Part shown: piece after piece, positions 1 to 64,000 of the stretch
Layout: every line of letters starts with the position of its first letter
How positions within the stretch are numbered: the stretch's first letter is position 1
Source of the DNA: an uncultured Chloroflexia bacterium
Lineage (GTDB): Bacteria > Chloroflexota > Limnocylindria > Limnocylindrales > CSP1-4
DNA length: 64,000 bases
Assembly (NCBI GenBank): GCA_963828165.1
Contig: CAWHDR010000001.1
Span: 1,920,001 to 1,984,000, forward strand
Direction: 5' to 3'
The notes under the pieces: generated by a model
The model's input: only the letters and a program-made list of their open reading frames with translations
Databases searched by the model: none
What the model was told of the DNA's origin: nothing
Made by a program: the position numbers and the translations under genes

Positions 1-576
1 CAGCGCGCCCAGCGGCTCGTCGAGGAGCAGCACCGTGGGCCGATTGACGAGCGCACGGGCCAGCGCGACGCGCTGTTGCTGCCCGCCCGACATCTCCCAG
101 GTTCGGCGCTTGCCGTATCCGGCGAGGCGCACGAGACCGAGGGCTTCGGTAACCCGGCGCTCCTCGTCGGCCTTGCCGACCTTGCGCTGGCGCAGCCCGT
201 ATCCGACGTTCTGGGCGACGTTCATGTGCGGGAACAGCGCGTAATGCTGGAAGACCGTGTTGACGTTGCGCTGATACGGCGGGACGCCCGCGATCGGCTG
301 GCCCGACAGCAGGATCTCGCCTTCTGTCGGCTGCTCGAATCCGGCGATCATCCGCAGCGTCGTGGTCTTGCCACAGCCGGACGGTCCCAGGAGCGAGTAG
401 AACGTGCCACGGGCGATCGAGAGGTCCATGGCGTCGACGGCCGTGACGGACCCGAAGCGCTTGGTCACGCCGATGATCTCGACGTCCGGGGCGGCCGCAC
501 CCGCGGTGATCGGGGCGACGGACCCGGCGGTCCCGCTCGTCGCGAGCGGGGCGTCAGAGGTCAGGGAGGCGGTCAA
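1..576 (-). CDS. potA: PotA-like spermidine/putrescine ABC transporter ATP-binding protein (3' part outside window)
   Basis: Manual minus-strand translation shows Walker [24 protein letters not shown], signature [15 protein letters not shown] and Walker [14 protein letters not shown] start at 576 follows a GAGGA RBS. Confidence 0.85.
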
Positions 577-610
577 CGGCGGTCCTCGCGCATCGGTTCC
601 GGTCGCTGAT

Positions 611-634
611 CTACATCGCTGTAGCCGTGCTACA
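611..634. promoter_or_regulatory. Overlapping inverted repeats, candidate operator between potA-like gene and XRE regulator
   Basis: CTACA-N4-TGTAG (611-624) and TGTAGC-N3-GCTACA (620-634) in the divergent intergenic region. Confidence 0.45.
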
Positions 635-790
635 GGGTCGCTGCATCGTACGGGCGAGCCGAGCGCTCGTCAACGCGTCGCCCGTGCGAATCTCGTAGGT
701 GCGTCTGGGTGAAACGCGACGATGGACAGCGGTCCTGAACCTATACTTCAGGCAAATCGCAGTCGATCGCCCTCGACCCGGAGGACGCCC

Positions 791-1345
791 GTGGTCACCG
801 AGCTCCAGTTGGGGACCCGCATCCGATCCCTGCGCCAGGCGCGCCACCTGACCCTGCGGGAGGTGGCCGACCGCGCCGGCGTGACCGAGAGCTTCCTGTC
901 ACAGGTGGAGCGCGACGTGACGAGTCCGTCGATCGCCACCGTCCATCGCGTCGCCCGCGCGCTCGGCCTCTCGATCGCCCAGCTCTTCGCCGAAGATGCC
1001 GAAACGGGGCGTGTCGTCCGCCGGGAGGCCCGCCGGCGGATCGCCTACCCGGGACTTGGGGCCGTCGATGAGTTCCTCACCTCCAACCTGGCTGGACGCC
1101 TCCAGGTGATCATGTCGACGATCGATCCCGGGGGAGGCACCGGCCCCGAGCCATACACGCACGACTCGGACGAGGAGGTGGTCGTCGTGCTGAGCGGCGT
1201 CCTGGACCTGTGGGTCGCTGACGAGCATTACGTCCTGCGCGAGGGCGACGCGATCACATTCCCGTCGCGGCTTCCGCACTGGAACGCCAATCATGGCGAT
1301 GTACCGGCGACGGTGCTCTTCTGCCTGACGCCGCCGAGTTTCTGA
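791..1345 (+). CDS. XRE-family HTH plus cupin transcriptional regulator (PuuR-like)
   Basis: LGTRIRSLRQARHLTLREVADRAGVTESFLSQVERD HTH; C-terminal cupin HDSDEEVVVVLSG...GDAITFPSRLPH. GTG at 791 follows GAGGA; TATACT -10 at 742-747. Confidence 0.88.
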   Translation: MVTELQLGTRIRSLRQARHLTLREVADRAGVTESFLSQVERDVTSPSIATVHRVARALGLSIAQLFAEDAETGRVVRREARRRIAYPGLGAVDEFLTSNLAGRLQVIMSTIDPGGGTGPEPYTHDSDEEVVVVLSGVLDLWVADEHYVLREGDAITFPSRLPHWNANHGDVPATVLFCLTPPSF

Positions 1346-1367
1346 GCCGGTGCGGCGTCGCACCGGC
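1346..1367 (+). terminator. GC-rich hairpin after XRE gene
   Basis: GCCGGTGCG-gcgt-CGCACCGGC perfect 9-bp stem directly after the stop; no U-tract. Confidence 0.4.
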
Positions 1368-1441
1368 CGGACCATCGTGGCTGGTGCGCCGGGGACCTTC
1401 GACCGGGACCGACGGGCATCTACGGGGCGTAGGCTCATCGA

Positions 1442-2353
1442 ATGAACGCACGACGGGAAGTGCTGCCCCGCGTCCGCCGTTGGCTCGTTGCCGCCGGTCT
1501 TGGGCTGTCGCTGCTCGGATCCGTGCCATGGGCGGTCACAGCCGCCGAGGAACCAACGGCCGACCCGACGCCTGCGCCGACGGCCGAGCCGACGCCTTCG
1601 CCGGACCCGACCGCGACCCCGACTGCCGCGCCGACCGCGACCCCGACCGCCGCGCCGACCGCCAGCCCTACGCCAACCCCCACCGCGCGGCCCACGGCCA
1701 CACCCACGCCGCGCCCCACCACAGCCCCGACGGCAGCCCCGACACCGACGCCCGGCCCGACGCCACGCCGCACCCCGGTCATCACGAAGGTCAACCTCTA
1801 CCGCTCGACGGCGATGGTCCGCCAGTACACCAACTACTGGTGCGTGCCGGCGGCGACCCAATCCATGGTCAATCTCGTTCGCCGTACCTCCAACCGCAGT
1901 TACCGGACCCAGCAGTTCTATTACAAGAAGATCCGCATGCACAATCGCTACTCCTACCGGACGCGCGGCAACGATCCGCAAGGCTGGGCGTGGGGCCTGC
2001 GCTACTTCTCGCGCGGTACCGCGATGTACGCCCCGCGGGCGTACACGAACAAGCAGCAGGCGCTCGACTACATCGTCAAGTCGATCGCGCGCTACAAGGA
2101 CCCGGTCGGTGTCACCATCAAGAACGGGACCCACGCCTGGGTCGTCCTCGGCTATCGAACCAGCCACGACCCGATCGAGCCGACGAAGAAGACGATCCTG
2201 GGCTATTACGTCAGCGGCCCGTTGGGTTCGACGGCCGACAAGTGGCCGTATCGGTACCTGACCACGAGCCAGTTCAAGACGTACTTCACTCGCTATCACG
2301 AGTGGCAGCGCAAGGTCGTGTGGGAAGGCAAGTGGGTCGTCATCGCCCAGTGA
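1442..2353 (+). CDS. Secreted protein with Pro/Thr-rich stalk and papain-like (C39-like) domain
   Basis: N-terminal signal peptide, about 75 aa PT/PA repeats, then QYTNYWCVPAATQSM and THAWVVLGY (Gln/Cys/His pattern). Confidence 0.7.
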   Translation: MNARREVLPRVRRWLVAAGLGLSLLGSVPWAVTAAEEPTADPTPAPTAEPTPSPDPTATPTAAPTATPTAAPTASPTPTPTARPTATPTPRPTTAPTAAPTPTPGPTPRRTPVITKVNLYRSTAMVRQYTNYWCVPAATQSMVNLVRRTSNRSYRTQQFYYKKIRMHNRYSYRTRGNDPQGWAWGLRYFSRGTAMYAPRAYTNKQQALDYIVKSIARYKDPVGVTIKNGTHAWVVLGYRTSHDPIEPTKKTILGYYVSGPLGSTADKWPYRYLTTSQFKTYFTRYHEWQRKVVWEGKWVVIAQ

Positions 2354-2396
2354 GGCCCGGTTCGCGACCCTCCCGCGGCGCTACGATGACCACCAC

Positions 2397-3476
2397 ATGT
2401 ACGCCGTCATCATGGCCGGCGGCGGTGGGACCCGACTCCATCCCCTGAGCCGGCCCGAGCGCCCGAAGCCCTTCCTGCCGCTGCTCAACGACGAATCCCT
2501 GCTCCAGGCCACGGAGCGGCGGCTGCGGCGGCTGACCGACGACATCACGGTCGTGACCGAGAGTCGCTATGAGCGGCTGGTCCGCGACCAGCTCCCCGAA
2601 GCCGCCCTGCTCCTCGAGCCGATGGGGCGCAACACCGCGGCCGCGATCGCGCTCGCGACCATCGCCCTGGATCGGCCACCGGATGACGTCATGCTCGTCG
2701 TCCCGGCGGACGCGCACATCGATCCCGCGCGCGAAGAAATCTTCCAACACGTGCTGGAGATCGCTGCGGATCACCTCGCGACGGGGGCGTTCGAGATCGA
2801 CGCGCCCCTCGTGACGCTCGGGACACAGGTGATCCGCCCGGCCGTCGAGTACGGCTACCTCCTGCCGGACCTCGCGCGCGGCGCGGACATCGGCGATCCG
2901 GCCCGGCCGATCCGTGCGTATCCGCTCAAGGCGTTCGAGGAGAAGCCCAAACCGGATCGAGCCGAGGACCTGTTCAAACGCACCGAAGGTGCCGCCTGGA
3001 ACGCGGGCATGTTCCTGTGGCGCCGGCGGGCGATCCGAGCCGCGCTCATGCGGTACACGGGCCTCATCCAGTCCATCGAGCCGATGTTCGGCTCGGCGGA
3101 CCAGCTGGCCCACGCCTACGAGGCGATCCGCACGCCGCTCTCGATCGACCACGCCGTGATGGAGAGCGCGGCGCGCAATGGCGAAGTCGCGATGGCGTCG
3201 ATGGATGTCGGCTGGTCGGATCTCGGGTCGTGGTCGGCGTTGCTCGGCGCGCTCGGCGCTCGGGGTGAAGGGGCCGTCGTCCAGGCCGGCGAAACGGTCG
3301 TGGTCGGTGACGACGATCTCGTGGTTCGCCGGGTCGACGGACGGCTCGGGGTCATCGCCCCTCCGGAGCGCGGTAGCATGACGGCCACGCAGCCGATCGC
3401 GGTCCTTCGCGGATCGGCACCCGACATCGAGCGCATCCGCGAGCTCATCGACCGTTGCTCGCAGGCGGGAGGCTGA
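2397..3476 (+). CDS. manC: Mannose-1-phosphate guanylyltransferase
   Basis: MYAVIMAGGGGTRLHPLSRPERPKPFL, EPMGRNTAAAI, FEEKP, WNAGMF, SIDHAVME, GWSDLGSW. Confidence 0.88.
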   Translation: MYAVIMAGGGGTRLHPLSRPERPKPFLPLLNDESLLQATERRLRRLTDDITVVTESRYERLVRDQLPEAALLLEPMGRNTAAAIALATIALDRPPDDVMLVVPADAHIDPAREEIFQHVLEIAADHLATGAFEIDAPLVTLGTQVIRPAVEYGYLLPDLARGADIGDPARPIRAYPLKAFEEKPKPDRAEDLFKRTEGAAWNAGMFLWRRRAIRAALMRYTGLIQSIEPMFGSADQLAHAYEAIRTPLSIDHAVMESAARNGEVAMASMDVGWSDLGSWSALLGALGARGEGAVVQAGETVVVGDDDLVVRRVDGRLGVIAPPERGSMTATQPIAVLRGSAPDIERIRELIDRCSQAGG

Positions 3477-4958
3477 TTGACCACGACGGCCGGAGCGGCG
3501 ACGCCGACTTCCATCATCTTCGGCACGGATGGCTGGCGGGCACGCGTCGCCGACGAGTTCACCTTCGACAACGTGCGCCGCTGTGCCGACGGCGTCGCGC
3601 AGTACGTCACCGACGGGGGCGCGTCGGCGAAGGGCGTGGTCGTGGCATTCGACCGGCGCTTCGCGTCGGAGCACTTCGCGGAGGCTGCGGCAGAGATCCT
3701 GCTGGCCCGGGATATCCCGGTCTTCCTCGCGGTCCACGCCGTGCCGACCCAGATGAGCTCGTACGAGGTCGTCCAGCGAGGGGCGGCGGCGGGGATCGTG
3801 ATCACGGCCAGTCACAACCCGTGGGTGGACAACGGGTTCAAGATCAAGGCACCCACCGGCGCAGCCGCCGGTCCGGAGATCCTGGCGGCCGTCGAGGCCC
3901 GGCTCGCCGTCAATGGCCACGAGCGGCTCGACCGCCGGTCATTGGCGGACGCCGAGGCCGCCGGGCTCGTCGAGCGCTTCGACCCGTTCGATGGGTACGA
4001 GGCGTTCGTTCGGAGGACGGTGGACCTGGATGCGCTCCGGGCGGCCGATCTCAACGTCCTCGTCGACCCGTTGTGGGGGGCCGGGTCGGGCTGGCTGAGC
4101 CGCCTGCTCGCGGGTGGGCGCATCCGGATCGACGAGATCCACCAGGAGCGCAATCCCTACTTCGGTGGCGTCAACCCCGAGCCCATCCGTCCGAACATCG
4201 ATGAGGCGCTCGGCCTTCTCGAGCGTGGCACGTACGACCTGGGACTCCTGCTCGACGGCGACGCGGACCGTGCTGGAGCCGCGGACGAGCGGGGGACGTT
4301 CATCCACCAGCTCGAGGTCACGGGGCTCCTGATGTACTACCTCGCCGAGCATCGCGGCTGGCGCGACCCGGTCGTGGTCAGCGTGAACAACACATCCATG
4401 GCCGCCCGCCTGGGCGAGCGGTTCGGGATCGAGACCCACGAGACTCCGGTCGGATTCAAGTTCATCGGTCCCAGGATGATCGAGACCGGCGCGATGATGG
4501 GGGCCGAGGAGTCGGGAGGCTTCGGTTTCGGGATGCACCTGCCCGAGCGGGACGGGATCTACGCGGACCTGCTGCTCCTCGACCTGTTCATGCGCGAGCG
4601 AGCCGCCGGCCGCTGGCCGGTGTCGGTCGCCATGCAGCACTTTCACGAGGTCGCGGGCCCGTCGTTCTATCGCCGCATCGACGTCCACGTGGATCGCGCC
4701 GAGTACGCCAACGTCAAGCGACGGCTCCTCGTGGACCTCGCCGCTGACTCGCCGACGGAGCTAGCTGGCGAAGCAGTCGACCACACGGTCGCGCTGGACA
4801 CCGGTGATGGGTACAAGTTCTTCCTGGCAGACGGCTCATGGCTGCTGATCCGCGCGTCGGGTACGGAGCCGCTGGTCCGCGTGTACACGGAGGCGACCGC
4901 TCCGGAGCTGCGGGAGGCGTTGCTCGTCGCGGGCGAGGCCCTGGTCCGCGGCTCGTGA
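3477..4958 (+). CDS. Phosphomannomutase/phosphoglucomutase
   Basis: FGTDGWR, ITASHNP phosphoserine loop, DGDADR metal loop, GAEESGG, RASGTEPLVRVYTE. Confidence 0.92.
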   Translation: MTTTAGAATPTSIIFGTDGWRARVADEFTFDNVRRCADGVAQYVTDGGASAKGVVVAFDRRFASEHFAEAAAEILLARDIPVFLAVHAVPTQMSSYEVVQRGAAAGIVITASHNPWVDNGFKIKAPTGAAAGPEILAAVEARLAVNGHERLDRRSLADAEAAGLVERFDPFDGYEAFVRRTVDLDALRAADLNVLVDPLWGAGSGWLSRLLAGGRIRIDEIHQERNPYFGGVNPEPIRPNIDEALGLLERGTYDLGLLLDGDADRAGAADERGTFIHQLEVTGLLMYYLAEHRGWRDPVVVSVNNTSMAARLGERFGIETHETPVGFKFIGPRMIETGAMMGAEESGGFGFGMHLPERDGIYADLLLLDLFMRERAAGRWPVSVAMQHFHEVAGPSFYRRIDVHVDRAEYANVKRRLLVDLAADSPTELAGEAVDHTVALDTGDGYKFFLADGSWLLIRASGTEPLVRVYTEATAPELREALLVAGEALVRGS

Positions 4959-5332
4959 CGACGGACGACGGGACTGCCCGGCGGGTCGACAAGCCGTGGG
5001 GCCACGAGCTCATCTGGGCCCACACCGACCAGTACGTGGGCAAGGTCCTGGTCATCGAGACGGGCAAACGCCTGTCGCTGCAGCGGCACGAGATCAAGGA
5101 CGAGACGATCCTCGTGCACTCGGGGCGGCTGCGACTCTTCCTCGAGGACGACGACGGCGTCGTCCGAGAGTCGGAGCTGGGGCCGGGCCAGCATCGGCGA
5201 GTCCCGACCGGTCGGGTGCACCGATACGAGGCCATCGAGCGCTGCGAGCTCATCGAAGTGTCGACCCCGGAGCTCGACGACGTGGTCCGTCTCGAGGACG
5301 ATTTCGGGCGGGAGGGTACTAGCGCCCCGTAA
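4955..5332 (+). CDS. Stand-alone cupin, type II mannose-6-phosphate isomerase-like domain
   Basis: VDKPWGHE, LSLQRHEIKDET, HRYEA, EVSTPELDDVVRLEDDFGR; GTGA overlap with the upstream stop. Confidence 0.8.
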   Translation: MTTDDGTARRVDKPWGHELIWAHTDQYVGKVLVIETGKRLSLQRHEIKDETILVHSGRLRLFLEDDDGVVRESELGPGQHRRVPTGRVHRYEAIERCELIEVSTPELDDVVRLEDDFGREGTSAP

Positions 5333-5474
5333 CGCCCCGATAGGATGATTTCCGGGGGTGACCGCTGGGGTCGCGCGGTGTAGGCTGAAGGCACGCGACC
5401 GCCACCACCGGTCGAAGGTGCAGACCGGACGGCGGCCTCGTCAGCGCCCCCAGGGGCGACGGAGGTTTGGACCG

Positions 5475-5753
5475 ATGCACAGCTCACTGATCGGCAAGGT
5501 CGAGAAGGCGAATCGGTACGCGCGAGAACTCGATCGGATCACGGTCGACCGCCTGTCCCTCACCTTCCGCGGCGACAACGACACGCACCATGTCGCCCTC
5601 GATGCCGGCCAGTGGCGTTGCACCTGCCACTACTTCGAGAGTTGGGGTTCCTGCGTCCATCTCCTCACGCTGCAGAAGGTGATGGGGGTCATGCTGCCCG
5701 AGGAGGCGCAGGTCTCGATCTTCTCGGCCGGGGAGGCCGTCCCGACCTCCTGA
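5475..5753 (+). CDS. Small SWIM zinc-finger protein
   Basis: WRCTCHYFESWGSCVH (CxC-x8-CxH); GGAGG RBS at 5461. Confidence 0.75.
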   Translation: MHSSLIGKVEKANRYARELDRITVDRLSLTFRGDNDTHHVALDAGQWRCTCHYFESWGSCVHLLTLQKVMGVMLPEEAQVSIFSAGEAVPTS

Positions 5754-5756
5754 TCC

Positions 5757-5776
5757 CGGGACGCGTCCGCGTCCCG
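5757..5776. terminator. Palindrome between convergent genes
   Basis: CGGGACGCG-tc-CGCGTCCCG between stops at 5753 (+) and 5781 (-). Confidence 0.45.
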
Positions 5777-5780
5777 CTCG

Positions 5781-6740
5781 TTACCTGAGCCAGGCGACCT
5801 CGCCGCCACGAGTGGCGAGCACACGGCGCCATCCATCGGCGCCGTCGTGGACGTGGGACTCGGTCGTTCCGTCCTCGCGGAGCCAGACGATCGCCAGCCG
5901 TCGCCCGGTTGCATCGAGCGCCAGCCTGATCGCTTCCGTAAAGCCCTCCGGAACGTCGACGGAACCGATCGACGTGCCGTCGTCAGCGAGCCAGCCCTTC
6001 GACGAGCGGAGGACGACGGGCTTTCCGGCTCCGGCCGATGTCGCGACGACGGTGCCGTCAGCGGACGTCGCCAGGTGGAGCTCACCCGCCGGACCCTTCG
6101 CGATCTTTCCGTTGCTCGTGTCGAGCACGTTCGAGACCGGCTCCTGGACACGCCCTCGCACCAGGGCCAGCCGGTTATCGTCCAACCAGACCGGTGCGTC
6201 CGCGAGCAGGGGCATGTCGAGTGGGATCGTGGTCAGCGTTCCTTCCTTCGGATCGACCAGCAGCAGGGAGTAGTCGCCGCGATCGCCACTGAACGCCGCG
6301 AACCGGCGTCCCGACGGGTCCCAGGTCGCGGACCAGATCCGTGGCGGGAGGGACGCCCCGGACTCGTCCTTGACCTCTACGGGTCGCCATTCGAGCGACG
6401 CGACGTCGACCGCCGACCCGCGAGGATCGACCGGATCGCTCGTGACCATGCCTCCGTCCGCCGTCGTCGCGACCAGAATGCCGCCGCGACCAGCCGAGAT
6501 CCAGGTCGCCCCATCGGCTGGCAGCGGCAGGCCGATCGCGACGGCACCGTCCGACTCCGGCCTGGTTGCAAGGACGTCCAGACTCGCGGGTTCGTCCGTG
6601 GCCAGAACGAGGAGGCCGTCGGCCGGCTGCTCGGCGGCGCCCGCGTCGGCCTGGCAGGCGGCGAGGAGGAGTAGGACGGCGAGGGTCGCCGCGGCGCGGC
6701 GACCGGGTCGACTGGCGAGGGTGGCCAGCGAGGAGCCCAT
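5781..6740 (-). CDS. Putative lipoprotein, TolB/WD40-like beta-propeller
   Basis: Lipobox LLLLAAC; repeats ATWDPSGRRFAA, PVWLDDNRL, SADGTVVA, LDATGRRLAI. Confidence 0.65.
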   Translation of the reverse strand: MGSSLATLASRPGRRAAATLAVLLLLAACQADAGAAEQPADGLLVLATDEPASLDVLATRPESDGAVAIGLPLPADGATWISAGRGGILVATTADGGMVTSDPVDPRGSAVDVASLEWRPVEVKDESGASLPPRIWSATWDPSGRRFAAFSGDRGDYSLLLVDPKEGTLTTIPLDMPLLADAPVWLDDNRLALVRGRVQEPVSNVLDTSNGKIAKGPAGELHLATSADGTVVATSAGAGKPVVLRSSKGWLADDGTSIGSVDVPEGFTEAIRLALDATGRRLAIVWLREDGTTESHVHDGADGWRRVLATRGGEVAWLR

Positions 6741-6768
6741 CCGCGGCAGTGTGCCACCCCCGAGCGGT

Positions 6769-7359
6769 TCACTCCACTTCGAGACGCCAGAAGTAGCGGG
6801 CGTCGCCGACTCCGGGAGCGAACTGGACGAACACCTCGACGGTCCATGCCCCCGGTTCTGGGGCGTCGAATCGGGGGTTCCCGGCGCCTTCGCCGAGCGA
6901 GGTCGCGTCCTCCGGGCCGCCAGCGGCCGACGGGACGTAGCGAGCGGTCCATGCCCGGATCTCACCGTCCGGCACGAGCGTGACGCTCAACGGCTCGCCG
7001 ACCCCGACCGCAAGCGGAGCGCCCGGGAGCCACGGGGAATCACTGCCCGACTCGAGCCAGACGTACGTGCCGAGCTGACCGGCGACGGGATCACCGCCCT
7101 CCGCTGTCAGGAGGGCATCCGGCGGAGCATCCCGACCCGGGACGGTGGGTGACGGCCCGCTTGGGGTCGCGGGGATTCCGGAGGCCGACGGCGTCACCAG
7201 GGACGCCGTCGCCGGGGCTGCGGTCCCGTCCGATGCCGTCGCCGCAGGGATGCCCGCCATCGGCGTCGGCGCTGGTCCGCAAGCGAGGACGAGCCCAGCC
7301 AGGATCGCCACCGCGACGGGTATGCCGGCCAGGTTGGAGAACGACGATCTGGGCGCCAC
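6769..7359 (-). CDS. Putative lipoprotein with P/A/T linker and small beta-rich domain
   Basis: Lipobox LVLAC; GGAG RBS upstream; C-terminal PGAWTVEVFVQF...YFWRLEVE. Confidence 0.65.
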   Translation of the reverse strand: MAPRSSFSNLAGIPVAVAILAGLVLACGPAPTPMAGIPAATASDGTAAPATASLVTPSASGIPATPSGPSPTVPGRDAPPDALLTAEGGDPVAGQLGTYVWLESGSDSPWLPGAPLAVGVGEPLSVTLVPDGEIRAWTARYVPSAAGGPEDATSLGEGAGNPRFDAPEPGAWTVEVFVQFAPGVGDARYFWRLEVE

Positions 7360-7380
7360 CGGATCTCCTTCCCTTTCCCG

Positions 7381-8445
7381 TCAGCGGCCGCTGATGGGCA
7401 TGGGGCAATGGGTGCCCGAGCACGGGGCCACGGTCACCGACACCGTCGGGCTCACGTCGCCGCGCAGCCCTTCGTTGGTCGGGGTCGAGAAGACCGCCCG
7501 GAAGTCCGCCGAGCCGTAAAGGCGCAGCGCGCTGACGTAGGTACCGGTGGGCGTGGTGTACGGCATCGTCGCGATCGTGGTCCACGTGGTCCCACCCGGC
7601 GGCCGGCGTTGCAGCCTGATCGTCCGACGGGAGACGGGATTGCCACTGAGACGGCCGTAATCCGCGTCCGTGAGGACCTCGAGGAAGGCCGTGAACGTCT
7701 CCGTGCCGCCATACGGGAGCGTGGTGTCGTTGCCGCTCAGCGAGAGCTTCGTCGGAAGGTCCAGGCACGTTGAGTACGGGAACGACGCGTGCTGGGTGTC
7801 GTACCGGATCTGGAGCCGGGCCACGTCGCAGACACCCAGGACGTGCATGTCGAAGCCTTCACGGGGCTTCGTCCGCGAGAACGTCTGCACGACGGCATCC
7901 GTGTAGTCGCGATCGTCCGCAAAGTTGAGGTGGTGACCGAGCCCCTCGATGTGGCCGAACTCATCGAGCGCCACCGTTTCCGCGTCGTAGCAGCCGTTCG
8001 GCGCGCTCGTGTACATCTGGCACCACCTGAGCGTGCCCCAGTCAAAGACCCGGCCATGCTCGCGGAACCACATGGTGAACCCGTCCGGGGCGTCCCGCGT
8101 GAAACACGCCAGCCCGTTCACGCCGCATGTCCCGGTCCCATAGCCGATCGGGTTCGTCCCGGCGGTGTCGTAAGCGAAGAGCGCCGCACGAGACGCTCGC
8201 GTGGCCTCGATATCATCGGCGGCCGCGTTGACCGCGATGCGGATGGGGGCAGGTGGTACGGCGCCCGTCCGCCAGTCGTACTTGAGCGTTCCGTCCTGCG
8301 GGAAGGTCCCACTGCCGAGCGACGGATCTGGTGCGTGTGCCGTTGTCGGCGCCGTCATCGGATGGCTCATCGCGATCGCGATGGCAAGGTTCAGGAGCAG
8401 GGACAGCGCGCGCCGTCCGGGTCGACTCCGGGAGATCATCGCCAC
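7381..8445 (-). CDS. Secreted metzincin/matrixin-like protein with C-terminal Ig-like domain
   Basis: Signal peptide; motif VALDEFGHIEGLGHH resembles HExxHxxGxxH; several Cys residues; C-terminal beta-sandwich-like region. Confidence 0.6.
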   Translation of the reverse strand: MAMISRSRPGRRALSLLLNLAIAIAMSHPMTAPTTAHAPDPSLGSGTFPQDGTLKYDWRTGAVPPAPIRIAVNAAADDIEATRASRAALFAYDTAGTNPIGYGTGTCGVNGLACFTRDAPDGFTMWFREHGRVFDWGTLRWCQMYTSAPNGCYDAETVALDEFGHIEGLGHHLNFADDRDYTDAVVQTFSRTKPREGFDMHVLGVCDVARLQIRYDTQHASFPYSTCLDLPTKLSLSGNDTTLPYGGTETFTAFLEVLTDADYGRLSGNPVSRRTIRLQRRPPGGTTWTTIATMPYTTPTGTYVSALRLYGSADFRAVFSTPTNEGLRGDVSPTVSVTVAPCSGTHCPMPISGR

Positions 8446-9552
8446 ACCTCGTCGAGCTGGACGGTGCGTCCGTCCTGGACGTGGCGGAGCAGCGGTCGGA
8501 GCGAGCCATCGATCGGCAGGCGTCCGTCCGGGCCGAACAGGAGCCAGCCCGGGGGATGCTCGGCGCCGCCGCCGGAACGAGCAGGACCTGGCACCAGCCG
8601 GCGACCGTCGCGATCGCCGTCGATCAGCCGCGGGCCACGGCCATCGAGCCCGACCACTCGCAGGTGGTCGCCATCAGCGCCGACCTCGTGAACGACGATC
8701 GATCGTCCCTCTGCGTCACGGCTCAGCACCGCCTGGCCGGCGGCTGGATCGAGGATCAGCGTGGCGGCCGTCACGACGTCCACGGAGAGCAGCGGGCAGG
8801 GAAGCCCACGGCAGGCGCCGTGCGCGACCAGGCGATCCCCGTCGAACCCGACGACGTCACCGAGCGCTGGATCGGCGACGTTCCGGAGGCGGCCATCTCG
8901 CGGGTCGAGGATTCGGACGCGGCATGCGATCTCGCCGCACGACTGCACCGCCAGCGATCGGCGGTCCTCGGCCCAGACGAAGGTCGTGATCCAGGTAGGG
9001 CCGAAGCGACCGTCGGCCGCGATCGGCGGCAACACGCGCGACGGAGCCTCCTTGCCATCGAGCGCCCGTTGCCAGACACCAAGGTCGGCGCGGGTCCTCC
9101 GGTCGACGCGGAACTCGTAGAGGGTCGAGCCATCAGCGCTGAGCGTTGCCGTCCGGACCACGTCGGTCGTGTCGACCAGCGGCCAGGCACAGCCGCGGAT
9201 CGTATCGACCAGCGACAGCCGGGAGCGACGGCCGTCATCCGTGCCGACCAGCGTCGCGCCGCCGAACGGACCGGCCGCGAACGACTCCGCATCCAGATCG
9301 AGCGCACGCGTGCTGCGATCGCCGGGACGTCCGACGATCAGCCGCTGGCCGATCCGGGTGCCGGCGCCGATGACCGGATCGATCCGGTACCAGCTCGCCG
9401 GGCGCCGATGCGCCGATCCGAGGCAGGCCGGCACACACCTCCGGGGTCCAGGCGCGACCAGGCGCGCCCACCACCGTGGTGGCAATGAGCGCGATCCCAC
9501 CGAGGGCAGCGGCCGCCGGTCCGGCACGACGAAACCAACGTGACTCCACCAT
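8436..9552 (-). pseudogene. Secreted beta-propeller-like protein split by a frameshift near 9395 (pseudogene or sequencing error)
   Basis: GGAGGAGG RBS and ATG at 9552 give the signal peptide MVESRWFRRAGPAAAALGGIALIATT; the plausible protein continues in another frame from WYRIDP to 8436 (LSADGSTLY, WAEDRRSLAVQSC). Confidence 0.6.
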
Positions 9553-9703
9553 GGTCCGATGACCTCCTCCGGCGGCTGGACGATGGCGGGAGGAGGGCGA
9601 GGTCGGCATCGTAGGTAGCCGCCCTTCACCGCTGCTTATCTGGTCGCCGGCGGCAGGCGAAATGCGGCCGCCGACGCCGGCCGGGGGCCCCGCCCAGGCG
9701 GTG

Positions 9704-9712
9704 TGCTACGCT
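9704..9712 (+). promoter_or_regulatory. Extended -10 promoter candidate for the cobalamin operon
   Basis: TGcTACGCT just upstream of the riboswitch. Confidence 0.4.
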
Positions 9713-9724
9713 CCGCGCCGACGT

Positions 9725-9862
9725 CAGTCGAACGCCGCGTGGTCGCGAAGCCCGGTGAGATTCCGGCACAGTCCCGCTACGGTGAACCGCCCTCGGGCGG
9801 AAGTCCGGTCGCCGACCCCACGGTGCATGCTCGAACCTTCGAGAGAAAGGTAGGCAGGACCG
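9725..9862 (+). ncRNA. Cobalamin (B12) riboswitch
   Basis: Core GAAGCCCGGTGAGATTCCGGCACAGTCCCGCTACGGTGA...AAGTCCGGTCGCC resembles the B12 element and lies directly upstream of btuF and cob genes. Downstream CCTCCGG (9931) can pair with CCGGAGG (9953), covering the RBS. Confidence 0.85.
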
Positions 9863-9968
9863 TGCACACCATCCCCTGACCCCTCCTTCGACCCGCATCG
9901 AAGCGAGGGGTCTTGCGCGTGCCGCAGGCCCCTCCGGCTCCTCGAACCCGCCCCGGAGGAACCCCGCC

Positions 9969-10988
9969 GTGTCTCTACGCTCCCGACGCCGAGGCGTCGC
10001 CATGTCCCTGGCGTTGTCCGTCCTGTTGGCGGCCTGCGCCGCTCCCGCAGCGGCGCCGACGTCCGCGCCGTCGTCGGCGCCAGCCACCATGTCTGCACCG
10101 CCGCCCTCGACCGAACCCAGTCCGTCGGCGGCGGCCTTCCCCATGACGATCACCGACGACGAGGGCACCGAGGTCGAGCTCGCCGCCGAGCCCGAAGTCA
10201 TCGTGTCGCTCACGCCAGCCAACACCGAGATCCTCTTCGAGCTCGGAGCCGGCGCTCGGGTGGTGGCGACCGACGATGGGACCGACTATCCCGAAGCGGC
10301 TGTCGCGCTCCCCGACGTCGCGACATTCTCGAGCGTCGACGTGGAGCAGGTCGTCAATCTCGAACCGGATCTCGTCCTCGCCGGCGGCCTGGGATTCACG
10401 CCGGCCGACGTCATCACGCAGCTCCGTGCCCTCGATATCCCGGTGCTCGTCCTGTACGCGCCCTCGGTGGAGGGGGTATACCAGGACATCGAGCTCATCG
10501 GCACGGCCACCGGGACCAGCGAGGCCGCCGAGGCCGTGACGTCAGGCATGCGCGCCGAGATCGACGCGATCAGCGAGGCCGTCGCCGCCTCCGGGACACC
10601 GCCGCGCGTGTTCTACGAGATCGGCTACGACGGGACGACCGGGGCGATCTTCGCGCCCGCCGAGGACTCGTTCGTGGCCGAGATGGTGACGCTGGCGGGC
10701 GGTGACACGATCACGACCGGCGACCCGGCTACCTACGAGATCGCGCTCGAGCAGCTGATCGAGCAGGACCCCCAGGTCATCGTCCTCGGGATCAACCCGT
10801 TCTACGAGCCGACGCCCGAGGACGTGGCGGCGCGCCCCGGGTGGAAGGTGATGACGGCCGTCGCCAACGACGATGTCCGAACCGTCCGCGACACGGAGAT
10901 CACCCGGCCCGGGCCGCGCTTGCCGCTTGGGTTGCGAAACCTCGCGACGAGCATCCGGCCGGACGTCACCCTCCCGGCCGCGCCATAA
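9969..10988 (+). CDS. btuF: Cobalamin ABC transporter substrate-binding lipoprotein
   Basis: Lipobox LLAAC; FPMTITDDEG, IVSLTPANTEILFELG, ITRPGPR; riboswitch context. Confidence 0.85.
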   Translation: MSLRSRRRGVAMSLALSVLLAACAAPAAAPTSAPSSAPATMSAPPPSTEPSPSAAAFPMTITDDEGTEVELAAEPEVIVSLTPANTEILFELGAGARVVATDDGTDYPEAAVALPDVATFSSVDVEQVVNLEPDLVLAGGLGFTPADVITQLRALDIPVLVLYAPSVEGVYQDIELIGTATGTSEAAEAVTSGMRAEIDAISEAVAASGTPPRVFYEIGYDGTTGAIFAPAEDSFVAEMVTLAGGDTITTGDPATYEIALEQLIEQDPQVIVLGINPFYEPTPEDVAARPGWKVMTAVANDDVRTVRDTEITRPGPRLPLGLRNLATSIRPDVTLPAAP

Positions 10989-10993
10989 CCCGC

Positions 10994-12073
10994 ATGGCCG
11001 CCGGCGCCCTCGCACCCGACCTGGACTCCGGCGGCGGCGTCGCCGCATGGGTTCGCGGTCGGCCCGTCGTCGTCGGCGTGGGGGCCCTCGTCGTTCTCCT
11101 GGTCTCGGTGGTCCTTGGCGTCGGGCTCGGGTCCGTGCAGATCGGCCCAGGCGAGACGGTGGGCGTGATCCTGTGGCGGACGCTCGGCATCCGGATCGGC
11201 CTGGACTGGAGCGCAGCGAGCGAAGCGATCATCTGGGACCTGCGCCTGCCGCGAGTGCTCACGGCGATGGTGATCGGGTCGGGGCTCGCGGTCGCGGGCG
11301 CGACGTTCCAGGGATTGCTCCGCAACCCCCTGGCTGACCCCTACGTGCTGGGCACCGCTTCGGGCGCGGCACTCGGGGCGGCCATCGCGGTGCTGATCCC
11401 CGTCCAAATCGTGGTCGTACAGTTCGGGCTGCTGCACGCGTTCGCGTTTGCCGGAGCCATGTTGTCCGCCTACGTCGTGTTCCGGCTCGGTGGCTCCGGT
11501 GGGCCTGGCGGACTGACCCGCCTCCTCCTGACCGGCTACGCCGTCGGGTCCGTGCTCGCGGCGCTCCTCACGATGGCCATGTACGTGTCCGGTGCGGACC
11601 TGCGCCAGATCTTCTCGTTCCTGCTCGGCGGACTGGCGGGTGCATCGTGGCCCCGCCTCGCCATATCGGCGCCGCTGATCATCGGTGCCAGCGTCCTCAT
11701 GATCTTGCGATCTCGCGCTCTCGACGGCCTGCTCCTGGGCGATGCCGCGGCGGGTCACCTCGGCATCGACGTCCGGCGCGAACGGGGCATCCTGCTCGCG
11801 CTTGCGTCCCTGGCGACGGCGGCCGGCGTCGCGATCAGCGGGCTGATCGGCTTCGTTGGGCTGGTCGTGCCGCACGTCGTCCGCCTGGTGGTCGGCCCGG
11901 CGGCACGGCGGGTGCTGCCGATCTCCGCGATCTTCGGCGCGGCGCTCCTGTCCGCGGCCGACCTCGTCGCCCGCCTCGTCGGCGACATCCCGGTCGGCGT
12001 GGTGATGGCACTGCTGGGCGCGCCGTTCTTCCTGTTCCTCCTCCAGCGAACGCGCTCGAGCTACGAGCTGTGA
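10994..12073 (+). CDS. btuC: FecCD/BtuC-family permease
   Basis: IIWDLRLPRV, QGLLRNPLADPYVLG, GLIGFVGLVVPH, PVGVVMALLGAPFF. Confidence 0.88.
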   Translation: MAAGALAPDLDSGGGVAAWVRGRPVVVGVGALVVLLVSVVLGVGLGSVQIGPGETVGVILWRTLGIRIGLDWSAASEAIIWDLRLPRVLTAMVIGSGLAVAGATFQGLLRNPLADPYVLGTASGAALGAAIAVLIPVQIVVVQFGLLHAFAFAGAMLSAYVVFRLGGSGGPGGLTRLLLTGYAVGSVLAALLTMAMYVSGADLRQIFSFLLGGLAGASWPRLAISAPLIIGASVLMILRSRALDGLLLGDAAAGHLGIDVRRERGILLALASLATAAGVAISGLIGFVGLVVPHVVRLVVGPAARRVLPISAIFGAALLSAADLVARLVGDIPVGVVMALLGAPFFLFLLQRTRSSYEL

Positions 12074-12837
12074 CCGCCATGGAACCGATCCTCGCCGCGC
12101 ATGACGTCACGGTCGCCTACGGGGACCGGCGTGTCGTGTCCGGCGCGACGCTCGCGGTCGGGGGCGGCGAGCGTGTCGCCCTGGTCGGGCCGAACGGGGC
12201 CGGCAAGTCGAGCCTGCTACGCGCGATGACCGGCGTGCTGCGCGCGACCTCCGGCTCCGTCCACCTGTGTGGAGCTCCCATCGAGACGGCCGAACGCTCC
12301 GCCGTCGCGCGAACCATCGCGGTCGTCCCCGAGCTGATCCAACTGCCGTTCGAGATGCCGGTCCACGAGGTCGTGGCCCTGGGCCGGCTCCCGCACGAGC
12401 CGCCGTTCACCGGCCTGCGTCCGGCCGATCGCCTCGCCGTCACCGGCGCGATGGAACGAGTGGGCATCAGCCATCTCGGCCACCGTGACGTGCGCGAGCT
12501 GTCGATGGGCGAGCGCCAGCTGGTGTTCATCGCCGTGGCGGTCGCTCAGTCGGCGCAGATCCTGGTCCTCGACGAGCCGACCGCGCACCTCGACATCCGC
12601 CACCAAGTTGACGTCATGGAGCTGCTCGTTGACCTCAACCAGCGCGACGGCACGACGGTCGTGGCGGTCCTCCACGACTTGGCCCTCGCCGCACACTTCT
12701 TTCCTCGCGTGGCGGTCCTGAGCGAAGGCCGCATCGTGGCGGACGGATCGCCGGCCACGACCCTGGGGCCCGATCGGATCCGGTCGGTGTTCGGGGTCGA
12801 CCCCGCGCTCGTGCGCCTGCCGGTCGGGGCGAGCTGA
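12070..12837 (+). CDS. btuD: Cobalamin/iron-siderophore ABC ATPase
   Basis: GPNGAGKS, LSMGERQ, LVLDEPTAHLD, VLHDL; GTG at 12070 or ATG at 12079. Confidence 0.85.
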   Translation: MTAMEPILAAHDVTVAYGDRRVVSGATLAVGGGERVALVGPNGAGKSSLLRAMTGVLRATSGSVHLCGAPIETAERSAVARTIAVVPELIQLPFEMPVHEVVALGRLPHEPPFTGLRPADRLAVTGAMERVGISHLGHRDVRELSMGERQLVFIAVAVAQSAQILVLDEPTAHLDIRHQVDVMELLVDLNQRDGTTVVAVLHDLALAAHFFPRVAVLSEGRIVADGSPATTLGPDRIRSVFGVDPALVRLPVGAS

Positions 12838-12839
12838 CC

Positions 12840-13622
12840 ATGGAACGCATCGTGCCTCGTTCGGCGGGATCCGTCGGGGTGGTCGCGACGGTCAAGGCTG
12901 CGGTCGGACTCCTGACCCGGCTGCCCATTGGCGCCGTCGCGGACGTCCCAGGCGCAGCAGCTTTCGCCCTCGTCGGGGCGGCCGTCGGGGCCTTCGCCGG
13001 GGTCGCTCTCGTGGCCCTGGCCTTGGCCGGCGAGCCGGTGCTGGGTTCGATCGCCGCGGTCGGGCTGCTTGCCGCGGTGTCGGGCGGGCTGCACCTGGAC
13101 GGACTGGCCGATACGACCGACGCCCTGGTGGCACCAGACGCCTCTGCCGCGGAACGTGCGCGGGAGGATCCCGCGGTGGGACCTGGCGGCGCGGTCGCGC
13201 TCGCACTCGTCCTGGGCGCCGAGATCGCCGCGATCGCCTCGGTGGCGGCGTCGTGGAGCCCCATCGTTGCCGGAGCGGCCGTCGTCATCGGCGGCGCGTC
13301 GTCGCGCTGGATGCCGGTCCTCGCCGTCGTCGTGCTCCGGGACCGGGTCGGACTCGACGGCCTCGGCGGCTGGTTCACCAACGCCGTGTCGGGTCGCGAC
13401 GCGATCGTGGGCGCCGTGACGGTCGCGCTGGCCATGGGTGCCGGCATCGCCATCGGAGGATGGGCACTCGGGCTGGGGACGCTGATCGGAGCGGCGGCCG
13501 GCATCGGCGCGACCGCTGGCATCACCCGGGCCCGCGGCCGGCTCGACGGAGACGGCCTGGGTGCGTCCGTCGAGATCACGTTGACGGCGACGCTCGTATG
13601 TCTGGCCGTGGTCGCGCCGTGA
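12840..13622 (+). CDS. cobS: Adenosylcobinamide-GDP ribazoletransferase (cobalamin synthase)
   Basis: LLTRLP, GGLHLDGLADTTD, EDPAVGPGG, GDGLGA; hydrophobic; cob context. Confidence 0.85.
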   Translation: MERIVPRSAGSVGVVATVKAAVGLLTRLPIGAVADVPGAAAFALVGAAVGAFAGVALVALALAGEPVLGSIAAVGLLAAVSGGLHLDGLADTTDALVAPDASAAERAREDPAVGPGGAVALALVLGAEIAAIASVAASWSPIVAGAAVVIGGASSRWMPVLAVVVLRDRVGLDGLGGWFTNAVSGRDAIVGAVTVALAMGAGIAIGGWALGLGTLIGAAAGIGATAGITRARGRLDGDGLGASVEITLTATLVCLAVVAP

Positions 13623-13644
13623 CCGAGGCGACGGAGGTGCGGCC

Positions 13645-14190
13645 GTGGCGAGCCCCCTGATCTTCGCCGTCGGCGGTACGCGCAGCGGCAAGAGCCGGTT
13701 CGGCCTGGCGGCCACGAAGCGGCTGGCGGGTGACGGCCGAGCGTGGTTCCTCGGGACCGCATGGCCCGGCGACCCCGAGCTCGACGACCGGATCGCCCGA
13801 CATCGGCGAGAGCGCCCGGCCTCGTGGCCGACGATCGAGGTGGGGCCGGACCTGGTCGCCGCCCTCGCACGTACGGACCCATGGGAGCCGGTCCTCATCG
13901 ATGGATTGACGCTCTGGCTCAGCACGCTGCTCGGTGACGACGTTCCGGACATCGACCCGATCCTGGACGGGCCGGTCGCTGCCGGCTTCGCGGCGATCGC
14001 GACGCGCCCGGGTCCCGTGGTCGTGGTGAGCGACGAAGTCGGGCTTGGGATCGTCCCGATGCATGCCGGCGCCCGCGCCTACCGCGATCTCGTCGGAATC
14101 GCCCACCAGCGGCTCGCGGCGATGGCGGACGAGGCATACCTGCTCGTGGCGGGCCTACCGGTGACGTTGAAGGGAGCAGACCCGTCGTGA
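13645..14190 (+). CDS. cobU: Adenosylcobinamide kinase/cobinamide-phosphate guanylyltransferase
   Basis: GGTRSGKSRF, RIARHRRER, LIDGLTLWL, VSDEVGLGIVP, LLVAGLP. Confidence 0.9.
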   Translation: MASPLIFAVGGTRSGKSRFGLAATKRLAGDGRAWFLGTAWPGDPELDDRIARHRRERPASWPTIEVGPDLVAALARTDPWEPVLIDGLTLWLSTLLGDDVPDIDPILDGPVAAGFAAIATRPGPVVVVSDEVGLGIVPMHAGARAYRDLVGIAHQRLAAMADEAYLLVAGLPVTLKGADPS

Positions 14191-15317
14191 CCGCTCGCGT
14201 CGCCGTCGGCCTCGATGACACGCTCGCCGCGATCGCCGGTCTCGGCTCGCTGGATGAGAGGGCGATGGCGGGCGCCCGGGCTCACCTCGATGGTCTGACG
14301 AAGCCGCCGGGCAGCCTCGGCCGGCTCGAGGAGCTGGTCATCGACATGGCCGGCATCACCGGGCAGCCGTTTCCGCCGATGGTTCAGCGAGCGATCGTCG
14401 TCGCGGCCGGCGACCACGGCGTCGCCAGGCGGGGAGTCTCGGCCTACCCCTCGGACGTGACGGCCCAGATGCTCGCCAACTTCGTGGCGGGTGGGGCGGC
14501 CATCAACGTCCTGGCGGAAGCGGTCGGAGCGTCGCTCACCGTGGTCGACGTGGGTGTCGCCGGCCCGGTCGCTCCGACACAACCCGGCGACGAGCGTGGC
14601 GGCCGCCTGGTCCGTGGTCGGATCCGATCCGGGACGGCGGATATGACCGAAGGCCCGGCGATGACCCGGTCAGAGGCGCTCCGTTCGATCGACGTCGGCC
14701 TGGACCTCGTCGCCGATCTGCGCGCTTCGGGCGTCGAGCTCGTCGGCATCGGCGAGATGGGCATCGGCAATACCACGGCTGCGAGCGCGATCGTGGCCGT
14801 GCAGACGGGAGCGATGCCGGCCGCCGTGACCGGCCGCGGGACCGGCATCGATGACGCGTCACACCGGCGCAAGATCGCGATCATCGAGCAAGCGATCGCC
14901 CGCAACACACCCGACTCGGCCGACCCGATCGGCGTCCTCGCCGCGGTCGGCGGGCTCGAGATCGGAGCGTTGGTCGGCGTCATCCTGGGTGCCGTTGCTA
15001 ACCGAGTGCCCGTGGTCCTGGACGGGTTCATCACCGGCGCGGCCGCGCTCCTGGCGACCGGGCTAGCGCCGGGGATCGCGGGACGCGTCATCGCCGCGCA
15101 CCGCAGCATCGAGCCCGGTCACTCCATCGTGCTCGAGCGATTGGGCCTGCTGCCGCTGCTGGACCTCGACCTCCGGCTCGGCGAGGGGACGGGAGCGGCC
15201 CTCGCCATCGGTCTGATCGATGCAGCCGTGCGACTCCGCGACGGGATGGCGACCTTCGCATCGGCTGCCGTTTCCGGGCCGCTCGAGGCAACCACTGGAC
15301 CCGGCGCGCCGGCGTGA
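14187..15317 (+). CDS. cobT: Nicotinate-nucleotide-dimethylbenzimidazole phosphoribosyltransferase
   Basis: LTKPPGSLGRLE, AGDHGV, GEMGIGNTT, VGGLEI, LRLGEGTGA. Confidence 0.93.
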   Translation: MTARVAVGLDDTLAAIAGLGSLDERAMAGARAHLDGLTKPPGSLGRLEELVIDMAGITGQPFPPMVQRAIVVAAGDHGVARRGVSAYPSDVTAQMLANFVAGGAAINVLAEAVGASLTVVDVGVAGPVAPTQPGDERGGRLVRGRIRSGTADMTEGPAMTRSEALRSIDVGLDLVADLRASGVELVGIGEMGIGNTTAASAIVAVQTGAMPAAVTGRGTGIDDASHRRKIAIIEQAIARNTPDSADPIGVLAAVGGLEIGALVGVILGAVANRVPVVLDGFITGAAALLATGLAPGIAGRVIAAHRSIEPGHSIVLERLGLLPLLDLDLRLGEGTGAALAIGLIDAAVRLRDGMATFASAAVSGPLEATTGPGAPA

Positions 15318-15907
15318 AGGACGTCGTCTTCGTCCGCCATGCGTCGACGAGCTGGACGGGATGCCGGTACTGCGGCCGGAGCGACCCGCCCCTCGACGCC
15401 CCGGGCCTCGCCGCCGCGCGAGTACTCGCCGCGGAGCTCGCCCCGACCCTGCCGCGTGGTGTACTCCTGCTCACAAGCCCGGCGCGTCGGGCGCGCGCGA
15501 CGGCCGAGATGATTGCGTCCGCCGCCGATGTCACCGCAGTGGAGGTCGACGATCGCTGGCGCGAAGCGGATTTCGGCATCGCTGAAGGCCGCACGTTCGA
15601 CGAGCTTGCCGAGATCGAGCCGCAGCTCGCCGAGGACGTGGCCCGAGGGGTCACGGACATCGACTGGCCCGGAGGCGAGACAGCCGCGAACCTGGGCGCG
15701 CGGATCGAGGAGGCATGGACCGCGCTCATCGCCCGTGGCCGACCTGCGGTCGTCGTCTCGCATGCCGGGGCCATCCGTCACGCCGTGGCCCTCGCGCGCT
15801 GCCTCCCGACCGACGCGGTCGCGGTGCTGGCTCCAGCGACATCCGTTCGTGTGGAGGTCCTCCCGGAGGGGGAGGAATCTGCACGCGTGCTACCCTCCCG
15901 TCCGTGA
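15314..15907 (+). CDS. cobC: Histidine phosphatase, alpha-ribazole phosphatase-like
   Basis: VRHA, SPARRA, EADFGIAEG, PGGE, VSHAG; coupled to cobT. Confidence 0.75.
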   Translation: MKDVVFVRHASTSWTGCRYCGRSDPPLDAPGLAAARVLAAELAPTLPRGVLLLTSPARRARATAEMIASAADVTAVEVDDRWREADFGIAEGRTFDELAEIEPQLAEDVARGVTDIDWPGGETAANLGARIEEAWTALIARGRPAVVVSHAGAIRHAVALARCLPTDAVAVLAPATSVRVEVLPEGEESARVLPSRP

Positions 15908-16641
15908 CGCGACCTCGATCGAGCGCGCCGGCACGTTCCCGCCCGGCCCGTCGTCGGTCCCACCCATGGCTGCTTCTCCCGGTCCTCGCGGCGCTGCTCG
16001 TCGTGGGCTGCATCGGGCAGGACGAGGTCCGCGACGACCCGACGCCCTCACCAGCAGCCAGCGCGAGCGTGGCCGCTCCGTCTGTCGCGCCGACCGCCGA
16101 GGCCAGCGCGTCCGCGGAAATTTCAGCGCCGGCGACGGCGGAGCCGACCCCGTCCGAGGCCGCAGCCCCGAGCCCGACCGTCCCAGCGAGCGAAGAGCCG
16201 TCGCCGTCGGGCGAGGCGGGATCCGCGGCCGCCTGCAGTGGCAACGACGACAACCGCTCGTTCTTCTCGGACGCCGCCAACGCCTTCGACTGGCCCGTGT
16301 ACTGCGCAGTCCTGCCGGCCCGCTGGTTCGTCGCGGACGGCCAGTACCGGTCGGCCAGGGGTGGCTGGCTCGAGATCTTCTACCAAGGCCCGGGAGGCGC
16401 GCGGTTCGAGCTGCATGAGGGCGGCTTCTGCGAAGCCGCCGACGGGTGCGTGCCGGGCGGGCTCGAGGCCGGCACGGCGGCGTTCGGGGACCAGTCGGGG
16501 GGGTTGGTGCATGTCGTCGACGGCCGTTTCGCGATCGTCGTCGATCGCGGCGCCGCTCGCAGTTGGCTGGCCATCGGGCAGGGCATGGACATCGAAACGT
16601 TCAAGGGCCTGGCTGCGGCCCTGACGCGCGTCGAGGATTAG
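15904..16641 (+). CDS. Putative lipoprotein with P/S/A/T stalk and Cys-containing domain
   Basis: LLVVGC lipobox; GTGA overlap with cobC. Confidence 0.6.
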   Translation: MTRPRSSAPARSRPARRRSHPWLLLPVLAALLVVGCIGQDEVRDDPTPSPAASASVAAPSVAPTAEASASAEISAPATAEPTPSEAAAPSPTVPASEEPSPSGEAGSAAACSGNDDNRSFFSDAANAFDWPVYCAVLPARWFVADGQYRSARGGWLEIFYQGPGGARFELHEGGFCEAADGCVPGGLEAGTAAFGDQSGGLVHVVDGRFAIVVDRGAARSWLAIGQGMDIETFKGLAAALTRVED

Positions 16642-16653
16642 CCCTCGGCGAGT

Positions 16654-17592
16654 TCAGTCGGGAGGGTTCGGCGAGCCCAGCGCGGCAGCCGCCAGGTCCG
16701 CCACGGCGTCGACCGTCTTCGCGAGATCGCCCCCGCTCCCGGTCATGACCGCGGTCGCCCCGAACCCGAGTATCGGCTTGCCGCTCGCGGCGATGACCCG
16801 GATCGCCTCGGTGGCCGTGGCCAGGGCCAGGCCATCCGGCTCGGGTGTCGCGACGGCCCAGCCCTCGGCGCTGTCGAGGACGTCGAGATCGAATGCGATG
16901 TACCACCCGTCGATCCGGCTCGCGACCGACGTGCTCCAGCCGGCGACCGCGGCTCGTCCGGCCTCGCCCGCAAGCATCCCGGCGCCGAAGTGCGCGACCG
17001 GGCTCGAGGCGAGCATCCGGGACTCGGCCTCGTCGAGGACCTGGCCGCCGAACAGCCCGGCGTTCGCTGCATCCACGGTCGGACCGTCGACGGCGGCGAC
17101 GAGATCGGGATCGCCACGGCCACACGCCATCGCGAACGGCATGCCCCAGACGTTGCCCGACGGGGTCGTATCCGGTGTGTTGAAGTCGCCGTGCGCGTCG
17201 AACCACGCCAGCCCGAGGCGGATCCCCGGTCGTGACCGCCGGATCCCGGCCAGGGCCCCGGCGTGGCTGGTGCAGTCGCCACCGAGCACGAGCAGCTGCG
17301 CCCCGTCCCCGCCGGCGGCGAGCCCGTCGGCCACGTGGCCCGCCAGCCTCGGCAGGTACTCGAGCAGGAGCCCGCGGTTCTTCATTCGCGGGTCGGGATC
17401 AGGCGCCCAACCCGGGTCGTTGATGGCGTCCCCGCGATCCAGGACCGGTCGGTCCGCTGTGGCGCGGCGAGTCGCGAGGAGGTCCTGCAACCCGTGCGCG
17501 CGGAACTCGGTGGGCGTACGTTCCATGCCCGCGAAATGGCCGCCCAGCGCGGTCGGCGAACCGACGACGACGATGGGGTCGATCCTTGGCAT
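16654..17592 (-). CDS. Arginase/ureohydrolase-family protein
   Basis: LGGDCTSH, WFDAHGDFNTPDTTPSGNVWGMP, FDLDVLD. Confidence 0.85.
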   Translation of the reverse strand: MPRIDPIVVVGSPTALGGHFAGMERTPTEFRAHGLQDLLATRRATADRPVLDRGDAINDPGWAPDPDPRMKNRGLLLEYLPRLAGHVADGLAAGGDGAQLLVLGGDCTSHAGALAGIRRSRPGIRLGLAWFDAHGDFNTPDTTPSGNVWGMPFAMACGRGDPDLVAAVDGPTVDAANAGLFGGQVLDEAESRMLASSPVAHFGAGMLAGEAGRAAVAGWSTSVASRIDGWYIAFDLDVLDSAEGWAVATPEPDGLALATATEAIRVIAASGKPILGFGATAVMTGSGGDLAKTVDAVADLAAAALGSPNPPD

Positions 17593-17667
17593 CCCGAGAG
17601 CATAGGTGCTTGCGGCGGCCCCCGGGCCGTGCCCACGGGCCGCGAGCCCGTCCGCCACAATCGCGAG

Positions 17668-18792
17668 ATGCGCATCGCCGACTTCGCCCTGGAGCGCTAC
17701 TTCGCCCGCTGGGAGTTCTCCGTCCAGCACCTGCTCTGCGCCTCGGACGTGCAGGGCTATCCGATGAGCGACCTCCTCGCCCTGGCCGACGACGAGACCC
17801 GCGCCCTGTGGGACGGCCTGACCCTGGGGTACTCGGAATCGAGCGGTCACCCGCTCCTGCGCCGCGAGATCGCCGCGCTGTACGACGGCCTCGCGCCCGA
17901 GGACGTGCTCGTCTTCGCCGGGGCCGAGGAGGGGATCTTCTGTCTCGCCAACGTGCTGCTTGGGCCAGGCGACCATGCCGTCGTGACGTGGCCCGGCTAT
18001 CAGAGCCTCTACGAGATCGGCCGGGCGACCGGGGCGGACGTGACCCTGCACGAACTGCGAGAGGACGCCGGCTGGGCGCTCGATCTGGAGCTCATCCGCC
18101 GGCAGGTCACATCCGCGACCAGGCTCATCGTCGTGAACGCGCCCCACAACCCCACCGGCATGCAGCCGGACCGGTCCACGTTCGATGGCCTCGTGTCCAT
18201 CGCCGAGGAAGCCGGTGCCTACCTGCTGCTGGACGAGGTCTATCGATTCCTCGAGTTCGACGAGGGCGATCGTCTTCCGGCAGCCGCCGACGCGACTGAC
18301 CGCGGCATCTCGCTGGGAGTCATGTCGAAATCCTTCGCGCTGGCCGGGCTGCGCATCGGCTGGCTCGCCACGCACGATCGCGGCCTGCTCGAACGCTGCG
18401 CGTCATTCAAGGATTACACGACCATCTGCGCCTCGGCGCCGTCGGAGATCCTCGCGATCATCGGGCTTCGTGCGCGCGAGACGGTCCTGGACCGGTCCCG
18501 TGGGATCGTCGCCGCGAACATGGAGCGGCTGGACACGTTCTTCGAGGAGTGGGCGGACCGCTTCACCTGGGTGCGCCCGCGGGCCGGATCGATCGGGTTC
18601 CCACGGCTGACCGTGCCGGGCGTCGGTATCGACGATTGGGCTGCCGGGCTGGTCGAAACGGAGGGTGTCCTGCTGCTGCCGGGCTCGCAGTTCGGCTTCG
18701 GCGGGAACCACTTCCGGTTGGGCTTCGGGCGGACCGACCTGCCGGAGGCCCTCGAGCGGCTCGAAGGGTACGCGGCCCGGACGCTTCGCTGA
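17668..18792 (+). CDS. PLP-dependent class I/II aminotransferase-family protein
   Basis: NAPHNPTG, LDEVYR, GVMSKSFALAGLRIGW. Confidence 0.9.
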   Translation: MRIADFALERYFARWEFSVQHLLCASDVQGYPMSDLLALADDETRALWDGLTLGYSESSGHPLLRREIAALYDGLAPEDVLVFAGAEEGIFCLANVLLGPGDHAVVTWPGYQSLYEIGRATGADVTLHELREDAGWALDLELIRRQVTSATRLIVVNAPHNPTGMQPDRSTFDGLVSIAEEAGAYLLLDEVYRFLEFDEGDRLPAAADATDRGISLGVMSKSFALAGLRIGWLATHDRGLLERCASFKDYTTICASAPSEILAIIGLRARETVLDRSRGIVAANMERLDTFFEEWADRFTWVRPRAGSIGFPRLTVPGVGIDDWAAGLVETEGVLLLPGSQFGFGGNHFRLGFGRTDLPEALERLEGYAARTLR

Positions 18793-18870
18793 CCGTGCCG
18801 CGCCCGTCGGCGCGCATCACCGAAACCATCCGTACCCCCCTCGGCTTCACCACGTCCCGGACGTTTGGAT

Positions 18871-18933
18871 GGGGCTCGGGCAGGACTTGCACCGACGCAC
18901 CGTTGCGTCGAGGAACCGTCCTGCCCGAGCCCC
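18871..18933. repeat. Perfect 16-bp inverted repeat enclosing a 7-bp hairpin
   Basis: GGGGCTCGGGCAGGAC (18871-18886) and GTCCTGCCCGAGCCCC (18918-18933); inner CGACGCA-ccgt-TGCGTCG. Confidence 0.75.
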
Positions 18934-19056
18934 CGAACCGAGGCGACTACTTTCTCCCTTCGGGGTGGGGGGTATTCAGTCCTAGTCTGCGGAGCCCGTC
19001 GGGGGACGGTTGCCTGGATCGAATGACCCAGGGCTGTCACCGGGAGATACGCCAAA

Positions 19057-20743
19057 GTGCGACCGCAGTCGAGCCGATCGAAGCGAGCGAGAACCGGGTT
19101 GTTCGTCGCCCTCGTGTCGGCCGCGCTCTGCGCATTGACGGTCGCGCCCGCGACGCCGTTCGCGGCCTCGAGCGTCATCGCCGCCGGTGTCCCGACGTAC
19201 GTCGACGTCTCACCTGAGCACGGGACAGGCCCGGTCGGTGGCACGGTCACGCTGACCGCCCGCGTGTACGACGACGACGAGGTCCTGTCGACGGGCTCGT
19301 CCAGCCACGTGCGGTTCTGGTTCACGTCGGGTGATCCCAACGACATCGATAGCCCAGGCAGCAGCCCGGACCTCGATTGCCACACAGGCTCCACTGGGAT
19401 CTGCACCGTTTCGTACGTCGCCGCGGTCGGAGGTACGGACACGATCTGCGCCGTGATCGGCGGCAACCAGTCGCAGTGTGCTGAGTCGATCAACGCGCCC
19501 GAGCTCGACGATCGCGTCGATGTGGTCGAGCACACCTCCGGTGGTGCCGGCCCGACGCCCACACCCACACCAACGCCCACACCCACCCCAACGCCCACCC
19601 CTACGCCCACACCCACACCATCGCCCACCCCTACGCCGACGCCGAGCCCGACTCCTTCTCCGACGCCTACGCCGACGCCCACCCCGACGCCGACGCCGAC
19701 GCCGAGCCCGACGCCCTCGCCCACGCCATCGCCGACGCCGAGCCCGACGCCGTCGCCGACCCCCAGCCCGACGCCTAGCCCGACGCCCTCGCCCACGCCA
19801 TCGCCGACGCCGAGCCCGACGCCGTCGCCGACCCCCAGCCCGACGCCGTCGCCCACGCCCGACGCCCTCGCCCACGCCCTCGCCGACGCCGAGCCCGACG
19901 CCGTCGCCGACCCCCAGCCCGACGCCCGTCGCCGACCCCCAGCCCGACGCCGTCGCCCACACCTTCGCCGACCCCGACCCGACGCCCTCGCCCACGGCTT
20001 CGCCGACGCCCACGCCTAGCCCGACGCCCTCGCCGACGCCGAGCCCGACGCCGTCGCCGACCCCCAGCCCGACGCCGTCGCCCACACCTTCGCCGACGCC
20101 ATCGCCGACGCCCAGCCCGACGCCGTCGCCCACACCTTCGCCGACGCCGTCACCCACACCTTCGCCGGACCCGACGCCCGCGCCCACGCCCGACCCGACG
20201 CCATCGCCGACCCCCGGCCCGACGCCGTCACCGGAACCGACCCCCGGCCCGACGCCCACGCCTGACCCCACACCGGGCCCGACGTCGTCGCCCGGCGCGG
20301 ATCCATCCCCCACGCCAACGCCGACTCCCACGCCGACTCCCACGCCGTCGCCAACCCCGACGCCGACGCCCCTGCCAACCGCCACGCCGACACCCACGCC
20401 TTCGCCGCAAGCTGGTGGAGCCCCGACCGGCGGAGGCACCACGACGCCGCCAGACGGCGGATCGAGTTCCTCTCAGGCCACTGGCGGACCCGTGCGGTTC
20501 GAGCCGCAGGCCTTCGTCGGCGCGGTCGTCACCGAAGTCGTCAAGGGTGTGAGGACCGCGGTCAAGCCGGAAGCGGCTTCGGCCATCGCCCAGACATTCG
20601 GGTTCCCACTCGCCTTGATGCTCGCCGTCTTCTTCTTCCTGATGATGCAGGGGCGCATGGACGAGCGCGATCCAAAGCTTCGTCGGGCCCCGCTCACCGC
20701 TGCCGAAACCACTGTCCTCTTCGTCAATGAGGCCGACGCCTGA
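19057..20743 (+). CDS. Membrane-anchored surface protein: signal peptide, Cys-containing Ig-like domain, long PT/PS stalk, C-terminal TM (frameshifted in the repeat)
   Basis: N-terminal part in ORF 19057..20019, C-terminal part in ORF 19478..20743; frame breaks near 19858, 19927 and 19977 inside the repeats; C-terminal [28 protein letters not shown]. Confidence 0.7.
19551..20408 (+). repeat. Tandem 6/12-nt coding repeat (Pro-Thr, Pro-Ser-Pro-Thr)
   Basis: Repeated ccgacgccgtcg/ccgacgcccagc units over about 850 bp. Confidence 0.9.
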
Positions 20744-23220
20744 TGCATACCTCCGAACGCCTCGAATATGCCGCCCTCAGCGACCGCATGACCGCGCTTG
20801 TGCTCCTTCGTCTCGGGATGGCCGTCATCGTTGCGGGCTGGGCCATCATCCGGCCCGAGATCCTGGGCATCGACCTCGTCCAGCTCGTCACCGTCAGTGG
20901 CGTCTACGCCGCGGTGGCGGTGGCCAATGAATTGGCCCGACGGACGTCGAGGCGACGCGGATTGCCGCTCATCACGGTGATGATCCTGCTCGATGGTCTG
21001 TTCCTCGCCTGGGCGATGTACGTGACCGGCGGCACCCAGAGCCCGCTCCGCTTCCTTGTGTACCTGCATTTGGTCGCCGTCTCGTTGCTCGCCTCCTACC
21101 GCACCGGCCTCAAGCTGGCCCTCTGGGACTCCCTGCTGCTCCTGGTCGTGTTGTACGCGCAGGCCGCACTGCTCGTCCCCGCCGTCGACGTCGTGGCCGG
21201 GGCGGCCATCGAATTCGAGCGCATGCCCCTCCTCAACGTGATGTCGTTCCTGTTGTTCGCGCTGGCGACATCGGTCTTCTCCGCGATGAATGAGCGGGAG
21301 CTTCGCCACCGCCGGGCCGATCTCCAGACCATGGTCGACATCGGCGCCAGGCTCGACGACATGACGGATCCCGTCCGGCAATCCGCCACCGTCCTCGACG
21401 GGCTCGCCGAGCGATTCGGGTTCACCCGCGGCGTCGTTTTGGGCGCATCCGACGACCAGATGATCATCCTCGCTGCGATCGGCAGCGACCACGTGCCCAC
21501 CGTCACGTCGCGGCCCGACGCGATCGTGGCCCGCGCCTGGGAGCGTCGCGAGATCCTCGCGGTCCGCGAGCTGGAACCCGCACTCGATCCGATCCTGTCC
21601 GACGTCATGCCCGGCGCGAGGAACCTCCTCGTCGCGCCGATGATCGCGGACGGCCGGGCCATCGGGGCCATCGTCGTCGAGCACCCGTCAGGGAAGATCC
21701 GAGGCGTGGACCGCCGCATCATGGCGGTCCTGGGACAAGCCTGCGCGATCGCCGCATTGAACCTGCGAAACGCCGTGTTGCTGCGCGACGTCCAGGACCT
21801 TGCGGAGCGTGATTCCCTGACGGGTGCCGCCAACCGACGGATGTTCCAGATGAGCCTCGAGCGCGTCGTCGCCGCGCCGCCCAACCCCGAGCAGACGGTG
21901 ACCGCGGTCCTGTTCGTGGATCTCGACGACTTCAAGGTGGTGAATGACACGCTCGGCCACGCGGCGGGCGACGCCCTGCTGCAGGCCGTCACCGAGCGGA
22001 TCTCCGCCTCGGTCCGCTCGGACGATCTCGTTGCCCGGCTCGGTGGCGACGAGTTCGCGATCCTGACCGACGACGCGCCCGACCTCAAGCGCTCTCTTGC
22101 GATGGCCGAACGCCTGACGCGCGAACTGCGGATGCCCTATTCCGTCAACGACCGCAGCGTGAGCGTGAGCGCCAGCATCGGAATCGCGAGCGCGCGCGAC
22201 GGGACGGACTCGGCCGACGACGTCGTCCGAAACGCCGACGTGGCGATGTACATGGCCAAGGCGAACGGCAAGGCCGGATTCGCGGTCTTCGATCCCGGCA
22301 TGCACACCGCGATCCGTGACCGCCATGAGCTTGGTGCGCAACTCCAACACGCCGTCGACCTCGGCCAGCTGCGCCTCGTGTATCAGCCCATCATCGATCT
22401 CCGCAACGGCGTCCTCGCCGGTGTCGAAGCCCTCGTCCGCTGGCAGCATCCGGAGCGCGGCCTCGTCACGCCCGGCGAATTCATCGAGATCGCCGAAGAG
22501 AACGGCGCGATCCTGCCGATCGGCCGGTGGGTCCTGCGCGAGGCCTGCCGTGAGGCGAGCGGCTGGTCCGCGCTGGACCCGGACACCTTCCTGTGCGTCA
22601 ACGTCTCCGCCCGCGAGATCCAGCAACCCGGCTTCGTGGAAGCGGTCCAGGAAGCCCTCGCCGAAGCTGGCATGGCCGCCGCGCGGCTCAGCCTCGAGAT
22701 CACCGAGACCGCGCTGCTGAAGGCGACGCCGTCCACGATCGCCACGCTCGAAGCGCTCCGCGACCTCGGGGTGAGTGTCGTCATCGATGACTTCGGGACC
22801 GGCTACTTCTCCCTCAGCCACCTGCGCCAGTTCCCCGTCGACGTCCTCAAGATCGCGAGCGAGTTCGTCCAGGTTCCCGACAGTGATTCGAAGACGGCCG
22901 CACTCGCCGGGGCGATCGTGGCGATGGGCCGATCCCTGGAGATCAAGACCGTCGCCGAAGGGATCGAGACGGCGGAGCAAGCGGCCCGCATGCGCGACCT
23001 TGGCTGTGCGTACGGGCAGGGCTACTTCTTTGCGAAGCCCATCGCAGCCGACCTCGTCGCCGGTGGGATCTTCCCGGTCGCCGAGGTCCCGGCGGTGGGC
23101 GCTCACACCGACGGATCCGCCGACGCCGGAGCCTCGCCTGCGCAGCCGGCCTTCCGCTGGCCGTTCGGCGGTCCCACGCGCCGCCGGATCGTACCGAACG
23201 CCGGGAGCAGCCCCGCCTGA
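20743..23220 (+). CDS. Membrane GAF-GGDEF-EAL c-di-GMP cyclase/phosphodiesterase
   Basis: About 5-6 N-terminal TM segments, GAF-like region, DLDDFKVVNDTLGHAAGD, RLGGDEF, GVEALVRW, DDFGTGY, AEGIET, QGYFFAKP; TGATG overlap with the upstream gene. Confidence 0.93.
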   Translation: MHTSERLEYAALSDRMTALVLLRLGMAVIVAGWAIIRPEILGIDLVQLVTVSGVYAAVAVANELARRTSRRRGLPLITVMILLDGLFLAWAMYVTGGTQSPLRFLVYLHLVAVSLLASYRTGLKLALWDSLLLLVVLYAQAALLVPAVDVVAGAAIEFERMPLLNVMSFLLFALATSVFSAMNERELRHRRADLQTMVDIGARLDDMTDPVRQSATVLDGLAERFGFTRGVVLGASDDQMIILAAIGSDHVPTVTSRPDAIVARAWERREILAVRELEPALDPILSDVMPGARNLLVAPMIADGRAIGAIVVEHPSGKIRGVDRRIMAVLGQACAIAALNLRNAVLLRDVQDLAERDSLTGAANRRMFQMSLERVVAAPPNPEQTVTAVLFVDLDDFKVVNDTLGHAAGDALLQAVTERISASVRSDDLVARLGGDEFAILTDDAPDLKRSLAMAERLTRELRMPYSVNDRSVSVSASIGIASARDGTDSADDVVRNADVAMYMAKANGKAGFAVFDPGMHTAIRDRHELGAQLQHAVDLGQLRLVYQPIIDLRNGVLAGVEALVRWQHPERGLVTPGEFIEIAEENGAILPIGRWVLREACREASGWSALDPDTFLCVNVSAREIQQPGFVEAVQEALAEAGMAAARLSLEITETALLKATPSTIATLEALRDLGVSVVIDDFGTGYFSLSHLRQFPVDVLKIASEFVQVPDSDSKTAALAGAIVAMGRSLEIKTVAEGIETAEQAARMRDLGCAYGQGYFFAKPIAADLVAGGIFPVAEVPAVGAHTDGSADAGASPAQPAFRWPFGGPTRRRIVPNAGSSPA

Positions 23221-23278
23221 TCGTTCCGGACAGACTCGAGCCCGTCCCCTGGGCACGCCAGAAGAGCGCCGCGCCCCG

Positions 23279-23920
23279 CTAGGTCGCGAGGCCCTGGCCG
23301 AGGAGCCTCGAACGCCATCCCTCGAGCCCAAGCGCCAGCGGTTCCCCGAGCCGATCGAGTCGGCTGCGCCGAGGCTCGGCCAGGGACGCAGAGCCTGTCG
23401 CCGCGACGCGTCGTGCGGCCGATGGCACCGACCGCGGTGTCGTCCGACCGTGCCAGGCCAGCGCCCGAACGGGGACCAGCCGGATCACCTGGGCGTACGT
23501 GCGCGCGAACTGGGCTGGCGTGAGGTCCAGCGCGCGGAGGCGGTCGGCGTACTTGGCCTCGAACCCCACGGGCAGGCCCGCCGCCGGGGCAACGAAGACC
23601 TCCGCCCGGGCCTCCAGAAGGCCGACGTCGAAATCGTCATCGGCGTCGCCCATGGCGAGCATCGCGCGCGGGTCCGCGCGCAGGTTGCGGACCTTGACGG
23701 CGCCGGGCTTCGACATGATGACGATCGCCTCGCCGTCCCAGACGAACCAGGTCGGGACCAGGTGCGGAGCGCCATCAGCCCGAATCGACGATAGCCAGAT
23801 CACCGGTTCCGTCTCGAGGAACCGGCGCACCCGTGCCGCGGCGAGGTCGGTGGTGTCCATGGCCGCAGCATCGGTGGGAGGGGCGTCGGCGGCCGCGGAC
23901 GACCGTCGCGGACCGAACAT
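23279..23920 (-). CDS. Pyridoxamine 5'-phosphate oxidase-like (PPOX class, possibly F420-dependent) protein
   Basis: WLSSIRADGAPHLVPTWFVWDG, KVRNLRADPR; start uncertain (23926, 23920 or 23860). Confidence 0.75.
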   Translation of the reverse strand: MFGPRRSSAAADAPPTDAAAMDTTDLAAARVRRFLETEPVIWLSSIRADGAPHLVPTWFVWDGEAIVIMSKPGAVKVRNLRADPRAMLAMGDADDDFDVGLLEARAEVFVAPAAGLPVGFEAKYADRLRALDLTPAQFARTYAQVIRLVPVRALAWHGRTTPRSVPSAARRVAATGSASLAEPRRSRLDRLGEPLALGLEGWRSRLLGQGLAT

Positions 23921-24004
23921 GGACATCCGTCGATACCGGCCGGCGACCGTATACTCGGCCCCGCTCGGCTGCTCGCCGACGCAACCCCCGGAGACCCTGC
24001 CCTG

Positions 24005-27000
24005 ATGTCGTCGCTCGTCGCCATGGTCCAGGTGAGCCTCCGCCGCTCCCGGGCCGCGTGGCCGATCGTCGCGTCGGCCGGGCTGATCTGCCTCCTTGCC
24101 GCGAGCCTGCTCGCCGCCGGCCCGATGTACGCGGGTGCCGTGGCCATCGCCGGGCTCCAACGCGTCATGACCGATGCGCCGGTCTCCGAGGCGAACGTCG
24201 AGGTCTCGATGCGCCTCGACCCGGAGGCCGCTGCGGCCGCCGACCGCGTCGTCGCGCCCGAGCTGGAACGTGCACTCGGCGACGTGGGAGGGACGATCCT
24301 GCGGGCTGGACGCTCGGACTCCTTCGGGCTTCCCGGGCCGGCATCCGGTCCCCGGACGGACCTGATCGAAGTCGGGTTCGCCGATGGCATCGAAGACCAT
24401 GCCACGCTCGTCGCCGGGTCATGGCCGGTCCCCGTCTCGGTCGAGGAGGCAGCCGCCGAGACCGCCATCCCCGGAGCCGTCTCCGAGCCCGTCGCCGAGT
24501 CACTCGGACTGGCGGTCGGAGACGCGATCCGCCTGCCGAGCCGGATCGACCCGGACTTCATCGCGTCGGTGACGGTCGCCGCGATCTTCCGGATCGACGA
24601 CCCGTCCGACCCGTTCTGGTGGGACGACCCGCAGGTGCTCGATGGTCGCGTCACGAGTGAGCGCTTCGAGACCTACGGACCGTTCTTCACGACGCCCGAG
24701 CGGTTCGGCACCCGTGCGGCGGCCGGCCGAGCGCAGTTCACCTGGCGCGCGCGGCCGAACTTCGAAGCGCTGACCCTCGAGGGGGCACCAGGGCTCAGGG
24801 TCCGCGTCGGCCAGCTCGGGGGACGCCTCGGGTCATCCATGGAAGGCGTCCCCGTGACGGTGACCTCGAGCCTGCCGGACATCATCGCGGCCGCTGAGCG
24901 CTCGCTGCTGGCCAGCCGGACCGGGGTCCTGTTGCTGACGGTGCAGTTCGTCGTGCTCGCCGCGTATGCCGTGCTGCTGAGCGCTGCCCTGCTGGTCGAG
25001 CATCGCCGGATCGATACCGCGATGCTCCGATCACGCGGCGCCGGTCCGGCGCGGATCGCCGGACTCGCCCTCGTCGAAGGGCTCCTGCTGACGCTGCCCG
25101 CGACGATCGCCGCGCCGTGGCTCGCGGCGGCCGCCCTCCAGGCCTTCAACGTCGGGGGGCCGCTCACGGAGATCGGGCTGCGGATCCAGCCCGTCGTGAC
25201 CGGCGAGTCATACCTGGCTGCCGCAGCCGCCGCCGCCGCGTGCCTGGTGGCTCTGCTCCTGCCCGCGCTGCCCACCGTCCGGTCCTTCGCGTCCGTGCAC
25301 GGCAGTGTGACCCGCGCGGAGACGCGCTCACTCGGGACGCGACTGGGCCTCGACCTGGCGCTCCTGGCTGTGGCCGGTCTCGGGCTCTGGCAACTGCGGC
25401 ATTACGGTGCGCCGCTGACGCGCTCCGTGCAGGGCTCGCTCGGCATCGACCCGCTGCTCGTCGCGACGCCGGCCATCGGATTCCTCGCCGGCGCCATCCT
25501 GGCGCTGCGCGTCATCCCGATCATCGCCGCCCTGATCGAGCGGGCCACAGCACGGGGACGTGGACTGGTCACGTCGCTCGGATCACGCCAGCTTGCCCGG
25601 CGGCCGCTGCGCTATACCCGCGCTGCGCTGCTGTTGATGCTGGCCATGGCGATGGGCGTGTTCGCCATCACCTACACGTGGACCTGGTCGACGTCGCAGC
25701 ACGATCAGGCGACGTTCCAGGTCGGCGCCGACGCGCGCGTCGAACCACGCCGACTTTTCGGCGGGCTGCCGGGTTGGGCGCTGGGTCGCGCGTATGCCGC
25801 AATTCCCGGCCTCACCGCCCGCACGCCGATCGACCGCGAGCCCGTGCCCGTTGCCGCCAGCGACGCCAGCGGCGAGATCGTCGGTCTCGATGCCACGACC
25901 GCGGGGTCGGTGGTCGTCCTGCGACCAGATCTGGCCGTGACGCCGATCGCCGAACTCCTGCGGCCGTTGGCCGCGGAACGGCCGGCGCTCGAGTCGGTAC
26001 AGCTGCCTGGCGAGCCAAGCGCACTCCTCCTGGAAGTCGACCTGGCGATCGACGCCCTGCGACAGCCCGAGACCAGCGAGGACACAGACGAGCTCGAGAT
26101 GGTCCCGGTCGACCCGGCCCAGTATGCCGACGTGCCCGCGCTCGGCGTCTCGGTCGTCCTGCGTGATGCGGACGGCCACCTGCATCGGTTCGGAGGCGAC
26201 CTCGGAACCCTCGGCGGAAGCCCGGTTCATCTGAACGTGCCGCTCGGCGATGCGCGTTTCCCGGCGGACTCAACCTTCAGCTATCCACTGGAGCTCCTCG
26301 CGATCGAGGTCCAGCTTCTCCTGCCGGAAGGACTCGAAGCGACGGAGGCGACGCTGACGGTGCCATGGATCCACGTGATCGCGAACGGTACGGAGGAACC
26401 CGTGCCGCTCACCCTGGAGCGGGGATGGCGCACCACGTCGTCGGTGTACGGCCTGCCGCACGGCGCGGTCGACGCCAGCAACACCGGGACGGAGCTGAAG
26501 GTCCAGACCGGGATACGCGGGATGCAGATCATCCGCGGCGTCGATCGCTTCGGGCGCGGGACGGTCGTGACGTTCGCTCCGGTCGCGCTCGACGGGGTCG
26601 GTGTCGACCCGATCCCGGTCGTGGCGACCGACCCCTATCTCGAGGCGACCGGCGGCGCCATCGGCGACGAGCTGCACGTGCAGCTCGCCGGCATCGATCG
26701 TCGGGTCGTCGTCGTCGGCGCGATCCGTGCGTTCCCGACGGTGGATCCATCGAAGCCGCTACTGCTCATGGACTACGAGACGCTGGCACTCCTGCGGTTC
26801 GAGGGCAGCGACGCCGTGGCTCCGGCGCAGGAATGGTGGTTCGCCGTCGACCCGTCGCAGCACGAGGCCACGATCGATCGCCTCCGTGACCCGTCGCTTG
26901 GAAGCCGCTCGGTCGTGAGCCTGGTCGAGCGCAACCGAGCGCTGGCGACGGACCCGGTCGCGCTCGGGATCATCGGCGTCCTGAGCATCGGTGTCGTGGC

Positions 27001-27391
27001 AGCGGGCCTGTTCGCGGTCGTGGGATTCGTCGTCAGCGCGGCGGTCTCCGCCCGCGAGCGCGTGACCGAGTTCGCGTTGCTCCGGGCGCTCGGCTTGTCG
27101 TCCCGTCAGCTGTCGGGCTGGCTGTCGCTCGAGAACGCGACGCTGGCCGCGATCAGCCTCGTGGCCGGCACCGCGCTTGGCCTGGTGGTCGCGTGGGTCG
27201 CCCTGCCGTTCGTCACGGTCACACAACGGGCCGTCACGCCGTTCCCCCCGGTCGAGGTGACCGTGCCGTGGGCGACGATCGCGGCGCTCGAGGCGATCGG
27301 CATCGTGGCGCTGTCGGGCGCGGTCGTCGTCCTGGCCTGGCTGCTCCGCCGGACCGGCATGGCCTCGGCGCTGCGCATGGGCGACGACTGA
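24005..27391 (+). CDS. FtsX/MacB-like ABC permease (large, duplicated)
   Basis: AMLRSRGAG and EFALLRALGLS FtsX motifs, multiple TMs, large extracytoplasmic loops. Confidence 0.85.
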   Translation: MSSLVAMVQVSLRRSRAAWPIVASAGLICLLAASLLAAGPMYAGAVAIAGLQRVMTDAPVSEANVEVSMRLDPEAAAAADRVVAPELERALGDVGGTILRAGRSDSFGLPGPASGPRTDLIEVGFADGIEDHATLVAGSWPVPVSVEEAAAETAIPGAVSEPVAESLGLAVGDAIRLPSRIDPDFIASVTVAAIFRIDDPSDPFWWDDPQVLDGRVTSERFETYGPFFTTPERFGTRAAAGRAQFTWRARPNFEALTLEGAPGLRVRVGQLGGRLGSSMEGVPVTVTSSLPDIIAAAERSLLASRTGVLLLTVQFVVLAAYAVLLSAALLVEHRRIDTAMLRSRGAGPARIAGLALVEGLLLTLPATIAAPWLAAAALQAFNVGGPLTEIGLRIQPVVTGESYLAAAAAAAACLVALLLPALPTVRSFASVHGSVTRAETRSLGTRLGLDLALLAVAGLGLWQLRHYGAPLTRSVQGSLGIDPLLVATPAIGFLAGAILALRVIPIIAALIERATARGRGLVTSLGSRQLARRPLRYTRAALLLMLAMAMGVFAITYTWTWSTSQHDQATFQVGADARVEPRRLFGGLPGWALGRAYAAIPGLTARTPIDREPVPVAASDASGEIVGLDATTAGSVVVLRPDLAVTPIAELLRPLAAERPALESVQLPGEPSALLLEVDLAIDALRQPETSEDTDELEMVPVDPAQYADVPALGVSVVLRDADGHLHRFGGDLGTLGGSPVHLNVPLGDARFPADSTFSYPLELLAIEVQLLLPEGLEATEATLTVPWIHVIANGTEEPVPLTLERGWRTTSSVYGLPHGAVDASNTGTELKVQTGIRGMQIIRGVDRFGRGTVVTFAPVALDGVGVDPIPVVATDPYLEATGGAIGDELHVQLAGIDRRVVVVGAIRAFPTVDPSKPLLLMDYETLALLRFEGSDAVAPAQEWWFAVDPSQHEATIDRLRDPSLGSRSVVSLVERNRALATDPVALGIIGVLSIGVVAAGLFAVVGFVVSAAVSARERVTEFALLRALGLSSRQLSGWLSLENATLAAISLVAGTALGLVVAWVALPFVTVTQRAVTPFPPVEVTVPWATIAALEAIGIVALSGAVVVLAWLLRRTGMASALRMGDD

Positions 27392-27392
27392 C

Positions 27393-30164
27393 ATGCGCCT
27401 GGTGGGCGCCGTGGCCGTCCTGCTGCGTCGGATCCGGGCCGAGCGCGGGGTGGCGATCCTGCTCTTCGTGTTGGTCGCGGTGACGAGCTTCGTCGTCGCG
27501 GCCAGCCCGCGCCTGTTCGATCGCGTCGCCGATTCCGGCCTGCGCTACGAGGTCGCACGGGCGACGTCCGCCCAGCGAAACATCCAGTTCACGACCGTCG
27601 ACCAGATCCGAGCGGAAGACGGCGAAGCGCTCGCCAACGTCGATGACCGCGGGGAGGGGCTCATGGAGCGCTTGCCCGAGTCGGTCGGCCAGCTCATCGA
27701 GGGGCGCTCATACGTCGTCGACACCACGCGCTTCCGCCTCACGGACCCGCCCAATTACACGTCCTACGTCACCCTCCGGAACCAGGACGGCGTCGACGAC
27801 CACATCGAGCTCGTCGGGGGCCGACGGCCGGCCCGTGCAGCGGTGCCGACCGAGCCCGACCAGCCGCCCAGGTTCGAGGTGGCGCTCTCGAGCGCGGCTG
27901 CCGCTCAGCTTCTGGTCGAGCTGGGCGACATCCTCCCGGCGGAGGTCGATCCGGGGGACCCGATGCTGCGGACCCTCTTTCCGCGACCGACGACGGCCGT
28001 CGAGATGGAGGTCGTCGGCCTGTTCGAGGTCGACGACCGGCGCGCACCGTACTGGTTCGATGAGACCACGCTCGCCGAAGCCGCGATCGGCGGGACGGAC
28101 GATTCCCCCATCGCGTTCGCCACGGCCCTGATCGCACCCGAGGCCTACGCCGACGTCTTCACGCTGGGCTTGCCGACCCGCTACCGCTGGCGGCTCCAGG
28201 TCGATGCGGAGCGACTGGATGCGGGCGAAGTCACGCCCCTCCGGGACGACCTGCGCCGGCTCGGGTCGAGCTTCGGGACGGCTGGATCCGGTGCGAATGG
28301 GCGCATCCTGTACCGCTCGGGCCTGCTGGACGTCCTCGAGCGGTTCGCCGCCCGGCGTACGGCCACCGAGGCGGCCCTGTGGGTGGCTGCGATGGGCCCG
28401 CTGGCCGTGGCCGCCGGCGCCCTCGGGTTGGTCGCGGTCATCATCGTCGGGCGGCGACGGGCCGCGTTGGTCCTTGCTCGCGGTCGCGGCGCATCCGCCG
28501 CCCAGCTGCTCGCCGCCCAGCTCTGGGAGGGTCTCCTGATCTCGGTCCCGGCCGCCGTCGTGGGCCTCCTCCTCGCGGGGGCGGCCGTGCCTTCTCGTCC
28601 CGCGGCCGCGTCGTCGATCGGGGTCATCGTCGTGGCCCTGACCGTGACCGCGCTCCTGCTCGCCGCGACGTGGCCGGTGGCCCGCCGGGCGAGACGCGAC
28701 CTGGAGCGCGCCGAGGCGCCGGTCGGGCGCCTGGCCCCGCGCCGGTTGGTCATCGAAGCGACCGTCGTCGGGATCGCCGTCGCCGCGGCGTGGCTGCTCC
28801 GTGAGCGGGGCCTGGGCGGCCAGCGACCCAGCAGCGCATCGGCCGGCTTCGACCCGTTCCTTGCCGCGGCGCCGGTGCTCGTCGGTGTGGCGACCGCGCT
28901 CGTCGCTATCCGGCTGTACCCGATCCCGGTGCGGGCGCTCGCCTGGTTGACGGCCCGCCGCCGCGATCTCGTGCCGGCGCTCGGCCTGCGGAGCATCGGG
29001 CGGAACCCGAGCGCGGCATATCTGCCGCTGCTGGTCCTGACCCTCACGGTCGCGATGGGCGTGTTCTCGTCGGTGCTTGCCGCGACGATCGACGACGGCC
29101 AGGTCGCGGCCTCGTGGCAGGAGGTCGGAGCGGACTACCGCATCGAAGCGCTGCCCGATGGATTCCTGGGACCCGGCGTCGACCCAGCGACGGTCCCCGG
29201 TGTCGAAGCGGTCTCCGCTGCGTTCACGGAGACGACCAACCCGGTCCGCGGCGAGGTCGGGCGACCCGGGAGCCTGTCGTTGATCGCGGTCGACCCGGTC
29301 GCCCACGAGGCGGTCCTGGCGGGGTCGCCTCTGGCCGTGCAGTTTCCGGCCTCCATCCATGACGCGCAGGGCCGCTCCGGGAGCGGCGCCGGCGACCAAC
29401 CCATCCCGGTCCTCGTATCGAGGCGCGTCCCGAACGGCTGGCAGCCGCTGTCGATCGGGGAGGTCTTCCGGCACGGGGTCGGGGAACAGCCGTTGACCTT
29501 GTCGGTCGTGGGCTTCCTCGATACCTTCCCCGGCGTCCCTCGCGGAACGGCCTTCGTCGTCGCGCCCATGGACCCGGTCGTCGACGCCCTGCGGGCCGGC
29601 GACCCGCGGCCGACACTGCTGTTCGTGCGCGGCCCCGCCAGTCTCGGCGCGAGCTTGCGGGCTGCGGTGAGCGATGCGTCGGTCGGTGCGGTCGCCTCGC
29701 GTCATGAGCAGCTCGCTGCTGAACGCTCCGCCCCGCTTGTGGCGGCGGTGGGGCAGGGGTTCGTCGTGGCGCTCGGAGCGGCCGCGGTCTACGCGGTCCT
29801 GGCGGTCGTTGCAGTCGTGGCCCTCGAGGCCCAGCGGCGAGCCCGGGAGCTCGCCTACCTGCGCACCCTCGGACTGAGCGAGGGCCAGGCGATCGCCCTC
29901 GCGTTCGTCGAACATGCCCCTCCGGCGATCCTCGCGCTGGGGATCGGCATCCTGCTCGGGCTCGGTCTCGCGTGGTTGCTCGAACCAGGCCTGGGTCTGG
30001 CCGCATTCATCGATCCCGGTACCCCCGTGCGGCTGCAGATCGAGTGGGCGGCGGTGGCGGCGATGGCGCTGTCGATGTTGACGGTCGTCGGCATCCTGGT
30101 CGCGCTCAACGCGTGGCTGGCCCGTCGACTCGACCCGGGCCAGGCCCTCCGGATCGGCGAATGA
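27393..30164 (+). CDS. FtsX/MacB-like ABC permease
   Basis: LARGRGAS and ELAYLRTLGLS motifs, multiple TMs. Confidence 0.85.
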   Translation: MRLVGAVAVLLRRIRAERGVAILLFVLVAVTSFVVAASPRLFDRVADSGLRYEVARATSAQRNIQFTTVDQIRAEDGEALANVDDRGEGLMERLPESVGQLIEGRSYVVDTTRFRLTDPPNYTSYVTLRNQDGVDDHIELVGGRRPARAAVPTEPDQPPRFEVALSSAAAAQLLVELGDILPAEVDPGDPMLRTLFPRPTTAVEMEVVGLFEVDDRRAPYWFDETTLAEAAIGGTDDSPIAFATALIAPEAYADVFTLGLPTRYRWRLQVDAERLDAGEVTPLRDDLRRLGSSFGTAGSGANGRILYRSGLLDVLERFAARRTATEAALWVAAMGPLAVAAGALGLVAVIIVGRRRAALVLARGRGASAAQLLAAQLWEGLLISVPAAVVGLLLAGAAVPSRPAAASSIGVIVVALTVTALLLAATWPVARRARRDLERAEAPVGRLAPRRLVIEATVVGIAVAAAWLLRERGLGGQRPSSASAGFDPFLAAAPVLVGVATALVAIRLYPIPVRALAWLTARRRDLVPALGLRSIGRNPSAAYLPLLVLTLTVAMGVFSSVLAATIDDGQVAASWQEVGADYRIEALPDGFLGPGVDPATVPGVEAVSAAFTETTNPVRGEVGRPGSLSLIAVDPVAHEAVLAGSPLAVQFPASIHDAQGRSGSGAGDQPIPVLVSRRVPNGWQPLSIGEVFRHGVGEQPLTLSVVGFLDTFPGVPRGTAFVVAPMDPVVDALRAGDPRPTLLFVRGPASLGASLRAAVSDASVGAVASRHEQLAAERSAPLVAAVGQGFVVALGAAAVYAVLAVVAVVALEAQRRARELAYLRTLGLSEGQAIALAFVEHAPPAILALGIGILLGLGLAWLLEPGLGLAAFIDPGTPVRLQIEWAAVAAMALSMLTVVGILVALNAWLARRLDPGQALRIGE

Positions 30165-30189
30165 ACCACCAGATGACGGCGGAGGCACC

Positions 30190-31194
30190 ATGACCAATTC
30201 GATGGCCGAGATCGTCGACCTGCCCAGCGCGGAGCGTCAGGCCCGCCAGCCGCGCGCCCGGTACGGCGAGCGCGCGCTGATCGTGTGCGACAACCTGGTG
30301 AAGATCTACAAGGTGGCGGACCTGGAGGTCGTGGCGCTGCAGGGGCTTGACCTGCTGGTGGAATCCGGCGAGTTCATCGCCCTGGTCGGCGCGTCTGGGT
30401 CCGGCAAGAGCACCCTGCTCAACGTGCTCGGTGGGCTCGACGTGCCGTCGGCAGGACGCGCCATCGTCGCCGGCCACCAGCTCGCCGAGCTTGGCCCGCG
30501 GGAACAGACGCGCTATCTCCGCCAGGTGATCGGCTTCGTCTGGCAGCAGACCGGCCGAAACCTCCTGCCGTACCTGACCGCGCTCGAGAACGTGGCGCTG
30601 CCGATGGCGTTCGACGGGGTCCCGGCCGACATCCGCGCGACGCGGGCGCGCGAGCTGCTTCGCCAGGTCGGCCTCGATGAGCGGGCCGACCACCGGCCCC
30701 GGCATCTCTCGGGCGGGGAGCAGCAGCGGGTGGCGATCGCCGTGGCCCTGGCCAACGAGCCCGAGGTCATCCTCGCGGACGAGCCCACGGGTGAGCTCGA
30801 CTCGGGCAGCGCCGCCGAGATCTTCGAGCTGCTGCGGCGGCTCAACCGCGAGCTCGGCGTGACGATCATCGTGGCGACGCACGATCCGCTCGTCAGCAGC
30901 CAGGTGAGCCGGACGGTCTCCATCCGGGACGGCCGGGTCAGCAGCGAGGTCCTCCGCCACCGGTCGGGTCCGACCGAGGACGATCACCACATCGAAACGG
31001 AATTCGCGGTGCTCGATCGCGTCGGGCGCTTGCAGCTGCCGCGCGCCCACGTCGAGGCGCTCGGGCTGGAGAGACGTGTGCGCGTGGATCTCGAGGAGGA
31101 CCACATCAGCGTGTGGCCGGATCGGAGCGCTGGGGCTGCGGGCGAGCCGCGGCCGCCGGCCGATCGTTCAGCAGATCGCGGGGACGCGCGATGA
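30190..31194 (+). CDS. LolD/MacB-type ABC ATPase with C-terminal extension
   Basis: GASGSGKS, LSGGEQQRV, LADEPTGELD; C-terminal VLDRVGRLQLP. Confidence 0.9.
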   Translation: MTNSMAEIVDLPSAERQARQPRARYGERALIVCDNLVKIYKVADLEVVALQGLDLLVESGEFIALVGASGSGKSTLLNVLGGLDVPSAGRAIVAGHQLAELGPREQTRYLRQVIGFVWQQTGRNLLPYLTALENVALPMAFDGVPADIRATRARELLRQVGLDERADHRPRHLSGGEQQRVAIAVALANEPEVILADEPTGELDSGSAAEIFELLRRLNRELGVTIIVATHDPLVSSQVSRTVSIRDGRVSSEVLRHRSGPTEDDHHIETEFAVLDRVGRLQLPRAHVEALGLERRVRVDLEEDHISVWPDRSAGAAGEPRPPADRSADRGDAR

Positions 31195-31901
31195 CCGAGA
31201 CGGGACGCACGGTTCCCGCGGGGCCCATGGTCGAGACCCGCGGCCTCGGCCGCGACTTCTCGGTCGGTCCGGTCGTCGTCCACGCGCTGCGCGACGTGAA
31301 CCTCGCGGTCGACCGTGGGGAGCTGGTGGCGGTCCGTGGCCGGTCGGGTTCGGGCAAGACGACGCTGCTGTCGCTGATCGGCGGGCTCGACCGGGCGACG
31401 TCGGGCGATGTCGCGATCGACGGGCGATCGGTCGGCGACATGACCCCCGATACGCTGGTCGAATTGCGGCGTCGCAAGATCGGCTTCATCTTCCAGGCGT
31501 TCGGCCTGCTGTCCATCCTGTCGGCGGCGGAGAACGTCGAAGTCCCGCTTCGGCTCGTCCGGGCCGCTCCGTCCGAGCGCGAAGAGCGGGTCGCGGTGTT
31601 GCTGGAGCTGGTCGGTCTCGGGCAGCGCGGGCGGCACCGGCCGCACGAGCTATCGGGCGGTGAGCAGCAGCGTGTGGCGATCGCGCGGGCGCTCGCGAAC
31701 CGGCCGGATCTCCTGCTCGCCGATGAGCCGACCGGTCAGCTCGACTCTGCGACCGGTCGCTCGATCATGAGCCTGCTGCGCGCGGTGGTGCGCAGCGAAG
31801 GCGTGACGGCGATCATCGCCACGCACGATCCCACGCTCATCGACCTCGCCGACCGGGTGATCGATATCAGCGATGGGCGGATCGTGGGCCGAGCCGGCTG
31901 A
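31191..31901 (+). CDS. LolD/MacB-type ABC ATPase
   Basis: GRSGSGKT, LSGGEQQRV, LADEPTGQLD; ATGA overlap. Confidence 0.9.
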   Translation: MTETGRTVPAGPMVETRGLGRDFSVGPVVVHALRDVNLAVDRGELVAVRGRSGSGKTTLLSLIGGLDRATSGDVAIDGRSVGDMTPDTLVELRRRKIGFIFQAFGLLSILSAAENVEVPLRLVRAAPSEREERVAVLLELVGLGQRGRHRPHELSGGEQQRVAIARALANRPDLLLADEPTGQLDSATGRSIMSLLRAVVRSEGVTAIIATHDPTLIDLADRVIDISDGRIVGRAG

Positions 31902-31946
31902 GGCCGCCGATGCCGCCGGAGCGGCACGCAGCTGTGCCGCCGGGGG

Positions 31947-32462
31947 TCAGCCCGGCGTTCGGTCGCCCCCGAGGCCTTTGAGCAGGTCGTCGAGATCAGC
32001 GGCCCCCGCACCCGTTCCGGTGCTGCTCGCACCGGCGCCGGCCGTACCGAGCAGTCCGCCCAGCAACCCGCCGAGGTCGGGCATCCCGCCTTGACCGGCG
32101 GCCCCATCGAGGCCGCCCGACGGGGCCGAACCGCTCGGCGTCAGCATGTCGATGATCTGGGGCAGGAACATGGCCAGCAGGGGCAGGAGCGCACCGATGT
32201 CGATGCCGGATCCAGTCGAGAGCTGTTGCACGGTGTCGGGTCCGAGCGCCTGGCTGAGCCGCTGTGGGTCGACCGGCTGGTTCGGCCCGGTCGAGACCCA
32301 CGAGTCGACCTCGTTCGAGAGCCCGCCTTGGCGGAGCTTGCCGACCAGGCCGTCGAGACCCCCGGTCTGCTCGATCGCACTGGTCAGGCCGGTCAACGCG
32401 GCCGGATCGGCCGCAGCCCCGCCGCCGCCCAGGCTCCTGGAACGCTGCGAGAGGTCGTCCAT
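31947..32462 (-). CDS. YidB/DUF937-family protein
   Basis: GGLDGLVGKLRQGGL..VDSWVSTGPNQPV, LPQIIDMLTP; GGAGGAG RBS. Confidence 0.8.
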   Translation of the reverse strand: MDDLSQRSRSLGGGGAAADPAALTGLTSAIEQTGGLDGLVGKLRQGGLSNEVDSWVSTGPNQPVDPQRLSQALGPDTVQQLSTGSGIDIGALLPLLAMFLPQIIDMLTPSGSAPSGGLDGAAGQGGMPDLGGLLGGLLGTAGAGASSTGTGAGAADLDDLLKGLGGDRTPG

Positions 32463-32552
32463 TGGTCTCTCCTCCGCCCGATGGGCACCTGGGAACAAAG
32501 GTCTGGGGGCGTCGATGGTACGCCGTCGACGTACCGCAGAGGAGGGTGCGCC

Positions 32553-33590
32553 TCAGCCCTCGTCCGGCAGCGGATCGATCGGTCCTGTCGGGGCGTCCGC
32601 CGCCGGCACCTCCGGAGCGGCCTCGCCCGCCGGCAGGTCCCACGGCCAGGTCTTGAGGCGTCGCAGCAACCGCCGGCCCGTGAGGTCCAGGTGGATCGGC
32701 GTGATCGCGATCCGCCGGTTGATGACCGCGTGGTAGTCGGTGCCCGGCACGGCGAGGCCTGACGGCGGAGGTCCGCCGATCCAGAAGTAGGGGATGCCGC
32801 GCGGGTCGCGTCGCTCGACGAGCTGGTCGGAATACACCCGCCGGCCGAGGCGGGTGACCTCGAATCCCCCGGACTCCTCGAGGGACGCGGCCGGGACGTT
32901 GACGTTGATGAGCTCGCCCCGCGAGAGCCCCTCGGTGAGGATGTTTCGGGCCACCACCGTTGCCGCGTAGCCGGCCAGCGCGAAATCCGGGTGCTCGTAG
33001 TACTCCTGCGAGATCGCGAACGCGGGGCAGTTGTTGATCACGGCCTCCATCGCGGCGCTGACAGTCCCCGAGTACGTGATGTCGTCGCCGAGGTTGGCCC
33101 CGTAGTTGATGCCCGCGGCGACGAGATCGAAGCCGTGCTCGAAGTAGCCCAGGAAGGCGAGGCTGACCGCGTCGGTCGGCGAACCGTCCACGGAATACGC
33201 GGGAGAGCCGTCCGCCAGGATCCTTTCGCGCACGCGCAGCGGTCGCATCAGCGTCTTCTGGTGACCCACGGCGCTCTGGTTCGTGTCGGGCGCGACGACC
33301 GTCACGTCCCCGATCGGCTCGAGGGCCTGCTTGAGCGCGAGCAGGCCACGTGACTCGACCCCGTCGTCGTTGGTGACGAGGATGCGCGGCCGGCTGGTGT
33401 ATTCCGGCTTGGGACGCGACGGCGTCCGGAGGGCGCGCGGGCCGCCGCGCTCGCTCCCGCCTGCCAGCGGCTCACCCCGCTCCAGGTCGACGTCGCGCCG
33501 CTCGGACCGGGCGCGCTCGCGGGTCATGTCCGGGACCTCGGCCTTGGCCGGCGTCGAGTCTCCCTTGCGAGCGCCCTTCTCGCCGCTCAC
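32553..33590 (-). CDS. surE: 5'/3'-nucleotidase SurE
   Basis: RILVTNDDG, VAPDTNQS, DGSPTD, GINYGANLG, YSGTVSAAME; start GTG 33590 or ATG 33527. Confidence 0.9.
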   Translation of the reverse strand: MSGEKGARKGDSTPAKAEVPDMTRERARSERRDVDLERGEPLAGGSERGGPRALRTPSRPKPEYTSRPRILVTNDDGVESRGLLALKQALEPIGDVTVVAPDTNQSAVGHQKTLMRPLRVRERILADGSPAYSVDGSPTDAVSLAFLGYFEHGFDLVAAGINYGANLGDDITYSGTVSAAMEAVINNCPAFAISQEYYEHPDFALAGYAATVVARNILTEGLSRGELINVNVPAASLEESGGFEVTRLGRRVYSDQLVERRDPRGIPYFWIGGPPPSGLAVPGTDYHAVINRRIAITPIHLDLTGRRLLRRLKTWPWDLPAGEAAPEVPAADAPTGPIDPLPDEG

Positions 33591-34777
33591 GGGTCGACGA
33601 CGTCCGTGGCGCCTCCGGGCACGGGTTCGCGTGGGACCCGCACCGGCCGGCCCTCGCGCTCGCTCAGGCGTTTCGCGGCACGGCCGGTGACCGAGCGATC
33701 GCCCGAGGTGCGGTGCAGGAAGTGGAAGAAGAACGCCGAGGCCACGGCCGCGATCGGGATCCCGAAGATGGCTCCGGGGATGCCCGCGATCTTCGACCCG
33801 ATCAGGACCGAGCCGAGCACCACGATCGGGTGGATCCCGACCGCGCCCTGCATGATCCGGGGCTGGAGCACGTTCATCACGATCACCCAGCCGATGCCCA
33901 TGATCACGATCGTCGGCACCAGGGCCTCGGGTTTGAAGATCAAGGCCGAGATGACGGGCGGGGCCCAGGCCAGGAACGGCCCGAAGAACGGGATCGCCAT
34001 CAGGAGGCCCGCGGCGGTCGACGTCAGCGCCTCGAGCGGCAGCCCCAGCAACACGCTCGTCGCCATCGCGATCAGGAAATAGACGATGCCCATGAGCGCC
34101 TGGCCGCGCAGGAACCCGCCGAACGAGCGGGCGACCGAGGTCTGCAGGAGCCGAGCCTCTTCGGCGTAGGTCGGTGGTACGAGGCGGAAGATGAAGGCCA
34201 TGATCGCGTCGCGATCGATGACCATGTAGATCGACAGGATGAACACGATCAGCATCGTCCCGATCGCGCCGACGCTGGCGACCGCGATCGACTGGAGGGG
34301 AACGATCAGCTGGGCCGCGACGACATCGAGGTTGTCGAGGATCGCGAGCGCCTGCGCGGCGAGGTCCACCTGTCCGAGCCCGATGCCGGTCAGCCAGCCC
34401 TGCAGCGGGGCGAGGATCGTGCCGATGTCGGCGCGGATCTGCGGGAGGGAAGCGATGAGCTGCGTGATCGACGTGGACAGCGCCTGGGCCACGATGAGCA
34501 CGATGAACACCAGGATCACGACGATCGCGCTGTAGACGATCACCGTCGCCAACACCCGCGGCAGGCGTGGGATCAGCGCGACGATCCGGGTGACGATCGG
34601 GCTGATGATGAACGCGAGCAGCCAGGCCAGGAAGAACGTCAGCAGGGTGTCGCCGAAGTAGCCGATGGCCGCAGCCGCCAGGCTGACGGCGGTGAAGAAC
34701 AGGACCACCGTCGCGAGCACGAGGATGGCGCCGACGAGTCGGCGTTCGCGAGTGGCGGTTCCCAGGGCGTCGATCAT
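33587..34777 (-). CDS. AI-2E family transporter
   Basis: Multi-TM; FGGFLRGQ, IPFFGP, LQPRIMQGAVGIHP, GAIFGIP. Confidence 0.85.
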   Translation of the reverse strand: MIDALGTATRERRLVGAILVLATVVLFFTAVSLAAAAIGYFGDTLLTFFLAWLLAFIISPIVTRIVALIPRLPRVLATVIVYSAIVVILVFIVLIVAQALSTSITQLIASLPQIRADIGTILAPLQGWLTGIGLGQVDLAAQALAILDNLDVVAAQLIVPLQSIAVASVGAIGTMLIVFILSIYMVIDRDAIMAFIFRLVPPTYAEEARLLQTSVARSFGGFLRGQALMGIVYFLIAMATSVLLGLPLEALTSTAAGLLMAIPFFGPFLAWAPPVISALIFKPEALVPTIVIMGIGWVIVMNVLQPRIMQGAVGIHPIVVLGSVLIGSKIAGIPGAIFGIPIAAVASAFFFHFLHRTSGDRSVTGRAAKRLSEREGRPVRVPREPVPGGATDVVDP

Positions 34778-34785
34778 GGCGGGCC

Positions 34786-35805
34786 TTACCGGAGCCCCAT
34801 CTTCTCGCGAACCTCGGCCATCGTCGCCTCGGCGATCGGGCGGGCACGCCCGGCACCGTCGTCCAGGATGCGTGCGATGCGGGCCGGATCGGCCATCAGC
34901 TCGGCGTAGCGCTCGCGGGCCTCCGCGTAGTGCCGGATGATCCGCTCTGCGAGGAGGCGCTTCGTGTCGACGCAGCCCGTCCGCGCCGTCCGTTCGCCGT
35001 CCCAGATCTCCTCGAAATCGTCGCCGAAGAACCGGTGCAGCTGGCATACGTTGCAGACCTCGGGGCGACCCGGGTCGGTCCGCAGGATGCGCTTGGTGTC
35101 GGTGACCATGCTCATGACCTGCTTGGTCACCACCTCGGGCGGTGCGAGGATATCGATGGTGTTGGCGAGCGACTTGGACATCTTCCGCACGCCGTCCGTG
35201 CCCAGGACGATGGGCGATTCCGTGAAGACCGCCTGCGGCTCGGGGAAGGTGTCGCCATACAGCGTGTTGAACCGGCGCACGATCTCCCGCGATAGCTCCA
35301 GGTGTGCCGCCTGGTCCTTCCCGACTGGCACGAGCGACGCCTTGTAGAGGACGATGTCGGCCGCCTGCAGCACCGGGTAGCTGAGCAACCCGTGGTTGAC
35401 GTCGTCCGGCTGCTGCTGCTTCTTCTCCTTGTACGTGGGCGTGCGCTCCAGCCAGCTGACCGGCGTGACGGTCATCAGCAGCCAGCCGAGCTCGGTCGCC
35501 TCCGGCCGGTGGCTCTGGACGAACAGGGTGCAGCGCTCCGGGTCCAGGCCCAGCGCGATCAGCGAGGCGGCCATCTCGCGCGTCCTGGTCCGGAGCGCGT
35601 CGGGGTCGTGGAGGCTCGTCAGGGCGTGGTAATCGACGATGCAATAGATCGCCTCGTACTCCCACTGGAGCTTCACGTAGTTGCGGATCGCACCCAGGTC
35701 GTTGCCAAGGTGGGGCGCCCCGGATGGTTGGATCCCGGAGAAGATCCGCGGCCGTGGCGAGGGCGCCGCGACCGGCACGGGGGCAGGGGCGATCTCGGTC
35801 GTCAT
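34786..35805 (-). CDS. trpS: Tryptophan-tRNA ligase
   Basis: FSGIQPSGAPHLGN, YPVLQAADI, VPVGKDQ, KMSKS. Confidence 0.95.
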   Translation of the reverse strand: MTTEIAPAPVPVAAPSPRPRIFSGIQPSGAPHLGNDLGAIRNYVKLQWEYEAIYCIVDYHALTSLHDPDALRTRTREMAASLIALGLDPERCTLFVQSHRPEATELGWLLMTVTPVSWLERTPTYKEKKQQQPDDVNHGLLSYPVLQAADIVLYKASLVPVGKDQAAHLELSREIVRRFNTLYGDTFPEPQAVFTESPIVLGTDGVRKMSKSLANTIDILAPPEVVTKQVMSMVTDTKRILRTDPGRPEVCNVCQLHRFFGDDFEEIWDGERTARTGCVDTKRLLAERIIRHYAEARERYAELMADPARIARILDDGAGRARPIAEATMAEVREKMGLR

Positions 35806-35863
35806 CGGCGAGGCGAGTGTAGCCGACGCCTCTGCGGGGGGACGGTCGGCGGGGAATGCGATC

Positions 35864-35930
35864 TGCAACGCAGTTGCAACCCGAGAGTCGTACCGGACCT
35901 AGCCTTGGGTAGTCGCATCGCAGTTGCATC
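35864..35930. promoter_or_regulatory. Paired palindromic operator candidates
   Basis: TGCAAC-gca-GTTGCA at 35864-35878 and the variant CGCATC-gca-GTTGCA at 35914-35928, 50 bp apart, between divergent trpS and MFS genes. Confidence 0.55.
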
Positions 35931-36085
35931 GCAGCGAAGCCCGAATGCCGTTCGGCACCGTCGGTCGAATCGACGGGAGGTGCGCCTCCGGTACGACCCG
36001 TCTGCAGTCAGCGCGGCCCGAAACGGCCCGCGCGTGCCCAACGCGCTCGCCCGCTCGCAAGCGGCGACCCCAGGAGGAACGACCC

Positions 36086-37552
36086 GTGGCAACCACGGCT
36101 GCACCCGTCCCCGCCCAGCCGTCCGACGAGACCGCCGTCGCCCGCTACCAGTTCAAGCTTCCCTTCGTCATCGGCGCGTCGGCCGCCGGCACGGTGATCG
36201 AGTGGTATGACTTCTACCTCTACGGCGTGTTGGCTGCGTTCTTCGCGACGCAGTTCTTTCCGCCGGGCAATGAAGTCGCTGCGCTGCTGTCGTCGCTCGC
36301 CACGTTCGGCGCCGGGTTCGCCGTCCGGCCGTTCGGGGCAGCGTTCTTCGGTCGGATCGGCGACATCATCGGACGCAAGTTCACCTTCCTCGTCACCATC
36401 TCCCTGATGGGCGGGGCCACCGCCCTCGTCGGCCTGCTGCCGACCTACGCCCAGATCGGCGTCCTGGCGCCGATCATCCTCGTGGTCCTTCGCCTGGCAC
36501 AGGGGCTGGCCCTCGGTGGCGAATACGGCGGTGCCGCGATCTACGTCGCTGAGCACGCCCCCGATCACCAACGTGGCAAATACACGAGCTGGATCCAGAC
36601 GACCGCGACCGTCGGCCTCCTGCTGGCCCTGGCAGTCGTCGCCTTCTTCCGACTATCGATGGGCGACGCGGCCTTCCGCGAGTACGGATGGCGCATCCCA
36701 TTCATCCTGTCGTCGGTCCTGGTGGTCCTGGCGCTGATGATCCGCTTGCGCCTGCAGGAGACCCCACTCTTCACACGCCTCAAGGCGGAGGGAAATTCCT
36801 CGACATCGCCCTGGCGCGAGAGCTTCGGCGATCCGGCCAACCGGAAGCTCATCCTCTTGGCCTTGTTCGGCATGACCGCCGGTCAGGCCGTGGTCTGGTA
36901 CCAGGGCCAGTTCCAGGCCCTGTTCTTCATGCAGACCATCCTGGGGATCAACTTCAGCACGTCGTACCTGATCGTCGGAACGGCCATCGTCCTCGCGACG
37001 CCGTTCTTCATCTTCTTCGGGCGCCTGTCGGACCGGGTCGGTAGAAAACCGATCATCCTCGGTGGTTGCCTGATCGCAGCGCTGTCATACCTCCCGATCT
37101 ACAACCTCATGTTCGCGGTCGCGAACCCGGTCGCCAACCCGAAGACCGACCCCGCGATCACCTCGACCTACATCAGCGCCAACCCGAACGTGATCGCGCT
37201 CATCGCGCTGGTCTGGATCCAGGTGGTGTTCGTGACCATGGTCTACGGGCCGATCGCGGCATTCCTGGTGGAGTACTTCCCGGCGCGCATCCGCTACACG
37301 TCGCTGTCCATCCCGTACCACATCGGCAACGGCTGGTTCGGCGGGTTCCTGCCCTTGATCGCGGCGAGCCTGTTCGCGGCGACGGGAAACATCTTCGCCG
37401 GGTTGATCTATCCGATCGTGGTCGCGCTGATCACGGCCTTCATCGGCTGGCGGTACGTACGCGAGTCGAAGGACGTCCGCATCTGGGACGAGGTCGGCGG
37501 CGAGACGGACAATGTGGTGACGGCCTCCCAACGGACCGAGTCCACGGCCTGA
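36086..37552 (+). CDS. MFS transporter, metabolite:H+ symporter (MHS) family
   Basis: GTVIEWYDFY, RPFGAAFFGRIGDIIGRK, QGLALGGEYGGA, GWRIPF, FPARIRYT; AGGAGG RBS and GTG at 36086. Confidence 0.9.
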   Translation: MATTAAPVPAQPSDETAVARYQFKLPFVIGASAAGTVIEWYDFYLYGVLAAFFATQFFPPGNEVAALLSSLATFGAGFAVRPFGAAFFGRIGDIIGRKFTFLVTISLMGGATALVGLLPTYAQIGVLAPIILVVLRLAQGLALGGEYGGAAIYVAEHAPDHQRGKYTSWIQTTATVGLLLALAVVAFFRLSMGDAAFREYGWRIPFILSSVLVVLALMIRLRLQETPLFTRLKAEGNSSTSPWRESFGDPANRKLILLALFGMTAGQAVVWYQGQFQALFFMQTILGINFSTSYLIVGTAIVLATPFFIFFGRLSDRVGRKPIILGGCLIAALSYLPIYNLMFAVANPVANPKTDPAITSTYISANPNVIALIALVWIQVVFVTMVYGPIAAFLVEYFPARIRYTSLSIPYHIGNGWFGGFLPLIAASLFAATGNIFAGLIYPIVVALITAFIGWRYVRESKDVRIWDEVGGETDNVVTASQRTESTA

Positions 37553-37567
37553 ATCCCAGCAGCCCGA

Positions 37568-37600
37568 GCCGCCCTGGCCTCGTGCCAGGGCGGCGTCTTC
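37568..37600 (+). terminator. Hairpin terminator candidate after MFS gene
   Basis: GCCGCCCTGGC-ctcgt-GCCAGGGCGGC perfect 11-bp stem followed by GTCTTC. Confidence 0.5.
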
Positions 37601-37641
37601 GTCCCCGGGCCCGAGCGGCCGTCGGCTACCATTCGCGGGCG

Positions 37642-38934
37642 ATGACCCGCCCATCACCCGCCCCGTCCGTGCACGTCGACACCCTGTCGGTCGCCATGCT
37701 TGGCGCGGGCACCGTCGGTCGCGCCGTCGCGGAGTGGATGCTCGGCCAGCCCGACCGGCTGGTCATGGCTGACGGGGGCGGCGTCACCCTCGTCGCGATC
37801 GCCGTTCGCGACCTCGAACGCGCCCGGGAGGCGGGCATCCGCGGGGACCTGCTGACCGACGCGCCAGCCCACCTCGTCGCCGACCCGGAGACCGACGTCA
37901 TCATCGAGGTGATGGGCGGCGACGAACCGGCGCGGACGCTGATCGTGGCCGCGCTCCGTGCCGGCAAGGCGGTCGTCACCGCGAACAAGCACGTGATCGC
38001 CCACCACGGCCCGGACCTCGAGGCGGCTGCCCGGCTGACCGGGGCGGCCCTTCGGTTCGAGGCCGCCGTGGCCGGAGGCATCCCAGTGCTGGGCACGCTG
38101 GCCGGCGACCTCGCCGCCAACGACATCCAGCGCGTCCGCGGCATCGTGAACGGCACCACGAACTACATCCTGACGGCGATGGCCGACGATGGCCGGCCGT
38201 ACGACGAGGTCCTCGAGGATGCCCAGGAGCTGGGCTACGCGGAGGCTGACCCGACCGGCGACGTCGAGGGCGATGACGCGGTGAACAAGCTCGTGATCCT
38301 CGCTCGGCTCGCGTTCGGTCAGTGGCTGGATCCCGGAACGGTCGGGCGACGGCCGCCGTCGGCGCGCGGCGACGGCAAGCCCGGCATCACCGGCGTCACC
38401 GACCAGGAGCTCGAGGGTGCGGCGGCTCTGGGCCTGACGATCAAGCTGCTTGCCACCGCCACGCGCCGCGACGGGGCTATCGAGGCCTCCGTCATCCCGA
38501 CCGCGGTGCCGGCCGACAGTCCCTTCGGCTGGACCGAGGGCGTCACCAACCGCATCGAGATCGACGCCGAGCCGCTTGGCACGCTCGGCCTGTCGGGACC
38601 GGGCGCCGGTGGGCCCGCGACCAGCAGCGCCATCCTCGGCGATCTCCTGGCGATCGGTCGCGGCCTCGGATCGACCTGGGCCGCTCTGCCCGCGGCGACC
38701 GGACCGGCCACGGCAGCCGCCGACCCCTTCGATGGCCGGCGTCACTGGTTCGCCTTCCTGCCGGCGGTCAAGCCGGGGCCGCTCCCTGACGCCCTCGACG
38801 AGGCCGCCGCAGTCGGGTTCGAGGACGGCACGGCCATCCGCAGCGAGGTCGTGACCCTGGCCCAGGCGAAGGCGGCCTTCGCGGCCATCCTGCCGGACGG
38901 CGTCGACGTCACGCTCTACCCCGTCGATGACTGA
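37642..38934 (+). CDS. hom: Homoserine dehydrogenase
   Basis: [53 protein letters not shown]. Confidence 0.93.
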
Positions 38935-40015
38935 CGCGGTGACGGCCGACGCGACCGCCCGGCCGCGGCTGATGGAGCGGTACCGCCGCTTCCTGCCGAT
39001 CACGGATGCCACCCCGGCGCTGACCCTCGGGGAGGGAGCGACGCCGCTCGTCCGCGCCGAGCGTCTCGGGGCGGCGATCGGGGCCCCGAACCTGTACCTC
39101 AAGGTCGAGGGCCAGAACCCGACCGGGTCGTTCAAGGACCGCGGGATGGTCGTGGCGGTGGCCAAGGCCGTGGAGGCTGGGGCGAGGGCCGTCGTGTGCG
39201 CGTCGACCGGCAACACGTCCGCGTCCGCTGCCGCGTACGGCGCCCACGCCGGACTGGAGGTCATCGTGATCCTGCCCAAGGGCCAGATCGCCCTCGGCAA
39301 GCTCGTGGCCGCGCTCATCGCCGGCGCCCGGGTCGTCGCCATCGACGGCAACTTCGACCAGGCGCTCCACATCGTACGGGGACTGGCCGAGCAGGACGAC
39401 CATCCCGTCACCCTGGTCAACTCGGTCAACCCGTTCCGCCTCGAGGGCCAGAAGACCGCGGCTTTCGAGATCTGCGACGACCTCGGGCGCCCCCCTGACA
39501 TCCTGGCGATCCCGGTCGGGAACGCCGGCAACATCAGCGCCTACTGGGCTGGGTTCGGCGAGTACGCCGATGCCGGGCTCACGACATCGACACCCGCGAT
39601 GTGGGGCTTCCAGGCTGCCGGTGCCGCCCCCCTGGTACACGGTCGACGCGTGGAGCGGCCGGAAACGATCGCGACCGCCATCCGGATCGGCGATCCGGCG
39701 TCGTGGGAGAAGGCCGAGGCCGCGCGCGACGAGAGCGGCGGTCGCATCGAGGCGGTGACGGACGACGAGATCCTGGCCGCGTACCGCGATCTGGCTCAGA
39801 CGGAGGGCGTGTTCTGCGAGCCCGCCTCGGCGGCGAGCGTGGCCGGCGTCCGCAAGATGGCGGCGGCCGGCCGCCTGGACCCCGACGCCACGGTCGTCGC
39901 CGTACTGACCGGCCATGGTCTCAAGGACCCAGGAACCGCCGAACGCCAGGCCGCGGGCGTGCTCGAGGCCGCGCCGAGCCTGGGTGCCGTGGCCGTCGCC
40001 CTTGGCTGGAGCTAG
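38927..40015 (+). CDS. thrC: Threonine synthase
   Basis: [50 protein letters not shown]. Confidence 0.95.
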
Positions 40016-40019
40016 GGCG

Positions 40020-40982
40020 ATGGGCGGGCACTGGCTGGCCGAGCTCGACGGGCGCCGGGTCACGGTAGAGGTCCCGGCAACGTCGGCCAATCTCGGGGCG
40101 GGCTACGACTGTCTCGGGGTGGCGCTGGACCTGACCAACCGCGTGGAGCTCGAGGTTCGCGGCTGGAGCCGCGGCGAGATCGAGCTGACCGTCGACGGTG
40201 AGGGCAGTGGTGAGCTGAGCGACAACCCGGAGAACCAATTCGTGCGCGGGCTCGAGGCGGCGCTCGTCGAGGGGCGCGGGGAGCTTCCGAACGGGGTGGG
40301 CTGGCGGATCTCCATGCGCAACAAGATCCCGCTCGCACGGGGCCTGGGTTCGTCGGCGGCGGCCACCGTTGCCGGCGTCGTGGCGGCGAACGCGCTCATG
40401 GGCGGGCCGCTGGACGGCGACGCCCAATTGCGCATCGCGACCTCGATCGAGGGCCACCCGGACAACGCCGCGGCCGCCATGCTGGGCGGGTTCGTGATAT
40501 CGGCTTCGACGCCGGACGGCGTGGAGGCGATCCGCTTCGATGTCCCCCGTGAGCTGCGGGCCGTCCTGTTCATCCCGGAGCTGCGGCTGTCCACGGCGGC
40601 GATGCGTCGCGCGCTCCCCAAGAACGTGCCGCTGGCCGACGCGGTCGCGAACCTGGGGGCTGTTGGCGTCGGCGTGGCCGGCCTGGCCGCCGGTCGGACC
40701 GATCTCCTGGCACGCATGACCGTGGACCGACTCCACGAGCCCTACCGGGCGAAGGTCTATCCCCAGCTGCCGCGGCTGGTCGCGGCCGCCCGCGAAGCCG
40801 GCGCCCTTGGGGCGTGCCTGTCGGGCGCGGGCTCCACGATCCTGGCCTTCGTGGATTCGATGACCGGGATCTCGAGGGTCGAGGGCGCGCTCGCGGCGGC
40901 CGCCGCCGACACCGACCTGGAGGGCCGCATCCTGGTCGTCCAGCCCCGGAACGCCGGGGCCAGGATCGTGTCGACCGCCTGA
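40020..40982 (+). CDS. thrB: Homoserine kinase
   Basis: VPATSANLGAGYD, IPLARGLGSSAAA, EGHPDN, DRLHEPYR, LSGAGS. Confidence 0.95.
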   Translation: MGGHWLAELDGRRVTVEVPATSANLGAGYDCLGVALDLTNRVELEVRGWSRGEIELTVDGEGSGELSDNPENQFVRGLEAALVEGRGELPNGVGWRISMRNKIPLARGLGSSAAATVAGVVAANALMGGPLDGDAQLRIATSIEGHPDNAAAAMLGGFVISASTPDGVEAIRFDVPRELRAVLFIPELRLSTAAMRRALPKNVPLADAVANLGAVGVGVAGLAAGRTDLLARMTVDRLHEPYRAKVYPQLPRLVAAAREAGALGACLSGAGSTILAFVDSMTGISRVEGALAAAAADTDLEGRILVVQPRNAGARIVSTA

Positions 40983-41001
40983 GATCCGGAGTGGTGCGGA
41001 G

Positions 41002-41030
41002 CGGTCCGCGACGGTCCGCGACGGTCCGCG
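41002..41030 (+). repeat. Three tandem copies of a 10-bp unit (CGGTCCGCGA)
   Basis: gcggtccgcg acggtccgcg acggtccgcg between thrB and a small gene. Confidence 0.7.
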
Positions 41031-41060
41031 TCGGTTGACGCCGCCGCCACACTCGAAGGC

Positions 41061-41246
41061 ATGGATGGCTTGGTCGGGGCGGTCGGCAACGGCATCACGG
41101 GGCTCGTCGGTGGGGCCATGGACGCGATCGGCGGCGCGCTGCGCGGCATCGTCAACGCCGGGAACCAGGCGCTGCCGGGCGGCCTGTTCTGGGCAGTGAT
41201 CTTCGTGCTCCTGGTCATCGGCGGGTGGACCCTGGCGAAGCGCTGA
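41061..41246 (+). CDS. Small Gly-rich membrane protein (61 aa)
   Basis: Amphipathic Gly-rich N-terminus plus C-terminal TM ending WTLAKR; CACACT 7 nt upstream of the ATG. Confidence 0.55.
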   Translation: MDGLVGAVGNGITGLVGGAMDAIGGALRGIVNAGNQALPGGLFWAVIFVLLVIGGWTLAKR

Positions 41247-42021
41247 CCGACGACGCCGACGCGATGAAGTCCTGGATCTCGCCCCACGCCGCCTCGCTCT
41301 CGGCCGCGAACTCCGTGGCCTTGCGGTCGAAGAAGCCGTGGGGAGCATCGGGGTAGGTCACGATCCGATGCTCCACACCCAAGGCGTCGAGGGCCGCGTC
41401 GAACGCGGCGACCTGATCCGGCGTGATGCTCTGGTCGGCCCCGCCGAACAGTCCCAGCACCGGCGAGGCGAACGAATCGACGAGGTCGAGCGGCGCCGGG
41501 GCGTCGTTACGCCACGGCCCGGCGAGCGTGCCGTACAGGCCGATCACGCCGGCGAGGTCTAGGTCGAGCGTCGCGGCCAGGAACGACATCCGCCCGCCCA
41601 CGCAGAACCCGAGCGTGAAGACCGCCTGCGGCTGCTCATCGTCGGAGCCGGGATCGCCGCGCACGGCCGTGACGGCCGCCTCGATGTCCGCCGTGATGCC
41701 GGCCCAGGTCGTTTGCGCCACGTGTGGTGCGTAGTCGAAGTCGGCGCCGCGTCGCTCGGCGCCCCCGGTCCGGCCGAACCAGTCGATCGCGATCGCGTCC
41801 GTGCCGCGCTCCGCGAATCGCAGCGCGAGCTCCTCGTAGTAGGGATGGAGCCCACGCACATCGGGCAGGATCACGACCGCGGCGGCGCCCGCCGAAGCCG
41901 GCCGGGCGCGGAAGGCCGCGAGCCGGTTCCCGTCGGCCGCCGTGAGCTCGGTCATGGCGCCGTCGATCGCCCCACCCGCGATCGGGGGGATCGGCGGCCG
42001 GCTGTCGTGGTCGAAACACAT
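41215..42021 (-). CDS. Dienelactone hydrolase family protein
   Basis: LPDVRGL, GFCVGG nucleophile motif, FGGAD, YPDAPHGF. Confidence 0.88.
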   Translation of the reverse strand: MCFDHDSRPPIPPIAGGAIDGAMTELTAADGNRLAAFRARPASAGAAAVVILPDVRGLHPYYEELALRFAERGTDAIAIDWFGRTGGAERRGADFDYAPHVAQTTWAGITADIEAAVTAVRGDPGSDDEQPQAVFTLGFCVGGRMSFLAATLDLDLAGVIGLYGTLAGPWRNDAPAPLDLVDSFASPVLGLFGGADQSITPDQVAAFDAALDALGVEHRIVTYPDAPHGFFDRKATEFAAESEAAWGEIQDFIASASSVSASPGSTRR

Positions 42022-42212
42022 GGCGAGACCTCGCGTGCGAGCCGACGCCCGGCGGGCGTCGAAACATTCGAATTCGAAGTATCCGCGAGGGGCCGCCGAC
42101 CGCCCACGACTGGCGACCTTCGTCGGCGAAAGCTTCGATTTCGAAGGATCCCGTGCGCGGCAGCCAACGGCTCGCTCAGGAGCCCGAGGGCGTGACGGTA
42201 GAATGGCGCGCG

Positions 42213-43475
42213 ATGCCCAACCCGCTCGTCGTCCAGAAATTCGGTGGCTCATCGGTCGCCGGTGCGGATCGCATCAAGCGCGTCGCCCGGCGGATCGCAC
42301 GTGAGCGCGCGGCCGGCCACGACCTCGTTGTCGTCGTGTCCGCCATGGGCGACACGACGGATGAGCTCCTCGGGCTCGCCGCAGGCATCACCGATGAACC
42401 CGACCCGCGAGAGCTCGACGTCCTGCTCGCGACCGGCGAGCATCAGAGCGCGACGCTGGTCTCGATGGCCCTGCACGCGATCGGCGTTCCGGCGATCAGC
42501 CTGAGCGGCCCGCAGGCCGGCATCACGACCGACGGCACATACGGACGCGCCCGGATCGCGGGGATCGAGCCACGTCGTGTGCGCGCGGAGATCGAGGGCG
42601 GGAAAGTCGTGATCGTGGCGGGGTTCCAGGGTCAGAGCGCCACGTCCGCGATCGATCAGGAGATCACGACGCTGGGCCGCGGTGGCAGCGACACGACCGC
42701 CGTGGCGCTCGCGGCCGCCCTCCAGGCGGACCGCTGCCAGATCTTCACCGACGTGCGCGGCATCTTCACCGCCGATCCGCGCCTCGTGCCCATGGCCCGG
42801 CAGTTGCCGATCGTCGGCTACGAGGAGATGCTCGAGCTCGCCCACCAGGGCGCCCAGGTCATGCAGGTCCGGGCCGTCGAGCTCGGTTGGGTCAACGACG
42901 TCGTCATCGAAGTCCTGAGCTCCTTCGAGGACGCCCCGGGCACGCTCATCAAGGAGGACCCGCTCGTGGAGCAGCGCAACAAGGTCCGCGGGCTCGCCCA
43001 CGACCGCAACGTGGCCAAGGTCACGGTCGTCGCCGTGCCGGACCGGCCCGGCATCGCCCGCGCGATCTTCGATCCGCTGGCCGCCGCCGGCGTCAACATC
43101 GACCTCATCGTCCAGAACGTCGGCCACGGTGGTGAGACCGACCTCTCGTTCACCGTGCCCCAGCTCGAGCTCGGGAAGGCCAAGAAGACGCTCGATCCGG
43201 TCGTTCGCGAACTCGGGGCACGGGAGCTGACCACGGACGCCTCGGTCGCAAAGGTGTCGATCGTGGGGGCCGGGCTCCACAACGCACCGGGCTACGCCGC
43301 TCGGATGTTCGGCACGCTCGCCGATGCGGGCGTGAACATCGAGATGATCTCGACGTCGGAGGTCCGGATCACCTGCATGATCGCCGAGGATGAGCTCGAG
43401 ACCGCGCTGCGTGCGCTGCACGAGGCGTTCGAGCTGGAGCGACCCGAGCCGATCGAGGTCGCGGCGGCCGGCTGA
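42213..43475 (+). CDS. lysC: Aspartate kinase
   Basis: VVQKFGGSSV, SAMGDTTD, TTLGRGGSDTTA, two ACT domains, ISTSEVRI. Confidence 0.95.
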   Translation: MPNPLVVQKFGGSSVAGADRIKRVARRIARERAAGHDLVVVVSAMGDTTDELLGLAAGITDEPDPRELDVLLATGEHQSATLVSMALHAIGVPAISLSGPQAGITTDGTYGRARIAGIEPRRVRAEIEGGKVVIVAGFQGQSATSAIDQEITTLGRGGSDTTAVALAAALQADRCQIFTDVRGIFTADPRLVPMARQLPIVGYEEMLELAHQGAQVMQVRAVELGWVNDVVIEVLSSFEDAPGTLIKEDPLVEQRNKVRGLAHDRNVAKVTVVAVPDRPGIARAIFDPLAAAGVNIDLIVQNVGHGGETDLSFTVPQLELGKAKKTLDPVVRELGARELTTDASVAKVSIVGAGLHNAPGYAARMFGTLADAGVNIEMISTSEVRITCMIAEDELETALRALHEAFELERPEPIEVAAAG

Positions 43476-43486
43476 GCCGCAGCACC

Positions 43487-44305
43487 GTGACCGGGTTCCT
43501 CACCCGCCAGGAACGGTTCACCGTCGTCGGCTCGACGAACGACGTCGTGCGCGACTGGCTGGCCGCTGGGACCCCGGAGGTCTGCCTGGCGGTCGCCGAC
43601 GCGCAGACCGCGGGTCGCGGGCGAGAGGGCCGGACCTGGGTCGCCCCCGCGGGTGGCGCGTTGTTGCTCTCGCTCGGGTTCCGGCCGGCGTGGCTCGCAC
43701 CGGACCGGGTCTGGCGTCTGGCCGCGACGGCGTCACTGGCCATGGCCGAGGCGGCCGAGCACATCGCCGGGCTGCCGGACCGGACGATCCGACTGAAATG
43801 GCCAAACGACCTGGCGGTGGAAGCCACCGACGGCGTGCGCAAGCTGGCCGGAGTGCTCGGTGAGACCGATGGCCTGGGCGGGCCGGACCCGCGCGCGATC
43901 ATCGGCCTCGGGCTGAACACGGATTGGGCGGCAGACGACTTCCCACCCGAGCTTGCCGGGTCGATGACCTCGCTGCGCGAGGTGTCGTCGGGCCGTCCGA
44001 TCGACAACGACGCGCTGCTCGACGGGTTCCTCCGGCGACTGGAAGCGGACTTTTCGGCGCTGCGCCGCGGCCAGTTCGATATCGCCGCCTGGGCCGACCG
44101 GCAGATGACGAGCGGACGCCACGTCGAGCTCGTCGCCCCGGACGGTGCCGTGACCACAGTCCAGGCCCTTGGCGTGGACCCGGACACGGGTGCGCTCGCG
44201 GTCGAGGACGACAGCGTGCCGTCTGGCGCGCGCCACGTCGTCGTCGGGGAGATCCGTCACGTGCGCGTGGCCGCGACGGGCGCTGCGACCGGGGCCGGGG
44301 TGTAA
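43487..44305 (+). CDS. birA: Biotin-[acetyl-CoA-carboxylase] ligase without HTH domain (group I)
   Basis: STND, QTAGRGREGRTW, LKWPND, RKLAGVL, IGLGLN; no N-terminal winged helix. Confidence 0.9.
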   Translation: MTGFLTRQERFTVVGSTNDVVRDWLAAGTPEVCLAVADAQTAGRGREGRTWVAPAGGALLLSLGFRPAWLAPDRVWRLAATASLAMAEAAEHIAGLPDRTIRLKWPNDLAVEATDGVRKLAGVLGETDGLGGPDPRAIIGLGLNTDWAADDFPPELAGSMTSLREVSSGRPIDNDALLDGFLRRLEADFSALRRGQFDIAAWADRQMTSGRHVELVAPDGAVTTVQALGVDPDTGALAVEDDSVPSGARHVVVGEIRHVRVAATGAATGAGV

Positions 44306-44309
44306 CGGG

Positions 44310-44948
44310 ATGGCACGACCGGCATTGAGGAGACTGGCACGACCGGAGGAGACCGTTCGTCCACGCCTCGCCCGCCTGGATCGCGATCGATCGCTCGTGG
44401 ATGCGGCGCGGAACGATCCGGCACGGTTCGACGCCCTGTATCGGAAGTACCTGGCCCAGGTGTACAACTTCGCGGTCTACGAGCTCGGCGACCACCACGA
44501 CGCCGAGGACGCCACCGAGCGCACCTTCCTGTCCGCCCTCGCCGGCCTGACCGGTTTCGAGGAGCGAGCGCGGCCAGAGGACGGGCCCGAGGCGTCCACG
44601 TTCCGGATCTGGCTGTTCCAGATCGCGCGCAACGTCGTGTCGGAGCGCCGGCGCCGCCGCCGTCGCCGACCGGAGGCCCCCCTCGAGATCGTCGCCGAGG
44701 CTCCCGACCCCGCCAACCTCGAGGAGACCGTCGTGCGGCGCGAGTTGGCGACCGCCGCATGGGGCGCCGTGGACCGTCTCACCGGGGATCGCCGTCGGGC
44801 GGTCGTCCTGCGGTTCGTCCACGAGATGACGACCGCGGAGATCGCGTCGATCCTGGGTCGGTCCGAGGGTGCGGTCCGGGTCCTCATCCACCGCGGCCTG
44901 CGGCGCGTGGCGGGCGATCTCCTGGCGCCGGATCGGGATCCTCGGTGA
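44310..44948 (+). CDS. ECF RNA polymerase sigma factor
   Basis: FDALYRKY, DAEDATERTF, FRIWLFQIARN (region 2); EIASILGRSEGAVRVLIHRGL (region 4). Confidence 0.9.
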   Translation: MARPALRRLARPEETVRPRLARLDRDRSLVDAARNDPARFDALYRKYLAQVYNFAVYELGDHHDAEDATERTFLSALAGLTGFEERARPEDGPEASTFRIWLFQIARNVVSERRRRRRRRPEAPLEIVAEAPDPANLEETVVRRELATAAWGAVDRLTGDRRRAVVLRFVHEMTTAEIASILGRSEGAVRVLIHRGLRRVAGDLLAPDRDPR

Positions 44949-45412
44949 ACGGAGCAGGTACCACGCGCGATGGGGAGAACGAGGCGTTCGTGATCGACCG
45001 CTACCTCGAGTCGCTGCTGAGCCGAACACCGGCGGACGCGACCGACCTTGCGCCGGAGCTCCGTGAGACCGCTGCGGCGCTCGCGGGCGGGCTTCCCCGT
45101 TACCACCCGTCCTTCCGGTTCGAGGAAGCGCTCGCCCAGCGGCTCGCGCACGCCGCCGCGGCCATGGGACCCGCCGCCGAGCCGGTCGCCGAAACGGCTT
45201 CCGGCATCATCCCGTTCCCGCGACCCCTGGTCATGGATGCGGCGCTGGACGGGCGTCCCGGTACCTTCCGGCCAGCCGTCATCGGTGGCGTCCTGACGTC
45301 GGCGGCGATCTCCCTGGCCGGGGCGGCCTACGTCGCCTGGCGACGCAGCCGGCCGGCGGCCGATCCGATGGCCCGCGCGATCCGCGCCGCAGCCCGGCGA
45401 AGGACCGCCTGA
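44945..45412 (+). CDS. Putative membrane anti-sigma-like protein
   Basis: Coupled to the ECF gene (GTGA); N-terminal helical region with PSFRFEEALAQRL; single C-terminal TM. Confidence 0.55.
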   Translation: MNGAGTTRDGENEAFVIDRYLESLLSRTPADATDLAPELRETAAALAGGLPRYHPSFRFEEALAQRLAHAAAAMGPAAEPVAETASGIIPFPRPLVMDAALDGRPGTFRPAVIGGVLTSAAISLAGAAYVAWRRSRPAADPMARAIRAAARRRTA

Positions 45413-47403
45413 TGCCGCTCAAATTGCCGTCGTTCCGTGCCCGCCGGGACGTGTACCCGCCTGACCTGTGGACCAAGTGTCCGGTGTGCTCGACCATGCT
45501 CTTCAACAAGCAGCTCGAGAAGAACCTTCGAGTGTGCTCGACGTGCGGGCACCATTTCCGCCTGGCCGCCGGCGCGCGTCTCGAGCAGCTCCTCGACCCC
45601 GGCTCGTGGTTGGAGCGCGATGCCGGGCTGCAATCAGTCGATGCCCTGGGCTTCGTGGATCAGAAGCCGTACCCCGACCGACTGAGCGCCGCCCAGCTCG
45701 CGACGGGCATGCGAGACGCCGCCGTCTGGGGAACGGGCGCGATCGGGGGCACGCGGCTGGCCGCCTGCGTGATGGACTTCGGGTTCATGGGCGGCTCGAT
45801 GGGCGCGGTCGTCGGCGAGAAGGTGACCCGTGCGGCCGAACACGCCCTCGTGGCCCGCGTGCCGTTGCTGATCGTCAGCGCCTCGGGCGGGGCGCGGATG
45901 CAGGAGGGGACGCTGGCGCTGATGCAGCTGGCCAAGACCCTCGCGGCCCTCGAACGGCTACGCGCGGCGGGTGTGCCATTCGTCTCGATCCTGTCGGACC
46001 CGACGACGGGCGGGGTGTTCGCCTCCTTCGCGGCGGTCGGTGACGTGAACATCGCCGAGCCGAATGCCCTCATCGGGTTCGCCGGCGCCCGGGTCACGGC
46101 CGGCACGATCGCCGCCGAGCTGCCCGAAGGGTTCCAGCGCGCCGAGTTCCTGTACAGCCACGGGTTCATCGACCGGGTGGTGGCACGTCCCGAGATGCGC
46201 GGCGAGCTCACGCACCTGCTACGCCTGTTGCCCTCGCGCGGCATGACCGCCCCGCCGGTGGACCCCGCCGACGACGTCGCCGCGTTCCGGCCCCTGTCCT
46301 TCCTCTCGTCGATCGCGGACCGGGTGGGCGAGCTGGCGAACGGCGACGGTCCCCCGGCGCCCGCGCCTGCACGCGGCGAAGGCGGGAGCCCGGTCCCGAA
46401 CACGCTCCCGATGCCGGCGCCGGACAGCAACCCCACGGACGGGGCCCCGCCGAGCACGGCCACGACCGAGGAGGTCTGGGCGCGCGTCCAGCTGGCGCGC
46501 AACCTGCGCCGTCCGCGCACCCTCGAGTTCATCGCCGCGATGGCCGACGACTTCGTCGAACTCCACGGCGATCGGCTGTTCGGCGACGACGAGGCCATGG
46601 TCGCGGGCCTGGCCAGGATCGGGGGACGACGAGTCGTCGTGATCGGGCAGCAGAAGGGCGACGACACCGACGAGAACATCCGGCGCAACTTCGGCATGCC
46701 GCACCCCGAGGGCTACCGCAAGGCGATGCGGGTCATGGAGCTTGCCGAACGCGTCGGCCTGCCGGTCGTCACCTTCGTCGACGTCCCGGGCGCCCATCCG
46801 GGGCCCGAGTCGGAAGAGCGCGGCATCGCCGAGGCGATCGCCCGCTCGATCGGGCTGATGACCAGGCTGCGGACGCCGATCGTCGCGGTCATCACCGGCG
46901 AGGGTGGGTCGGGTGGAGCGCTGGCCATCGCCGTCGGGGACGTGGTCATCGCGCTCGAGAATGCCGTCTACTCGGTGATCAGCCCCGAAGGCTGCGCGTC
47001 GATCCTGTGGCGGACCTCGGATGAGGCCGCGACAGCCGCCGCCGCGATGCGCATGTCCGCGGCGGATCAGCACGCCCTCGGCGTGGTCGACATCGTCGTC
47101 GCCGAGCCAGGTGAGGGCGCGCACGCCGAGCCTGAGGAGACGGCCAAGCGCCTGCGCAGGATCATCGTCGACCGTCTCGACGCGCTGGCGGAGCTGCCCA
47201 CCGAAGCCCTGCTCGAATCGCGCTACCGGCGCTATCGGGCGTTGGGCGCCTACACTGAGGCCGCCCAACCCGAAGTCCCCGAACGTGTCGATCGTCGCCT
47301 GGCGGATCGATTGCGAGACCTGCTCGACCCGGCCCGTCGGGGCATGGCCCCGGTCACTGACAGCTGGTCCCGCGATGACCCGCCGGCGCGCGAGGAGGTG
47401 TAG
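45412..47403 (+). CDS. accDA: Fused acetyl-CoA carboxylase carboxyltransferase beta-alpha (AccD-AccA)
   Basis: LWTKCPVC..CSTC zinc finger, GGSMG, SGGARMQEG (AccD); Pro-rich linker; RNFGMPHPEGYRKA, GEGGSGGA, YSVISPEGCASILW (AccA). Confidence 0.93.
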   Translation: MPLKLPSFRARRDVYPPDLWTKCPVCSTMLFNKQLEKNLRVCSTCGHHFRLAAGARLEQLLDPGSWLERDAGLQSVDALGFVDQKPYPDRLSAAQLATGMRDAAVWGTGAIGGTRLAACVMDFGFMGGSMGAVVGEKVTRAAEHALVARVPLLIVSASGGARMQEGTLALMQLAKTLAALERLRAAGVPFVSILSDPTTGGVFASFAAVGDVNIAEPNALIGFAGARVTAGTIAAELPEGFQRAEFLYSHGFIDRVVARPEMRGELTHLLRLLPSRGMTAPPVDPADDVAAFRPLSFLSSIADRVGELANGDGPPAPAPARGEGGSPVPNTLPMPAPDSNPTDGAPPSTATTEEVWARVQLARNLRRPRTLEFIAAMADDFVELHGDRLFGDDEAMVAGLARIGGRRVVVIGQQKGDDTDENIRRNFGMPHPEGYRKAMRVMELAERVGLPVVTFVDVPGAHPGPESEERGIAEAIARSIGLMTRLRTPIVAVITGEGGSGGALAIAVGDVVIALENAVYSVISPEGCASILWRTSDEAATAAAAMRMSAADQHALGVVDIVVAEPGEGAHAEPEETAKRLRRIIVDRLDALAELPTEALLESRYRRYRALGAYTEAAQPEVPERVDRRLADRLRDLLDPARRGMAPVTDSWSRDDPPAREEV

Positions 47404-47406
47404 CGA

Positions 47407-48033
47407 GTGCCCAGATCGCACCCAGGGGATGCGCGCGAACCCGTTGACGTGACCGTGGATCGCGCGGCGGACCATGCTGCGATCGACCGGCTGACGGACG
47501 AGCTGCTGCCCGCGCTCATCGCCAAGCTCGGCGCGACCGGCCTCGGCGAGCTCGAGGTCCGCGAGGGCGCCTGGCGGGTGCGCCTCCGCCGACCGATGGG
47601 CAATGGCACGGTCACCCCGGGTCCGACGCGGGAGCGCAAGGGCGGGGATCGCGCTGGAGGCGAGCGTTCGGAGGGCGCGCCCGACCGCGCCGGCGAACGT
47701 GCGCCCCGGACGTTGCATCGTCCGCTGGAGGCGAAGACCGCGCGGACCGAATCGCGCGCGGTGGCGACCTCGCCGGCTGTCGGGATCTATCGCTCGCGGG
47801 CCGACCTGTCCGCCGGGACGCGCGTCCGGGCCGGTGATCGACTCGGCGCGGTGGACATGCTCGGGGTCGCACAGGAGGTCGTGGCGCCCGTCGACGGGAT
47901 CCTCGGCACGAGCCTCGTGGAGTCGGGCGATGCCGTCGAGTACGGCCAGGAGATCCTGGTGATCCAGCTCACCACCGGCCATGCGCCCACGAACGGCACT
48001 GGGGCCGACGGCCGCGGACGAGGCACCGCCTGA
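47407..48033 (+). CDS. BCCP-like protein lacking the biotinylated lysine (BADC-like)
   Basis: BCCP N-terminal motif GLGELEVREG, SPAVGIY, VRAGDRLGAVDMLGVAQEVVAPVDG, GDAVEYGQ; Gly at the Lys position. Confidence 0.8.
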   Translation: MPRSHPGDAREPVDVTVDRAADHAAIDRLTDELLPALIAKLGATGLGELEVREGAWRVRLRRPMGNGTVTPGPTRERKGGDRAGGERSEGAPDRAGERAPRTLHRPLEAKTARTESRAVATSPAVGIYRSRADLSAGTRVRAGDRLGAVDMLGVAQEVVAPVDGILGTSLVESGDAVEYGQEILVIQLTTGHAPTNGTGADGRGRGTA

Positions 48034-49403
48034 TGTTCAGAAAGGTCCTCATCGCGAACCGGGGCGAGATCGCGTTGCGGATCCTGCGTGCCTGCCGCAC
48101 GCTCGGCGTGGAAGCGGTCGTCGCCTACAGCGAAGGCGACCGTGATTCGCTGCCCGTGGGTCTCGCCGACGAGGCGATCTGCATCGGGCCGGCGGACGCG
48201 AAGCGCTCGTACCTGTCCGCTCCGGCCGTCATCTCCGCCGCGCTGGTCACCGGTTGCGACGCGATCCACCCGGGCTACGGGTTCCTGTCCGAGGACGAGG
48301 GGTTCGCCGAGGTGGTGGCAGCCCACGATCTGACGTTCATCGGTCCGCCGGCGGGCGTCCTGGAACGGTTCGCGAGCAAGGCTGGCACGCGCCAGCTGCT
48401 CGGCGGCTTCGGCCTGCCGACGATCCCGGGCTCCGAGGGGATGCTGCGCGACGACATGCACGCACTCGACGAAGCCAGTCGGATCGGCTATCCGGTCCTC
48501 GTGAAGCCATCCGCCGGCGGCGGGGGCAAAGGCATGCGCATGGTGCGCACGCCACGCGAGCTCGAGTCCGTGCTGCGGGTCTGCCGCAGCGAGGCCAAGG
48601 CCGCGTTCGGTGACGACTCCCTGTACCTGGAGAGGTGGCTCGACGAGAACCGGCACGTCGAGGTCCAGGTCGCGGTCGATCGGTACGGACACGGCGTCCA
48701 CCTGGGCGAGCGCGACTGCTCCGTGCAGCGGCGTCACCAGAAGATCCTCGAAGAGGCGCCCACGCCGGCGCTCTCCGATGCCGCCCGCGCCGACCTCGCC
48801 GAGCGTGCGCTCAAGGCCGTGGTGGCAGCTGGCTACGAGAACGTCGGGACGCTCGAGTTCCTCGTCGATCGCGACGGCAACTTCTATTTCATCGAGATCA
48901 ACTGCCGGATCCAGGTGGAGCATCCGGTGACCGAGGTCCTCACCGGCGTCGACCTCGTGGTCACCCAGATGCGGATCGCAGCGGGCGAGCCGCTCGGCAT
49001 CACGCAGGCGGACATCGCGTTCCGCGGGCACGCCATCGAGTTCCGCATCAACGCCGAGGATCCAGATCACGAGTTCCGGCCGAGCGCCGGGATCGTCGAG
49101 CGCTATCACGCTCCGGGCGGCCCGGGCATCCGTGTGGACTCCCATCTGTTCACCGGCTACGAGGTCCCGCCGTACTACGACTCGCTGCTTGGCAAGCTGA
49201 TCGTCTGGGGTCCCGACCGCCCTGCGGCGATCGCCCGCTCTCGGGTGGCCCTCGAGGAGCTCGTCATCGACGGGCTCGTGACGAACGTCGCCATCCATCA
49301 GGCGCTGCTGTCCTCGGAGGCCTTCCTCGAGGGCAAGATGACGACGAACCTGCTCGACCGGGTGGGGAGTGCCGCGTTCCTGGCTGCGGCCGCCCGGGTG
49401 TGA
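48033..49403 (+). CDS. accC: Biotin carboxylase
   Basis: KVLIANRGEIA, IHPGYGFLSE, GGGGKGMR, ERDCSVQRRHQK, RIQVEHPVTE, YYDSLLGK. Confidence 0.96.
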   Translation: MFRKVLIANRGEIALRILRACRTLGVEAVVAYSEGDRDSLPVGLADEAICIGPADAKRSYLSAPAVISAALVTGCDAIHPGYGFLSEDEGFAEVVAAHDLTFIGPPAGVLERFASKAGTRQLLGGFGLPTIPGSEGMLRDDMHALDEASRIGYPVLVKPSAGGGGKGMRMVRTPRELESVLRVCRSEAKAAFGDDSLYLERWLDENRHVEVQVAVDRYGHGVHLGERDCSVQRRHQKILEEAPTPALSDAARADLAERALKAVVAAGYENVGTLEFLVDRDGNFYFIEINCRIQVEHPVTEVLTGVDLVVTQMRIAAGEPLGITQADIAFRGHAIEFRINAEDPDHEFRPSAGIVERYHAPGGPGIRVDSHLFTGYEVPPYYDSLLGKLIVWGPDRPAAIARSRVALEELVIDGLVTNVAIHQALLSSEAFLEGKMTTNLLDRVGSAAFLAAAARV

Positions 49404-49515
49404 CCCCGGACGCGACCGGACAGTCCGGTCCTATGCCATGCAGACCTGCACATGGTTCGTCGCAGGAGCCCGTCCGATTGGGCCAGACTGACGGACATCC
49501 CACCTGGAGCCGCCC

Positions 49516-50007
49516 GTGACCCACGCCGCACCCACCGCAACGACGACCGCCGCCCCGACCACGGTCCATACCGTCCGTGAGATCGAGGCCCTGATCCCGC
49601 ATCGCTGGCCGTTCCTGCTCATCGACCGCATCGTCGAGTACGACCAGGAGGCGAAGCGGATCGTGGCGATCAAGGGAGTGACCGCGGGGGAGTGGTTCTT
49701 CGCCGGGCATTTCCCGGGGCTGCCGGTCATGCCCGGCGTCATGCAGGTCGAGGCACTTGCCCAGACGATGGCCGTCTACGTGGCCAAGCAACCCGGATTC
49801 GGCGATCGGATCGGGCTGTTCGCCGGGATCGACGACGCGCGCTTCAAGCGCATCGTCAGCCCGGGCGACGTCCTCCGGCTGGAGATCACGATGGACAAGC
49901 TCGGCTCGCGGTTCGGACGCGGCCGGGGGATCGCCAGCGTCGACGGCGAGGTCGCCTGCGAGGCGACCATCAGCTTCGTGATCCCAGGAGAGGGCGTGCT
50001 CCGGTGA
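49516..50007 (+). CDS. fabZ: 3-hydroxyacyl-ACP dehydratase
   Basis: IPHRWPFLLIDRI, GHFPGLPVMPGV, EALAQ, RFKRIVSPGD. Confidence 0.93.
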   Translation: MTHAAPTATTTAAPTTVHTVREIEALIPHRWPFLLIDRIVEYDQEAKRIVAIKGVTAGEWFFAGHFPGLPVMPGVMQVEALAQTMAVYVAKQPGFGDRIGLFAGIDDARFKRIVSPGDVLRLEITMDKLGSRFGRGRGIASVDGEVACEATISFVIPGEGVLR

Positions 50008-50750
50008 GTCGCCTCGCAGCCCTCTCCGACGTGCACGGCAACGCCACGGCGCTCGAGGCCGTGCTCGCGGACGTCGCGCGCGAGAAGCCGGACGCCGTGC
50101 TCGTCGCCGGCGATCTCGTGCTCAACGGACCGGAACCGGCGCTCGTCGTCGACGTCCTGCGCAGCCTGGCCGACGAAGGGGCGCTCGTCGTCGCCGGCAA
50201 CACCGACATCGCCGTCGCCGACTTCGACTATGCAGCAGCGTTCCCGTGGATGACCGACGGTGTGCCGGACGCCATCATCGACGCCGCGGAATGGGCGCAC
50301 GACGCGCTCGGCGCCGAGCGGATCGACTGGTTGCGTCGACTTCCGTCCGAGCGACGCTGGCGCACCGATGACGACACCCTCGTCCTGGTCTGCCACGCAT
50401 CACCCGGCTCGCAGACCGCGGGCTTCGACCAGGGGCTCGAGGCGTCCGTCACGATCGAGCGGGTCGCCCGGACCGACGCTCGCGTCATCGTCTGCGGCCA
50501 CACCCACCTGCCGGAGGTGCGCGATCTCGGCTGGAAGCTGATCGTGAACGACGGATCGGCCGGCTACGTGTTCGACGGCGAACCGACCGCGTCGTGGGCG
50601 CTCATCGACGTCGAGGGCGGTGACGTGCGCGCCGAGATCCGCCGGACCGAGTTCGACGTCCTGTCGGTCGCCAACGCCATCTCGGCGCGCGGGCTCGCTG
50701 GCGACGTATACCGTGCGGCCACCGTCCGAACCGGGAAGCTCGTCCGATGA
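50004..50750 (+). CDS. Calcineurin-like metallophosphoesterase (YfcE-like)
   Basis: SDVHGN, GDLV, GNTD, CHAS, CGHTH, NDGS; overlaps both fabZ and fabF by 4 nt. Confidence 0.85.
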   Translation: MSRLAALSDVHGNATALEAVLADVAREKPDAVLVAGDLVLNGPEPALVVDVLRSLADEGALVVAGNTDIAVADFDYAAAFPWMTDGVPDAIIDAAEWAHDALGAERIDWLRRLPSERRWRTDDDTLVLVCHASPGSQTAGFDQGLEASVTIERVARTDARVIVCGHTHLPEVRDLGWKLIVNDGSAGYVFDGEPTASWALIDVEGGDVRAEIRRTEFDVLSVANAISARGLAGDVYRAATVRTGKLVR

Positions 50751-51997
50751 CGAGGCGGGTCGTGGTCACCGGGATGGGCATGCTCTCGGCGCTCGGCAAC
50801 GACGTGCCCTCCACGTGGGCGGGCCTGCTCGCCGGGCGACCCGGCATCCGGACGATCGAGGCCTTCGACCCGTCGCGGCTGACCGCACAGATCGCCGGCG
50901 AGGTGCGGGACTTCGACGCGAGCCACGTCCTGGACCGCAAGGACCAGCGCCGGACGGACCGTTACATCCAGTTCGGCCTCGTGGCCGCGCGCGAGGCGAT
51001 GGACCAGGCGGGGCTGCCGGCACGCCTCGAGGACAAGCTAGCGGAGCGGACCGGCGTGATCCTGGGGACCGGGCTCGGCGGCGTCGGGACCCTGAACGAC
51101 GGATTCTCGACGAACGCCCTGCGCGGCCCCGACCGGATCAGCCCATTCCTGATCCCGATGGGGATCCCGAACGTGGGTGCGGGGCAGATCGCCATCACCT
51201 ACGGCATGACCGGACCCAACTTCGCCACGGTGTCCGCATGCGCCACGGGTGGCCACGCCGTCGGTGAGTCGTACGAGACCATCCGTCGCGACGATGCCGA
51301 CATCATGCTCGCTGGCGGCTCGGAGGCGTGCGTCTTCGAGGTCCTCATCGGCGGGTTCGCCGCGATGCGCGCGCTCTCCACGCGGAACGACGACCCCGCC
51401 GCGGCGTCCCGTCCATTCGATACGGGCCGTGATGGCTTCGTGGTCGGCGAAGGCGCCGGTGTCCTCGTGCTGGAGGAGCTCGAGCACGCGCAGGGCCGCG
51501 GCGCGACCCCACTCGCCGAGCTCGTCGGGTACGGAGCGACCGCGGACGCGTCCCACATCACGCTGCCGGCTCCCGGTGGCATGGGAGCGGTTCGCGCAGC
51601 CAGGCGCGCCCTCGAGAAGGCCGGGCTCCAGCCCGAGGACGTCCAGCACGTCAACGCGCATGCCACCTCCACACCCGAGGGCGACAAGGCCGAGCTGCAG
51701 GCCATCAAGACGATCTTCGGTGACCATGCCGCGTCCCTGGCGATCACGGCGAACAAGTCGATGATCGGTCACACGCTCGGTGCCGCGGGTGCCGTGGAGG
51801 CGATCGCCACCGTGCTTGCCCTCCGCGACGGGTGCGTCCCTCCGACGATCAACCTGACCGACCCCGACCCGGAGGCCGAAGGGCTGGACATCGTCACCGG
51901 CGAGGCGAAGCGCCTTGACATGGCGGTCGGTCTGTCCAACTCGTTCGGGTTCGGCGGACAGAACACGGCCCTCGTCTTCCGCCGGTGGGACGCATGA
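50747..51997 (+). CDS. fabF: Beta-ketoacyl-ACP synthase II
   Basis: RVVVTGMG, SACATG, GEGAG, NAHATST, KSMIGHTLGAAG, SNSFGFGG. Confidence 0.95.
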   Translation: MTRRVVVTGMGMLSALGNDVPSTWAGLLAGRPGIRTIEAFDPSRLTAQIAGEVRDFDASHVLDRKDQRRTDRYIQFGLVAAREAMDQAGLPARLEDKLAERTGVILGTGLGGVGTLNDGFSTNALRGPDRISPFLIPMGIPNVGAGQIAITYGMTGPNFATVSACATGGHAVGESYETIRRDDADIMLAGGSEACVFEVLIGGFAAMRALSTRNDDPAAASRPFDTGRDGFVVGEGAGVLVLEELEHAQGRGATPLAELVGYGATADASHITLPAPGGMGAVRAARRALEKAGLQPEDVQHVNAHATSTPEGDKAELQAIKTIFGDHAASLAITANKSMIGHTLGAAGAVEAIATVLALRDGCVPPTINLTDPDPEAEGLDIVTGEAKRLDMAVGLSNSFGFGGQNTALVFRRWDA

Positions 51998-52605
51998 CCG
52001 ACGACGCGACGCAGTCGATGGAGACGCCCGAGGTTCCCCGGGCCCCGGCGTCGCCGGCCCCCGCTGCGTCAGCGGCCACGGCGGGCGACGCCGGAGACCA
52101 AACAGGCGCCGCGCCGCCGCGTGCCGACGACGACCTCGAGCTGCTGGGACTGATCGATCGGCTGGCGGCCCTCCTGGATCGCTCCGACCTGACCGAGCTG
52201 GAGGTCGAGTCGGGTGGGACCGGACTCGTCCTTCGCAAGCCCTCGGCCATCGCGCCCATCGCAAGCACCGCGCTGACGTCGGCACCGACGGCGGCCGGAC
52301 CGGAGACCGCGCCGACTGCGACGGGGGAAGCGACGACCGCCGGAGGCGACGTCGCCCCCGCGGCGAAGCCGTCGATCAAGGCGCCGCTGACCGGGATCTT
52401 CTATGCATCGCCGGCGCCGGGCTCGGCGCCGTACGTCACCGCCGGCGGGGAGGTCGCCGTCGGCCAGATCATCGGCCTGATCGAGGCGATGAAGCTCTTC
52501 AACGAGATCAAGTCGGACCTGGCAGGCCGCGTCGTCCGGGTGGTGCCGGAGAGCGGCACCCTGGTCAAGGCGAAGCAGCCGCTCATCGAGGTGGAACCGC
52601 TGTGA
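51994..52605 (+). CDS. accB: Biotin carboxyl carrier protein
   Basis: DLTELEVE, APLTGIFYASPAPG thumb, IEAMKLFNEI. Confidence 0.93.
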   Translation: MTDDATQSMETPEVPRAPASPAPAASAATAGDAGDQTGAAPPRADDDLELLGLIDRLAALLDRSDLTELEVESGGTGLVLRKPSAIAPIASTALTSAPTAAGPETAPTATGEATTAGGDVAPAAKPSIKAPLTGIFYASPAPGSAPYVTAGGEVAVGQIIGLIEAMKLFNEIKSDLAGRVVRVVPESGTLVKAKQPLIEVEPL

Positions 52606-53807
52606 ACCAGCCCGACGCGCAGCAGCGCTACGCCCACGTCACCGGGTGGGGTCGCTACGTGCCGACGCAGGTCCTGACGAACCACGACCTCGAGCGGATG
52701 GTCGACACCAACGACGAGTGGATCGTCGCGCGCACGGGCATCCGTGAGCGACGGGTCGCCGCCGCCCACGAGACGACCGCGTCGATGGCCGCCGTTGCGT
52801 CGCTGCGGGCGATCCGGACGGCCGGGCTCGAGCCCGATGACATCGACCTCATCCTGCTCGCCACGCTCACGCCTGACTACTGGATGCCATCCACGGCCGC
52901 GCTCGTCAAGGAGGCCATCGGCAACACCACGGCCGCCGCGATGGACATCGCCGCCGCCTGCTCCGGGTTCGTCTACGCCTATGCCTCGGCGCAGGCCTAC
53001 ATCACGAGCGGGATGGCCCGCCACGTGCTCGTCATCGGCGCGGAGCTGCTGACTCGCTTCCTGGATTACACGGACCGGAGCACCTGCATCCTGTTCGGTG
53101 ACGGAGCGGGAGCGGTCGTGCTGTCGGCCAGTGAAGAGCGCGGCGGCGGTCTCGGGATCGAGATGACGACCGATCCGCAGGGCGCCTACATGATCTGGTT
53201 GCCGGCCGGCGGGGCCAAGGCGCCCCCATCCGCGGGCACGATCGCGCGCGGCGAGCACTACATCCGGATGGAGGGCAAGGAGACCTACCGGTTCGCGACG
53301 AAGACGATGGCCACGACGGCCCTGGAGAGCGTCCGCCGGTCCGGCCTGGATCCGTCCGATATCGCGCTGTTCATCCCGCACCAGGCGAACATCCGGATCG
53401 TCGAGGCGGTGGCCAAGGGCCTGGACCTGCCGATGGAGCGGATGTTCGTAAACCTCGACAAGTACGGCAATACCTCGGCCGCGTCCGTGCCGATCGCCCT
53501 GGCCGAGGCGGTCAACGAGGGTCGCGTGCAGGTCGGCGACAACGTCGTCCTCGTGGCGTTCGGGGCGGGCTTCACGAGCGGCGCCGTGACGATCCAATGG
53601 ACCACGGACCCGGCCCGGGGCATCGCCGGCGACGCCGCGGTCAACCCCGACGAGGTCACGGTCCGCTTGCCGGTCGACTGGAACTCGGTCGACCCCATCC
53701 CGGACGCGCTCGCCGCGATCATGGCCCAGCCCGGCTCGGTGGACGTGCCGCTCGACGACGTCGTCCCCGGCGAACCCGAGCCCGCCCACAAGGAGGTCCA
53801 CGCGTGA
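52602..53807 (+). CDS. fabH: Beta-ketoacyl-ACP synthase III
   Basis: RTGIRERR, AACSGF, LFGDGAGA, PHQAN, YGNTSAAS, FGAGFT. Confidence 0.95.
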   Translation: MNQPDAQQRYAHVTGWGRYVPTQVLTNHDLERMVDTNDEWIVARTGIRERRVAAAHETTASMAAVASLRAIRTAGLEPDDIDLILLATLTPDYWMPSTAALVKEAIGNTTAAAMDIAAACSGFVYAYASAQAYITSGMARHVLVIGAELLTRFLDYTDRSTCILFGDGAGAVVLSASEERGGGLGIEMTTDPQGAYMIWLPAGGAKAPPSAGTIARGEHYIRMEGKETYRFATKTMATTALESVRRSGLDPSDIALFIPHQANIRIVEAVAKGLDLPMERMFVNLDKYGNTSAASVPIALAEAVNEGRVQVGDNVVLVAFGAGFTSGAVTIQWTTDPARGIAGDAAVNPDEVTVRLPVDWNSVDPIPDALAAIMAQPGSVDVPLDDVVPGEPEPAHKEVHA

Positions 53808-54553
53808 TCGACCTCAGCGGCAAGTCCGCGCTCGTCACCGGCGGGTCGCGTGGTATCGGCAAGGCCATCGGGCTTCGGCTGGCGACGCAGGGGGCCGATG
53901 TCGCCTTCAGCTACAAGGGCAACGAGGCCGCTGCCCGCGAGACCGCTCGCGAGATCCAGGCGATGAAACGCAGGGCGCTCGCCGTCCAGGGCGATGTCGC
54001 GGACGTCGACTCCGCCGAGAACGTCGTGAAGTCCGCCCTCGATGCCTTCGGGAAGATCGACATCCTGGTCAACAACGCGGGTATCACCCGTGACGATCTG
54101 ATCATGCGCATGAGCCCCGAGGCGTGGCGCGAGGTCCTCGAGACGAACCTGTTCGGTGCCTTCTGGATGACGAAGGCGGTGACCCGCCCGATGCTCAAGG
54201 CCCGAGGCGGCCGGATCATCAACATCACCTCGGTGTCTGGGCAGGCAGGGCAGATGGGGCAGGCCAACTACAGCGCCGCGAAGGCCGGGCTCATCGGCCT
54301 GACGAAGGCCACGGCGCGGGAGCTTGCCTCGCGCGGCATCACGGTCAACGCCGTTGCGCCGGGGTTCGTGCTCACCGAGCTCACACAGGACCTGCCCGAT
54401 GCGCTCAAGGAGGAGATCACCTCTCGAACGCCCCTTGGGCGATTCGGGACGACCGAAGAGGTCGCGAACGCCGTCGCATTCCTCGCGTCGGACGAGGCCG
54501 CCTACATCACGGGCCAGGTGCTCGCGGTGGACGGTGGCCTCGTGATGATGTAG
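53804..54553 (+). CDS. fabG: 3-oxoacyl-ACP reductase
   Basis: TGGSRGIG, NNAGITRD, YSAAKAG, VAPGF, VDGG. Confidence 0.95.
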   Translation: MIDLSGKSALVTGGSRGIGKAIGLRLATQGADVAFSYKGNEAAARETAREIQAMKRRALAVQGDVADVDSAENVVKSALDAFGKIDILVNNAGITRDDLIMRMSPEAWREVLETNLFGAFWMTKAVTRPMLKARGGRIINITSVSGQAGQMGQANYSAAKAGLIGLTKATARELASRGITVNAVAPGFVLTELTQDLPDALKEEITSRTPLGRFGTTEEVANAVAFLASDEAAYITGQVLAVDGGLVMM

Positions 54554-54696
54554 CTCGGGCCCGCCCCCGATCCCGCTCCGCCTCGTAGGGAACCGCGGCC
54601 CGCCCCCGACGCGTCGAACCCACCGGACCCGGTGCCGACGGTCCTATGCCAAGATGGCGCCTCCATATCGCTGTATCGAACGGAAACCACGACCCC

Positions 54697-56094
54697 TTGA
54701 CCACACGCTCCCACGCCCGCAGGACCCCGCAGGCGACCCCGTGGCGGCCCGACGAGCCGGCGCGCCGCTCGGCGTCCATCGCCACGTTCCTGTCGTTCCT
54801 GTGGCCCGGCCTGGGCCAGGGCTATGCCGGACGTCCCCGCGCCGGTGCGCTGTTCGCGCTGCCCGTGCTCGTCGTTGCGCTGATCACGTTGGTCCTCGTC
54901 CTTGACGGCGTCGGCCGTCTCGCATCCCTGGTTCTCGAACCGGCGACGGCGTTCGCGCTCATGTTCATCGTCCTCCTGCTCGGCCTGTGGCGGGTGGTGT
55001 CGATGGGTGACGCGATGAACGGGTTGCTGGGCACGGATCCCGCGGTTCGGCGTCGCGCCGTGACGACATTCGCGCTGCTGACGGTCATCGTGATCGTCGC
55101 CCATGCCTGGCTCGGCTACCTCACGTGGTCGGTCTATGACGCCGGTCAGCGGGTGTTCGCCGCGGAGGAGCCCGACGCTCGACCGTCCCTCGCACCGGGC
55201 GTCACGCCCGCCCCGATGGACGACTTCGGCTCGAAGCCGTTCGCCACCCCGGCCACGCAGAGCTCCCGGGTCAACATGCTGCTGATCGGTGTCGACTCAT
55301 CCGAGAACCGCAACACCGCGCTCACCGACACCCTCATGGTCGTGAGCGTCGATCCGGACACCGGGAAGATCGCGATGGTGAGCTTCCCGCGTGACCTTGC
55401 CGATTTCACGCTGTCGAACGGCGAGGTCTACACCTCCAAGATCAACTCCCTGATGACCCATGCCCGAAAGAATCCGGACGAGTTTCCCGACGGGCCGCTG
55501 CACACGCTCGCCACCGAGCTCGGCTACATCCTGGGCGTCCCCATCCAGTACTACACGGCCGTGGATCTCGATGGCTTCCGCAAGGTGATCGACCTCGTCG
55601 GCGGCGTGACGATCGACAACAAGCGGCAGATCAACGATCCCACCTACGACTGGCCCGACGGCCGGAAGGGATTTCAGCTGTCGCCGGGCCGCCATCACCT
55701 CGACGGAGTCACGGCGTTGGCCTTCGTCCGGACGCGCAAGGGGGTCGGGGACACGGATTTCGACCGGTCAAGACGCCAGCAGCAGGTCCTGCTCGCCCTG
55801 CGCAGCCAACTGGCACGGCCCGAGAACATCACCCGGATCCCGGAGATCACCCAGGCGGCGGGCAACGCGCTGCGCACGAACTTCCCGACCGAGCGCGTGG
55901 CCGAGTTCATCGGGCTGGCGGAGACCCTCGCCGACAGCGATGTGAGTGGGGTCGTGCTCGGGCCGCCGTACGCACTCAAGGCGACCGGTCCCGGCGTGTT
56001 CGACTACCGATTGCGCTTCGACGAGGAGCGCCTGGCGCGCAAGTCCGTGGAGCTCTTCGGCGATGACAGCCGCTACGCGGCGAGCGCGCCCTAG
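54697..56094 (+). CDS. LytR-CpsA-Psr (LCP) family glycopolymer transferase
   Basis: N-terminal TMs; NMLLIGVD, TDTLMVV, SFPRD, KINS, ALAFVRTR, DFDRSRRQQ; start uncertain (54646 ATG or 54697 TTG). Confidence 0.9.
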   Translation: MTTRSHARRTPQATPWRPDEPARRSASIATFLSFLWPGLGQGYAGRPRAGALFALPVLVVALITLVLVLDGVGRLASLVLEPATAFALMFIVLLLGLWRVVSMGDAMNGLLGTDPAVRRRAVTTFALLTVIVIVAHAWLGYLTWSVYDAGQRVFAAEEPDARPSLAPGVTPAPMDDFGSKPFATPATQSSRVNMLLIGVDSSENRNTALTDTLMVVSVDPDTGKIAMVSFPRDLADFTLSNGEVYTSKINSLMTHARKNPDEFPDGPLHTLATELGYILGVPIQYYTAVDLDGFRKVIDLVGGVTIDNKRQINDPTYDWPDGRKGFQLSPGRHHLDGVTALAFVRTRKGVGDTDFDRSRRQQQVLLALRSQLARPENITRIPEITQAAGNALRTNFPTERVAEFIGLAETLADSDVSGVVLGPPYALKATGPGVFDYRLRFDEERLARKSVELFGDDSRYAASAP

Positions 56095-57149
56095 CAGGTC
56101 CGGATCGAGGACTTCGGGGGATCCGGGCGATTCGGGCACTCGCAGAGCCCGGCCAGCGCCATGCCCAGCAGCGCGTGCGCATCGAAGCGCGGGACCCGTG
56201 GCGAGATCTTGAGGGTCTCGCACACCGCATTCGACCAGCGCCTGATGTCGCCACCCCAGCGCGCCGAGAAGGCGAGCGCGGCGCCCGTCCCGGACGTCTG
56301 CCACTGCGATCCCTTGCGCGCCTCCATCGACGGCGTCAGCACCATGTCGGTCGGATAGACGCCGCCGTACGTGTCCAGCGAATCGATGGCCTCCTCACGC
56401 GTCCAGGCGACCTCGAAGCCGGCGTCCCGCGCCCGCTCCGCACCCCACAGGATGTAGATGTGGTGGGCGAGGTCATTGACGATCGGCTGGCGCGCCGAGT
56501 ACGGCCAGCGCAGGCTCGCGTCATGCTGGGACGCGAGACGGACCAGGGATCCTTCGACTCGCTCGCGGAGGAACGCCGCGTCGGCCTCCGAGAGGGCGTC
56601 TCCGTGCTCGGTGAGGAACCGCGCAGCCGCCCCGGCAAGCATCCCGTTCACATTCGGCGTATCGATCGCGTCCTGGGGGGCGAGCGAGTACCAGAAGTAC
56701 CCGTCCGACCACGCCTCGCGAGCCCAGCGCATGAGGATCCGGCCGATCCGATCGGCCTCATCGGCATCGATGCCGGCCTCCAGCAGGCCGTCGATCGCGA
56801 TCGCGGTCGTGACGGCGAACGGCGTTCCAGCCTGGGTCATCGAGCCGTCGCTGAATGGATCCCACGTCCAATCCATCCCCCAGCCCGCGGGACGCTCGTC
56901 GTCCCGTAGCCAGGTGCGGGCGCGGTCCGCGGTCTCGGCGTCGCCGGCCGCAACGGCAGACTCCAGCACGAGCCCATAGGTCGTTGCGTATTCGAACTCG
57001 CCCGGACCGAAGATCGGGTCCTCGCTCGCCACCTGAACGACCGGCAACAGCTTGTCGTACGAATCAAGATCGCCGACGCGCGCGGCGACCTCGATCCCGA
57101 GCACCACGACGAGGAGCGGCGCGAGGATGACCGAGATGCGACGCATCAT
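56091..57149 (-). CDS. Exported hypothetical protein, possibly alpha/alpha-toroid glycan-active
   Basis: N-terminal signal/TM; GWGMDWTWD, FWYS, PNVN, WPYS, NDLAH; lies at the end of the polysaccharide cluster. Confidence 0.55.
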   Translation of the reverse strand: MMRRISVILAPLLVVVLGIEVAARVGDLDSYDKLLPVVQVASEDPIFGPGEFEYATTYGLVLESAVAAGDAETADRARTWLRDDERPAGWGMDWTWDPFSDGSMTQAGTPFAVTTAIAIDGLLEAGIDADEADRIGRILMRWAREAWSDGYFWYSLAPQDAIDTPNVNGMLAGAAARFLTEHGDALSEADAAFLRERVEGSLVRLASQHDASLRWPYSARQPIVNDLAHHIYILWGAERARDAGFEVAWTREEAIDSLDTYGGVYPTDMVLTPSMEARKGSQWQTSGTGAALAFSARWGGDIRRWSNAVCETLKISPRVPRFDAHALLGMALAGLCECPNRPDPPKSSIRTC

Positions 57150-57166
57150 CGGGCCGCGCCGCGGGG

Positions 57167-58474
57167 TCAGGACACCTGGACCGAGGCGGGATCCCGCGGG
57201 CGCCGACCGACGCCTCGATAGCTGAGACCGGCCTCGGTCGCGACCGATGGGTCGATGAGCCCCCGGCCGTCGAAGAGGAACGGCTGGCGCATCCGCATTC
57301 GGAGCTCACCCAGCGGGAGCTGCGCGAACTGTGGCCACTCGGTTCCGATGACGACGGCGTCCGCGTCCTCGAAGACGTCCGCAGCGCTCGTGGCGATGAC
57401 GATGCCGGGAGCGGCGGTGACCGCACGGTCCGGTCGCACGGCCGGGTCGAACGCGATGACCTCGTGCCCCTCCTCGAGCAGGCGACGGGCCACGTAGAGC
57501 GCCGGGGATCCCCGCAGGTCGTCCGTGTCGGCCTTGAAGCTGAGTCCGAGCAGCCCGACCCGGGCGCCCTCGTCGGGCAGCTCGCCGAGGATGCGCCGGA
57601 CGAAGCGGTCCTGCTGCTCGACGTTGACCTGCCCGATCGCGCGGGCGACATGCATCGGGAGTCCGCGTCGCCGGCCCGCCGATGCCAGGACCTGGAGTTC
57701 CTTGGGCAGGCACGATCCGCCGAAGCCGAGGCTCGGCTTCATGTACGAGGAGCCGATACGGGGATCGAGCGCGATTCCCTCGAGGACCTGCTCGACCTCG
57801 ACGCCGTACTCCTCGGACAGGGCCGCCACCTCGTTCACGAAGCTCAGCTTCAGCGCGAGGAAGCCATTGCTGACGTTCTTGATGAGCTCGGCCGCCGCGA
57901 CATCGACATGGAGTCGGGGTGCCTCGATGGGGGCGAACACGCGCTCGAGCAGCTCGAGGTGCTCGGCCGAGGTGCTGGGGAACCGCCCGATGATGATCCG
58001 CGACGGGTGCGCGTAGTCGGCGACGGCGGAACCCTGGCGCAGGAATTCGGGATTGGTCGAGAGGCGTTCTCCGTCGGCGCGACCCATCAGGCGCGGCAGC
58101 CGGTTCGACATGCCGGGCGGCAGGGTGCTGCGAACGCAGACGTGGACGTCCGGCCAACGCTGGAGCTCGGTCGTGACGGACAGCAGCTGGGTCAGGTCCG
58201 ATTCCCCGTTGTCGGCGATCGGCGTGCCGACGGCCACGAAGACGAGGTCGGGACGCTCGACCTGGTCGAGCGAGCTGACGACGTCGATGCGGTCCCTCGC
58301 CTCCGCGAACGCCTCGGGCAGGCCCGGCTCCTCGATGGGCATGATCCCCGCCCGAAGGTCGTGCAGACGGGAAGGAGATTGCTCGACGAGCGTCACGTGA
58401 TACTGACCGATGCGGGCGAGACTGACTCCGGTGACCAGCCCGACATAGCCCGCGCCGATGACGGCGATGTGCAT
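57167..58474 (-). CDS. ugd: UDP-glucose/GDP-mannose dehydrogenase
   Basis: IGAGYVG, AVGTP, NPEFLRQG, GFGGSCLPKE, GLSFKADTDDLR. Confidence 0.85.
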   Translation of the reverse strand: MHIAVIGAGYVGLVTGVSLARIGQYHVTLVEQSPSRLHDLRAGIMPIEEPGLPEAFAEARDRIDVVSSLDQVERPDLVFVAVGTPIADNGESDLTQLLSVTTELQRWPDVHVCVRSTLPPGMSNRLPRLMGRADGERLSTNPEFLRQGSAVADYAHPSRIIIGRFPSTSAEHLELLERVFAPIEAPRLHVDVAAAELIKNVSNGFLALKLSFVNEVAALSEEYGVEVEQVLEGIALDPRIGSSYMKPSLGFGGSCLPKELQVLASAGRRRGLPMHVARAIGQVNVEQQDRFVRRILGELPDEGARVGLLGLSFKADTDDLRGSPALYVARRLLEEGHEVIAFDPAVRPDRAVTAAPGIVIATSAADVFEDADAVVIGTEWPQFAQLPLGELRMRMRQPFLFDGRGLIDPSVATEAGLSYRGVGRRPRDPASVQVS

Positions 58475-58527
58475 GGCCGGGAATGTACCAGACTGCCGCC
58501 TCGGGGCCGTCCGGTGACCGCTTCCGG

Positions 58528-60999
58528 TCAAGTCCCGGCGGCGGCCACGGTTTCGGCCGGGACTTCGACATCCTCCGACACGCCGGCCAGCAGCGCGCTG
58601 TACAGGTCGACGAGGCGAGCCCCCTGGGGCTCCCAGCGATAGCGCTCGAGGACCGCCTGACGTCCGCGCCGGCCCATCGCGGCGGCGCGCTCCGGGTCGG
58701 CGAGGAGCTCCTCGATGGCGTCCGCCACCGCGATCGGGTCGGTCGGATCGGCCAGCAGGCCGCAGTCGACCTCGGCCACGATCTCGCGCCAGACCGGGAA
58801 ATCGGATGCGACCACCGGCAGCTCGCTCGCCATGTACTCGAAGAGCTTCGTGGGGTACGCCTCGACGTAGTTGGCCACCGGTTGGAACAGCACCATGCCC
58901 ACCCGGGCATCGTGCAGGAGGGCCACGACCTCCGTGCGACCCAGCCGGCCAGGCAGCTCCACCAGCACGGCCGACGTCCGGCGCGTGATCGTCTCGGCCA
59001 GCTCAGGTTCGATCGGTCCCGCGAGCGTGAACCGGACATCGCGCCGTGGGGCGACGATCCTGGCCGCGTCGGCCATCACGATCGCGCCCACCTCGCGGGT
59101 CAGGCGGCCGACGTACGCGACGAGCGGCGGGCGCTCCTCGTACGGCCGTGCCGGACCCGCCGCGAACTCGCTCGCCAGGGGGAAGTTCTGGACCAGCGTC
59201 ACCTTCCCAGCGGGGAAGCGCGCTGCGATCCGGGGCGTGGCCGCGACCACGGCATCGAGCAAACGAGCCGCGCCCTGCTCCAGCGCTCCTGTGGCGAGGG
59301 CCACGGGTCGCTGCGCCCAGCCCGGGATGTACGGTTTGTAGGCGATCTGGCGGGGGAGATCCTCGTGCGCGTCGTAGATGACGCGGAGACCGAGGAGCTT
59401 GAGCAGGATGCCGAGGGGCAGGAGCTCCGGGTCGTGCAGGTGATACAGGTCGGCACGAAGGCGGCGAGCGGCGCGCAGGACGCGGACCGGCATCACGAGC
59501 ATCCGGGTAAGCCGCCCGCTCGCCTCGCCCAGCGAGACGAAGTCGACACCGACCGCCGCGGCGGGGGCGGAGCCCTGCGCGATGAGCGTGACGTCGTACC
59601 CCGCCTCGGCAAGCGTGGCGCATTCCTTGAGATAGATCCGTGGATCGTCGCTGCGGTGCACCGACGTGACGTGGGCGACACGCAGCGCGCGATCGGGCCG
59701 GCCACGCAGGCGGGCGGCGGGCATCAGCCAGATCAGAAGGAGCATCAGCACGAGCCCGTGCGTCAGCAGGGATGTCAGCAGACCCGAGTTGATGAGGCTC
59801 CACATCCCGATCCCGCCCAGGGTGACCGTCAGGAGGGCGGGTTTGCCGCGCGAGACCGTGTCCATGGCGATGAGGAACAACCCCAGGGCGACGGAGGCTC
59901 CGACGATGCCAACGAGGCCGAAGTTCGCCATGCCATCCGCCCAGACATTGCCGTTCGCATTGACCTGGGCATCATGGAAATAGCGTTCACCGATGAGCCG
60001 CGGAGGCGTCAGCTCGTACGGCCTCGGCATGAGGCTGCCCAGGATGCTGTGGGACAGGGCGTACACAGGACCCGTCGAGAACGCGTCGTAGTAGTACGCC
60101 ATGACCTGCCCCGGGACGACCAGCAGCCGCCGGACCAGGAGCGAGATGGGCGTGAACAAGCCGGCGGCCGCGACGGCGGAACAGGCGACGATCAGCAGGC
60201 TCGTGAGGATGGCGATCGTCGCCCCGAAGTCGCGCCGGACGCGGACGATCAGGGCGAGCAGCACGATCACCAGCAGAGCGATGAACAGCATGCTCCGGAA
60301 CGCCGCCGAGGCGTAGACGAGGGCCAGGATGAAGAACCCGCCCATCGCGAACCACGGGCGCCGGACCCACAAGCCGTACGCGACCAGCAGCGGAGCCACG
60401 ACCCCGCCCGTCCACCACACCGCGTAGCCGGCCAGACGGCCGGCTCCGGCCAGATCCTCCCGGAAGTCGAGCCGCGCGCCCGGGACTTCGCTCAATGACG
60501 GGATCCGCGTGGGGATGCCGAACCACCACAGGATCCCGACGACGCCGATCCCCGCCAGCCCGAGGAGGAGCCAGCCGTACGCCCTGACCGACATGCTGAC
60601 GGTCGGAAGCCGCAGGTGGACACGGCTGACGAGGACGAGCAGCACCGCGAACGCCAGGCCGAGCGTCAACCACAGCGGAAGGAGCGCCCAACCCGTGCCC
60701 AGGACGAACGGCGCGATCATGAGCGACGGGACGTACCCGCCCAGATAGAGGACCCACAGCCCGGCATCGGAGGGGCGCTCGGCCCTCGCCGGAAGCCACG
60801 GAGCGGGCGCGACCGCGAGGGCAGCGGCGAGCAGCAGCGACCCGTCCCCGGCCAGTCGGTTGACGATGCCCATGCCCGTGAAGTTCGGTGCGATGTACAG
60901 GACGTAGGCGAGCAGGAAGACGATGAGATAGATGACCGCGACGCGAAGTCGCGCGATCGATGGTGTCGTCGCGAGGGCCTTTGCGGGCACGTTGACCAT
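58528..60999 (-). CDS. Fusion of polytopic Wzy-like membrane protein and GT4 glycosyltransferase
   Basis: About 440 aa with about 11 TMs (NANGNVWADGMANFG), then HVTSVH..DDPRI, HLHDPEL, YDAHED, PTKLFEYMA; one open frame from ATG 60999. Confidence 0.8.
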   Translation of the reverse strand: MVNVPAKALATTPSIARLRVAVIYLIVFLLAYVLYIAPNFTGMGIVNRLAGDGSLLLAAALAVAPAPWLPARAERPSDAGLWVLYLGGYVPSLMIAPFVLGTGWALLPLWLTLGLAFAVLLVLVSRVHLRLPTVSMSVRAYGWLLLGLAGIGVVGILWWFGIPTRIPSLSEVPGARLDFREDLAGAGRLAGYAVWWTGGVVAPLLVAYGLWVRRPWFAMGGFFILALVYASAAFRSMLFIALLVIVLLALIVRVRRDFGATIAILTSLLIVACSAVAAAGLFTPISLLVRRLLVVPGQVMAYYYDAFSTGPVYALSHSILGSLMPRPYELTPPRLIGERYFHDAQVNANGNVWADGMANFGLVGIVGASVALGLFLIAMDTVSRGKPALLTVTLGGIGMWSLINSGLLTSLLTHGLVLMLLLIWLMPAARLRGRPDRALRVAHVTSVHRSDDPRIYLKECATLAEAGYDVTLIAQGSAPAAAVGVDFVSLGEASGRLTRMLVMPVRVLRAARRLRADLYHLHDPELLPLGILLKLLGLRVIYDAHEDLPRQIAYKPYIPGWAQRPVALATGALEQGAARLLDAVVAATPRIAARFPAGKVTLVQNFPLASEFAAGPARPYEERPPLVAYVGRLTREVGAIVMADAARIVAPRRDVRFTLAGPIEPELAETITRRTSAVLVELPGRLGRTEVVALLHDARVGMVLFQPVANYVEAYPTKLFEYMASELPVVASDFPVWREIVAEVDCGLLADPTDPIAVADAIEELLADPERAAAMGRRGRQAVLERYRWEPQGARLVDLYSALLAGVSEDVEVPAETVAAAGT

Positions 61000-61046
61000 C
61001 GTCCCCACGAGGCTGCGGTCGAGCGTCTTGGTCGCGATGTCGGTCC

Positions 61047-62066
61047 CTAGCCCGTCGTCATCGATCGCTGGGCGGCTTCGAGGGTCCGAACCACCCGAAG
61101 CCCCGCGCGCCCATCCGATCGTGGTGTTTCCCCGGTCCTGATGCAGTCTACGAAATGCTGGCACTCGATCTTGAGCGGCTCGATGAAGTCGAGCTTTGGG
61201 ATGAGCACGTCCCCCGCCCGCAGCAGGAGCTGGAACTCGCCGAACGTGCGGTAGCTGCCGAGCGACGCCTCGGACTTGTCGACCAGGAGCTTGGTGACGC
61301 CGCGGTCGTAGACCGTGATCTTGGCGTCTGCGCTGACGTCGTCGTAGACGACCATCTTCTCGCTCCCGACGACCGTCATCCGGCGGACCTTGAGCGGGTC
61401 GAGCCAGCTGATGTGGACGTTCGCCCCCACCCCGCCCGGGAACCCCATCGTCATGAAGACGACGTCCTCGATCCCGGGCTGGACATACGAGAAGCCGCGC
61501 GCCGTGACCTCTGTCGGCTCCGCATCCAGCCAGTCGCACAGGATGGAGACGTCATGTGGCGCGAAGTTCCACAGGGCATTGACGTCGTGGCGGACCTGGC
61601 CGAGGTTCAGACGCTGGGAGTAGATGTAGTAGACCTCCCCCAGCTCGCCACTGTCGATGAGCTCCTTGACCCGGCGGACGGCGGGGTTGTAGACGAAGAC
61701 GTGGCCCACCATCAGCCGGAGGTCGCGCTCGTCGGCCAGGGCGATGAGGGCCTCGCAATCGGCACTCGTCGTGGCGAGCGGCTTCTCGACGAGGACGTGC
61801 TTCCCGGCCTCGAGCGCGGCCTTGGCCAGCGGGAAGTGCGTATCGACCGGGGTGGCGATCACGACCCCGTCGATCGTGTCGTCGGCGAGCACGTCGGCGA
61901 AGTCCGTCACCAGGCGGGGACCCGGCAGCTGGCGGGCCATCCGCTCCAGGCGGCCCCGGTCGGCGTCGCACAGCATCGCGAGCTCGCCGCCGTCCACGAG
62001 CGCCAGGTTTCGAGCGAGATTTGGCCCCCAGTAGCCCAGGCCGACCTGGGCGAGGCGGACGGTCAT
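61047..62066 (-). CDS. Gfo/Idh/MocA oxidoreductase
   Basis: GLGYWG, GKHVLVEKP, GHVFVYNP, NFAPHD. Confidence 0.9.
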   Translation of the reverse strand: MTVRLAQVGLGYWGPNLARNLALVDGGELAMLCDADRGRLERMARQLPGPRLVTDFADVLADDTIDGVVIATPVDTHFPLAKAALEAGKHVLVEKPLATTSADCEALIALADERDLRLMVGHVFVYNPAVRRVKELIDSGELGEVYYIYSQRLNLGQVRHDVNALWNFAPHDVSILCDWLDAEPTEVTARGFSYVQPGIEDVVFMTMGFPGGVGANVHISWLDPLKVRRMTVVGSEKMVVYDDVSADAKITVYDRGVTKLLVDKSEASLGSYRTFGEFQLLLRAGDVLIPKLDFIEPLKIECQHFVDCIRTGETPRSDGRAGLRVVRTLEAAQRSMTTG

Positions 62067-63163
62067 GCCGGGAACGCCCGGACCGCGTCCGCGACGTACC
62101 GCAGCGCGTCATCGGGCAGCTCCGGGTAGATGGGCAGCGACAGCACCTCGGCCGCGGCTCGCTCGGTGTGCGGCAGCGAGACGTCGCCGTAGCCGAGCGC
62201 AACGTACGCCGGCTGGCGGTGCAGCGGGATGGGGTAATGGATGCCGGCCATCACCTCGGCGGCCCTCAGATGCTCCAGGAGAGCATCGCGACGCTCGGAG
62301 CGCACGACGTAGAGGTGGTAGACGTGCCGGACACCGTCGCGCACCGTGGGGATGGCGACGTTCGCGCCGGACAGGAGCTCGTCGTAGCGGTCGGCGTGAC
62401 GGCGCCGGGCCTCGGTCCACGCCTCGAGGTGCGGCAGCTTCGCGCCGAGGATCGCGGCCTGCAGCGCATCGATCCGCTCGGCGTACCCGACCTCGACGTG
62501 CTCGTACTTCGTCGTCCGGCCGTGATCGCGCATGCGGCGGATGCGATCGAGCACGGCGGGGTCGTTGCCGGTGACCGCGCCGGCGTCGCCGTACGCGCCG
62601 AGGTTCTTGCCCGGGTAGAAGCTGAAGCAGGCGAGGTGGCCGATGCTGCCGCAGCGCCGACCGCCGACCTCCGCCCCGTGCGCCTGAGCGGCGTCCTCGA
62701 TGACCCACAGGCCCCGCCGCACCGCGATCTCCATGAGGGCATCGAGATCGGCGGGCTGACCGTAGAGATGCACGGGCATGATGGCGCGCGTCCGGTCGGT
62801 GATGAGGTCCTCGACGTGGGACGGGTCGACGTTGTACGTCATGGGGTCGATGTCGGCGAAGACCGGTCGTGCCCCGACATTCGTGATGGCCTCGGCCGTC
62901 GCGATGAACGTGTGGGCCGTCGTGATCACCTCGTCGCCCGGACCGATGTCCAGCGCCCGCAGGGAGAGCTCGAGCGCGGCCGTGCCGGAGCTCACCCCGA
63001 CCGCCCCGGCGGCCCCGACGTGCTGGGCCCAGGCCGCCTCGAACGCGCGCACCTCGTCGCCGAGGATGAAGCTGGTGTTGTCGAGGATGCGCTGGATCGC
63101 GCCATCGATCTCGCCCCGGATGGACTGGTACTGAGCGGCGAGGTCAACGAGCTCGACCCGCAT
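62063..63163 (-). CDS. DegT/DnrJ/EryC1/StrS sugar aminotransferase
   Basis: SSGTAAL, PVHLYG, EDAAQAHG, SFYPGKNLGAYGDAG. Confidence 0.93.
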   Translation of the reverse strand: MRVELVDLAAQYQSIRGEIDGAIQRILDNTSFILGDEVRAFEAAWAQHVGAAGAVGVSSGTAALELSLRALDIGPGDEVITTAHTFIATAEAITNVGARPVFADIDPMTYNVDPSHVEDLITDRTRAIMPVHLYGQPADLDALMEIAVRRGLWVIEDAAQAHGAEVGGRRCGSIGHLACFSFYPGKNLGAYGDAGAVTGNDPAVLDRIRRMRDHGRTTKYEHVEVGYAERIDALQAAILGAKLPHLEAWTEARRRHADRYDELLSGANVAIPTVRDGVRHVYHLYVVRSERRDALLEHLRAAEVMAGIHYPIPLHRQPAYVALGYGDVSLPHTERAAAEVLSLPIYPELPDDALRYVADAVRAFPA

Positions 63164-63186
63164 GCGTCTCCTTTCGTGGGCCGGCG

Positions 63187-63810
63187 TCAGCCCGCCCGAT
63201 ACTCCTCGATGTCGGTGACCTGGCGGACGATGCGGGCCGGGTTCCCGACCACGACCGCCCCGTCCGGGACGTCGTGGACGACCACGCTGCCGGCGCCCAC
63301 CAGGGCGTCCCGGCCGATGATCACACCCGGCAGCAGCGTCGCGTTGGCGCCGATCTTGGCGCCACGCCGCACGACCGGGCCGCGCAGGCTGGCCTTGGCA
63401 TCCCGGCCAAGCGGGTAGCGCGCATTCGTGAACGTGACGGACGGCCCGATCCAGGCGCCTTCCTCGATCACCGAGTACTCGGGGATGAAGGCGTTGGAGT
63501 GGACGCGCACCCGGTCCCCGATCTCGACGTGGTGCTCCACGATCGAATGGGTGCCGATGCTGACGTCGTCCCCGATCGTATTGGACTCGCGGATCATCGC
63601 GCCGTGTCCGGTCTGGAACCGGTCGCCGATGTTACTCGCGGGATACACGACCGTGTGGGAGCGGATGCGGGCCCCTCCTCCGATACGGAGCGGCGGCGCG
63701 TCGTCAGCAGCCGTACCCGAGCCGAGGACCACATAATCCTCGATGACCGAGTCGTCGCCAAGCTCGACGCGCGGATCCACGATCGCCGTCCGAGCGATGA
63801 TGATCGACAT
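63187..63810 (-). CDS. Hexapeptide-repeat sugar N-acetyltransferase
   Basis: Left-handed beta-helix repeats, IGPSVTFTN, IGANATLLPG, VGNPAR. Confidence 0.88.
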   Translation of the reverse strand: MSIIIARTAIVDPRVELGDDSVIEDYVVLGSGTAADDAPPLRIGGGARIRSHTVVYPASNIGDRFQTGHGAMIRESNTIGDDVSIGTHSIVEHHVEIGDRVRVHSNAFIPEYSVIEEGAWIGPSVTFTNARYPLGRDAKASLRGPVVRRGAKIGANATLLPGVIIGRDALVGAGSVVVHDVPDGAVVVGNPARIVRQVTDIEEYRAG

Positions 63811-63851
63811 GTCCCGCGCAGTCTAGCGTCGGGCGCCCGGTCGGCGCTCTG

Positions 63852-64000
63852 CTACACCCGTGGCTGACGCGCGGATCCCACGACGACCAGGCGATACAGG
63901 ACGACCAGGTACACGCCGTAGGCCAGGGCCTGGAGCCAGGCCAGCAGGCGGATCGTCTCGAAGGCGTCCAGGCCAGCGGCGCTCCCGCCAAGGATGCTGC
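63852..64000 (-). CDS. C-terminus of a membrane protein (possibly a polysaccharide flippase), partial
   Basis: Manual translation SILGGSAAGLDAFETIRLLAWLQALAYGVYLVVLYRLVVVGSARQPRV-stop; polysaccharide context. Confidence 0.45.
   Translation of the reverse strand, partial: SILGGSAAGLDAFETIRLLAWLQALAYGVYLVVLYRLVVVGSARQPRV

Follow-up and report, generated by a model that had tools for sequence, protein, structure and literature searches.

Plants and green algae make, beside a true BCCP, a BCCP-like protein called BADC that carries neither the biotinylation motif nor its lysine. According to passages of PMC11926652, BADC is 25–30% identical to BCCP, and passages of the same paper and of PMC13585458 describe a dispute over its action, in which BADC is proposed either to bind BC as an assembly 'glue' or to compete with BCCP for it. 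In Chlamydomonas, a BADC-like protein and the CT subunits are reported to occur in stoichiometric amounts (passage of PMC13585458). BADC is 'unique to the plant htACCase' according to the abstract of PMC11926652, and a passage of that paper cites the epsilon subunits of actinobacterial acyl-CoA carboxylases. For the bacterial enzyme, a preprint passage on structure 4HR7 has E. coli BCCP bind BC at the helix formed by residues 64–73. A passage of PMC11160672 describes this site as non-catalytic, with BCCP there also touching the AccD N-terminus, and ascribes oligomerisation to the alpha/beta/beta module at the N-terminus of BCCP.

Here we describe a BCCP paralogue without the lysine, called X below, whose gene lies within the acc operon of a soil bacterium belonging to the class Limnocylindria (Chloroflexota). 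The window, that is, the whole stretch of DNA analysed, is 64,000 nucleotides long, and all coordinates refer to it. A sequence-only reading of the window had proposed X to be a bacterial analogue of BADC, acting as a scaffold or regulator of ACC.

The X gene and its operon

The genes and signals that define the locus are the following.

43487..44305, + strand, birA-type biotin protein ligase (PF03099, E 7e-15)
45412..47403, + strand, accD-accA fusion (accDA; carboxyltransferase beta-alpha), 663 aa, with an N-terminal Zn ribbon (domain matches)
47392..47398, + strand, Shine-Dalgarno-like GAGGAGG, 8 nt before the X GTG and inside the end of accDA (read from the sequence)
47407..48033, + strand, X, lysine-less BCCP paralogue, 208 aa, GTG start (ORF list, profiles, alignments)
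48033..49403, + strand, accC (biotin carboxylase), 456 aa (domain match)
51985..52605, + strand, canonical accB with EAMK, thumb and N-terminal module (TIGR00531 107.9 bits, Biotin_lipoyl 46.8 bits)

X occupies the classical accB slot directly upstream of accC. Its neighbours are as the sequence-only reading had them: the AccD-AccA fusion (Zn_ribbon_ACC at residues 20–45, Carboxyl_trans, and ACCA at 355–612 with E 2e-113) before it, the biotin carboxylase after it, and a biotin protein ligase close by. The accDA stop TAG lies at 47401–47403 and the X GTG follows 4 nt on, at 47407, while the X stop TGA (48031–48033) overlaps the accC ATG (48033–48035) in the TGATG overlap noticed earlier. These two junctions, TAG-4 nt-GTG and TGATG, couple the translation of X to that of AccDA and AccC on a single message. 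The canonical accB is found about 4 kb downstream of X, after fabF, whose end it overlaps; position 51994, previously given for it, is the first ATG of its ORF.

This arrangement recurs well outside the window. Among 71 related loci, 67 keep the order accDA-X-accC and the remaining four are interrupted by contig ends; accC is the next recognised gene 3′ of X in all 71, and the longer order lysC-birA-sigma-accDA-X-accC is likewise conserved. All 48 loci long enough to reach that far have fabF and then accB. X is kept between accDA and accC across four Limnocylindria families, and sister-family genomes of 1.0–1.4 Mb still retain it. As judged from these genome sequences, X is fixed inside the acc operon of the whole class.

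At the RNA level there is one weak sign, a 512-nt contig from a soil RNA library that spans the accDA/X junction (47068–47567) with 35 differences; it comes from a relative and could be contaminating DNA. The RNA cover is from one library and amounts to a small share (0.06), and such contigs give no transcript ends or levels. The bin 47678–47811 has no cover, which proves nothing.

Architecture and fold of X

X is a full-length BCCP homologue, consisting of an N-terminal helix-hairpin module, a disordered linker and a biotinyl-type barrel. Its parts, and two short stretches within the barrel, map as follows.

47452..47589, + strand, X residues 16–61, helix and beta-hairpin module including GELEV, homologous to the BCCP N-terminal module (AF2, alignment)
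47590..47751, + strand, X residues 62–115, disordered Arg/Gly/Glu-rich linker (pLDDT 50–62)
47752..47970, + strand, X residues 116–188, barrel-sandwich domain of the biotinyl type, lacking both thumb and lysine (pLDDT 96–98)
47860..47865, + strand, Leu152-Gly153 (CTC GGG), where the biotinylation motif has Met-Lys (alignment, sequence)
47935..47949, + strand, Val177-Glu-Tyr-Gly-Gln181, invariant patch with predicted AccC contact (conservation, complex model)

The AF2 model of the N-terminal module contains a helix (16–44) and two strands (48–53 and 56–61) at pLDDT 84–89. In the alignment to E. coli BCCP the module pairs with residues 28 onward, and its residues E48, E50 and R59 are invariant in the family; the linker that follows varies among homologues in both length and sequence. 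With Foldseek, the barrel found 1bdo as its top match (TMt 0.82, rmsd 1.8 Å, 76 columns) and aligned to 4hr7_G with a TMt of 0.85. The X family profile matched full-length E. coli BCCP (4hr7_B) across 36–187 with E 1.1e-17. X thus has the same three-part architecture and fold as bacterial AccB/BCCP (TIGR00531; 1BDO, 4HR7), but it falls far under the curated family cut-off: TIGR00531 matched residues 37–187 (E 2.4e-7) but reached 31.3 bits where its cut-off asks for 115.2, and Biotin_lipoyl, the sole Pfam domain given, scored 20.8 bits against 22.1. The Pfam scan, run to E values up to 1, did not list PF25917 for X. Many X homologues bear PF25917 as a precomputed label.

BLASTP aligned X to the co-resident AccB with 25% identity (E 3e-4), and the biotinyl hairpins pair without gaps, GAVDMLGVAQEV in X against GLIEAMKLFNEI in AccB, in agreement with the sequence-only reading. 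That reading was also right that X keeps the ELEV motif, present in both proteins, and that it lacks the PAPG thumb, a protrusion characteristic of ACC-type BCCPs: in the alignments with AccB and with E. coli BCCP alike, X is gapped exactly at the thumb. The carrier job falls to a separate, canonical AccB.

Loss of the biotin-acceptor lysine

At the tip of the hairpin, the motif E-(A/V)-M-K-(M/L) is absent from X, which reads V-D-M-L-G-V there. Gly153, with codon GGG at 47863–47865, stands in place of the acceptor lysine, and the divergence of the whole motif speaks against a single-base error, as was recognised from the start. The substitution is a property of the family: Leu-Gly takes the Met-Lys position in 119 of 120 close homologues, which disposes of the idea that near orthologues might keep Met-Lys, as well as in 146/150 cluster representatives and in every one of the 72 operon copies. 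The barrel domain is wholly without lysine in 122 of 146 representatives, no column exceeds 4% lysine, and neither the X barrel encoded in the window nor those of the 146 representatives offered an alternative acceptor lysine. X is consequently predicted from its sequence to be incapable of biotinylation, so the name 'biotin carboxyl carrier protein' that the source databases give to its homologues would be one they cannot live up to. Plant BADC may have a glycine at the lysine position too, within a DQFG-like motif, as the sequence-only reading had it.

Conservation and selection

We compared the selective constraint on X with that on AccB and found dN/dS values of 0.22–0.36 and 0.25–0.31, respectively. 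Within X, values were 0.02–0.20 for the N-terminal module and 0.08–0.31 for the barrel, the N-terminal module being the most constrained part by this measure. The reading frame is intact and residues are invariant over 127 clusters (E<1e-30), and the V, E, Y and G of the VEYGQ patch are present in 72/72 operon copies. By these comparisons X is under purifying selection and as constrained as AccB; relaxed selection, which the earlier proposal had named as a reason to abandon it, is not what the values indicate.

One could still regard X as a duplicated accB in decay or already without function, given that motif, thumb and lysine are all gone and that its scores lie below both curated cut-offs. 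The dN/dS values contradict a pseudogene, however, and the intact frame with its invariant residues, a position conserved in 71 loci and a confidently modelled barrel (pLDDT 96–98) also stand against decay, which leaves this reading with a negligible chance of being correct. Recoding of an in-frame TGA, to which the '1 TGA' flags of family f3 pointed, was rejected as well: those matches merely overrun the stop at the gene end, and the L107 ORF concerned in this question ends at 4789.

Predicted docking on AccC

Complex models of AccC with X gave ipSAE values of 0.80, 0.79 and 0.80, compared with 0.34 for the best control; the mark used for this test is passed by 58 of 80 solved complexes, as against 2 of 110 mismatched pairs. 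Between runs, all on alignments made in this analysis, at least 63% of contacts recurred, with a partner pLDDT of about 61. The predicted interface joins AccC residues 34, 49–53, 59, 64–73 and 98 to X residues 124–127, 151–152, 154 and 176–181, and the invariant X residues V125, G126, L152, V177, E178, Y179 and G180 fall within it. We take the numbering of AccC to correspond to that of E. coli BC, including its helix 64–73. With this correspondence, the model would place the X barrel on AccC helix 64–73, where E. coli BCCP is reported to sit non-catalytically in 4HR7. The model supports a contact of X with biotin carboxylase in so far as a score that, by the predictor's own warning, may be memory of 4HR7 shows a BCCP-BC likeness and not binding by X.

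The co-resident AccB differs from X at this surface. Where X has VEYGQ, AccB has LVKAKQ in 43 of 45 sequences, and its hairpin reads GL(I/V)EAMKLFNE in all 45. Limnocylindria AccB has lost this predicted docking patch, which X keeps. Our proteobacterial comparison set was ascertained with the VEYG pattern and is therefore uninformative on how general the patch is.

Lysine-less relatives elsewhere in Chloroflexota

Other Chloroflexota contain lysine-less BCCP-like genes in a pepP-efp-X-xseA-xseB slot, with no accC or accDA nearby. In 16 of 24 loci the efp/xseA-linked gene is lysine-less and does not adjoin accC. These copies are like X in being full-length BCCP-like proteins with the VEYGQ patch (16/16), but their residues at the lysine position vary (LG in six, LN in five, LR in two, and MM, VN and LA in one each), whereas X strictly has glycine, and some of them have a thumb-length loop. 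All four genomes checked for it have a fabF-linked canonical AccB together with the lysine-less efp-linked copy; where the efp-linked copy bears the lysine, it is the sole full-length BCCP in four of five genomes. Our search of the open-access literature found nothing on efp-linked lysine-less BCCP-like genes.

A quick tree limited to bacterial sequences placed 11 efp-linked copies on the X side of a split with 95% SH-aLRT support and set X apart from Limnocylindria AccB; the long branches of L078 and L101 may attract. An AU test did not reject X and Limnocylindria AccB as one clade (p 0.17), so X may share its origin either with the efp-linked copies or with Limnocylindria AccB. Because lysine-less relatives lie beside efp and xseA, linkage to the ACC operon is not general for lysine-less BCCPs, and their distance from accC makes a role outside ACC possible. 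On sequence evidence, X is one form of a wider, phylum-level system of two BCCP paralogues, which had escaped the earlier reading.

Discussion

X and BADC share several traits: both are BCCP-like, have lost the biotinylation motif and its lysine, and exist beside a true BCCP. The identity of X to its AccB (25%) is close to the 25–30% given for BADC and BCCP in a passage of PMC11926652. Unlike BADC, X is bacterial, its gene belongs to an acc operon in a Chloroflexota genome and does not encode a nuclear-encoded plastid protein, and it has the bacterial-type N-terminal helix-hairpin module. Its presence in Chloroflexota, set against the plants and algae to which the consulted parts of the papers assign BADC, suggests an independent origin. 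Architecture and context would make X an analogue of BADC in function, probably by likeness and not by shared descent. The epsilon subunits of actinobacterial acyl-CoA carboxylases are also small, non-catalytic proteins said to be an assembly 'glue' in bacterial carboxylases, and they are not known to be BCCP-like. A bacterial lysine-less BCCP was not found in the open-access literature that we searched. Of the original proposal, the conserved, non-biotinylatable BCCP paralogue within an acc operon stands, and its 'control system' is judged less likely.

On balance, sequence and complex model point to X as probably a non-catalytic, BCCP-derived subunit or anchor of the Limnocylindria ACC. Having no lysine to hold biotin, X is probably a helper subunit, as BADC is in chloroplasts. 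Its barrel would sit on the non-catalytic BC site (helix 64–73) through the invariant SPAVG, the LG-hairpin and VEYGQ, while its N-terminal helix-hairpin module would co-oligomerise with the N-module of AccB. From the two contacts together we infer a fixed anchor, or 'glue', that would keep BC and AccB together, probably along with the carboxyltransferase at the zinc-ribbon end of AccD, while biotinylated AccB would swing between active sites. Such a role would be the assembly-factor version of that proposed for plastid BADC. Operon coupling suggests that X, like the Chlamydomonas protein, is stoichiometric, and because X is coupled between accDA and accC, and not separately regulated, a stoichiometric structural subunit seems likelier than a control system.

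An extension of the anchor reading, which we offer tentatively and regard as possible but doubtful, is that Chloroflexota ACC divides the two jobs of the single E. coli BCCP between an obligate pair of paralogues. X would have kept the SPAVG/VEYGQ docking patch and the oligomerising N-module while losing lysine and thumb, and would dock at the non-catalytic BC/AccD site, holding the complex together; AccB would have kept lysine and thumb, lost the docking patch, and carry biotin between active sites.

Two other readings also draw on these data. In the inhibitory model of BADC, which according to passages of PMC13585458 and PMC11926652 competes with BCCP for BC, X would be a competitive negative regulator that occupies BCCP sites on BC and lowers malonyl-CoA flux, perhaps in response to pH, charge or another signal at the Arg/Glu-rich linker. 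The predicted binding to AccC and the missing lysine would fit this reading too. Translational coupling, however, would have X made whenever the enzyme is made and in the same amount, which would be strange for an inhibitor; the predicted site matches one described as non-catalytic in the passage on it; and X is retained in streamlined genomes. Lacking the docking patch, moreover, AccB may not be in competition with X there, and we consider an inhibitor unlikely.

Less likely again is a role outside the carboxylase, either in autoregulation of the operon or in a function shared with the efp-linked relatives. In E. coli, accBC is autoregulated by the N-terminal portion of AccB, the N-terminal module is the part of X most conserved by dN/dS, and the 16 lysine-less efp/xseA-linked genes lie away from accC. 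Against such a role, X is held between accDA and accC in four families, its invariant barrel residues coincide with the predicted AccC interface, and no sequence hint of DNA or RNA binding was found, Biotin_lipoyl being all that Pfam gives. The barrel-sandwich fold, common to biotinyl and lipoyl carriers, might finally suggest that X bears some other prosthetic group, or a modification elsewhere, as an alternative carrier protein; with glycine at the hairpin tip and a barrel devoid of lysine both in the window's X and in most representatives, this is highly improbable.

The anchor reading, if correct, bears on questions beyond this operon. Non-catalytic BCCP look-alikes have been treated as a plant peculiarity, to judge from the abstract of PMC11926652, and a bacterial counterpart could settle the dispute between glue and inhibitor by revealing how a BCCP without biotin affects the assembly of BC, BCCP and CT. 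The bacterial system would be a simple one for reconstitution and structure, with four subunit genes and birA in one string and small, soluble proteins. Were the two jobs of BCCP indeed divided between paralogues, X would amount to a naturally occurring separation-of-function mutant, the 'parked' BCCP site in 4HR7 and in E. coli filaments would be an assembly site, and repeated, independent loss of the lysine would be expected once a fabF-linked AccB exists. The phylum-wide pattern, in which a canonical fabF-linked AccB is paired with a second paralogue whose lysine has disappeared on several occasions, would then be a clean case of duplication followed by partition of function in an essential enzyme.

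The lysine-less paralogue and its locus

[quoted passage not shown] The window has 70% G+C and lies on contig 1 of a 3.3 Mb genome in 6 contigs. The closest of its named relatives are Chloroflexota assembled from metagenomes, under the label Candidatus Limnocylindria or Limnocylindrales. The genes around X are listed below; fabZ, fabF, fabH and fabG were assigned by reading ORF translations.

Genes around X
42153-43475, forward strand: lysC
43487-44305, forward strand: birA
within 44169-44948, forward strand: ECF-type sigma factor
44759-45412, forward strand: 217-aa ORF without Pfam match, after the sigma gene and before accDA
45412-47403, forward strand: accD-accA fusion; its product, AccDA, has a zinc ribbon
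47407-48033, forward strand: X
48033-49403, forward strand: accC
49516-50007, forward strand: fabZ
within 49692-50750, forward strand: calcineurin-like metallophosphoesterase, between fabZ and fabF
50747-51997, forward strand: fabF
51985-52605, forward strand: accB
downstream of accB, forward strand: fabH and fabG

The GTG start of X lies 4 bases past the accDA stop and 8 nt past a GAGGAGG, and its TGA stop overlaps the ATG of accC. The sigma gene stands between birA and accDA in most related loci (order lysC-birA-sigma-accDA), and the metallophosphoesterase is recognisable between fabZ and fabF in about half.

The sequence-only reading had described X as a BCCP homologue with glycine in place of the biotin-accepting lysine, and the alignments bear this out. 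X and the window's canonical AccB share 25% identity (E 3e-4), with the hairpin ungapped and Leu152-Gly153 opposite Met-Lys; the codon read for Gly153 is GGG at 47863-47865. The BCCP model TIGR00531 matches residues 37-187 of X at 31.3 bits (cut-off 115.2) and Pfam Biotin_lipoyl scores 20.8 bits (cut-off 22.1), while the true AccB of the window scores 107.9 and 46.8 bits. The best solved relative of the X-family profile is full-length E. coli BCCP (4hr7_B, E 1.1e-17), profile positions 36-187 aligning to chain residues 28-176, and the E. coli thumb has six residues beyond those of X. In the AlphaFold2 model (mean pLDDT 77.5), Foldseek's top match is the E. coli biotinyl domain 1bdo (TMt 0.82, rmsd 1.8 Å), with 4hr7_G ranked fifth.

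Segments of X in the AlphaFold2 model
residues 16-44: helix
residues 48-61: beta hairpin
residues 62-115: disordered linker
residues 117-187: barrel (pLDDT 96-98)

Past the barrel, a C-terminal tail (residues 191-208, window 47977-48030) bears an S/P-T-N-G-T-G motif, of which T195, N196, G197 and G199 are invariant in 33 close homologues and missing in remoter family members. For many X homologues the precomputed Pfam annotation is PF25917, a family missing from the results of a direct Pfam scan of X. Several are called 'biotin carboxyl carrier protein' by their sources, a misleading name where the lysine is missing.

Conservation and selection

The Lys-to-Gly change is conserved across the family. 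A word-indexed search with X returned 4065 proteins at E<=0.001, and in the best 120 of these (65-100% identity) Leu-Gly occupies the site in 119, the remaining one being gapped there. Searching 1.84 billion representatives with a profile brought 2178 matches at E<=0.001, of which 362 reach <=1e-10 and 127 reach <=1e-30; Leu-Gly is present in 146 of the 150 cluster representatives listed, and the other four (P0141, P0150, P0180, P0237) are fragments stopping short of the hairpin. The barrel lacks any lysine in 122 of the 146, and lysine reaches at most 4% in any column.

We compared the window with six relatives by pairwise Nei-Gojobori dN/dS, at whole-gene dS of 0.4-1.1, which is partly saturated.

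Pairwise dN/dS, window against six relatives
X, whole: 0.22-0.36
AccB: 0.25-0.31
AccDA: 0.11-0.21
AccC: 0.04-0.13
X, N-terminal helix-hairpin module: 0.02-0.20
X, barrel: 0.08-0.31
X, linker: 0.18-0.55
X, C-terminal tail: 0.41-1.35

The X family is conserved and under purifying selection, and is no accident.

Distribution and gene order in Limnocylindria

Matches to X at E<=1e-5 occur in 37 of 41 relatives' genomes, with 22/24 in the window's genus and 14/16 in a sister family whose genomes measure 1.0-1.4 Mb and whose copies likewise read (D/E)VLG. In a 401-genome phylum sample all four in-class families are matched (f1 23/23, f2 4/4, f3 16/16, f4 2/2), and the hairpin is Leu-Gly in every f2, f3 and f4 example read. 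The phylum tally itself, 240/401, mixes X-like proteins with true AccB, includes one unpublished genome (G184) and is unusable for inference. A one-genome-per-species scan seeded with G[EDQ][AG]VEYG[QE] kept 80 loci, of which L020-L075 and L077 are Chloroflexota/Limnocylindria-type metagenome-assembled genomes (MAGs) that encode X; the remaining loci encode true AccB from other phyla, caught by the seed pattern.

The operon position noted from the sequence recurs throughout the 71 related loci (L011-L019, L020-L075, L077, L104-L108): accC is the next recognised gene after X in all 71, and accDA precedes X in 67, the other 4 starting at a contig end. All 48 loci extending past fabF continue with accB. 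Leu-Gly is found in 72/72 readable operon copies, window counted, and a GL(I/V)EAMKLFNE hairpin in 45/45 fabF-linked AccB. Family f3 carries a malonyl-CoA:ACP transacylase gene (fabD-like, PF00698) between X and accC (L072:6339-7433, L073, L077, L106-L108), and in f4 (L104, L105) the X-accC gap is 2-3.5 kb. BCCP-like architecture, the missing acceptor lysine, purifying selection, operon coupling and co-occurrence with AccB are established for X.

Many genes across the whole cluster are frameshifted in the long-read-type public MAG contigs L049, L063, L067 and L070, and copies there with an unreadable hairpin were excluded from the hairpin count. A stop codon interrupts the frame of accC in L077 (7424-8788). 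Errors of assembly are the most likely cause of these defects, more so than pseudogene formation.

In one soil RNA library the share of words was small (0.06), and a 512-nt contig with 35 differences spans 47068-47567 across the accDA/X junction. This contig comes from a relative, may be DNA carry-over, and is a weak sign of transcription.

Lysine-less copies beyond the class and the origin of X

In other Chloroflexota, Pfam matches and gene contexts place the profile matches in a pepP-efp-[BCCP-like]-xseA-xseB string (L101, L102, L109-L111, L113-L117, L120-L123, L126, L127). Among 24 efp/xseA-linked genes read, EAMK is kept in 8 and the lysine lost in 16, where Met-Lys is replaced by LG (6), LN (5), LR (2), or MM, VN or LA (1 each). 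Three further lysine-less copies (L119, L129, L130) have no reference gene within 1.5 kb. Lysine-less copies extend beyond Chloroflexota, since an Armatimonadota MAG contig (L078:5953-8095) encodes an LG copy (hairpin ILALGI), with a 125-aa ORF without Pfam match lying between it and accC. The genome of the window itself (L136, G000 contig 5, 122000-134000) has efp adjoining xseA with no BCCP-like gene between.

We compared BCCP content in nine genomes. Four (G200, G126, G108, G326) pair a lysine-less efp-linked copy with a canonical AccB directly after fabF, reading GLIE(A/T)MK(V/I)FNE, the type found in Limnocylindria. Of five with a lysine-bearing efp-linked copy, that copy is the sole full-length BCCP over the TIGR00531 cut-off in G308, G316, G324 and G286, and G210 has a second, also with lysine. 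Because the nine were hand-picked, the pairing of lysine loss with a fabF-linked AccB serves as a lead rather than a test. X is part of a phylum-wide two-paralogue BCCP system.

X may be a relocated efp-linked paralogue, or else a class-specific duplicate. A quick maximum-likelihood tree used 81 of 170 BCCP-like rows with readable hairpin (158 columns; X, Limnocylindria AccB and other lysine-bearing groups hand-sampled, all remaining rows kept). A 95% split groups 28 X rows with 11 efp-linked lysine-less rows and L078, and Limnocylindria AccB forms one clade (SH-aLRT 99) among canonical AccBs; an AU test does not reject X and Limnocylindria AccB as one group (p 0.17), and two of the tree's branches are very long. 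Eight LN/LR/LA-type lysine-less proteins fall among lysine-bearing ones, so the lysine was probably lost more than once.

Predicted docking on AccC

Complex predictions for AccC and X, from our own alignments of 39 loci each, scored 0.80, 0.79 and 0.80, against 0.34, 0.00 and 0.00 for controls. The score mark is reached by 58/80 solved complexes and 2/110 mismatched pairs, counts that are only a rough guide because our own alignments were used, and the pass may stem from a similar solved complex that the predictor had learned. At least 63% of contacts recur between runs, with partner pLDDT about 61. Confident predicted contacts are 34, 49-53, 59, 64-65, 67-69, 71-73 and 98 in AccC and 124-127, 151-152, 154 and 176-181 in X.

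Three observations make this prediction more than a bare score. The predicted interface residues V125, G126, L152, V177, E178, Y179 and G180 are invariant in the X family. In 4HR7, according to the preprint 10.64898/2025.12.30.697075, E. coli BCCP is bound to biotin carboxylase (BC) at the helix of residues 64-73; the preprint PMC11160672, on the E. coli filament, calls this a non-catalytic site, with BCCP also touching the AccD N-terminus. Finally, the co-resident Limnocylindria AccB has lost the patch, reading LVKAKQ (K 43/45, A 39/45, K 37/45 at the changed positions) where X, efp-linked copies and most other BCCPs in this comparison read VEYGQ (residues 177-181 of X); it is also lost in the fabF-linked AccB of G200 (TIAAGQ), G126 (LVHTGE), G108 (LVQAGD) and G326 (VVQKGD). 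The efp-linked set was collected by profile, and the proteobacterial set is not counted because it was selected by that very pattern.

According to PMC11160672, the first 30 residues of E. coli BCCP form an alpha/beta/beta module for which oligomerisation is predicted. The AlphaFold2 model of X has a module of this type, and AccDA carries the zinc ribbon. X would dock on AccC at the helix 64-73-type site, hetero-oligomerise with AccB and bridge to AccD, and may affect ACC activity. X is probably a fixed non-catalytic anchor subunit, with AccB the mobile carrier.

Comparison with BADC

PMC11926652 describes BADC1-3 as 25-30% identical to BCCP, without the AMKL motif and not biotinylated. It argues for an assembly 'glue' for BC-BCCP, where an inhibitor had been proposed earlier, and in its abstract BADC is said to be unique to the plant enzyme. 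Chlamydomonas has a single BADC-like protein, stoichiometric with carboxyltransferase (CT) subunits, for which a competition model is also given (PMC13585458). Chloroflexus ACC has a fused BC-BCCP with EAMKM, and the term 'BADC' is absent from the excerpted text (PMC11077971). The sequence-only reading had proposed X as a bacterial BADC analogue. With BCCP-like architecture and neither motif nor biotin site, X is BADC-like by every feature that sequence can display, and by the same features may work like BADC; membership of the BADC clade by descent is unlikely.

The open-access literature searched yielded no printed description of X or of any bacterial lysine-less BCCP. X is not an AccB in the functional sense; it is a genuine, biotin-less paralogue of BCCP that a bacterial class keeps, strongly conserved, within its ACC operon, and we infer that it functions as a non-catalytic BCCP-like ACC subunit, a kind already known.
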